From NCBI RefSeq assembly GCF_001194135.2, contig NC_068999.1:9416089-9480088 (forward strand): a stretch of DNA of 64,000 nucleotides, read 5' to 3'. The DNA comes from Octopus bimaculoides (lineage: Eukaryota). A program made the translations under genes and the position numbers. The notes under the pieces were generated by a model. The model was given only the letters and a program-made list of their open reading frames with translations. It had not been told where the DNA came from and made no database searches. This document shows positions 1 to 64,000 of this stretch, one piece after another (position 1 is the stretch's first letter; every line of letters begins with the position of its first letter).

Positions 1-327
1 TCAATTTACAGCGGGGACCGTTGTATTTTAACCATGGATCTTGTAATTTGAACTGACGTCTGAATGATTTTATTGATTTTTCTATTAAAATGATAACTCT
101 GAAGCCGTATTATATGCTACAGCGTGTTTGCATTGGATCAAGATATTTTCATTGAGCATTGCACTATATTATTCAAAAGAAGCAATGAAAGATATCCTAC
201 GTGAGCGTATCGGTCGCGGGAGACACCGTCCATCATACTTCTGCTCATAAGATTTAAAAATTAAACGTAAATTAGACATCAGTATTGAACTTGCTTGAAA
301 CAACCACAATACACATCTTAATATCGA

Positions 328-759
328 TTTCAGATTTTTGCACAAGGCTAGCAATTTCGAAGAAAAGTGTAAGTCGGTTACATCGACTCTAGTATTTAAC
401 TGGTACTTATTTTAGCCACCCTGAAAGAATGAAGGTCAAAGTCGATCTCGGTGAAGCTTGAAAGACAAACGAACGGCCCCTAAGGTTTTTATCCGGTGCG
501 GTAAGGATTCTTACAGTGCGCCACCATAATTCCGGTCTTGATACTAGTTTCAAATTTAGGCACAAGGCCAGAAATTTCAGGGAATTCGGTAAACCAATTA
601 AATCAACGCCAATGTTCAAATGTTACGTATTTTAACGACACCGAAACTTTGAAAAGCAAATCGATTTCGGCGCAGTTTGAATTCAGAATGTAAGTTCGGA
701 CGAAACGCCGCCAAGCATTTTGTCCGTCACGTCAACGATTCTCTCAACTCACCGCCTTA
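328..759 (-). mobile_element. Two tandem diverged copies of tRNA-derived SINE family 1 (about 328-525 and 548-759)
   Basis: Reverse complement matches the 7611-7843 copy: head AAGGCGGTGAG, B-box-like GAATTCAAA, central ...AAAATAAGTACCAG, tail GGCCTTGTGCC. Confidence 0.8.
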
Positions 760-799
760 TACAGTTGCATATTCATATTAATATTTCTATCTCCATACG

Positions 800-1326
800 T
801 AGGGCAAATCGACATTTCGTCCGTCTTACCGTTCTGAGTTCAAATTCTGCCTAGATCGGGCATTGCTTTTAGGGATCAATGCAATCAATTAATCCTCTTC
901 CCCAATATTGCTGGCTTTGTGCTAAGATTTGAATACAAACCCTCGGCAAAATACTTTTCGTTCTGAGTTCAAATTTCTTTGAGGTCGACTTTGCCTTTCA
1001 TTCTATCTGGGTCGATGAAATAAATACCAGTTTGACAAAGGGGTGATGTAATCGATTTAGCTTCTCCCCCGAAATTATTGGCCTTGTGCCAAATCTAAAA
1101 TCAATATTTATAAATACATTAAGGCGGTGAGCGGGCGGAATCGTTAGCATGCCGGGCAAAATTCATAGCAACATTTCGTTTGTCTTTATGTTTGGAGCTC
1201 AAAATCCGGCGAGTTCAACTTTGCCTTTCATCGTTTATGGGTCGATGAAATAAGCACCAGTTCAACACAGGGGTCCATTTAATTGATTTCGTCCCTGCTT
1301 CTGGTCTTATTCCCCAAGTTAGACAC
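800..1326 (+). mobile_element. Three tandem copies of SINE family 1 (about 800-936, 940-1103, 1120-1326)
   Basis: Repeated TTCTGAGTTCAAATT B-box, ACTTTGCCTTTCAT..GGGTCGATGAAATAA.ACCAG core and tail GG(C/T)CTT(G/A)T..C. Confidence 0.85.
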
Positions 1327-1484
1327 CTATTTTTATATATGTAATTGCTCTATTGATCTATTCTCGCTTTCTGTCTAACTCTACATATACAAAAACAAGC
1401 TACCAAAAGTATACTATATACACACGCACGTATACACACGTATGCGAGCGCACATACACACAAACACGTACAGAAACACACATA

Positions 1485-1515
1485 TACATACATATACATA
1501 CATACATACATACAT

Positions 1516-1600
<85 letters not shown>
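1485..1600. repeat. (CATA)n-(CA)n-(TA)n compound microsatellite
   Basis: Direct reading. Confidence 0.95.
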
Positions 1601-1601
<1 letters not shown>

Positions 1602-1920
1602 GTGCGGAAGATAATTAGAAGTCTAGTCTTAAGACTGGTGAATAATTGGCTTGCCAAAATTTTGAATATAATTAGCGGCGTTGAAAGATCGTTAAATAAT
1701 TATCCAGTTTTTAGAGCATGCGAAACATATGATTGGTTGTAAGCTGTAGTTGTTTCGGATAGTTACAAATCACGCAGGTGTTTGTTGCTTCAAGCGAAAC
1801 AGGTGAGAAGTATTAGTTATGTTTGTCCAAAGAAATTAACTTTTGGAATTTGCAAATGTCATGTACTTAGTCATATATCGTTCTACATTTGTTTTTTCTT
1901 CGCTATATGGCACCCCCAAC

Positions 1921-1962
<42 letters not shown>

Positions 1963-3004
1963 TATATTTATGTATGTAGGTATGTATATTTGTGTGAGTA
2001 CGCACGTGTATGTGTGTATGTGTGTATATCTATATGTAAGTATGTATGCATGTAAGTGTAGCTCTATCTGCGCGTGCACCTGCGAATGATTGTACTCATG
2101 CAAAAAATATGTATGCGCGAGTATTAGTTTCCTCATGTATTATAAATCCGTTAATCTGATAATCTATTCTTCTAATAAGACAATGTCAGGTTTCCATTAA
2201 TAACCGGACACGATGTTTAACTTCTGCTTCATTGATCCTCGACTTAGCTTATCAGATCAAACTATGACATCAAATTGTCACCATGGTATAAGGATATGGT
2301 CACAGCATAAATACAATAGGACAGTATCCTTCTATTTAGAACCGTCGTATAAAAATATGATATCAAATATTTTCACTAAAATTTGTTTGATATTGATATG
2401 ATACGTTATATGCGATAAAAGCAGTATTAGATTATATCCAATATATGCAACAAGCGCATCCATGGTAGATACTACAACCGAATGGATATTGTACTAGCCT
2501 ATCATGATGTTTTTATTCAGTATGATATATACATAGCTATTTTAATCTACTACTGCTTCTATTTCATATAACCGAATCTTGCAACATCGGTGATTGTTTA
2601 TTCAATCTAGGTGGTCCAGCGAAGGCCGTAGCTACAGCCCTCTCTTTGAGAAATTGCCAGATTATAATGAGACCATTCAGGTTTTATAAAACAATGTATA
2701 TTCTTGAAATAACTAACATTTGTTTCGAAATTCTAACTGCTTTACAAATTTTTATCAACGTATGCAAGTTTGCATATATGAAAAGTTGTTTCCATATATA
2801 TCGAGTGAAGAAGTAAGTAGAACTGACTTCATCGGCTATAAACTGTTAATACAATCATATGTCATTTAGTATTCACATGTCAGTCTAACGTTACGAAATG
2901 ATTATTTCACAAGAATAAGATATACTAGAGTAGTAATACGAACCAAAATAAGGGAAGGAATCATTAGAAGCAAATTACGATTTGGTTTTAGAATAAAACT
3001 TTTT

Positions 3005-3432
3005 ATAAAGCGGGAAAACGTACGTAGCGGCATTTCTTCCGGCCTTACGTTTAGAGTTCAAAAACCGGTGGGGTTGCCTTTGCATTTTATCCTCTTTGCG
3101 GAGTCAATAAAATGAGTACCAGTCGATAACCGGGTTCGATATAATCGAATTACTTTCTCCCTAGAAAGGTCTAGCCTTGTGCCAAAATGTGAAACTGAAA
3201 TTACTAAAAAAGTTCGAAGTCATGAGCTGGCAGTCTTGCTAAATGCCGGAGAAAATGCTTTGCGGCATTTCGCCCGTCTTCATGTTTTTAGTTCAAATTC
3301 CGCCGAGGGTGACTTTGCGTTTCAACATACCGTGATCAATGAGATAAGTATCAGCCTTGCACTGAGATCGATATAATCAATTAGTACTATCCCCTAAAAT
3401 TTCAGGCCTCGTCCCTATTATAAAAAGGATAT
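3005..3432 (+). mobile_element. Two head-to-tail copies of SINE family 1 (about 3005-3196, 3218-3432)
   Basis: GAGTTCAAAAACC and TAGTTCAAATTCCGCCGAGG B-boxes, ATAAAATGAGTACCAG core, GCCTTGTGCCAAAA tail. Confidence 0.85.
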
Positions 3433-3917
3433 TACAATAAACTTTACGAATATAAACAACAGGTTTATTTGCGAATGACTACAATGAAGTTCAAAACCGG
3501 ATATACAAAGGTAAATTGTATATGTGATCGAAACAAGTCATGACACACTAAGAAAATGGTATATAAATGGTATATCAATGGTACTTTGTCAGAAATATGA
3601 TAATAACATAATAATTTTCTATAGGAAAAACATGCAGCACCCTGTTTAAAAGAATGCGATTCATTGACGTGTATTCATGAAGATTGAAATATTCATTGAT
3701 AGTAAAATATGAGATTCGAAATCATACAGAGACGATTCTATACTAGAGGTCATTGAAAGATATTTGGAGGGAACCAAATAAATATGAAAAATTTCAACGA
3801 GGAGCAGTCACTTTAATGCTAAATATCTAAAATTTACCTCAATCGTCCTTCCTTTCTATGTATGTATGTATGTATGTATGTATGTATCTATCTATCTATC
3901 TATCTATCGTTATATAC

Positions 3918-3960
<43 letters not shown>

Positions 3961-4686
3961 NNNNNNNNNNNNNNNNNNNNNNNNNNNNNNNNNNNNNNNN
4001 NNNNNNNNNNNNNNNNNNNNNNNNNNNNNNNNNNNNNNNNNNNNNNNNNNNNNNNNNNNNNNNNNNNNNNNNNNNNNNNNNNNNNNNNNNNNNNNNNNNN
4101 NNNNNNNNNNNNNNNNNNNNNNNNNNNNNNNNNNNNNNNNNNNNNNNNNNNNNNNNNNNNNNNNNNNNNNNNNNNNNNNNNNNNNNNNNNNNNNNNNNNN
4201 NNNNNNNNNNNNNNNNNNNNNNNNNNNNNNNNNNNNNNNNNNNNNNNNNNNNNNNNNNNNNNNNNNNNNNNNNNNNNNNNNNNNNNNNNNNNNNNNNNNN
4301 NNNNNNNNNNNNNNNNNNNNNNNNNNNNNNNNNNNNNNNNNNNNNNNNNNNNNNNNNNNNNNNNNNNNNNNNNNNNNNNNNNNNNNNNNNNNNNNNNNNN
4401 NNNNNNNNNNNNNNNNNNNNNNNNNNNNNNNNNNNNNNNNNNNNNNNNNNNNNNNNNNNNNNNNNNNNNNNNNNNNNNNNNNNNNNNNNNNNNNNNNNNN
4501 NNNNNNNNNNNNNNNNNNNNNNNNNNNNNNNNNNNNNNNNNNNNNNNNNNNNNNNNNNNNNNNNNNNNNNNNNNNNNNNNNNNNNNNNNNNNNNNNNNNN
4601 NNNNNNNNNNNNNNNNNNNNNNNNNNNNNNNNNNNNNNNNNNNNNNNNNNNNNNNNNNNNNNNNNNNNNNNNNNNNNNNNNNNNNN

Positions 4687-5314
4687 ATGACGATGCTGAT
4701 ACTGATGCTGATGAGGCGGATGATGATGATGATGATGATGGTGATGATGTGAAAGAGTTGTGGGGTGAATGAGCGTGAGGAGTTTGACTAAGGGTAGCAG
4801 TGCTGGGGGGGGGTGATGACGACGATGGCGATGATGGTTATAAGAAGCGGAATGAGGAGAAGGAGGAAGAGGTGTATAACGATGAAAATAACTAAGACGA
4901 TGTCAGCGCCGCCGCCGCCGTCGCCGCCGCAGTCGCCGTCGGTAACGACGACGACGACTAGGATGAGGATGATGATGACGACGATGATGACTGAGGATGA
5001 CGACGACGACGACGATGACGATGACGATGACGATGACAATAGTGATGGCGATGATGATGATGATGTTGATTATCATGATGATGACAATGAAGCTTAGAAC
5101 TGGCAAGGGGGTGATGGTATTTCGTTTTTTTTTGTTTGTTTTCTTTTGTATTAAATTTAATAAGGAAAATAATATTAACAACATAAGCATAACTGCAAAA
5201 AAAAAATAAAATAAAAATAAATAGCAACCACAATTTATCAATGAATATACTAACCATAATAAAATGAAAACAGCGCTAACAGAAGCATCAATAAAAACAA
5301 CATCAGTAATAATG

Positions 5315-5378
<64 letters not shown>

Positions 5379-5383
5379 TAAGT

Positions 5384-5454
<71 letters not shown>

Positions 5455-5491
5455 GATGATGATGATGATAATAATAATGATAATAATAATG

Positions 5492-5546
<55 letters not shown>

Positions 5547-5570
5547 TAATAATAATAATAATAATAAATA
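4687..5570. repeat. Mixed (GAT/GAC/GCC)n low-complexity tract followed by (AAT)n
   Basis: Direct reading. The poly-D/M/I ORFs here are repeat artefacts. Confidence 0.9.
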
Positions 5571-6080
5571 TCAATTTCAGTTTCTGCCAAGTGCCTTAGC
5601 GCTATTTCATTATAGTACTGTTTCGTTTGTTTATTTGTATTTTATTTTTTTTATTGGTTAATCAAATTAGAAAATTTAATCAAAGAAATAAACAAGCGTA
5701 TGAGTGAGGTTATTCGTAAAAAAACAAAACAAAAACACACGGACGCACACATAAAAATGGCAACCTACTTCTTTAGAGTATTACGTATGCATTCTGTTTT
5801 GTTTGAGTAAAAGCGATGTGTATGTGTAGTTTGTGATACGTTTGTGTGGGTGTGTAAGAGTGTATGAAGGTGCGTGTGCGGGCGTGTGCATGCGTGTACG
5901 TGTGTATATGTGCGCGTCTGTATGTCTAATTAAGTATTGATGTGCGTAACCACGCATGACAACGTGCATGAATGAATACAGTTCAATAGGATGACACTGC
6001 AAACACGAAAAGTAATGTTGGCGCAGTGTGTTTGTGTGTGTGAGGGCATGTAAAGTATGTGTTCGTGTGTGGCATGTAAT

Positions 6081-6130
<50 letters not shown>

Positions 6131-6312
6131 GTATGTATATATATANNNNNNNNNNNNNNNNNNNNNNNNNNNNNNNNNNNNNNNNNNNNNNNNNNNNNNN
6201 NNNNNNNNNNNNNNNNNNNNNNNNNNNNNNNNNNNNNNNNNNNNNNNNNNNNNNNNNNNNNNNNNNNNNNNNNNNNNNNNNNNNNNNNNNNNNNNNNNNN
6301 NNNNNNNNNNNN

Positions 6313-6345
<33 letters not shown>

Positions 6346-7331
6346 CATATACATATACATATACATACACGTATACAAACACATACACATATACATTAAT
6401 ATTCAGACACATACATATACTCGCACAAATACACACAAACGTAGATATATATCATATAAATATAAATGTGTAGATTTATGTATGCATGCACGTATGTATG
6501 TATGTATGTATGTATGTATGTATATATGTATGTATTATGTATAAGCAATTGATCAATCGCGACTGCCTGTTTCGAAGTTTCGTTTATAATGGAGTCTCAA
6601 CAAATTTCTGAAAAGCCAAAACTGGGAAAAACTTCAAGTAACGAATTACCTGATATAATGAATATAATGTTGGCTCTTGAGGCTTTTAAGAAGCGTATAT
6701 TTAGTATTTAGTGAGCTGTGATGCATAAATCTCTGAAGTTTTCGTGAATATATGTGAGCAAGACAGCGTAACCTCGTTGCCGGGTATTATAGTCACGGTC
6801 CTAAGGTCTTAGTTTCGATTGCTAGAGAAGGCAGAACCGTCCCTGCATCGTTGATACAGTGTAATTATTAGAAAATGACTACGATCATTGTCCTTGAGTT
6901 CTTCTCCCTGCAGTAGTTATGTAGTCTCTGAAGAGTAGGGCTAAGTTTATCAAAGCCAAGAGACACTCTATGCTCAAAGTAACAAACCAGAATAATAAAC
7001 TATATCACAGTTGTTATTCGCTCGCGAGTGACTTCTAACTATAGGCCTATGTGTTTCAATACACACACATACCTACACACACATGTACCCGCGCTCACAC
7101 ACACTTACACACACACACACACGTATATATACAGACGCGTAGACTCAGATACAAATATTCACATGCGCGAAACGCACACACACAGATCTATATATACACA
7201 TATCTGTACATATAAGCGAGTTTTAGAATATGGAGGCTCCTAAACAACACATTCTAATGTCTTTAGCTTACTGATACTCCAGCCTGACTGAAGCAGCATT
7301 ATATAAAATGAAATATTCGCAAACACATCAG

Positions 7332-7372
<41 letters not shown>

Positions 7373-7610
7373 NNNNNNNNNNNNNNNNNNNNNNNNNNNN
7401 NNNNNNNNNNNNNNNNNNNNNNNNNNNNNNNNNNNNNNNNNNNNNNNNNNNNNNNNNNNNNNNNNNNNNNNNNNNNNNNNNNNNNNNNNNNNNNNNNNNN
7501 NNNNNNNNNNNNNNNNNNNNNNNNNNNNNNNNNNNNNNNNNNNNNNNNNNNNNNNNNNNNNNNNNNNNNNNNNNNNNNNNNNNNNNNNNNNNATATATAA
7601 ATGTATGTAT

Positions 7611-7843
7611 AAGGCGACGAGCTGGCAGAAACGTTAGCACGCCGGTCGAAATGCTTAGCGGTATTTCGTCTACCGCTACGTTCTGAGTTCAAATTCCGCC
7701 GAGGTCGACTCTGCCTTTTATCCTTTCGGGGTCGATTAAATAAGTACCAGTTACGCACTGGGATCGGTATAATCGACTTAATCCGTTTGTCTGTCCTTGT
7801 TTGTCCCCTCTGTGTGTAGCCCCTTGTGGGTAGTAAAGAAATA
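7611..7843 (+). mobile_element. Full-length tRNA-derived SINE, family 1 (best copy)
   Basis: A-box-like TGGCAGAAACGTTAGC, B-box GAGTTCAAATTCC, central GTCGACTCTGCCTTTTATCCTTTCGGGGTCGATTAAATAAGTACCAG and a distinct 3' tail shared with 31001 and 62304. From memory the central part resembles a Meta/MESC-type conserved SINE domain (unverified). About 15 related copies occur in the window. Confidence 0.92.
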
Positions 7844-8247
7844 ACACACACACATATATATGTATGTATTGTCATTTTTTATTTCACAACATGTGATATT
7901 CACTAACAGCTATTTTTTACACATTCCTAACAGTAAATTATTTTTAGCCCCTGTACGTCGTTCAGATTCTATACGTTTCCTCTTTACAAAATATAGTTTG
8001 TTCTGTTTGTATATACAAACGTATTGTCATACACGAATAAATCATTGTATTAATGTATAAATCTGTACACACACACACACACATTTATATATATATATAT
8101 ATGAATAAACATAATTGGCTGTAAACAGAATAATATGGTGAAATGGGATTTAAAATATCCTAACTTTATTATACAGACAACGGATATACAAATATATACA
8201 CATATATGTATACACACACACACACACACACACGCACACAAACACAC

Positions 8248-8345
<98 letters not shown>

Positions 8346-9023
8346 NNNNNNNNNNNNNNNNNNNNNNNNNNNNNNNNNNNNNNNNNNNNNNNNNNNNNNN
8401 NNNNNNNNNNNNNNNNNNNNNNNNNNNNNNNNNNNNNNNNNNNNNNNNNNNNNNNNNNNNNNNNNNNNNNNNNNNNNNNNNNNNNNNNNNNNNNNNNNNN
8501 NNNNNNNNNNNNNNNNNNNNNNNNNNNNNNNNNNNNNNNNNNNNNNNNNNNNNNNNNNNNNNNNNNNNNNNNNNNNNNNNNNNNNNNNNNNNNNNNNNNN
8601 NNNNNNNNNNNNNNNNNNNNNNNNNNNNNNNNNNNNNNNNNNNNNNNNNNNNNNNNNNNNNNNNNNNNNNNNNNNNNNNNNNNNNNNNNNNNNNNNNNNN
8701 NNNNNNNNNNNNNNNNNNNNNNNNNNNNNNNNNNNNNNNNNNNNNNNNNNNNNNNNNNNNNNNNNNNNNNNNNNNNNNNNNNNNNNNNNNNNNNNNNNNN
8801 NNNNNNNNNNNNNNNNNNNNNNNNNNNNNNNNNNNNNNNNNNNNNNNNNNNNNNNNNNNNNNNNNNNNNNNNNNNNNNNNNNNNNNNNNNNNNNNNNNNN
8901 NNNNNNNNNNNNNNNNNNNNNNNNNNNNNNNNNNNNNNNNNNNNNNNNNNNNNNNNNNNNNNNNNNNNNNNNNNNNNNNNNNNNNNNNNNNNNNNNNNNN
9001 NNNNNNNNNNNNNNNNNNNNNNN

Positions 9024-9058
<35 letters not shown>

Positions 9059-10310
9059 GTGTATATAAGTATATATACATGTATATATATGTATATACAC
9101 ATTTATATATATGTATATTTATACATGTATTTATACATGTATATGCTTATATTTTTATATATATATATTTACATAAAAATATATATGTAAATACACATAC
9201 ACACACTCACAGACGCACACGCACACATACACATACACACATATATCATACACACCCTCTTTTCCTCTCATACTCTCATTCACCCACCCTGGTGTTCTTT
9301 ATCTTCCTCTCCCTCTAATTTTTGCTGAAACTTCAAAATTCACCAAAATAGGAGATATTTTATTAGCGCTTTATTGTTTTACGACTCGGATTTAATGGCG
9401 TGGCACACATTGTTATTCTGACTAGAAGAGAAGGTTTTTGCAGCATCGCTTCAGAACCAGTCTTCGGCTATTACTCTAACCTGTATTTGACCCATTCCAT
9501 ACTCTTTGCCAATAAATTGTACAATTAGCTCTTGTTCTTGCACAAATCAAACACTCTGCGTTTCTGTGTGTGTCTGCGGTTTTATGTATGTAATTCACAA
9601 CACGTCCGATGTATGTGGATGTATACGTATTTCGCTATGTGGGTGTCTGTAAGAGGGTTTCACAGTGTGTGTATGTATGTGTTTGATTTTGCGTGGATGT
9701 GCGTATGTATATGTGCAACTTCAGCTCTCAGTGAATTTCACGATGTCTATGTGTATATATGTGTCTATGCTTAGATGTGTTCGTGTAATTGTGTGAATTT
9801 ATAGAAGAACCGGGTTTACAATATATATGTGTGTGTGTATATGTATCTATTTCATTGTTTGCGTGTATTGTGTGTGTATATCCATGTAAGTTATGTATAT
9901 GTACGCCATTAAATATGTATATGTGCATAAATAATATTTTATATATAATATATCCATACGTATGCTTATACATATATTACAAACTACGTACGTAAAAATG
10001 TGTGTGTATTTGTGTATGTATGTAAGTGCGAGTATATATGAACATATATACATACGCATATACATATATACATGTATATATACATACAAATATGTATATA
10101 CATATATATGTATATATATATACATATATATATATANNNNNNNNNNNNNNNNNNNNNNNNNNNNNNNNNNNNNNNNNNNNNNNNNNNNNNNNNNNNNNNN
10201 NNNNNNNNNNNNNNNNNNNNNNNNNNNNNNNNNNNNNNNNNNNNNNNNNNNNNNNNNNNNNNNNNNNNNNNNNNNNNNNNNNNNNNNNNNNNNNNNNNNN
10301 NNNNNNNNNN

Positions 10311-10341
<31 letters not shown>

Positions 10342-12357
10342 GGGAGATACACGAAGCATTGAATGATATATGTGTTTACAATATGAATGTGTGTTTACTG
10401 ATTTTATATTATTTCTTATATTTCTCGGTTGGGTGTAAAACACGAGTGTCTCTGTGGCTTATTTATTATATGTGTATATGCGTACACTTATGCCTACGCA
10501 CTTGCACGTATATACACTTGTATGCGTAGTTTTTCGTATGTGCACGAGTATGTATTTCTTTCTCGTTTATGCACGAATGTGTGTGTGTTTGTGTATGTGT
10601 GTGCTATAGAAAAAGTGATAGAACGCGAGTCTGAGCGAGCGAGAGTGTGAGAGAGTGTTGAAGCCTCACAGTTATAGCTGGGTCGTTGCGGTCAAGCATA
10701 CATCGTTATAACGAGAACAAAGTATTGCCAATTAGATCCGAAATTTGTGTACGACTTTAGTGAAACTTCAGTTTGGCTCTAAACGTTCGGAAGGCATCAG
10801 TTAAAATTATCTGAGTGATGGGCGATTCATTTCGTCATTCCATTGAATACCGTTATCTTTGATCTGCAACCTTTTTTTGTACAATTCTTGTATTATGGAC
10901 ATTTTAAATTGAATTTTCTACGGTAACTGTCTGACCATTATTTCCAAATTGAACATTTGCGCTTGTGTCAAACCGGCCGCCATTGTAAGTAGCTTATTTG
11001 ATAAGCACTCTTTATATAGCTATGATCAACATCTTTCAGAATCCGAACAACTTTCATCTTTGCTTGACCTTTGACACCGTGGTATTTACTTTACTATTTA
11101 GGCTAAAGTAGAAGCATCATCGAACAACGAATGCACAGTGTTATTATGGCAGTGACAGTAAAGAAGAAATGAAAAGAAAAAGCCAGTTTTCCTGACGAAT
11201 CGAAAAGACAACAATTCATTCATTTGAGACGTTGGTGATAAAAAGTCACGTGGATACCTGACGGAAATGGCAAAGGGGTCGTGGAAATATAGCAATAAAC
11301 AATAGCAGAATGCGTTGAAGAGTCATAATGGCCAAATGGATAAGGTGATGGCCTTTTGGTTTAAAAGTCAACGGTTCGTACCAGAGTTCTATGCATAGCC
11401 TGCCCTTACCTTCAAGCAGAACAAGTATACGTTGGTTACAGAAGCGCGCTGGGGTTTCTCCAGATATGTACGGCGGTGCTGGCAGGATGGTTGTTGAAAC
11501 TGTAGTGATATAGTGTGATTCCTGTACTGTTTGTTTTATGATTTCCACAGAGTTGCGTGAACGAACGGTATGTGAATGGGCGATACTAGTAATGGCCTTG
11601 ACGCCGTTGTAACTGTTATATTCTGAGATTAGCATTAAAGGAGAAATTCTTTTATTGAAAACCTTCCAACAGTTGACATAACTCTTTTTGCTGTTATAAT
11701 ATATTTAGAAGTACATTTTAAATGTTCCATTCCTTATTTAACACAATAAGGAGAGATCTAAGGAAAATTTCGTTGTAAATTTAGCAAATTGAATTATTAT
11801 GCATAATCTGCCACTTGTTAGATTCGGGTCTTCAATTTGAATTTTTCCATTTATATAGACGTACCAATAAGATCTTAGAATGTGGAAATTAGGATATATA
11901 CATATATGCGTATGTTCGCGCGTGTGTGTACGTGTGTTTGTTCGTGTGTGTGCATGTATAAGTGAGTGTGTGTGCGTGTCTATGTATCTGTGGTTATATA
12001 TAGTTATATTATATTATATATATATGTACATATGGATAATTATGACCAAGGAGAATAGAGGGAGCAACTACTTTTATTTCATTGATTAACGATTGTTTTA
12101 TCGAAAATCGATCTCATGGGAATCACTATATCATTATGCAATAATATATACAAAGATTGATACATGAGAATTCAAAGACAAAATGGAAGACCGATTCTTC
12201 ACTTCTTTTAGCTTAATTCCGGTAAACTCCAGGGTTAACACCTAAATGAAATTACTAGATATACAGAGATATTTAAACATACTAGCATATATATGCATAT
12301 TTATATACAAACAAATAGTACATATACGCATGTATATCTATCTATCTATCTTTCTAT

Positions 12358-12401
<44 letters not shown>

Positions 12402-14159
12402 NNNNNNNNNNNNNNNNNNNNNNNNNNNNNNNNNNNNNNNNNNNNNNNNNNNNNNNNNNNNNNNNNNNNNNNNNNNNNNNNNNNNNNNNNNNNNNNNNNN
12501 NNNNNNNNNNNNNNNNNNNNNNNNNNNNNNNATATATATATACTTCATTAATGAATCTGCAAAGACATCACAGAGGCTGTTACTCAGAGTAATAGTTCTT
12601 ATGATGTCTTTGCAGCTTTATTGTTAGAGCATATTACTCTATCTCCGGTATTTGAGTACTATTTCTTTCCACCTTATTTCACATGTATATCCTTTCTCTA
12701 GTACACACATTTATATACGCGAATGTATGTGTATGTTTGTGTTCTCTAGGGTGTTTCTATTTATGTATATAATTTTACTGGTGTGTATATATACGTATTT
12801 ACATCGTAACTTGTCTCGTCTGTGTCATTCTCTTTAAGCCGCTGTTTAACAGTCTATCTTTATCTCTAATAATACTTTCTCTCTTCTAATCATTATATAT
12901 ATATTAGTATGTTTAAATACATTTTTCGCTTTGTATTCAGATTAATTGTTCCTGTTAGCTTGCCGATTCACAAATATTACGACACAAATGTATTCTGTAC
13001 ATTTAACTTCTCTTTATAATCTTTGTTCGCCATTGTTTTCAATTTTTTTTGTGTTCTTTACACAATTTTTTCACACCCTTTTTCGCATTTCCTTCCCTTT
13101 CTTTTCATACTTTTAGTTTTTTATCTCATCTCATACTATCATCTTTTGAAATTATCACATCCTCGGGTGGATAGAGACGCTTTTTTCACCTTCCTCTTTT
13201 GATATTGGCTTATATTTGTGTTAAATACATGTTTGTTGCAATTTATGTTTGTTGGTAAAAGTGTCTCTATGTTCGTCTGCATACAAATACGTGTGCGCAC
13301 GTATATACGTATACGTCTGCATGTCTATGTTTGTGATTAATTTTTTCTTTCGCAAATTGGTAATTTGTCAACTGACATTTTCGATATTTGCTAACTAAAA
13401 AACGAGATGTACGAAACAATGGATTATTCTTAATATTGCTGCTTTGCTTTTTTTGCTTAAAAAAATATTTGATTATTTTAAATCTTCGATATAAATTCAT
13501 AGAGTGAGTTGTTTCTATATATGTGTGTTAGCACGTTGATTCACTATGCTTTTAGCATATCTGACAATACCATCCATATATGTATTTATACGTACACACA
13601 CACACACCTATATATANNNNNNNNNNNNNNNNNNNNNNNNNNNNNNNNNNNNNNNNNNNNNNNNNNNNNNNNNNNNNNNNNNNNNNNNNNNNNNNNNNNN
13701 NNNNNNNNNNNNNNNNNNNNNNNNNNNNNNNNNNNNNNNNNNNNNNNNNNNNNNNNNNNNNNNNNNNNNNNNNNNNNNNNNNNNNNNNNNNNNNNNNNNN
13801 NNNNNNNNNNNNNNNNNNNNNNNNNNNNNNNNNNNNNNNNNNNNNNNNNNNNNNNNNNNNNNNNNNNNNNNNNNNNNNNNNNNNNNNNNNNNNNNNNNNN
13901 NNNNNNNNNNNNNNNNNNNNNNNNNNNNNNNNNNNNNNNNNNNNNNNNNNNNNNNNNNNNNNNNNNNNNNNNNNNNNNNNNNNNNNNNNNNNNNNNNNNN
14001 NNNNNNNNNNNNNNNNNNNNNNNNNNNNNNNNNNNNNNNNNNNNNNNNNNNNNNNNNNNNNNNNNNNNNNNNNNNNNNNNNNNNNNNNNNNNNNNNNNNN
14101 NNNNNNNNNNNNNNNNNNNNNNNNNNNNNNNNNNNNNNNNNNNNNNNNNNNNNNNNNNN

Positions 14160-14209
<50 letters not shown>

Positions 14210-14965
14210 TGTGTGTGTGTGTGCATCTACTTCTCAGTAAATGTGCATACGTATGCATATGTCTGTACATAGACAGAGAGGAGAGGCAGATACATACATA
14301 CATACACACACATAACATAATACGTACGCCTTCACCCCACCCCGACAGTGTTTCCGAATATGAATATTTGTTCCATATAAATGAAATCAAATATCTAAAC
14401 ATCTAGAATTATATTAGAAATACTCTTACTCATTTAATGTTTATAATCTCTACATCCGATGTCCCAAATGCATCTATTGTGTTCGAATAATATCTGACAA
14501 ACTGCCGAAACAGCAAATAACCTGCGGATCTGTATGAAAAGTCGGTTTGTAATTTTTTGTCATCTTATGTGGATTAAAGCACTATTTTCTTTTTATTTCT
14601 TTCATTTAATCTGATGCTGTTTCGAGAATTTCTTTGTTTGTTTTTAGACAACATTAATGTTTTATAAATATATTTTATTTATTTATTTATTTATCGATCT
14701 AGTGGATGTTTCTGCTAGTTAAATTCCATTATTATAGAATTTATGAACTAAAAACTGGAATAAACAATAAATGGTATATTCATAATGAATTATGAGATTT
14801 CTTAGTCACACGCGTTGAAAAAAATTTAATGGAACACGTAAAAAAACATATACAGTTTTGCATACACTGAAACACATTCAAGCACACATATAAACACACA
14901 TACGTAAACACACACGCACAGTAACACATAAATATGTCTGTGTGTGTGAGTGTATATCTATCAAT

Positions 14966-15005
<40 letters not shown>

Positions 15006-15339
15006 ATANNNNNNNNNNNNNNNNNNNNNNNNNNNNNNNNNNNNGCTCTTCCGATCTTATATATATATAATGTACCATACCCCACCCCACACGTATACTT
15101 ATATGGAATTCATACGCAAACGTAACTATAGGGATAAAAATTGTCGCACCTGTCCGCGTGTATATACATACATATGTGTGTGTGTATATGTGTGAATGTT
15201 AGTTAACGTTTCAATCTGTATTGTGCTAAAATGTCACTGGCACATGCACCAAAGCGCACGCGCACATGTAACTACTTAAAATGTCTAATAAATTATTTAT
15301 TTTTGCATTCTCTTATTTTGATGGATAACAACAAAAACA

Positions 15340-15600
15340 ACAGCAATAATAATAATAATTTCGTCAATTATTATTTTTCTTCATCTTTCTCTTCCTATCA
15401 TTATCGTTGTTATTATAGTTATTATTATTATCATTATTATTATTATTATTATTATCATCATCATTATTATTATTATCATTATTATTCTTATTATCATTAT
15501 TATTATTATCATTATTATTCTTATTATCATCATTATTATTATTATTATTATTGTTATTATTATTTTTATTATTATCATTGTTATTATTATTATTGTTATA
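15340..15600. repeat. (ATT/ATC)n microsatellite
   Basis: Direct reading. Confidence 0.95.
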
Positions 15601-16329
15601 GCATTGTCAACGTAAAGTGAATGCAGCTATCTGTTTAGTTCTCTGTATTGCTTTGTAATCACTGAGATTGCCCAAGGTAAACAGTTTTAGAAATTTAAAA
15701 CTAAAAACTCACGTATGCTTAAGTACATGCCACAAAAGACATGCGCACATCTCTACACAGAGGTTAGTTTTAACACGCACAAGAATAATCACGCACCCCC
15801 TCACACACACAAACACACACATGCGTACGTACGCACATTCGTGCACGTACACAAAAGCACCTACAAACACATATGTACAAACATTCATGCACATGCGAAC
15901 ACACTTATATACGTATATGCATATCTGGACAAACACACCGAGATTTCAAAAGCAAAATATTTAATCGTAATTATTTACGCATATGTATGCATATACATAT
16001 GTGTCTGTGTATCAGTACAACACACTCACGTATACACGTACCAACGAATATGCACATATAACCAACAATAAGCAATGACTCGTAATATGCATTTACATTT
16101 GATCATAGATTGATAGAGTTACACGCACAACACCAACGATCAACGTACTTTTTTATGCCACACACACTTAGTTGCGCATGTAAACAGTATCATGCATGTG
16201 TACATATTCACATGCAGAGAAAAACATATCGTATAATGCAAAGCTTTGTCGTATCTCATAAGCACACGTTCGTATATACAGGCATTGGCACTGAAAAGAT
16301 CCGCAAAAAACCAAGTGTTGTATAATTAC

Positions 16330-16665
16330 CGAACACATTAGGCCCGGGTCTCCGTTGGTTACACCAATGACAGTTTAAGCTGATACGATCAACGGAACAT
16401 ACTCTTCCTGTCATTAATGTGAAAGCAACTGAGCACTCCATAGTTAAGCGTACCTTCAACGCAGTTCTCGGTGAGTTTCAGCCCAACAGAAATTATGACA
16501 AGGCTGGCCCTTTTGAATTACAGGTACAGCGTATTTTGTCAGCTGAGTGGAGTGGAGCAAGATGAACTAAAGTGTCTTGCTCAAGAGTACAAGACGTCGC
16601 CAGGAATTGAAAATACAACCTAACGATCGTGACACGAATAACCTAGCCACTAAGCCACGCGCCTT
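16330..16665 (-). mobile_element. tRNA-derived SINE family 2 (CORE-like), near full length
   Basis: Minus strand reads AAGGCGCGTGGCTTAGTGGCTAGG (A box)...TTTCAATTCC (B box)...CTTGAGCAAGACACTTTA (CORE-like motif). Motifs are shared with the 29097, 31191 and 61594 copies. Confidence 0.85.
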
Positions 16666-16970
16666 GAACAAAACACATAAACGCAATGTAAACTCATACG
16701 AATATTAACATATATATGTGCATGTACGCTTGCAAGCAAACCTGCTTGCTCCAACATATATTCGTCGGGATATCGTAATTTGAGGGAATATCTGTCGAAG
16801 AATCTCGATAATTGTTATATTCATGAAGATGACTTTAATAACTTCAAAATATTTTCGATTCATTTATTTTTTGATGCAAGCCCACCTAAAACTGCCATAA
16901 GGTGTATGACACAAACGGTCGTCTATAAATTGATCGAAATTAAAAAACTTCCACCAAAATTTCATGAACA

Positions 16971-17056
16971 TTTATGCACCAGATCGCAGATCATTGGTGA
17001 CAAGAATATATATATATATATTGTTGTCACCAATGATCTGCGATCTGGTGCATAAA
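16971..17056. repeat. 86-bp palindrome centred on (AT)n, one mismatch
   Basis: 16971-17003 is the exact reverse complement of 17024-17056. The centre 17005-17022 is self-complementary. Only G17004/G17023 mismatch. Confidence 0.95.
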
Positions 17057-17108
17057 GAAGAGTATTTTCAGGTGTGGTTAGAAAATGTGATTACATGTGA
17101 GGTCCATA

Positions 17109-17155
<47 letters not shown>

Positions 17156-17269
17156 CAGTAGAAACAAAAATATTCTATTATGACAGCTTACTGATTGTCG
17201 TAAACTATACATATATAAATTCCTCTATTTACCTAATATCGAAGTCTCATTCTTTTGTCGTAATTTTAT

Positions 17270-17295
17270 TATAATTATCATTATTATCATTATTA

Positions 17296-17372
<77 letters not shown>

Positions 17373-17399
17373 GTCATCATCATCATTATCAACATCATC

Positions 17400-17457
<58 letters not shown>
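17270..17457. repeat. (ATT)n-(ATC)n-(ATT)n microsatellite
   Basis: Direct reading. Confidence 0.95.
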
Positions 17458-17463
<6 letters not shown>

Positions 17464-17467
17464 CTTA

Positions 17468-17630
17468 GTGGGCTTCCGCACAGTTTTAGTCTATGGACTT
17501 CATTCATAAGGACAGTGGTCTCCCTGGGGATAATAGTCGAATATACTTACTCAAGTTACCAGGTAGTGGCACTAAACCCGTAAACGTGGCTGCAAATCAA
17601 TCTTCTTAACCTCAAACCACGCCTGCGCCT
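17468..17630 (-). mobile_element. SINE family 3, 5' half, diverged
   Basis: Minus strand AGGCGCAGGCGTGGTTTGAGGTTAAGAAG...CCAC..GG..ACTTGAGTAAGT aligns by eye with 37055-37200. Confidence 0.65.
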
Positions 17631-18224
17631 GCGTAGAACTCAACCGTCTACTTCACATTCATTTTACTCCCCAAAATCGATATAGCTGGTATTTCCAGCG
17701 ATTGTTTAGACTAGAGAATAGTCTCCTTGTGAGTTCACTGTCTCTTATTTCTAAGAAAGGTATATGAACATTTCATAATCTCATTTTCGCTATTTGTGTA
17801 AAAATATATGAGCATTAAAGCAAAATATAACTAATATCACTGTGATAAAATGTTGAAATTAAACACAATTTTTTTCCTCCGGATTCCTTTGATTCAATTA
17901 AATTACACCAATAGTATAATATATTTACTTTATCAGTTTCTTCATGTTTTCATATAATCCTTTATTTTTCTTTTTATCTTATTTGGATATATCGTGTTGA
18001 TAAAACAAACACCATTCTTATCAACTATCTTTGTCATTCACGTTCTATACTCACTAATGTTCTCTCTCTTTTCTCAGTCTCTCCCCCCCCCCTCTCTCTC
18101 TCTCTCTCTCTTCCTCATCCTCTCTCTAAAAGTTTCCACATTTTTCATTCTAGAATCCGAATAACTGTGACTATAACACACGCCAATGCCCTGATGTTAC
18201 ACTAGTTAGTTAAATTTCAACACA

Positions 18225-18592
18225 TACATCGTCGTCATCGTCGTCGTCGTCGTCGTCGTCTTCTTCTTCTCCTTCTTTTTCTTCTTCTTCTTCTTCTTCT
18301 TCTTCTTCTTCTTCTTCTTCTTCTTCTTCTTCTCCTCCTTCTTCTTCTTCTTCTTCTTCTTCTTCTTCTTCTTCCTCCGCCTCTTCCTCCTCCGTCTTCT
18401 TCTCCATTTCTTCCTCCTCCATCTTCTTCTCCGCCTGTCCTTCCTCATCCTTCTTCTTCGCCTCTTCCTCCTCCGTCTTCTTCTCCACCTCTTCCTCCTC
18501 CATCTTCTTCTCCGCCTCTTCTTCCTCATCCTTCTTCTTCGCCTCTTCCTCCTCCTCCTTCTTCTCCACCTCTTCCCTCCATCTTTTTCGTA

Positions 18593-18637
<45 letters not shown>

Positions 18638-18682
18638 CTATTATTATTATTATTATTATTATTATTAGCATTAGCGTTATTA

Positions 18683-18728
<46 letters not shown>

Positions 18729-18730
18729 CA
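18225..18730. repeat. (GTC)n-(TTC/TCC)n-(ATT)n compound tract
   Basis: Direct reading. The E/K/R-rich ORFs are artefacts. Confidence 0.92.
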
Positions 18731-20617
18731 TTTGTTTCTCTCTGACCGCTTTTGAAAGTATACTTGGTCAAGTGAGGGCGCATATGTATGCCATTGTTCA
18801 CGCTTAATATTCACTCTGAAGTGTTTGTTTTGTCTTTCTTTTATTTTATTTTGCTTCAGTTTCTCTTCTTTGTTTTCGTTTTCTCTGTTTTCATATATTA
18901 TTTCCTTTCTTATTTATATTTTTTCTCTTTAGTTTTACTTGTTAGTTTCTTATTTTTATTTATTTCGTTACTAAGCGGATAAAGCTTAAATTTATACCAT
19001 TTGAGAACAGCAAAATATTCTTGTGTGGCAGCGAAACCTTAACGGTTTTTAATCATTTTACGCCTCGAGGTATCAGCTTGAGGCTAGTAACAAGACCAAG
19101 ACTTCATCACTTCAGTATTCCATGTGAGGTTTCATTTAACAATTCTTTTGCGTTGTGTTGTTATTTTCGAAATCATTCTAGTGCTCATTCTAGTTCTCTC
19201 GTATTCTTATCCGCTACTTCGAGTAATTATTATATTGCGAATTTCTCAGATGATAGATCCATTTTATCAACAAATTCGCTCGTTAATTTTTCATTCTGTT
19301 AATCCGTTTCCTCTCTTAACTTGACTCTATGAAAATATGTTCCGAATTAGTATGCGACAGATATTATCTAAGTCTTAAATTAGAGAATAGTATAACATTT
19401 ATCTTTATATCTGTGAGATGTTGCCACAAAAAAACATTATCACATTGAGCGGTATGTTCCAAAATATTTGCTGTTTAGTAAAAAGGTAAGAAAGAGTGGA
19501 GACTGCAGTGAAAAATAATTTACATTGATAAATGAATATACTTCTTAAGATATTTGCACCGGAAAAAATGGTGTTGTTTTTTTGCTTTCGAATTAGGTTC
19601 ATATGTCCTCTATTTTATGAACAGAAAACACGTGTGTTGTAAGCTTCATGCCATTACAAACCATATTTACTTTATAAATGGAAATATATCGCATTCTTTA
19701 TAAGCTGGATGTGTTAGGTAAAGACGCAATGACAGAAAACCTTTAGGGTCCATTTGTTTTGTGTAACTACAGTTATATTACTATTCACTCGGTGGTTCCT
19801 TGTATTAGAGAGTAGAATATTATTTGGAAAATACTTAGTTGTGATGCCTTCCAAGTTGAATAACAGTGAAAAGGTTCTCTTGAGGGTTTTAATCGGTTTA
19901 TTTATCGTTACTAACAATTATCCAATGAATGTTATATTGTTGTTATTTCAGTAGCAATAACCTGTATTAGAAAATGGAATAAAGAAGATTTATACATAAG
20001 ACGTGTTGATTTTTGTTTCAATTACACAAAATACATTCTCATCATCTAAGATGAATGGCATTGATCCCTTCCAAACCATCCTTTTTACAAAACAGAGTGT
20101 ATAACCCAAATATCTTTAGCAGTGTATCAGCGAGGCTCTCGAAGTGTATACTACGTGGTTCTCCTTAGTGAAGCGTATCAAATTGGCCCTCAAAGTGTAT
20201 GCTATGTGTTATGTGGTCCGTTTCCTGAAAGATATCCAGTATTCTCAAATTTCTTGAAATGTCATCTGAAAAGTGTAACAAAATTTAAAATTCTTAAAAG
20301 TATATTTTGCAACATGTTTATAAATATTTCTCGATTTTAACAACTTATTTTTATAACCTCTCCTAATAAGCTGATTATTAAATTAATTAATAATTATGTA
20401 ATGGAATTAATTATTTTGCTTTCAAGAGAATCTAAAAGTCATATTTGAGATGTAACTAAAGCTCAACTTTAACATGGAAATGAATTAAGCTTGCCTGATT
20501 TACGAACAACTTTCTATATGATTTGTACACACACACGCACACGCACACACACACGCACACACACACACACGCACAAAAACATATACACACACATATATAA
20601 CCATACATATATTTGTA

Positions 20618-20675
<58 letters not shown>

Positions 20676-20959
20676 ATCAAATACAAAGAATACGGTAACT
20701 GGTATATTAAAATAAAAGAAAAACTTTAAATACATAGCAGTCACCTTATTCTTTGTAATTGTTTTGGAATTACACTCTTGAAAATATTCCCAATCCAGCG
20801 GTGTAAGCCTGGATTTATCCATCAGATCAGTTACAGTGGGTTTACTCAACATAAGTGAGCCTAGTCTTGACCTAGATTATACCTGAGAGGGCGTACAGTA
20901 CTCGTCTGGATCGTTTTATTCTTATATATTCATCATATATACTTCATTCTATCTATCTG

Positions 20960-21032
<73 letters not shown>

Positions 21033-21070
21033 ATCAGTGTATATATATATATATGTATATATATACATAT

Positions 21071-21156
21071 ATACATCTGAGGAGAGCGGTTTTTAAATTG
21101 ATGTGATGTTTTCATTGATCGATAAAATGGAACTGCTCGAAACAGCCGTAATGTAT
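21071..21156 (+). ncRNA. Type I hammerhead ribozyme motif, family B (long helix II)
   Basis: Helix I ATACAT(21071-76)/ATGTAT(21151-56). Core CTGAGGA(21077-83). Helix II GAGCGGTTTT(21084-93)/GGAACTGCTC(21129-38). GAAA(21139-42), helix III AC..GT, cleavage triplet GTA(21148-50). All conserved core nucleotides are present. Confidence 0.85.
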
Positions 21157-21278
21157 TGACACCTGGATATCCTAGTTATTTATTTACATTCTGTTTGCCT
21201 AACTTAGAGGTGTGCGGACTATAACTTCTGGTTTGGTGCCTCAATTTAAGTACCTAATTCAACTGAATCAAAATTACA
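21071..21278 (+). mobile_element. HHR-bearing repeat family B (probable Penelope-like pLTR or retrozyme fragment)
   Basis: About 200 bp similar to 45721-45925 (minus) and 46030-46135 (plus), including downstream ACCTGGA.ATCCT.GTTA.TTATTTACATTCTGTT...AAGTACCTAATTCAACTGAATC. Class is inferred. Confidence 0.7.
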
Positions 21279-21476
21279 CCCCCCCCCATATATATATATA
21301 TANNNNNNNNNNNNNNNNNNNNNNNNNNNNNNNNNNNNNNNNNNNNNNNNNNNNNNNNNNNNNNNNNNNNNNNNNNNNNNNNNNNNNNNNNNNNNNNNNN
21401 NNNNNNNNNNNNNNNNNNNNNNNNNNNNNNNNNNNNNNNNNNNNNNNNNNNNNTGTGTGTGTGTGTGTGTGTGTAT

Positions 21477-21509
<33 letters not shown>

Positions 21510-22712
21510 AACATATTTTAATATATTTTAAAGACATTTCGATACCAATGCTCTGTTTTAGAATTCAATATACGTGTGCTTCTGAACGAAGCAATGTTCG
21601 GGTACGCAGCGGTAAGAAGAAAAGAGATGACAAAGGAATAAGGGATTACCTTATGAACTTCATATCTGAGGTTTTGATGATGTTGTAAGCTGTTACTCAG
21701 ACACTCAACAACGAGTTTACTGCATTTCATAGCGGAAACATCTGTAAGATAATGAAGTTCATAAAATAATCAGCTTCTCATTTCTCATCTCCTTTCTTAC
21801 ATATATGTGTTTATGACTCTCTGTGTGTGCGTGTGTATGAGTGTGCGTGCGTATATGCGTGTGTAAGTTGAATGTTTATCGGAGACAATTCGAACAAAAT
21901 GCTTTGAGCCATTTTAGGTAATATTTATTATAAATTTCTGCCTTTCCTCTGAAATTATTCCTTACACAAGGCATATTATATACATATACACACGCATATA
22001 CCGAGAAAAATAGACATTTATACACGTAGACAAATATGTAGGTATTTGTGTAAATGTATATATATNNNNNNNNNNNNNNNNNNNNNNNNNNNNNNNNNNN
22101 NNNNNNNNNNNNNNNNNNNNNNNNNNNNNNNNNNNNNNNNNNNNNNNNNNNNNNNNNNNNNNNNNNNNNNNNNNNNNNNNNNNNNNNNNNNNNNNNNNNN
22201 NNNNNNNNNNNNNNNNNNNNNNNNNNNNNNNNNNNNNNNNNNNNNNNNNNNNNNNNNNNNNNNNNNNNNNNNNNNNNNNNNNNNNNNNNNNNNNNNNNNN
22301 NNNNNNNNNNNNNNNNNNNNNNNNNNNNNNNNNNNNNNNNNNNNNNNNNNNNNNNNNNNNNNNNNNNNNNNNNNNNNNNNNNNNNNNNNNNNNNNNNNNN
22401 NNNNNNNNNNNNNNNNNNNNNNNNNNNNNNNNNNNNNNNNNNNNNNNNNNNNNNNNNNNNNNNNNNNNNNNNNNNNNNNNNNNNNNNNNNNNNNNNNNNN
22501 NNNNNNNNNNNNNNNNNNNNNNNNNNNNNNNNNNNNNNNNNNNNNNNNNNNNNNNNNNNNNNNNNNNNNNNNNNNNNNNNNNNNNNNNNNNNNNNNNNNN
22601 NNNNNNNNNNNNNNNNNNNNNNNNNNNNNNNNNNNNNNNNNNNNNNNNNNNNNNNNNNNNNNNNNNNNNNTATATATATACATATATTTGAAATCAATGT
22701 TACCGAATTTAC

Positions 22713-22887
22713 AAGCAACGGCATGCTGACAGAATCGTTAGCATAGCGGGCGAAATGCTTAGCCGTATTTCATCTGCCGCTACGTTCTGAGTTCAAATTC
22801 TGCCGAGGTCAACTTTGCCTTTCATCCTTTCGGGGTCAATGAATTAAGTACCAGTTACGCACTGGGATCGATGTAATCGACTTAATC
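22713..22887 (+). mobile_element. SINE family 1, tail-less copy
   Basis: High similarity by eye to 7611-7770. Confidence 0.9.
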
Positions 22888-23007
22888 ATATTGAAATTTT
22901 CCCGCTGAAGACATTATATGAGTACCATCGTAAGTCCAAAAACAAATGTGCCTGTTTCTCATTCTAAAATGCAGACGATAACTGTAATGTATGTAAAAGT
23001 CGTTAGC

Positions 23008-23066
23008 TACAAATACCTTTCAGATATTCTAGTTATACAAATACCTTTCAGATATTTTAGTTATAC
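23008..23066. repeat. 28-bp tandem duplication
   Basis: TACAAATACCTTTCAGATATT(C/T)TAGTTA twice. Confidence 0.9.
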
Positions 23067-23441
23067 GGCTTCATGTTAGATACGTGTATTCATTTCTGAA
23101 ACTGCAAGTTGATTGCTGGAATAAAGAACATTTCGTACAAGTTTATCTAACGAAAACATTGTGTACATTAAAGAGCTGATATTTCTGTGCTGTTGGAAAA
23201 AGATAACGTACAGAGCATAGCAAATTTCTTTCTTTCTTCGAGGAGCGAACTAGTTTTGATGGGATGTGAATATAGAATTATTTCCCTTCGCTTAAAACCA
23301 AGTGGGTGTGGTGTAGGCGTTTGTCCGTGTTAATTAGAAACCAAAAGAACACGTTCCTTGTTAGAAACTCCCTGTAAAGTACTACAGTTTAATGTTAACA
23401 CAAATATACGAACAATAACCCAGGTAATTATACATACGTAC

Positions 23442-23532
<91 letters not shown>

Positions 23533-23893
23533 GATGTGTGTCTTAATGGATACACAGAAATGCTTATATATAACAATACAGAAATGAAAATGAACGGTTG
23601 AAATGTGACAGAGACGTGGAGATATAGAGGTGTATATAATTGTAATCATATGTTTGTTGTTGTTTTTTTAATATATTTATGCATGCGTATGTGCAAATAT
23701 GGGTGCGTATTTATGCCTTCCTCTGTCGGAGAGTTTTCGTTCATTTGAAAGCTTTATCTGATTCTGCTTGGTGCAGCCACTTCAGATTTCATGCCTACGC
23801 ATACATTACAAACATGCTTTACCCTGAGGACTTTCCTGGTGTTGTGCCTATGTATATATCATTCTAAAAATGTATATCATCGAATTTGTGAAG

Positions 23894-23929
<36 letters not shown>

Positions 23930-24403
23930 ATAGATATATGTATAAACATGTATATATATATGTATATATAACGATGTATATATATACATATATATAACAC
24001 ACATGTATTTACATATATACAAAGATACATATAACCACTCATGTNNNNNNNNNNNNNNNNNNNNNNNNNNNNNNNNNNNNNNNNNNNNNNNNNNNNNNNN
24101 NNNNNNNNNNNNNNNNNNNNNNNNNNNNNNNNNNNNNNNNNNNNNNNNNNNNNNNNNNNNNNNNNNNNNNNNNNNNNNNNNNNNNNNNNNNNNNNNNNNN
24201 NNNNNNNNNNNNNNNNNNNNNNNNNNNNNNNNNNNNNNNNNNNNNNNNNNNNNNNNNNNNNNNNNNNNNNNNNNNNNNNNNNNNNNNNNNNNNNNNNNNN
24301 NNNNNNNNNNNNNNNNNNNNNNNNNNNNNNNNNNNNNNNNNNNNNNNNNNNNNNNNNNNNNNNNNNNATATATATATATATATATATATATACATACGTA
24401 CAT

Positions 24404-24470
<67 letters not shown>

Positions 24471-25217
24471 GATAGACTATTAGATAGCAAGTGAAAGAGG
24501 ACAATAGCGAGTAAAATGTGTTAGCAGATATTTAGCACGATGTATGTAACGTATATTTCTGTATGTGTGTGTGTGTCTTTCTGTCTGTTTTCGGGTCTAT
24601 TTGCGAATATATGTGCATTTGCGGTTGGGTCCATAGTTGTGTATGTGACGACATGTCAATCAGGAGGGAACTGATGATCCTTAACATGTTCTGAACCCAT
24701 TAGGCTTCTCTTAGCTTTTGGTATTAACCGTGTTCCACTTAGTCGAGCGAGAGCATAAAGTACACAATTCTGGACGGACACACATGCTAATGTCATCAGT
24801 TACAAAAAAAAAGGAAAATGCAAAAAAGGGTAAGCAACACATCCGTTACATACTTCTCCAGCATCTCCACACCTTACGACAGAAAGTTACAATTTCAAAT
24901 TATCGTTACAACGTTCCATATCACATTACTCACCACGCACACCCGCACACACATGCGCATGCGCAGAAACAGCTGATAAATGCACACACATATATATATA
25001 TATGCATATATATAGTAAAACTATGCACAGGCACACATAGAAGCCAATGTCGATGCTCTGTTCAATATTTAACGAACTATGTTTGGTTGTCAGAAATATA
25101 GGGCACACAGTGTATTCCACGCTGCTTCATTGGAGGCGCAAACACACATTCACACGCACTTACATCCACCCCCAGACACATACACACGCACACTCATGTT
25201 TTTATATGAATATATAA

Positions 25218-25303
25218 AAGGCTAAGTGATTAGAGTGTCGGGCTCACAATCATGAGATAATGAGTTCGATTCCCGTGCCGGGCTTTGTTGTACCCTTTGA
25301 GTC
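25218..25303 (+). mobile_element. SINE family 2 head only
   Basis: GGCTAAGTGATTAG (A box), GAGTTCGATTCCC (B box), start of CORE-like GTTGTACCCTTTGAG. Confidence 0.7.
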
Positions 25304-25304
25304 A

Positions 25305-26240
25305 GACAAACCCCTTCATGACAAATACTGGGCTAAACTAAATGCAAAAGAAATAGACAGAGAAAAATCACAGCAATGGTTGAGAAGCTCAGGGTTCAAA
25401 GCAGAGACTGAAGGATTTTAATTGCAGCACAAGACCAAAACCTCCCCACCAGAGATTACCAAAATCATATAATGAAAAGAAACATGACAAGTAACTGCAG
25501 AATATGTGGAGATGGACAAGAAACAATAAATCCATCTTTAAGAGAGGCAAAATCAAATGTATGGGCGGAGTTACGATACCATCGGGGCAGATTATGAAGC
25601 AGATAGAAGAGAAGGACTATATGTACTTGGGCATATTTGAAATGCATAAATTGATAGAGAAAGAAATGACAGAAAAATTTAAGGTGGAGTACATGCGCAG
25701 ACTGAGACTGACAATATAGCAAGGCTTGTTCATTGGACACTTTGCAACAAGTATGGACTTGACAGAGCAAAAAATTGGTACGACTACAAACCAGAAGGCA
25801 TCATCAAAAATGATAATGCAAAGATCCCGTGGGATTTTATGATTCGGTGCCACATGAAATAGAGAATAGGAAGCCAGACATAGTCTTAATTGAGAAAGAA
25901 AACAAACTATTCTGGATTATAGATATATCATGCCCAGCTAACAACAAGGTATGTGATAAGTAAAAAAGAAAAGTCGATAGATATGACAGGTTAGGTTGGG
26001 AGGGTAAGCATTTGTGGTCAATGAAAAAGGTGGTAATAGTAGCCATAATTGTCGGAGCTCTGGGAATAGTGAGTAAAAATCTTTTGAAATAAATGGAACA
26101 GATAGGGGCTGCAATAAGGGTGGAGCACTTGCAGAAAACAGCACTGCTTGGAACCCCTCGAATACCTTCGTTCGCCGGTAGTGGACAGCTGACACTATTG
26201 TACATCTCCAGCGTTAGAAGAGGTGCAAGGCAATAATAAT
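25305..26240 (+). mobile_element. R4/Dong-type (restriction-like endonuclease) non-LTR retrotransposon 3' fragment, degenerate and internally rearranged
   Basis: Translates across frameshifts to KPLHDKYW..WLRSSGFKAETEG/LIAAQDQNLPTRDY..CRICGDGQETIN, then KRGKI..KDYMYLGI..EYMRRLR, then DNIARLVHW..WYDYKPE..PWDF..RKPDIVLIEK..IIDISCP..IVGALG..LQKTALLGT (PD-(D/E)xK nuclease), then a 3'UTR and AAT tail. Confidence 0.93.
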
Positions 26241-26247
26241 ACTTTAT

Positions 26248-26452
26248 ACTATAGGTACAATACCTGAAGTTTGGTGGGTGGGATAGTCGATTACATCGAC
26301 TCCAGTACTCAGCTGATACTTAATTTATCGACCCCGTAAAAATGAAAGGTAAAGTGGACCTGGTGGAATTTGAACTCAGAACGTAGCGACGGGCGAATTA
26401 CCGCCATCTATTTTGCCCGGCGTGCTAACGATTCTGCCATTTTGCCGCCTTA
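26248..26452 (-). mobile_element. SINE family 1, full length
   Basis: Reverse complement: TAAGGCGGCAAAATGGCAGAATCGTTAGC..TTCTGAGTTCAAATTCC..GGGGTCGATAAATTAAGTATCAG. Confidence 0.9.
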
Positions 26453-26463
26453 AATAAGTAGTT

Positions 26464-26573
<110 letters not shown>

Positions 26574-41363: not shown

Positions 41364-41413
41364 ACATCATCATCGTCTTCTTCGTTGTCATGAATACCTA
41401 TTTATTATTGTTA

Positions 41414-41466
<53 letters not shown>

Positions 41467-41475
41467 GTCGTTGTT
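40125..41475. repeat. (TTC)n tract spanning a gap, followed by (CAC/CAT)n and (ATT)n
   Basis: Direct reading. Confidence 0.93.
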
Positions 41476-41533
41476 GTCTTTGTTAGTATCATTCATATAT
41501 TTTGTTCGTGTGTGTTTTACATTGTCTTTGCGC

Positions 41534-41566
<33 letters not shown>

Positions 41567-42132
41567 TGCGTGTGTGTGTATGAGTTTGTGTTGTATTTCC
41601 TTCTTTTTCTTACTTAATTTTGTTTTTGTATGGAAATTTTACTTCACTCGCCCTAGATCTTTTTCTCACCTTATACTTTAGATTTCGGTTTGTTTNNNNN
41701 NNNNNNNNNNNNNNNNNNNNNNNNNNNNNNNNNNNNNNNNNNNNNNNNNNNNNNNNNNNNNNNNNNNNNNNNNNNNNNNNNNNNNNNNNNNNNNNNNNNN
41801 NNNNNNNNNNNNNNNNNNNNNNNNNNNNNNNNNNNNNNNNNNNNNNNNNNNNNNNNNNNNNNNNNNNNNNNNNNNNNNNNNNNNNNNNNNNNNNNNNNNN
41901 NNNNNNNNNNTATATATATATATATATGCATATGCTCACAAAGACATACGCACGCACACATACACACATATGTAGTTAATTCAAAGAAGAAGCAATTCAA
42001 AAAACGAATAAAAAACGAAAAGAGAAAACGAAAACAGAAAAAAAAACAGAATAAAAAAAGAGGAAAACACGAACGTGAGGACGTGCACAAAAATTATATT
42101 AGTTTCACGCTCGGTGAAAGGAGAGGAATTTG

Positions 42133-42159
42133 AACGTTTCGAGCATGGCCCTTCGTCGT
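42133..42159 (-). ncRNA. Degenerate hammerhead-like motif, family C2
   Basis: Minus strand ACGACGA-A-GGGC-CAT-GCTC-GAAAC-GTT. Core positions 3 and 4 deviate and helix I is not supported. Confidence 0.45.
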
Positions 42160-42205
42160 AAAAGAGAAAGGAAAAAGTCCAGAAAGAAGCAAAATGACCA
42201 TTATA

Positions 42206-42236
<31 letters not shown>

Positions 42237-42324
42237 AATATATATATATATATTGGGAGAATTCACAAAAGAAGACGTAGACAGCAAACAGATGTATTAG
42301 TATAACGCTCGGGAAGTGAATAAA

Positions 42325-42364
42325 TTCTTTAACGTTTCGAGCCTACGCTCTTCCACAGAAAGAA
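42325..42364 (-). ncRNA. Minimal type I hammerhead-like motif, family C1 (A6 to U variant)
   Basis: Minus strand TTCTTT-CTGTGGA-A-GAGC-GTAG-GCTC-GAAAC-GTT-AAAGAA: 6-bp helix I, 4-bp helix II, palindromic ACGT helix III. Confidence 0.7.
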
Positions 42365-45300
42365 ACAAGTAGAGAAAGAAAGTGTAGTGGCTAGCAAACT
42401 ATCATGGCGATTGTCACAAGGTTATGAAAGAGTTATCGCTCAGCAAAAGGTTCCCACACTAGAATTTTGCCTCGGTAATTTTTAGCTGCTCAGGAATCAT
42501 TTAGCTACCCCAATGTCACAGAAATATGCATAAAGTAAACTGAGATACGTAATAATTGATGGAAGACACTGTCAAGGAATTTTCCTAAATTGTTTAGAAT
42601 ATGGTGTGTTGACATTCTTTCGAACTTCGATGTAGGAAAAGCATTCGATCTGCAATAAATAAATGAAAATATGCAATCTTACAAAGAAATTATATAACGG
42701 AATTCTGAAAATTACTAAAGAATCGGGCTAAAAGCCAATTTCATCTTAGCTCTTGTTTAAGGAATTTTATGCCTTACACATTTTAAACATATATTTCTTT
42801 CATAATATTTTCATGCGTTGCAAATGTTTTAAACTTTCAGAAACAGCATGAAGTGCTACTTTCATACGTTTGACTGTATTAATACGAATAAATTACACAC
42901 ATTACTTTGAAACTCGAAAAAAAAAAAAAGAGAGAGACAAAGACCCACCACGCTGACAGTACTTCGATCAGTAACACATACGCTTGTACAACCAGGAGAA
43001 AATTAAGGGAAAGTATAATGGTGAATACATGATTCCAAACGACACCAGTAACAACAGCAACTACATTCTATCGTTTGCTTATATTGTAGTTTCAGACGTG
43101 CAATAGTATTTGAACCTGCTTAAGGAAGCTAAAGCGGTGTGTTTCAAGAGAAAGTTCAAATATGTCCAGGAAAGGTTAAAGAATGTAATATACCGTATCT
43201 TTACCAGAACGGATGGGAATTTGATATGCTCTTAAAACAGTTTTCGGAGACCACTACTAGATTATGTTTGTATCAAATTCATTGGCATTATGGCCATAAG
43301 AATACGCAGGGCAATCATGATTTGGCGTATAATTACATTAATGTAAAAATAAGTACATACGGCACACATAGAGGCGACCCTAAACATAGTGTGGTCAATT
43401 GGAGTGTGTACATTTACACACGTTGTAATGACTGCGAAAGGCCGCAAGGGAAATCTGGATTTATGTCTTGCTGAGAAGCAAAAAAAAAAAAAAGGGTTAA
43501 TCAAATCTGTTGATTCAAAATAGAAGTCCACGTTGCTATCCATATATTAGTAACAGCCATTCTTGATAATTTTCTGTTCAAAATAAGAAGAAATAGAAGA
43601 GAAAACGGAAAGCAACGCATAGTAGCTCCATCACAAACATGCTCGATAAATGAATACAAAATGTGCTTTTAGAGCTGTTTCAAATGCTCTACCAGTTGGT
43701 AACTGTGAATGAGCAGAGAAGGAGCAAACTAGGACACCATGTGCTCTGTCACACCCAATGCATCGACCAACGCCTTCGACACAACAGATGAGGGACATCA
43801 AAACACAGTACAAACTCGGAGAGAGGGTACTAATTTTACGTTATCTTGCCAAAGCGGAGAGAGAGTTGAATATTGGTAGAATTGTTGGACACATAAGAAA
43901 TGTGCGTGTGCATGCGAAATAGGGAGGGAGTGTAACAGAGCGAACTCAATCAAGAAAGAAAAATATGATATTGTAAATTCGTCGCAAAATTGGCATCCAA
44001 ACAGATATGCGCGGAAACTTAATGCAGACTTCACGGAAGGAAATACCTACAAAGAGTCGCGAAGGAAAAAGTATAAAGAAATAATATGCCCATTGGAAAG
44101 AAAAGAGGAGGTGAATTCAAATAACATCAAATTCTCAGAAAGACAGGAAAAAGTACATGAAAATAAGAAGGTCATTTTTAGAATATAACTTTATCAGTCT
44201 GGTCGAACACAGCTTTCCAAAGAGAAGAAAAGTGTTTAGACAACAACACAGCTTCTACTATACACATATATACAGACACACAAATACGTAGACACATACA
44301 CACACTCGCATGTATGTATGTATGCGTATGTATTTATATTTCCCTTCTGCGAAAACTCTAGAAAGAGTAAACTAGGATCAAATGGAAGCGTTCTATAATT
44401 TACAAGGAAATTCCTTTTAAAAAATACACAATCTCCCCACCTCAATAAAAATAAAGAAACACTACACACAAAAAAAGGGAATAATATTTGTTTATATAGA
44501 CACAGATATATATATTTATATATATATATATATNNNNNNNNNNNNNNNNNNNNNNNNNNNNNNNNNNNNNNNNNNNNNNNNNNNNNNNNNNNNNNNNNNN
44601 NNNNNNNNNNNNNNNNNNNNNNNNNNNNNNNNNNNNNNNNNNNNNNNNNNNNNNNNNNNNNNNNNNNNNNNNNNNNNNNNNNNNNNNNNNNNNNNNNNNN
44701 NNNNNNNNNNNNNNNNNNNNNNNNNNNNNNNNNNNNNNNNNNNNNNNNNNNNNNNNNNNNNNNNNNNNNNNNNNNNNNNNNNNNNNNNNNNNNNNNNNNN
44801 NNNNNNNNNNNNNNNNNNNNNNNNNNNNNNNNNNNNNNNNNNNNNNNNNNGAATGTCGGAAAAAAAATTAATTAATTTGTAACGAAATTGCTCAAATCCC
44901 CACTGAAACGCTCGTAGCAATTCGTTGTGCGTTCAGTTTTAATTTTTTTTTTAATATCCAGAGTCAACGGTAATGTAGTGGAAACATAATTACGGCAGTC
45001 CATCATCAATTGGTCGAAATACAAACTGGTAAGAAAGCTTCCCTTGCGTCTTTCCATATATTTACTGCTTCAAATTGTTGCAGAATATAATTCATTTTGT
45101 TTAATTATGCAAAACGACAATTCTCGTTTCACTGTGTGTTTATATGCATGTGTATTAAATATGCATGTGTGTAAAATATGCATGTATATTTGTGCATATG
45201 GACCAGTATGTTGTATGTATGTATGTGTTTGTGTCATAAAAATTCTTAACAATCAACTGAACGTTTTTGTAGTATTATAATTATTGCAATGTTCGTAACC

Positions 45301-45720
45301 CGGAGAATAATTTTTAGAATGTCAACATGGTTTCTCCTTCCTAATGCGAGGTTAACTAATATCCGTATTACATTAATCTGTAGTTCATGTCGTTTAAAAA
45401 ATAGGATGGAGTGTAGTAGGAGGAAGAGGCAGAGGGAGAGGAGGAGAAAGCCTACAATACATATCATTAAGGATGCAATTAAAAGCAGCTAATTACTCCC
45501 TATTGTGACATTTAAATACATCGACATTTTCGCAGCCATCGAACTAAGAAGGGCAAGCAGGAAGGTGTATATAAGCACATACGCATGTATACACACGCAC
45601 ACACAAATATGTTTATGTTTGTGTTTGTGTGGTGTGTGTGTGTATATATATAAAACACAGGCATATACTTAGATACGTTCACATAAAGCATACTTAAATA
45701 TATATATATATATATATAAA

Positions 45721-45925
45721 ATTACGATTCAGTTGAATTAGGTACTTTAATTGAGGCACGAAGCCAGTTCGGTATAGTCCACACAGCTCCAAGTTAGGTG
45801 AACAGAATGTAAATAAGTAACAAGGATGTCCAGGTATCAATGCAGTACGGTTGTTTCGAGCGGTTCCATTTAATCGATCAATGAAAATATTACAACCAGT
45901 GTGAGAGAAACCGCTCTCCTCAGAG
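45721..45925 (-). mobile_element. HHR-bearing repeat family B, second copy
   Basis: Minus strand CTGAGGA(45923-17), GAGCGGTTTC/GGAACCGCTC helix II, GAAAC-AACC-GTA. Helix I is broken. Downstream 120 bp match 21157-21278. Confidence 0.8.
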
Positions 45926-46029
45926 ATAGATGACCATATAGATTTCCAAAATAAGGATAAATCATTTAAAAAAAATTTATATTAATATTAGAAACGAAAA
46001 TAATTACATCGTTTCCTTATGCTATATTT

Positions 46030-46135
46030 GTGTTTTCTCTCAAATTGATGCAATATTTTCATTGCTCGATTAGATGGAGCCGCTCGAAACGGCCGTAGTG
46101 TATTGATACCTGACATCCTAGTTACTTATTCAATG
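46030..46135 (+). mobile_element. HHR-bearing repeat family B, third copy, 5' truncated (3' half of HHR only)
   Basis: GGAGCCGCTC-GAAAC-GGCC-GTA-GTGTATTGATACCTGACATCCTAGTTACTTATT. No CTGAGGA upstream. Confidence 0.8.
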
Positions 46136-47567
46136 TATATATATNNNNNNNNNNNNNNNNNNNNNNNNNNNNNNNNNNNNNNNNNNNNNNNNNNNNNNNN
46201 NNNNNNNNNNNNNNNNNNNNNNNNNNNNNNNNNNNNNNNNNNNNNNNNNNNNNNNNNNNNNNNNNNNNNNNNNNNNNNNNNNNNNNNNNNNNNNNNNNNN
46301 NNNNNNNNNNNNNNNNNNNNNNNNNNNNNNNNNNNNNNNNNNNNNNNNNNNNNNNNNNNNNNNNNNNNNNNNNNNNNNNNNNNNNNNNNNNNNNNNNNNN
46401 NNNNNNNNNNNNNNNNNNNNNNNNNNNNNNNNNNNNNNNNNNNNNNNNNNNNNNNNNNNNNNNNNNNNNNNNNNNNNNNNNNNNNNNNNNNNNNNNNNNN
46501 NNNNNNNNNNNNNNNNNNNNNNNNNNNNNNNNNNNNNNNNNNNNNNNNNNNNNNNNNNNNNNNNNNNNNNNNNNNNNNNNNNNNNNNNNNNNNNNNNNNN
46601 NNNNNNNNNNNNNNNNNNNNNNNNNNNNNNNNNNNNNNATATATATATATATATATATATACATCTACGGGTAATGTGATACCGCAATGGAAAAAAATCA
46701 ATCGTCACTAAGTGTGACTTAGGGTACTGGAGCGCCTAAATTGCTAGAAATAAGAGTTACGATAATTTTAATGCTGCAAGAAGAACGCAGAAAGTATACA
46801 CACATGCCAACAAGAGAGGCAACCGCCCCTTGACCGCCGTTTATATTTAACTTCTATGACCGAAATACGTCCGAAATGCAAACGAATTTTTTGTATGGAA
46901 AGGTTAAACTGATATCCGGAGAAGGATCCTGTGTTGGTATCCGGTGAAGGATTTTGTATATTATCACGCCTTTTCTGCTGTTCTCATATACCTAACTTTT
47001 GTTTTGCTATTGTGTGAAACACCATTTTGTGATCTTCTATTGTTTAGTGTCCTATTCGAGAATGGCAGTTTAATGCTTTTGTCATTTGCGGCAAATTATA
47101 ACGCCTAGGTTTTGCAAGTTGTTGTTAAAGTATAACTTAAGTAGCTTACTAGAAATTATCCAATATAACCCAACGCATTACTTCCATATAGCTGCTAATT
47201 TAAGGAATATTAAATGCTCGTAAATACCTCAGATTGCAGCCATAGAAGTTAGAAACTAATTGTAAGTACCGATGGCAGAATTCATGAAAGGATTACATAG
47301 TATGGTATTGATTAGTAATAAAGAAATATTAATCCAAACATGCGTATTACGTTCCCATGTATATGATTTAAACATCGAATCTCTGGTACTGAATACAAGG
47401 AAAAATATCTAGGGTAACTTATCATGCCTGAAAACTGTACAGAAATTTTGTTACGTTCGTGCAAATTCTTGATGAGAAATCGTGTGTTGAAACTGATAAT
47501 GTAATACATGATGGTTATATTTTGCCAAATACATACACACTATACGTTTAATCTTTACTTCAGGCGT

Positions 47568-47735
47568 AATCTTTACTCCATGTGCGGGTAAGCGAAAGCA
47601 GGGTATTGTAATCATTCGTCTTTGTTCGTTTGTTTGTGTTAGCAAAATTACTGGAAAACGGCTGAACGGATTTTCACCAAATTTGGCAGAAATACTCATT
47701 GGGTGAGTGGTTCGAAATAATGAAAATTTGGTTTG
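47568..47735 (+). mobile_element. Possible Helentron/DINE-1-like non-autonomous element fragment
   Basis: TTTACTCC..GCGAAAGCAGGGTATTGTAATC..(GTTT)n..TTAGCAAAATTACTGGAAAACGGCTGAACGGATTTTCACCAAATTTGG resembles from memory the start of such elements. Single copy here. Confidence 0.45.
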
Positions 47736-48449
47736 ATTATCATCATAGATAACCTACAACAAACTACAGTAAGTTTGATTCACAGGCCATCATTGAAAAA
47801 CGTTGAAAACATTTCCCAAATGCTATGCAACAATCTTCTTCAAGTCAAGCACTTACAAAGCTTAATTCAGTTCAATTGAAAAGTATGGGTAAGCAACGCA
47901 TTGTAAGCGGCACCATAATCTTCGAAAAAAAAAAAAAGTATCTGTGCGCAGGTTATCCCACCTGTCTCAAATGATAGGAGACACCTGTGATAAAGAGTCG
48001 ATGAATAGGCCACAGAATGTGTTAAGAAAAGGCTTTGAAAAATAACACCAACAGCAACAACAGCAATAATAATAATACGCAGTAGCAGGCAGGGGCTCTG
48101 AAGAGTTATCATGTACATTATTTTGTCTTGGCATAAAAGATGGGCTACAACAAATATTCTTCCCAATACAACAGGATTGCTTGTCCGTTGCTTGACCTTA
48201 ACCAATTGAGCATGTCTCTTAGTGGCTGATATGTGCATCTCTGATCACGAGCAGAAGTATTGGGGAGCATCATAGTCATGTGTTGATAGGAATTTTGGGT
48301 GGGGTTTGGATAATTCACCTTTGGAAACATGGGTGTTTTGTACATCATCATTAAACAACCCCTATTCAGGGACCTTTTGAGCAGGATGAGTTACTCTACC
48401 TGAAGAAAATGCTGAGGTCCACCTGCAATGCCATGCGCTGTTTATTTTT

Positions 48450-48507
48450 CAGCATGTGGCGTATGATTAAGAGCGCGGGTACTCACCCCCATGATTCCAG
48501 GCAATGA

Positions 48508-48580
<73 letters not shown>

Positions 48581-48715
48581 TCCCCAAGACACCTGGTGAA
48601 GGCTGGAGGATATATCAGCCGAAAGGTTGTGCTAACAACAAACAAGATGAGGATATATATCCGTCAAATGTAAGTAATGTAAATAATGTACATAATTCCT
48701 CATCTCTTAGATATA
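48450..48715 (+). mobile_element. Family A unit: deleted tRNA-like head, (AAT)n, mutated HHR and tail
   Basis: GCATGTGGCGTATGATTAAGAGCGCGGG..GATTCCAGGCAATGACCTG-(AAT)n-CCCAAGACAC-CTGGTGA-A-GGCTG-N10-CAGCC-GAAAG-GTT-GTGCTAACAACAAACAAGATGAGGA. Confidence 0.85.
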
Positions 48716-49861
48716 GAACAGTTTTGCTCAAAGTTCGGATGATTGAACGAGCGTACCAAGGGTTAAAACACAGAAAATCACCGCTGTAAAGCTACACTAA
48801 ATATAAAACAAATGTAAGATAATTATATATTTCATGAGTCCTTTCTCTTAATATCTAGAATAACAAACTAGAATCCTATCTATCCCTCGGACAAAATATT
48901 TTAGAGTGCCTCACATGGATGGAATCTTTTGTCTGAATTATAACCCATGGGATTGACTAAATCGGTTTTGGGGCACTGACGGTATCAACGCTCATGCTGA
49001 GAGAGATAAATTGTCCCAGGGAATTGATATGCAACAGTGTATTTTTGCGTTAACTACATCATTTATGAGCACGAGAGAGAAAGAGTCATCCACCAGTGAG
49101 GGGTTAATTTCCATACGTTCGCGACACCGTGGTAGAAGAAAGGTTTAATGGGCGATAGCTAAAAGCGGGGTAATGGTAGGAAATGAAAAGCAATCCACTT
49201 AAACGAAAATAAGCAAGGAAAAAAATCCTTAAAATGTTACAAATTCTACGTAGAGAACATTCTTACACGAACAAACAAACAAACATTACCACTTCTCTAC
49301 ATAACAATACCAAAATATTCTAGCAAGATACGTTTGCATAATGGCTAAAACCGAAGCAAATGAAATCGTTTCTTTTCATATTTTTCCTTCTTCATGTATG
49401 TCTTATTTCCGTTTTTTCTTTCCATTTTTATGTCTTTATTTAAACCTCTTCCTTATTTTTCTTTCTCTCATTTTGTTACTCCTTTATATCTCTTGTACAC
49501 GTTCGATTTCTTTTCTGCTTTCGTTTTTCGATTTTTTTTTTTTTAGTTTTGCTTCTGTTTCTGTGTGTAGTTCGTTGAATAACTGCAATAAAATAACCCT
49601 GTTAAATGAGCGATCTAATCAATGTGTTAGCGAGTGGCTTTTACAGAGATTCTGTTAAATGAATCCTTATACCACAGAAACAGGATTAAGACAGATTCTA
49701 GTTGACAGACGGATAAAAGGAAGATCTAAGCTAAAATTTCAATCCGAAGTAGCATCAAAGAATAAAAATTAAATAAGGTAAACAATTTACAAGTAAAATA
49801 AAGCAAAACAAACAAATGAGAACAAAAAACAAAAGAAAGGGAACACATGCACACACACACA

Positions 49862-49908
<47 letters not shown>

Positions 49909-50269
49909 ACACGTAGGTACACGTACAAGACATACATAAACTTGTAACTGTGAAAAACATGAAATATCTTATTTTGAAAACGAACTGTCAACGTTCGTAA
50001 TATGATGCATATGACAGTATAAATACGTGCATAGCTACATACATGCGTATATATATATATATATATATATACACTTGTATATATGCGGATATGTGTATTT
50101 TTCTGCATACACATTCGCAAATGCACGCACTAACACATAAACCCACGCCCCGCTCCCACACACCCGCACATCCACATTCACATATCGTTATGTGTACAGA
50201 GGGGAATATTTGCATTCATTGTATTTCGATTCACTATGTACGAGTGTGAGAGTAAGAGAGAGGGAGAGA

Positions 50270-50307
<38 letters not shown>

Positions 50308-50660
50308 CAGAGAGTGAGAGAGAGAGAGAGAGAGATTGTGTATGTGATTTTACGAGGACATAAGTCTATTATAACTGTTTTTTTACGTTTCTGTATCTTC
50401 GTTACCCTATTTATGTTCGTTGAATTCCAATTATTTTGGAACCAATAATATAATCAATGCTAATAAGTAAATAGCATTGTATTGATGATGGTTTTCGTAA
50501 TGATGACGTCGATAATGAACACGAGGATGCAGACGAGGATGAGGATTATGCTGATGATGAAGTAGGACAAATTGGGATTGCTTAAAATTATGTCCAATAT
50601 TGTGATGTTATAAAAACACATAGACATCACTCGTAGGCTGATATGTTTCAGTAGCATCTA

Positions 50661-50788
50661 CAGGGTGTCCACAAAAATCAGGCTACATGGAGTAAATAAA
50701 ATCGTAACGTAAACAATTAAATATAAGAAATAATTATTTCTTAAAGTGTGTGTTAATCACCATGTACCCAGACTTTGTGGACACACTG
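50661..50788. mobile_element. 128-bp MITE (Tc1/mariner-type)
   Basis: TIRs CAGGGTGTCCACAAAAATCAGGCTACATGG (50661-90) and CCATGTACCCAGACTTTGTGGACACACTG (50760-88), flanked by TA at 50659-60 and 50789-90. Confidence 0.88.
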
Positions 50789-51030
50789 TACAACGTTCTC
50801 CGTGATTGTTCAGAGAATACTTACAAGGTAATTTTTTAGACTATAACGTTCTCCCTGATTGTTTTAGGTGTCTCGGTAGTTTCCTCCAATGGGATATCGG
50901 TGATGCAGGGAAAGTTAGGGTTGATTAAAATTCTGCGCAAGATAATGATGACACAAAACCCATAGATAATATTTGTAAGCTAATGTTTTAGTCTATAACG
51001 TTCTCACCGATTGTTTTAGGTGCTCTGTAG

Positions 51031-51400
51031 TATCCACCAATAGAGGAGAATATGACCAAAGACTGCGTGTACTCCATCCCATGCATCTGTGGTAGGATAT
51101 ACAAAGGCGAAACATGTCGCCTCCTCAAAATAAGGTAGACGAACATCGCAAAGCTGTGACGCGAGGAGATATTGATAAATCGGTTATAGCTGATCATGTA
51201 TGGAAAGACTGAGACCACCTCTCCCTGTGGGATGAAGTTAAAGTAATAGACAGAGAACACCACTGGAAAATGAGAAAACTAAAACAGGCAACACATATGC
51301 TAATACACAACAACCTCTTAAGCAGACCGAGTGCAGATATGAGCAGCATATGGGAACTGGTATTAAGGAAGGACAGAAAGATATTAGATTTTTTAAGCGC
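51031..51400 (+). pseudogene. Penelope-like element GIY-YIG endonuclease domain, one frameshift and one stop
   Basis: PPIEENMTKDCVYSIPCICGRIYKGETCRLLKIR/VDEHRKAVTRGDIDKSVIADHVWKD*DHLSLWDEVKVIDREHHWKMRKLKQATHM..SRPS..W. The VY-x-I-x-C-x-C..Y-x-GET-x-R..R..EH..ADH pattern includes the Cys/His residues typical of PLE endonucleases. Confidence 0.92.
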
Positions 51401-51418
51401 TAAAATTCACTCCATAAT

Positions 51419-51635
51419 TGCCCACGGCAATTAGTGGTTAAGAGCGCGAGCTAAAAGTTCCAAGATTCTGAGTTCGATTCCAAGCAGTGACCTGAATGAT
51501 AATAGTAATATTAATAATATCGAAAAGTACCTTAGGAATGAGAACCCAGGTCCGAAATTTCCACAAGACACCTGAAGAAGGCTGGAGAGTATAACAGCCG
51601 AAACGTTGTATTAACAACAAACAAGAAGAGGACAA
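51419..51635 (+). mobile_element. Family A unit: tRNA-like head, AAT spacer, HHR (PLE pLTR or PLE-dependent SINE)
   Basis: A box TAGTGGTTAAG, B box GAGTTCGATTCC (51470-81), AAT-rich spacer, HHR, tail AACAACAAACAAGAAGAGGAC. Segments are shared with 48450-48715 and 33047-33130. Confidence 0.85.
51567..51612 (+). ncRNA. Minimal type I hammerhead ribozyme motif, family A
   Basis: GACAC-CTGAAGA(51572-78)-A-GGCTG-GAGAGTATAA-CAGCC-GAAA(51600-03)-CGTT-GTATT. Helix I has 4 of 5 pairs (the other copy has GTG, restoring the C-G pair). Palindromic ACGT helix III, triplet GTT. Confidence 0.8.
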
Positions 51636-52663
51636 ATAATATTACCATCCAGTGAAGCGAACATGGAATAAACAAACGGATGAACTTGTAGTCATAGAAG
51701 TTAAAAATACTAGTTCATGCGGTTAGCTGTCACCTGGAAAAGAAGGGAGGGCTTGTACGATGAAAATAAAAAAAAAGCGACCAGTACTACTCATATCTCC
51801 CACGAAACTCACATTAACTATATATATATNNNNNNNNNNNNNNNNNNNNNNNNNNNNNNNNNNNNNNNNNNNNNNNNNNNNNNNNNNNNNNNNNNNNNNN
51901 NNNNNNNNNNNNNNNNNNNNNNNNNNNNNNNNNNNNNNNNNNNNNNNNNNNNNNNNNNNNNNNNNNNNNNNNNNNNNNNNNNNNNNNNNNNNNNNNNNNN
52001 NNNNNNNNNNNNNNNNNNNNNNNNNNNNNNNNNNNNNNNNNNNNNNNNNNNNNNNNNNNNNNNNNNNNNNNNNNNNNNNNNNNNNNNNNNNNNNNNNNNN
52101 NNNNNNNNNNNNNNNNNNNNNNNNNNNNNNNNNNNNNNNNNNNNNNNNNNNNNNNNNNNNNNNNNNNNNNNNNNNNNNNNNNNNNNNNNNNNNNNNNNNN
52201 NNNNNNNNNNNNNNNNNNNNNNNNNNNNNNNNNNNNNNNNNNNNNNNNNNNNNNNNNNNNNNNNNNNNNNNNNNNNNNNNNNNNNNNNNNNNNNNNNNNN
52301 NNNNNNNNNNNNNNNNNNNNNNNNNNNNNNNNNNNNNNNNNNNNNNNNNNNNNNNNNNNNNNNNNNNNNNNNNNNNNNNNNNNNNNNNNNNNNNNNNNNN
52401 NNNNNNNNNNNNNNNNNNNNNNNNNNNNNNNNNNNNNNNNNNNNNNNNNNNNNNNNNNNNNNNNNNNNNNNNNNNNNNNNNNNNNNNNNNNNNNNNNNNN
52501 NNNNNNNNNNNNNNNNNNNNNNNNNNNNNNNNNNNNNNNNNNNNNNNNNNNNNNNNNNNNNNNNNNNNNNNNNNNNNNNNNNNNNNNNNNNNNNNNNNNN
52601 NNNNNNNNNNNNNNNNNNNNNNNNNNNNNNNNNNNNNNNNNNNNNNNNNNNNNNNNNNNNNNN

Positions 52664-52716
<53 letters not shown>

Positions 52717-53404
52717 TTACATACACATGTATACATCTATACATATATATATATAATATATACATACAATCTGGGCACAAACATATATCCACTTATATCT
52801 ATATAGGTTTCTATATACATATAGATAAAATGAAATGCATACACACACAAACACAAAGCACACACACACACACGAACAGATGCACACATGCACATACACA
52901 CACACACACACACAAACACATATATATATATATATGTCCCTATCGCTATCTTGGGAGATAAAGTAAATAGTACAGATGTAGAACACCTGAGGCCCGTGTC
53001 ATTTCTGTTCTTTTTAATATATATATGGCTTCACTCATTAATCTAATTGATAAGATGATCAGTGGGCGAAAGAAACACACAACATTAACGCGTTGTTCAC
53101 TTGGCAGGCAGCCTGTCATGTTGCTATCCGGCTGTTGATGATACCTCTACGTTTCAGGTAAGATACCTTACTTTCTTTGACAGTAATGTGTCAAAATATG
53201 TTTTTAATCAATTTCAGTTGATTTGGTAGATATATCAATGTGTCGGGCGGGACAGCTTTAAATAAAGTCCTTCCGTACTTTCATATATACTAATTATCAA
53301 ACATATATTTAAGTTCATAATTTGCCCTCATTTATCAGTTGCCTAGGTTAGGATTGCGCCAGAATATGACAGATGCTACGGTAGATGAAAAGCTTCAGAT
53401 ACAT

Positions 53405-53560
53405 GTTATATCTTTTATTGATTCAGTTGTTTCAGTTATCAGACTGCGGCCATCCTGGAGCAAATCTTTGAAGTGTTCAGTCGAACGATTCTAGCACAGT
53501 ATTTAATTACGTTTTAAAGTATGGTACTTAAATATCGGCTTCTGACAAACTTTCAGTTTA
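53405..53560 (-). mobile_element. SINE family 3, 3' half
   Basis: GACTGCGGCCATCCTGGAGC..GGTACTTAAATATCGG. Its reverse complement overlaps the GACCGATAGAATAA end of the 37055 copy. The rest is assigned from memory. Confidence 0.55.
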
Positions 53561-54131
53561 CAGGAGGTTAAAAATCTCAATGTATGCCTGTATATATATA
53601 TATATATATATATNNNNNNNNNNNNNNNNNNNNNNNNNNNNNNNNNNNNNNNNNNNNNNNNNNNNNNNNNNNNNNNNNNNNNNNNNNNNNNNNNNNNNNN
53701 NNNNNNNNNNNNNNNNNNNNNNNNNNNNNNNNNNNNNNNNNNNNNNNNNNNNNNNNNNNNNNNNNNNNNNNNNNNNNNNNNNNNNNNNNNNNNNNNNNNN
53801 NNNNNNNNNNNNNNNNNNNNNNNNNNNNNNNNNNNNNNNNNNNNNNNNNNNNNNNNNNNNNNNNNNNNNNNNNNNNNNNNNNNNNNNNNNNNNNNNNNNN
53901 NNNNNNNNNNNNNNNNNNNNNNNNNNNNNNNNNNNNNNNNNNNNNNNNNNNNNNNNNNNNNNNNNNNNNNNNNNNNNNNNNNNNNNNNNNNNNNNNNNNN
54001 NNNNNNNNNNNNNNNNNNNNNNNNNNNNNNNNNNNNNNNNNNNNNNNNNNNNNNNNNNNNNNNNNNNNNNNNNNNNNNNNNNTATATATATATATATATT
54101 CATATATATCTATATCTATATATACATATGC

Positions 54132-54167
<36 letters not shown>

Positions 54168-54764
54168 ATATTGTGAAAACAGATTTAGCGGTTATAATAA
54201 CCGACTAAGGGATAAAATATCCGTATATATTATCGGTATCCATTACCCGTGTTATCCTCGCGCAATGGTGTGCAGGCACACCATACATATAGAGTGCAGG
54301 TATCAACAGGATAAACTAGAAATAATGTTAACGACGATGATTGATGCTATGTATGTGAGTGAACGAAACTTGGGGTTTATACTGATGGCGTAGAATGGAC
54401 TAAAAGTTTCTTGGAGGCTGTGTTCAGTGTTGACATCAACAACAAAAATAAAACGTAGTTGGCCAAGTGTTCGCTCCAGGGCTGGTGTGTAGCAGAACGA
54501 TATTGCTTCGTTTTAACATAGCAAATGACATCTGGACTCATCTATTGGTAACCTCGTCTGCGACTCGGAAAACCTGAAGTCAACGACTAAAAGAACGAAA
54601 TGTGAAACGTTAAACGTAAAACACAAGAGCAGCGGCAACACCAGTTTTGGAACAAAATTATTGCTTCCCCGAGGAAATGCGAAGACAGTTGTTGGAGACA
54701 GTCTACGTGGAACTGACAGAATCATTTACCAAAGATGATGAGGCAAAGAATGCAGTCGCTGCTT

Positions 54765-54779
54765 ATGATGATGATGATA

Positions 54780-54813
<34 letters not shown>

Positions 54814-55284
54814 CGGAGTTGATGAAGAGGATAATGCTGATAGTGATGAGCATGATGATCATAACGATGAAGATGACGACGGCGATGACAATGATGACGT
54901 CATCGAAGACAACGATGACAGTACAGAGACAACGACTATAGTGTAGATAATTATAATGGTGGTGGTGGTGGTGGTGGTGATGATGATGATGGTGGTGGCT
55001 GTGGTGGTGGTGGTGGTGGTGGTGGTGAGGATGATGATGATGGTGGTGGCGGTGGTGGTGGTTGTGGTGGTGGTGGTGGTGGTGGTGGTGGTGGTAGCAG
55101 CACCGGTGATGATGGTGGTGGTGATGGTTATCAGGCTCATTATCATGATAGAAGTGTGGATGGTATAGTTGAGGGTGTGGTGTTGGCGCTGTTAACACTG
55201 CTGCCGTGCCTCGACTGCTGCTTTAGATGATGATGATGATGATGATGATGATGATAAAGATGCAGCTGCTGCTGCTGCTGCTGA

Positions 55285-55315
<31 letters not shown>

Positions 55316-55690
55316 GATGATGACGGCGACGACGAAAAGGACGACATCTTCGGTCGAAGCTGTTGCTACTGACGACGATGATGACGATGATGCCGATAAT
55401 AGTGACGATGACGTTAATGCTAAACACAACGACGAGAACGATGTGGTGGTGTCGGTAGTGGCTCGTAGTGGTCGCAATGGCGACGGTGGCGGTGGCGGTT
55501 GTGGTGGTGAAGACGGGACCGATTTTTGTTTCTCTTTTTTTCTTTCTTTGTTATTTTTCAAGTGTACAATGGCGACAGTGATGGAGTCCTTCCTGCAGAG
55601 TTTGTCTTGAAATTGTTGTTGCTGTTGGTGATGGTGATGGTTCTCATGGTGGTGGAGGTTGTGGTGGTGATGGTGGTGGTGGCGATGGGG
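54765..55690. repeat. Mosaic (GAT/GAC/GGT/GCT)n low-complexity tract
   Basis: Direct reading. Confidence 0.9.
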
Positions 55691-55789
55691 GTAGCGGAGC
55701 GAAGATGCTTGCAGGCGCGAATCTTACTGGCGTTACTACTGTTTGCTATACTAGCAATGGACGACCAGGTTGTGTTTCGTGGCGTGTGG

Positions 55790-55938
55790 TGACGTCGACG
55801 GAGATATATGTTTGTTCGCCCGAGTACGAATGACAAGGCGAGTTTGTTTACCTACCACGTGTAAAGATAATGCGTGGGTGACGTCATGATGGCACTGATC
55901 AAATTTAGAGCGTCGAATCGTTCCGTTGAACGGAAGTG
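55790..55938. promoter_or_regulatory. CpG-rich cluster of candidate transcription-factor sites
   Basis: TGACGTC 55790, TGTTTAC 55845, CACGTG 55856, AGATAA 55865, GCGTGGGTG 55872, TGACGTCA 55879, CGGAAGTG 55931. Confidence 0.4.
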
Positions 55939-56153
55939 GCAGACATTTTAAGACACACATACAGCAATGGTCTCGAAATTAGATTGCAAGCTCAAAAATT
56001 GTTCGCGGCTCCATATACTCCTACACTGTTTCTCTCTGTTCCTATCTATTTATATGTATCTTTATATCCCAAATTTTCTTTCTTTATTCAATTGGCTTCT
56101 TTTTCCTTCCTTTCTTTCTCATAAACTTGTTTATTCTATCTTACACTATATAA

Positions 56154-56246
<93 letters not shown>

Positions 56247-56909
56247 TATATATGTATGTATGTGTGTATGAATTTCTACGCATATAAATATATATATATG
56301 TACATATATATATATACACATATATAAATTCATATAATAATATAATATACGTATATATACATATCTACCTATAAACATAGAAATACATTAATACACACAT
56401 ACATTTAAATATATATATATTTATATATACACACGCATATATATACATACATACATACATACATACAATTATATATATATATATATATATATATNNNNNN
56501 NNNNNNNNNNNNNNNNNNNNNNNNNNNNNNNNNNNNNNNNNNNNNNNNNNNNNNNNNNNNNNNNNNNNNNNNNNNNNNNNNNNNNNNNNNNNNNNNNNNN
56601 NNNNNNNNNNNNNNNNNNNNNNNNNNNNNNNNNNNNNNNNNNNNNNNNNNNNNNNNNNNNNNNNNNNNNNNNNNNNNNNNNNNNNNNNNNNNNNNNNNNN
56701 NNNNNNNNNNNNNNNNNNNNNNNNNNNNNNNNNNNNNNNNNNNNNNNNNNNNNNNNNNNNNNNNNNNNNNNNNNNNNNNNNNNNNNNNNNNNNNNNNNNN
56801 NNNNNNNNNNNNNNNNNNNNNNNNNNNNNNNNNNNNNNNNNNNNNNNNNNNNNNNNNNNNNNNNNNNNNNNNNNNNNNNNNNNNNNNNNNNNNNNNNNNN
56901 NNNNNNNNN

Positions 56910-56940
<31 letters not shown>

Positions 56941-57489
56941 TAAACATTTATATCTATCTATCTATCTATCTATCTATCTAAAGATCTTACTATGTATATA
57001 TATCTTCATACAAACACATCATCAGAAGGGCAGAAACGCCCTTCTCCCTACTTTCTGTTGACCAAACAATATGTTGTCCGTTCATTCGCAAATATTTGAT
57101 CAATGTTAAGTTTTAATTTGTTGTCAAAATTAATTTCTTTTCATATGTTTGGCTTGCTTTAAATTGTTTTACACTCACTTCCTCCATTACTCTACTCTCC
57201 TGCCCTCTTCTCATTAATTTCTCTCCTTCGCTTTCACTTTCTTCATTTCCGTCGTTTTATTTATTCATCTCATTCATTACTCTCTCTTTCCTCTCATTCA
57301 GTCCCACCCACTCATTCCATTCATTCTTCATTTATTCATAGATTTTACTAGCTATTTCCTCTGTCATCAGTCTGGATCCCTGTTTCTCACATTTCCATCG
57401 CTCCATCTCTCACTCTTTCCAGTCCTTTCCAAAACTCTCACGCCTTGCTCCCAATATCTACGTGAGTGTTTGTATTTTCATGTTTCTCG

Positions 57490-57523
<34 letters not shown>

Positions 57524-58236
57524 TAGTCGGTCTTTCTCTCTGCCAAGCTGTCAGTAAGTCTGTCTGAGTTTGTTTCATCTCTTTCTATTTCACTTTCTTA
57601 CTTTCTTACTTTCTATCTGTCTATGCTTGAAATCTCTCTCTCTCTCTCTCTCTCAGTATATATATATATATATATATATATATNNNNNNNNNNNNNNNNN
57701 NNNNNNNNNNNNNNNNNNNNNNNNNNNNNNNNNNNNNNNNNNNNNNNNNNNNNNNNNNNNNNNNNNNNNNNNNNNNNNNNNNNNNNNNNNNNNNNNNNNN
57801 NNNNNNNNNNNNNNNNNNNNNNNNNNNNNNNNNNNNNNNNNNNNNNNNNNNNNNNNNNNNNNNNNNNNNNNNNNNNNNNNNNNNNNNNNNNNNNNNNNNN
57901 NNNNNNNNNNNNNNNNNNNNNNNNNNNNNNNNNNNNNNNNNNNNNNNNNNNNNNNNNNNNNNNNNNNNNNNNNNNNNNNNNNNNNNNNNNNNNNNNNNNN
58001 NNNNNNNNNNNNNNNNNNNNNNNNNNNNNNNNNNNNNNNNNNNNNNNNNNNNNNNNNNNNNNNNNNNNNNNNNNNNNNNNNNNNNNNNNNNNNNNNNNNN
58101 NNNNNNNNNNNNNNNNNNNNNNNNNNNNNNNNNNNNNNNNNNNNNNNNNNNNNNNNNNNNNNNNNNNNNNNNNNNNNNNNNNNNNNNNNNNNNNNNNNNN
58201 NNNNNNNNNNNNNNNNNNNNNNNNNNNNNNNNNNNN

Positions 58237-58270
<34 letters not shown>

Positions 58271-58274
<4 letters not shown>

Positions 58275-58500
58275 TCATCATCATCTTCATCATGACTGTT
58301 GCAGGCAGTGGCTGGCGGGAGGTGGGGGCTCTAGGTGCTCTCACAGTCAGCTGTTCCCACTAGTCTTTCTGCTGTCAAGCGTTCCAGGTTCGCAGTATTG
58401 TGACCTGTCCAATCCTTGACGTTGTCAAACCAGATTTTTTCCTCTCTCTACCTTTCTTATGCCATCCCTCAAATATGCCTTGAAGAAAGGACACGAAGTT
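58271..58500 (-). mobile_element. RTE-clade LINE 3' end with (GAT)n tail
   Basis: Minus strand translates LQGIFEGWHKKGRERKK/WFDNVKDWTG..A.ER/WEQLTVRAP, matching the RTE C-terminal pattern LQG-x-EG-x-R-x-RGR..W-x-DN-x-K-x-WTG. Ends in GATGAAGATGATGATGATG. Confidence 0.8.
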
Positions 58501-59193
58501 GTGGCGAGATATGTAAATGTAACATGCAAGCTATCGCCTGTGTACCTGTATGTATACAGCAGCAAACACACTCACATCATACACAAACACTTAGAAACAC
58601 ACACATATAGACATCTATACACACACAGATACATACACACATGCACCCACGAATGCACGCACACGCACGCATACACACGTGCAAACACGCACACACACGT
58701 GCAAGCACACACACACGCGTGCAAACACACACGCACGTAGGCACTCTTGCCGCTTCACATATACACGATCACACAGATGCATGCACTTACGCACACACAT
58801 GCGCCCACGCATGCACAAGTCTTACCGTTATATGCATAATCGAATCGTGAAAAATTGTTTCGCAAAGATAAGTTTCTTGGTTCGCTTCTATTGCACAGCA
58901 TCTTGAGACAACGATTTAAATTTCTCAATGAATTTATCTAGTTAGAAGACAATCGAATAACTTGCACCAGTAACTCAAATATCCTGTTTAATCACATGTT
59001 GCATGTATGTTTAAAGTGTATATGTTTGTGGGATACTCAAACACTTCGAATCCTAATTCATTGGAGAATCAAACAAATGGGTGGCTTTCCATTGAAATGC
59101 ACAGGGACACCATAGATAAATACACATGCATACATATACAATATATAATATATTATAGTAAATAAAATATAATGTAATACTATATAATATAAT

Positions 59194-59251
<58 letters not shown>

Positions 59252-60554
59252 NNNNNNNNNNNNNNNNNNNNNNNNNNNNNNNNNNNNNNNNNNNNNNNNN
59301 NNNNNNNNNNNNNNNNNNNNNNNNNNNNNNNNNNNNNNNNNNNNNNNNNNNNNNNNNNNNNNNNNNNNNNNNNNNNNNNNNNNNNNNNNNNNNNNNNNNN
59401 NNNNNNNNNNNNNNNNNNNNNNNNNNNNNNNNNNNNNNNNNNNNNNNNNNNNNNNNNNNNNNNNNNNNNNNNNNNNNNNNNNNNNNNNNNNNNNNNNNNN
59501 NNNNNNNNNNNNNNNNNNNNNNNNNNNNNNNNNNNNNNNNNNNNNNNNNNNNNNNNNNNNNNNNNNNNNNNNNNNNNNNNNNNNNNNNNNNNNNNNNNNN
59601 NNNNNNNNNNNNNNNNNNNNNNNNNNNNNNNNNNNNNNNNNNNNNNNNNNNNNNNNNNNNNNNNNNNNNNNNNNNNNNNNNNNNNNNNCACATATATACA
59701 TATATCTATATACATATTTATACATATATTTATGTATATATATGTATATATATATGTGTATGTGTGTGTATATTTATATAATGTAATATGATATAATATA
59801 TGTAAACATATATATATATATATATATAAATATACATATATACAAACTTATATATATATATATGTATATATAGCTATATGTATTTGTATATATGTAATAT
59901 GCATATGTATGTATGCATATATGCATGCATAAATACATACATAATCACACACACAATGGACTCATAGATATATGCGTGTATATGTATACCTTTATCCTAG
60001 TGTAACGTAAAATAATTCTCTTTCTGATAATACACACCAGCCGACATGCCTTACTTAATTATTTAAAGATTTATACTCATATACTAATATACATTAGTAT
60101 ATGAGTATTTCATTCATTCTTTTCTATCCAATCCATTTTCGGTTTCACCGTTTCCTATATTTATCCATGTTACACCTTCCTTTAGAAACATCCATCTATT
60201 TTACCTCTCCTTCTTCGCCTAACAATCTATGCCTCCCACTCCTACAGTTTTATCATTTCAATATGTTTTTATCCGCCATTTTCCTTTATTCCTTTGCTCC
60301 ACTCAGTCACTCACTCCCATACAAACTCTGTCCTTCTCTCTTCATTCTCCCACTAACACTTATAATAAATCTCTTCATCATCCTCTATCTAAGCTTCTAT
60401 TTCTCTCTCTGTCTGTCACCAACTCTGTTTTCTTTATCCAATAAGGGTTTTATTAATAGTTCCCTTTGCGTATGCCTTATGTCGTCTCCTTATTTTATTT
60501 CCCATCTGCTCATGGGACATTTGTTTGTTATTTCATTAAGGATCTCTTATTGCT

Positions 60555-60572
60555 GCTGTTTTATTATTATTA

Positions 60573-60618
<46 letters not shown>

Positions 60619-60630
60619 TGTTGTTGTTAT
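60555..60630. repeat. (ATT)n microsatellite
   Basis: Direct reading. Confidence 0.95.
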
Positions 60631-61593
60631 CCTCATTTTGTCTTTTAGATATTGTTGACCTTCACACGTTTACCGTTCTAATGTACATAGTGTAACAATA
60701 TTTTTTTTAATTACACAATTACATGCTTTTAAACAAATAGCGGGTGAGGAAGTGAGATGACGCTACGTTGATGAGGATGGTGGCGCGGCTACGCTGAAAT
60801 GCACACATCAACTGAGAGATGGACATACAAACAGACAGATAGACGGGCACACTCATACGAAGACAAACATAGTGACAAGCGTTTTAACGAATATTGACTA
60901 ATAAACGTAGAAGAGAGGTAACTTGACTGTGTTTAAGCAATGCAACATAACCGAACTGGAAAATAAATTTTCTATCGGACACACCTCTTTTATTTTCACC
61001 CCTGGGAGACAGCCAAAGAAAGGGAGAAAAAGAAAGACAAAGAAAGAATAAATGAGATGGAAAGAGAGAAAAGGATATCAAGAGAGAGACAAACATTCAA
61101 TAATAGAAATAAAATGATGTTTGCTTATTTGTGTGTCTATGTGTTTGTGTTATCTTTCTAGATTGTAAGTTTAGACATTCAATAAATTGTCATTAAGAGA
61201 CTGCTGTAGGCGACAGTCCGAGAGTCCACTCTGGAAGCTAAGGAAAGTGAAAGTAGAAATCTGAACGTCGTGTTTATCATATCGTCTCCTGTTTATTTTC
61301 CACCATCTATGTGTCTCCAATAACTGAAAGGAATTGTCTTGCTTCACACTATGTTTGTATGTATGTATGAATGCATGCATGCAAACATGCATACATGCAT
61401 ATATGTATGTATGCATGCATGCCTATACGTATTATATACGTGTCTATATATGTATATATGCACGTATGCATCCATGTATGCATATATATATATGTATATT
61501 TATGTATGTATGCATTATGTATGTATGTATGTGTGTGTGTGTATGGCTGCATGGATGCTTGCACGTATGCTTGTTTATATTTATATACACATG

Positions 61594-61703
61594 AAGGCGC
61601 ATAGCCTAGTTTTCATAGTGCTGCACTCACGATCGCAAGATCGTGTGTTCGATTCCCTGACTGGGAGGCGTGCTGTGTTCTTGAGCAAAACACTTCATTT
61701 GAT
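61594..61703 (+). mobile_element. SINE family 2, head and CORE-like domain
   Basis: AAGGCGCATAGCCTAGT..CACGATCGCAAGATCGTGTGTTCGATTCCC..GTGTTCTTGAGCAAAACACTTCATTT. Confidence 0.85.
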
Positions 61704-62303
61704 CAATAAGTGAGGTAAAAGTTGTGCTAAAAATAAAATAGAAAAAAATAAAATGAAGAAAAAAACTATAACGGGGAAATCCGAAAATGCACGCGGAAAA
61801 CATTTGAAAAACATAGTCTTCGAGGAAGATATGCCCATAAATATCTACTGTGTAATGTAGAAGAGGGTGTTGCTTACGTTGCTACACCTTACATAGCGGA
61901 TTCCTCGCTTGAGTATGGATGGAAGCCAAAATGGTTAAAGTGTTCCCATACATTTACGGTCTTTGTTACTAGCTATGTAATCCTTTTTGTACGACGCAGT
62001 GTATTTTACAATTAGGCTCTTGCAGAGAATTACGAAATGGTAATTGTTTCTAACGCAAACACAATTGTTGCAGTTTGTGGTGAGGAAAACAAAAGTGTTA
62101 ATCAAACCTAGTTCTTGAATTGCGCTGAAAGGCACAATAGTGTCCGCAGTGAAAATTGAAATGGTAACGTAAGTAATGCCCGATAAAATATTCTATCCGA
62201 CACTCAAACTATTCTACTTAAAGATAAAATGTACATTAGAAACAAGGGAAGAATTTTAGTTGATTTGATAGGCTCGAGCAATTTGCTAGTACTATTTTTG
62301 TTA

Positions 62304-63072
62304 ACGCGAGCTAGCACAATCGTTAGCACACTGGGTGAAATGCTTAGCGGTATTACGTCTGCCATTACGCTCTGAGTTCAAATCCCGCCGTCGTCGACTT
62401 TTCCTTTCATCCTTTCGGGGTCGATTAAATAAGTACCAGTTACGCTCTAGAGTCGATGTAATCGACTTAATCCTTTTGTTTGGCCTTGTCTGTTCTCTCT
62501 ATGTTTAGCCCCCTGTGGCCAATAAAGAAACATATATTTTATTAACGGCGAACAGATGGAATAAAAAAAAAACTTATTAACGGCTGCAATTACATTATGG
62601 ACATAAAGAAATGGAGCTGGCAGAATCTTTAAAATGCCGGGCAAAATGCTTAACGGCATTTCGCCTGTCTTTGATCTCTGAACTCAAAATCTTCGGAGTT
62701 CGACTCTGCATTTAATCCTTCCGAAAGTTGAAAAAAATAAGTACCAATCAAGCAGTGGTATCGATGTAGTCAACTTAACAACACCACTGAAATTGCTGTG
62801 CTTGTGCCAAATTTATGCAGGTACAATCTTAAGCACGTCTTTACGGTCTGAGTTCAAATTCTTCCCCAGGTCGACTTTGCATTTCCTCCTTTCTGAGTCG
62901 ATAAAATAAGTACCCGTCAAGCACTGGTTTCGATGCAACCGACTTACCCAGCCATTGCAATTGGTGATCTTGTGCCAATTTTTGAAGGTGATGAGTTGGG
63001 TCCTTAAAATAAGCACCAGTTGAGCACTGAGGTAGATGTAATCCTGCGAAACTACTGGCCTTGTGACAACAT
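62304..63072 (+). mobile_element. Four head-to-tail SINE family 1 copies (about 62304-62532, 62610-62815, 62832-62987, 62988-63072)
   Basis: Four successive AAATAAG(T/C)ACC cores each followed by a 3' tail. B boxes are present in the first three. Confidence 0.88.
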
Positions 63073-64000
63073 TTCTTGATGGTAGAACTGCTTGCACGCC
63101 AACAAAAAATGTTTTGGGGCAGTTTGCTCGTCTCTAGATTCTGAACTTGTCTGTAATCGTTCCGAATGTCTTTTGTGGTTGGTAAAAGTCGACAGGCCTC
63201 TCTCCGCCAAACTTTAAACATTGTGCCTGTTGTGTCGACGCCCCCAAGCGAAGAAGTAGGATCGCCCAAGACATATAAATAGAGGTAGTCTAGCCGTGGT
63301 ACAGAGTTCAGTAGCTGTTGAGTATCCGTCGTGTACCGGTTGAGTAGAGATCATCCGAAGGTGCAAGAGAGCAGTAGCTTGAGACATAACAGTGCCTATA
63401 GTAAAAGCGTTATAGTTATTATTACTATTGTTACTGTTGTTGTTATGTGAGTGTGAGTGTATGTGTGTCTGTGTGTGTGTTTGTGTTGCTGCTTCAGATG
63501 ACGCACTCGGCATAGTTGCTTTAGTTGTTGATGTTGTTATTGTTGTTATTGTTGTTGCTATAACTGTTGTTCTCGTTCTTGTCGCTGCTGTTGCTGTAGT
63601 TGCTAGAACTACCTGCTGGCCGTTGTATACTGGAAATTAACTTTCTGTCATATGGCAACATAATTTATCAACGTATGACATGGTGATGTTTGGAGTTCTC
63701 GTTTTATTTATTTATTTCTTTTTAGTCGTCTTTCTTTTTTATAATTTTATTAGTTTTTTTTCTCCTGTAAAGAGGAATAAAAAAACAGGAGAAGATAAGA
63801 AAGAAGAGAGAGAGGAGAAAGACCAAGCTGTGCCTTCGTGTATCTAGGTTAGATGTTGACAGCTTTATAATTGCATTAGGTACACATTGTTTATTTATTT
63901 TATTTTTCTCGTTTCTTTGATTTATCATCAGTTATCTTACATAAGATTTAATAAATATGTTAGAGTATATATGAATATATATATATATATGTATATATGT

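What the first reader, a model, noticed from the sequence alone, without database searches (positions are those of the whole stretch)
51031..51635. Penelope endonuclease followed by a tRNA-headed, hammerhead-tailed unit: candidate Penelope-dependent ribozyme SINE
Seen: a decayed GIY-YIG ORF runs straight into a tRNA-like head with A and B boxes, an AAT spacer, a second B-box-like stretch (CCAGGTCCGAAATTTCC, 51546-62) and a minimal type I HHR with an intact core (CTGAAGA, GAAAC, GTT). The same unit occurs at 48450-48715, and its head at 33047-33130, with no endonuclease upstream. Established: PLEs encode RT plus GIY-YIG and carry minimal HHRs with palindromic helix III in their pLTRs. An extra nucleotide between A9 and G10.1 is tolerated in a natural viroid HHR. 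Schistosome SM-alpha combines a tRNA-like promoter with an HHR. Inference: either this PLE has captured a Pol III promoter in its pLTR, or the unit is a non-autonomous element transcribed by Pol III, end-processed by its ribozyme and mobilised by PLE RT. I do not recall this being described for cephalopods, but I cannot check the literature or repeat libraries.
Basis: partly seen in the sequence, partly recalled or inferred. Interest (0 to 1): 0.9.

Follow-up and report, generated by a model that had tools for sequence, protein, structure and literature searches.

The report
Penelope retrotransposon tail with tRNA-like module
This is the 3' end of a broken octopus Penelope-like retrotransposon whose own tail carries a tRNA-derived promoter-like module followed by the small hammerhead ribozyme typical of these elements, and short gene-less copies of that tail are scattered nearby.

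Summary
Window 50994-51380 is the C-terminal GIY-YIG endonuclease of an Octopus Penelope-like element (PLE). It has one frameshift and one in-frame stop. After it come a 39-nt conserved box, a tRNA-derived head (51420-51497), an AAT spacer, and a hammerhead (51567-51612) that fits the published PLE "min-HHR" in every defining feature.

This is not a SINE nested by chance. In all five Octopus copies that keep the ORF, and in six of seven ORF-linked copies from a second, non-Octopus organism, the order is the same: ORF, tRNA-like module, min-HHR. More distant PLEs keep the HHR but lack the tRNA-like module. The module is therefore a lineage-specific acquisition of the PLE pseudo-LTR.

ORF-less copies exist (48452-48721; 33129-33020). 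Four of five start within 9 nt of the head start, which lies 28 nt downstream of a conserved TATA-like box. That suggests a transcript start and fits a SINE-like derivative. It fits equally well with pLTR-only retrocopies of PLE transcripts.

Ribozyme 3' end-processing is not supported, because every copy continues at least 31 nt past the cut site. PLE plus HHR is known. I found no description of a tRNA-type module inside a PLE pLTR. Verdict: new variant of a known kind, moderate interest.

The parts
50994..51380 (+). C-terminal GIY-YIG endonuclease domain of a 5'-truncated Penelope-like element. Frameshift near 51133, in-frame TGA at 51210-51212. No RT lies upstream.
   Evidence: GIY-YIG fold of an intact homologue.
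51381..51419 (+). Conserved post-stop box. In relatives it reads ATATTAGATTTATAAGCTCTAAAATTCACTCCATAATT, with a TATA-like TATAAG 28 nt before the head start. In this copy it is mutated to TTTTTTAAG (51387-51397).
51420..51497 (+). tRNA-derived head. 5' near-palindrome GCCCACGG; A-box remnant (damaged by a deletion) at about 51428-51440; B box GAGTTCGATTCC at 51470-51481; CAGTGACCTGAAT at 51485-51497.
51498..51520 (+). AAT-type microsatellite spacer. It is expanded to (AAT)23 in the copy at 48512-48580.
51521..51566 (+). Conserved pre-ribozyme block with a B-box-like GGTCCGAAATT (51549-51559). Relatives read GGTTCGAAATT in both organisms.
51567..51612 (+). PLE-type minimal type I hammerhead. 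Helix I 51567-71 / 51608-12; core CUGAAGA 51572-78; unpaired A 51579; helix II 51580-84 / 51595-99; GAAAC 51600-04; GUU 51605-07. Predicted cut after 51607.
   Evidence: PMC4209133
51613..51638 (+). Post-ribozyme conserved block (AAGAAGAGGACAAATA, 51623-51638). It is the 5' arm of a conserved stem-loop. This copy ends here (short-type 3' end).
48452..48721 (+). ORF-less copy. Head starts 9 nt in and lacks the 5' half of the B box. Then (AAT)23, a hammerhead with a mutated core (CTGGTGA 48593-99, GAAAG 48621-25), the stem-loop AGATGAGGA/TCCTCATCT, and a long-type 3' end ...GATATAGAACAG.
33020..33130 (-). ORF-less head-only copy. It has intact A and B boxes at tRNA spacing and (AAT)n, but no ribozyme tail. 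Its 5' end abuts an inverted arm at the palindromic head start.

Best explanation
The interval is the 3' end of a 5'-truncated canonical (RT plus C-terminal GIY-YIG) Penelope-like element of an Octopus genome. Everything after the ORF is the element's own 3' UTR / pseudo-LTR.

In this cephalopod-type PLE lineage the pLTR is modular, in this order:
- a conserved TATA-like box;
- a tRNA-derived module that keeps A and B boxes;
- a microsatellite-prone spacer;
- the PLE min-HHR, which can only form helix III as a dimer;
- a conserved stem-loop in or after which copies end.

The tRNA-like module was acquired once by an ancestral pLTR, because more distant PLEs have the same HHR without it. It has been inherited with the ORF since then.

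The ORF-less units in the window are retrocopies of this pLTR made by the PLE machinery. Reverse transcription starts in or after the post-HHR stem-loop, which gives the two classes of 3' end (the 'tail' signature). It then runs back to a preferred RNA 5' end at the head start.

Shown: collinearity with the ORF, conservation, HHR features and covariation, and the 5' and 3' end positions. Inferred: that the head start is a transcription start, which polymerase uses it, and that the stem-loop is the RT entry site. Whether the ORF-less units also transcribe themselves through Pol III, as a true SINE would, is open.
For: Linkage to the ORF:
- The ORF-to-head junction is identical in window A, L001, L002 (two copies) and L003.
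- Six of the seven ORF-linked ERZ21867824 copies (loci L004-L007, L026, L027) have the same order of modules. That organism shares no other repeats with the window.
- An ERZ21867824-based profile hits the Octopus head region and tail separately.
- All 6 min-HHR hits in Octopus DNA have head sequence, or a remnant of it, upstream.

The hammerhead:
- It has the unpaired nucleotide after A9, the G10.1-C11.1 pair, a palindromic ACGU, a short helix I and a PLE location. These are the traits listed in PMC4209133.
- 77% of cells pair, against 14-51% when the partners are slid.
- Pair 10.4-11.4 is UA in 6 copies, CG in 5 and UG in 1.
- The covariation score is 0.216 against 0.124 in shuffles (0 of 500 reach it).
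- A covariance model built from 12 copies finds untrained copies after PLE ORFs in L029 (40 bits) and in a beetle PLE, L028 (23.7 bits).

PLE structural hallmarks:
- Inverted 5'-truncated partners occur at L002 3175|3192, in L026 and in L029.
- There are two classes of 3' end, matching PMC8557442 and PMC11167929.

5' ends: the ORF-less copies start at model positions 383, 383, about 383, 392 and 435, where the head starts at 383. TATAAG lies 28 nt upstream of that point.
Against: - The sample is small: about 90 kb of Octopus DNA, five ORF-less copies. Two of the 'sharp' 5' ends are inverted junctions at the same palindrome and may reflect structure rather than an RNA end.
- No full-length element with an upstream pLTR was recovered, so the position of the PLE transcription start is inferred.
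- Conservation of the A box, the B box and a TATA-like box across two organisms argues that Pol III (a true SINE or master-gene arrangement) may matter more than this statement grants.
- Two head-bearing copies (window 33129-33020 and L001 8068-8148) lack the tail altogether. The model explains this only by secondary events at the (AAT)n tract.
Confidence: 0.7

Rival explanations
1. True ribozyme-bearing SINE. The head is a working Pol III type-2 promoter, helped by the upstream TATA-like box in PLE-linked master copies. Short head-to-tail RNAs are made independently of PLE mRNA. PLE RT/EN retrotransposes them through the shared 3' stem-loop.
For: - A and B boxes sit at exact tRNA spacing in the best copies.
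- The A-box region is conserved across two organisms while the neighbouring spacer is not.
- The TATA-like box lies 41-43 nt before the A box in both.
- The head start is 13 nt upstream of the A box, where a Pol III start is expected from established knowledge of tRNA genes.
- Four of five ORF-less copies start there.
- The Octopus consensus has no T4 run between head and tail end.
- ORF-less and ORF-linked copies share 3' ends.
Against: - Window copy B and ORF-linked L002a share a deletion of the 5' half of the B box, which a type-2 promoter would need. Recurrent slippage between ATTCC repeats could also explain this.
- In the second organism the ORF-less copies start at variable points inside the tail, not at the head.
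- Some copies there carry TTTT between the tRNA-like module and the HHR.
- Copy number, target-site duplications and subfamily structure could not be measured.
Confidence: 0.3
2. Chance nesting. An unrelated tRNA-derived SINE inserted into the tail of one PLE copy, so head and ribozyme have no real connection.
For: Head-plus-(AAT)n copies without a tail exist (window 33129-33020 and L001 8068-8148). (AAT)n tracts are frequent in the window and abut other SINEs.
Against: The junction and the order of modules are the same in five ORF-linked Octopus copies of about 80-87% mutual identity, from at least two species. A divergent lineage of another organism shows the same order. No independent SINE family with this head was found elsewhere in the window.
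Confidence: 0.02
3. RNA-processing signal. The tRNA-like module is kept because RNase P/Z-type cleavage at it separates the ORF mRNA from the downstream pLTR RNA. This would create the sharp 5' end without any promoter role.
For: One copy of the second organism (L027) has a perfect 7-bp acceptor-like stem, CCTGCAG/CTGCAGG, around the module. The 5' ends sit exactly at the module start.
Against: Octopus heads have no acceptor stem. No tRNA detector accepts any head. The conserved TATA-like box upstream is not explained.
Confidence: 0.08
4. The hammerhead-like motif is an inactive relic, or serves as a protein or RT-binding structure rather than a self-cleaving ribozyme, in this lineage.
For: - Helix III can form only between two molecules.
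- Helix I is 3-5 bp with no covariation.
- All copies retain sequence 3' of the cut site.
- Published min-HHRs cleave poorly in vitro (PMC4209133).
- HHR mutants did not affect insertion in vitro for a vertebrate PLE (PMC11167929).
Against: The core boxes and helix II are conserved from Octopus to a beetle PLE, with compensatory changes. [quoted passage not shown]
Confidence: 0.15

Closest known systems
min-HHR of Penelope-like elements (Cervera & de la Pena 2014, PMC4209133)
   Same: - Type I core.
- No helix III loop, with a palindromic ACGU, so it acts as a dimer.
- An unpaired nucleotide between A9 and G10.1.
- The G10.1-C11.1 pair.
- A short helix I.
- Located in the pLTR just 3' of an RT-GIY-YIG ORF.
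- Many solitary copies from truncated elements.
   Different: Helix II here is 5-6 bp, against 7-8 bp in the schistosome families. A tRNA-derived module precedes the motif. Cephalopods were not among the examples I could read.
Schistosoma Sm-alpha SINE-like element (Ferbeyre et al. 1998; from my own knowledge, cited within PMC4209133)
   Same: A short repeat that combines tRNA-type Pol III boxes with a type I hammerhead, in a genome that also holds HHR-bearing PLEs.
   Different: Sm-alpha carries a canonical HHR and is described as a free-standing repeat. Here the tRNA-like module and a min-HHR are physically part of the autonomous PLE. A closer look-alike of Sm-alpha is the unit I noticed at L004 2050-2215 (tRNA-like module plus canonical HHR).
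Non-LTR retrozymes as non-autonomous PLE derivatives (PMC7229834; bioRxiv 10.64898/2026.07.22.740005)
   Same: HHR-bearing, ORF-less sequences that are related to PLE pLTRs and presumed to use PLE enzymes.
   Different: Retrozymes are tandem arrays of 170-400-nt monomers with canonical HHRs, expressed as circular RNAs. The units here are dispersed single copies, carry a min-HHR and have a tRNA-like head. Neither paper mentions tRNA or Pol III.
TRIMp3: Cassandra, Helenus, Ajax (PMC10886601)
   Same: A small-RNA-gene-derived Pol III promoter sequence embedded in the terminal repeat of a retroelement, thought to arise from a SINE insertion into the repeat.
   Different: Those are non-autonomous LTR retrotransposons. 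Here the host is the pseudo-LTR of an autonomous PLE, a different retroelement class, and the module sits next to a ribozyme.
Non-autonomous Chlamys PLE derivatives such as MRC1 (PMC8557442)
   Same: ORF-less elements that share their 3' ends with autonomous PLEs and form pLTR-like structures.
   Different: They come from a green-alga lineage of PLEs without canonical HHRs and have no tRNA-like head.

Membership tests
Penelope-like element (canonical EN+) | Single ORF with an RT followed by a C-terminal GIY-YIG endonuclease | tested here: met
   The window holds only the EN part (50994-51380). The same domain is C-terminal to RVT_1-positive ORFs in relatives, and YVDD lies upstream in L002. 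The EN model's best PDB matches are I-TevI, Hpy188I and T4 EndoII, with weak E-values. Pfam itself gives no GIY-YIG hit.
Penelope-like element (canonical EN+) | Complex insertions: partial tandems (pLTR) and an inverted 5'-truncated copy at the 5' end | tested here: inconclusive
   Inverted partners are seen at L002 3175|3192, L026 5409-6758/7001-8350 and L029. No full-length copy with an upstream pLTR was recovered. No RT lies between window copies B and A, although their HHRs are 2980 nt apart.
Penelope-like element (canonical EN+) | Optional 3' 'tail' (alternative 3' ends some tens of nt apart) | tested here: met
   Short ends fall in the loop of the post-HHR stem-loop (window A at 51638, L001a, L026 plus-strand copy). 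Long ends fall after ...AAATATAGAAC (window B at 48721, L001 minus, L002a, L002 minus, L026 minus).
PLE min-HHR | Core boxes CUGANGA, GAAA and UH | tested here: met
   51572-78 CTGAAGA and 51600-07 GAAACGTT. The core is intact in 8 of 12 aligned copies.
PLE min-HHR | Unpaired nucleotide between A9 and G10.1, with a G10.1-C11.1 pair | tested here: met
   An A occupies this position in all 12 copies. The G-C pair is present in 10 of 12.
PLE min-HHR | No helix III loop; palindromic junction allowing a dimer | tested here: met
   ACGU in Octopus, L004, L026 and L029. AUGU, which self-pairs with wobbles, in L005, L006 and L027.
PLE min-HHR | Helix II supported by compensatory change | tested here: met
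   86% of helix II cells pair. Pair 10.4-11.4 is UA in 6, CG in 5 and UG in 1.
PLE min-HHR | Self-cleavage | not testable with these tools
   Needs transcription of monomer and dimer constructs.
Rfam Hammerhead_1 (RF00163) | Score at or above the gathering threshold | tested here: not met
   No hit at E<=10 on 51380-51700. This is expected, because the model requires a helix III hairpin.
tRNA-derived SINE | Internal A and B boxes at tRNA spacing | tested here: met
   Met in window C, L002b and L003. The finding's own copy A has a damaged A box, and copy B lacks half of the B box.
tRNA-derived SINE | Discrete 5' end at the head in copies with unrelated flanks | tested here: inconclusive
   Four of five ORF-less Octopus copies start within 9 nt of the head start. 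Two of these are inverted junctions at a palindrome, and n is small.
tRNA-derived SINE | Exists independently of the autonomous partner and shares only the 3' tail with it | tested here: not met
   The whole unit, head included, is part of the autonomous element in every ORF-linked copy.
tRNA-derived SINE | High copy number, target-site duplications, Pol III transcription | not testable with these tools
   No cephalopod genome collection was searchable. The JGI scan gave only chance bacterial hits.
Non-LTR retrozyme | Tandem array of HHR-bearing monomers | tested here: not met
   There is no tandem array of the unit in 48000-51830.

The most novel reading that the evidence does not exclude
A cephalopod PLE lineage has built a complete Pol III transcription unit (upstream TATA-like box plus tRNA-type A and B boxes) into its pseudo-LTR. 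Every PLE copy would then be a master gene for a short ribozyme-bearing RNA that the PLE enzyme retrotransposes. This would be the first SINE family whose partner is a Penelope-like element, born from and physically carried by its autonomous partner.
Probability: 0.3. Interest if true: 0.75.

Novelty: new variant of a known kind. Interest (0 to 1): 0.55.

Why it matters
PLEs are the least understood class of retrotransposon. It is still unclear where their transcripts start, what the hammerhead does, and how non-autonomous partners arise.

This lineage has three conserved landmarks in a row: a TATA-like box with tRNA-type boxes, a min-HHR, and a stem-loop where copies end. Together they give a compact, testable map of a PLE control region.

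If the head drives Pol III transcription, the partnership between a SINE and its autonomous element would be extended to a third retroelement class. It would also help explain part of the very large 'unclassified SINE' fraction reported for octopus genomes (PMC13282606).

If the head does not drive Pol III, the result still corrects annotation. Such head-to-tail units should be filed as PLE pLTR fragments, not as SINEs.

Tried and rejected
- Rfam at gathering and at E<=10 gave no hammerhead and no tRNA at the finding.
- ARAGORN at default settings found no tRNA in the window or in any locus. At relaxed thresholds the calls were inconsistent, so I did not use them.
- The repeat finder on the whole window was swamped by microsatellites and N runs. 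I replaced it with blastn and nhmmer.
None has CTGANGA upstream, so they are chance matches.
- A protein search with the open frame that runs through the tail found only one O. bimaculoides entry. Its encoding contig is not on record, so no larger sample of Octopus copies could be drawn.
- Pfam and a PDB sequence search did not recognise the endonuclease.
- The first structure model, made with a shallow alignment and the decayed sequence, was unusable (pLDDT 47).
- I considered that window copies B and A are the two pLTRs of one element, because their HHRs are 2980 nt apart. I rejected this because no RT-like sequence lies between them.
- The sigma-70 promoter scan is irrelevant to a eukaryote.

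Full report
**What is in the window**

Reading 50800-51900 shows an open frame typical of PLE endonucleases: CVYSIPCICGRIYKGETCR...DEHRKAV. It has a frameshift near 51133 and an in-frame TGA at 51210-12. A protein search with the frame-corrected peptide returns Octopus vulgaris and O. sinensis proteins, plus contigs from ENA assemblies. Longer relatives carry RVT_1 upstream of the same domain.

tblastn of all long relatives hits the window only at 50994-51374. The element is therefore 5'-truncated, with no RT present. Homologous ORFs stop at ...IWEPxxKKxR, which corresponds to window position 51380. Pfam does not call GIY-YIG. An AlphaFold model of an intact homologue, built with a 37-sequence alignment (pLDDT 86.6), has I-TevI, Hpy188I and T4 EndoII among its four best PDB matches, though at weak E-values.

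**The unit after the ORF**

Positions 51420-51497 carry GCCCACGG..TAGTGGTTAAGAGCG..GAGTTCGATTCC..CAGTGACCTGAAT. An AAT-type spacer follows, then a conserved block with GGTCCGAAATT. Next comes gacacCTGAAGAaGGCTGgagagtataaCAGCCGAAACGTTgtatt.

Rfam finds nothing here. ARAGORN finds no tRNA. The head is tRNA-like only through its promoter boxes. In better-preserved copies an A-box/B-box pattern at tRNA spacing is present; the regex gave 6 hits in 180 kb against 0.02 in shuffles, 3 of them in heads of this family. In the finding's own copy the A box is hit by a 6-7-nt deletion.

**Is the hammerhead real?**

Cervera and de la Pena (PMC4209133) defined the PLE "min-HHR". Its traits are:
- the catalytic boxes;
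- no helix III loop, with a palindromic junction, so the active form is a dimer;
- a conserved extra nucleotide between A9 and G10.1;
- a G10.1-C11.1 pair;
- a short helix I;
- a location in the pLTR.

The window motif meets each of these. A simple descriptor finds 9 such motifs in 180 kb, against about 0.2 in shuffles.

I aligned 12 copies from two organisms. On that alignment:
- 77% of cells pair, against 14-51% for slid partners;
- pair 10.4-11.4 is UA in 6 copies, CG in 5 and UG in 1;
- the covariation score exceeds all 500 shuffles.

A covariance model built from these 12 copies finds untrained copies right after PLE ORFs in a third organism (L029, 40 bits) and in a beetle (L028, 23.7 bits). 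The motif is a genuine, already-known kind of PLE hammerhead.

**Nested SINE or part of the PLE?**

I fetched the loci that encode the homologues. In L001 (O. vulgaris), L002 (O. sinensis, two copies) and L003, the ORF end meets the head at exactly the same junction as in the window. The spacer and ribozyme tail follow.

The loci from ENA assembly ERZ21867824 share no other repeats with the window, so they come from another taxon. Their PLEs are 50-64% identical in protein. In six of the seven ORF-linked copies there, the order after the stop codon is the same (in L006 the tail is displaced):
- a conserved box, (G)AACATTAGGTTTATAAG..AAAATT;
- a tRNA-like module, which in L027 has a 7-bp acceptor-like stem;
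- a spacer;
- a GAGTTCGA box;
- CTGAAGAaGGCC..GGCCGAAA(C/T)GTT;
- a conserved AAGATGAGGACAA..TCYGAAAA block.

A profile built from those loci hits the Octopus head region and tail separately. More distant PLEs (L029, and L028 from Leptinotarsa) have the same ribozyme 75-150 nt after the stop codon, with no tRNA-like module. The module was therefore acquired by the pLTR of an ancestral PLE of this lineage and inherited with it. Chance nesting is excluded.

**ORF-less copies**

A profile spanning ORF end to tail (head start = model position 383) finds five ORF-less Octopus copies:

| Copy | Coordinates | Starts at model position | Notes |
|---|---|---|---|
| Window C | 33130-33020 (-) | 383 | head plus (AAT)n, no tail |
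| L001 plus strand | 8068-8148 (+) | 383 | head plus (AAT)n, no tail |
| L001 minus strand | 7997-7796 (-) | about 383 | 17 nt of head start, then (AAT)n, then an intact tail |
| Window B | 48452-48721 (+) | 392 | degraded head, (AAT)23, tail |
| L002 minus strand | 3175-2880 (-) | 435 | abuts an inverted ORF-linked copy |

Four of five 5' ends fall within 9 nt of the head start. That point lies 13 nt upstream of the A box. It also lies 28 nt downstream of the conserved TATAAG, which is present in every ORF-linked copy of both organisms except L026 (TTTAATAG), where the A box is also decayed.

The head start is a near-palindrome (ATGCCCACGGGCAT). Two of the five copies are head-to-head inverted junctions exactly there. 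I read this as cDNA snap-back at a discrete RNA end, which is an inference.

This pattern fits a Pol III SINE. It fits equally well with PLE transcripts that start in the pLTR and are reverse-transcribed from the 5'-proximal copy of the RT entry site. Three observations argue against strict Pol III dependence:
- Window B shares a deletion of half the B box with the ORF-linked L002a.
- In the second organism the ORF-less copies start at variable points inside the tail.
- Some copies there carry TTTT before the ribozyme.

The sample is too small to decide.

**3' ends and the role of the ribozyme**

All copies continue at least 31 nt beyond the predicted cut site. Downstream lies a stem-loop, AGAUGAGGA..UCCUCAUCU. 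It is conserved in both organisms with a compensatory change (GAUGAAG/CUUCAUC in L027). Copies end either inside its loop (window A at 51638, L001a, L026 plus strand) or after ...AAATATAGAAC (window B at 48721 and four others).

This matches the PLE "tail" signature (PMC8557442). It also matches the finding that a vertebrate PLE RT initiates internally in a stem-loop downstream of its HHR, that its EN prefers 5'-ATT-3', and that HHR cleavage is dispensable in vitro (PMC11167929). The (AAT)n spacer is a plausible preferred EN target, which may explain the truncated and inverted arrangements around it (inference).

**Comparison with the literature**

PLE min-HHRs are established. HHR-bearing non-autonomous PLE derivatives (non-LTR retrozymes) have been proposed, but they are tandem arrays with canonical HHRs, and neither paper mentions tRNA or Pol III. 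The units here are not tandem.

Small-RNA-derived Pol III promoters inside terminal repeats are known for non-autonomous LTR elements (TRIMp3). Octopus repeat surveys list many unclassified SINEs and PLEs without linking them.

Full-text searches for a PLE-SINE partnership, or for a tRNA-like module in a pLTR, found nothing. Repbase and Dfam could not be searched.

**Verdict**

- The element is the tail of a Penelope-like element with its usual ribozyme.
- The tRNA-type module is an integral, conserved and apparently undescribed part of that tail.
- SINE status for the ORF-less copies is plausible but unproven.

This is a new variant of a known kind, of moderate interest.

Noticed in passing
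window 21057-21302 (+), 45943-45703 (-), inverted partial arm 46042-46130 (+): A second repeat family of about 245 nt (79% identity between copies). It begins with a hammerhead-like core: CTGAGGA-GAGCGGTTTY...GGAACYGCTC-GAAAC-ARCC-GTA. Helix II is 10 bp with wobble or compensatory differences between the copies, there is no bulge, and helix III is 2 bp. The unit ends in (TA)n. It may be another ribozyme-bearing retroelement tail.
   Followed up: partly
L004 2050-2215; second copy L007 14003-13880 (-): In the ERZ21867824 organism, a short unit made of a tRNA-like sequence (GTGGCCGAGATG...GTTTCGATCCCGG) directly followed by a canonical type I hammerhead and then (TA)n. The hammerhead scores 26.5 bits on Rfam RF00163 (E 4e-4 in 801 nt, below the gathering score of 34). 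It is a closer look-alike of the schistosome Sm-alpha design than the finding itself.
   Followed up: partly
window 51381-51419 and the equivalent position in L001-L007, L026, L027: A roughly 30-nt box with a TATA-like TTTATAAG, conserved between the ORF stop and the tRNA-like module in all copies of both organisms except L026 (TTTAATAG).
   Followed up: partly
window 48645-48705; L002 6950-7015; L026 (minus-strand copy); L027 8870-8940: A conserved stem-loop after the ribozyme, AGAUGAGGA...UCCUCAUCU, with a compensatory variant in L027. Short-type copies end in its loop. It is a candidate RT entry site.
   Followed up: partly
window 26340-26452 (-) and 31270-31322 (-): Heads of other tRNA-derived SINE families. 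The first abuts a 105-nt (AAT)n tract. (AAT)n tracts are very frequent in the window and often sit at repeat boundaries.
   Followed up: no
window 33150-33200 and 33535-33580: A repeated segment, CCATTTCTTGCCGAGTGTCTTCRTGACAGCTAG. The second copy is followed by (AAT)n. Its family is unidentified.
   Followed up: no
window 50812-50890 and 50964-51041: A local duplication (84% identity) of the segment just upstream of, and entering, the endonuclease remnant.
   Followed up: no
window copy B 48490-48505 and L002 6850-6865: The same 12-nt deletion, removing the 5' half of the B box between two ATTCC repeats, occurs in an ORF-less copy and in an ORF-linked copy.
   Followed up: partly
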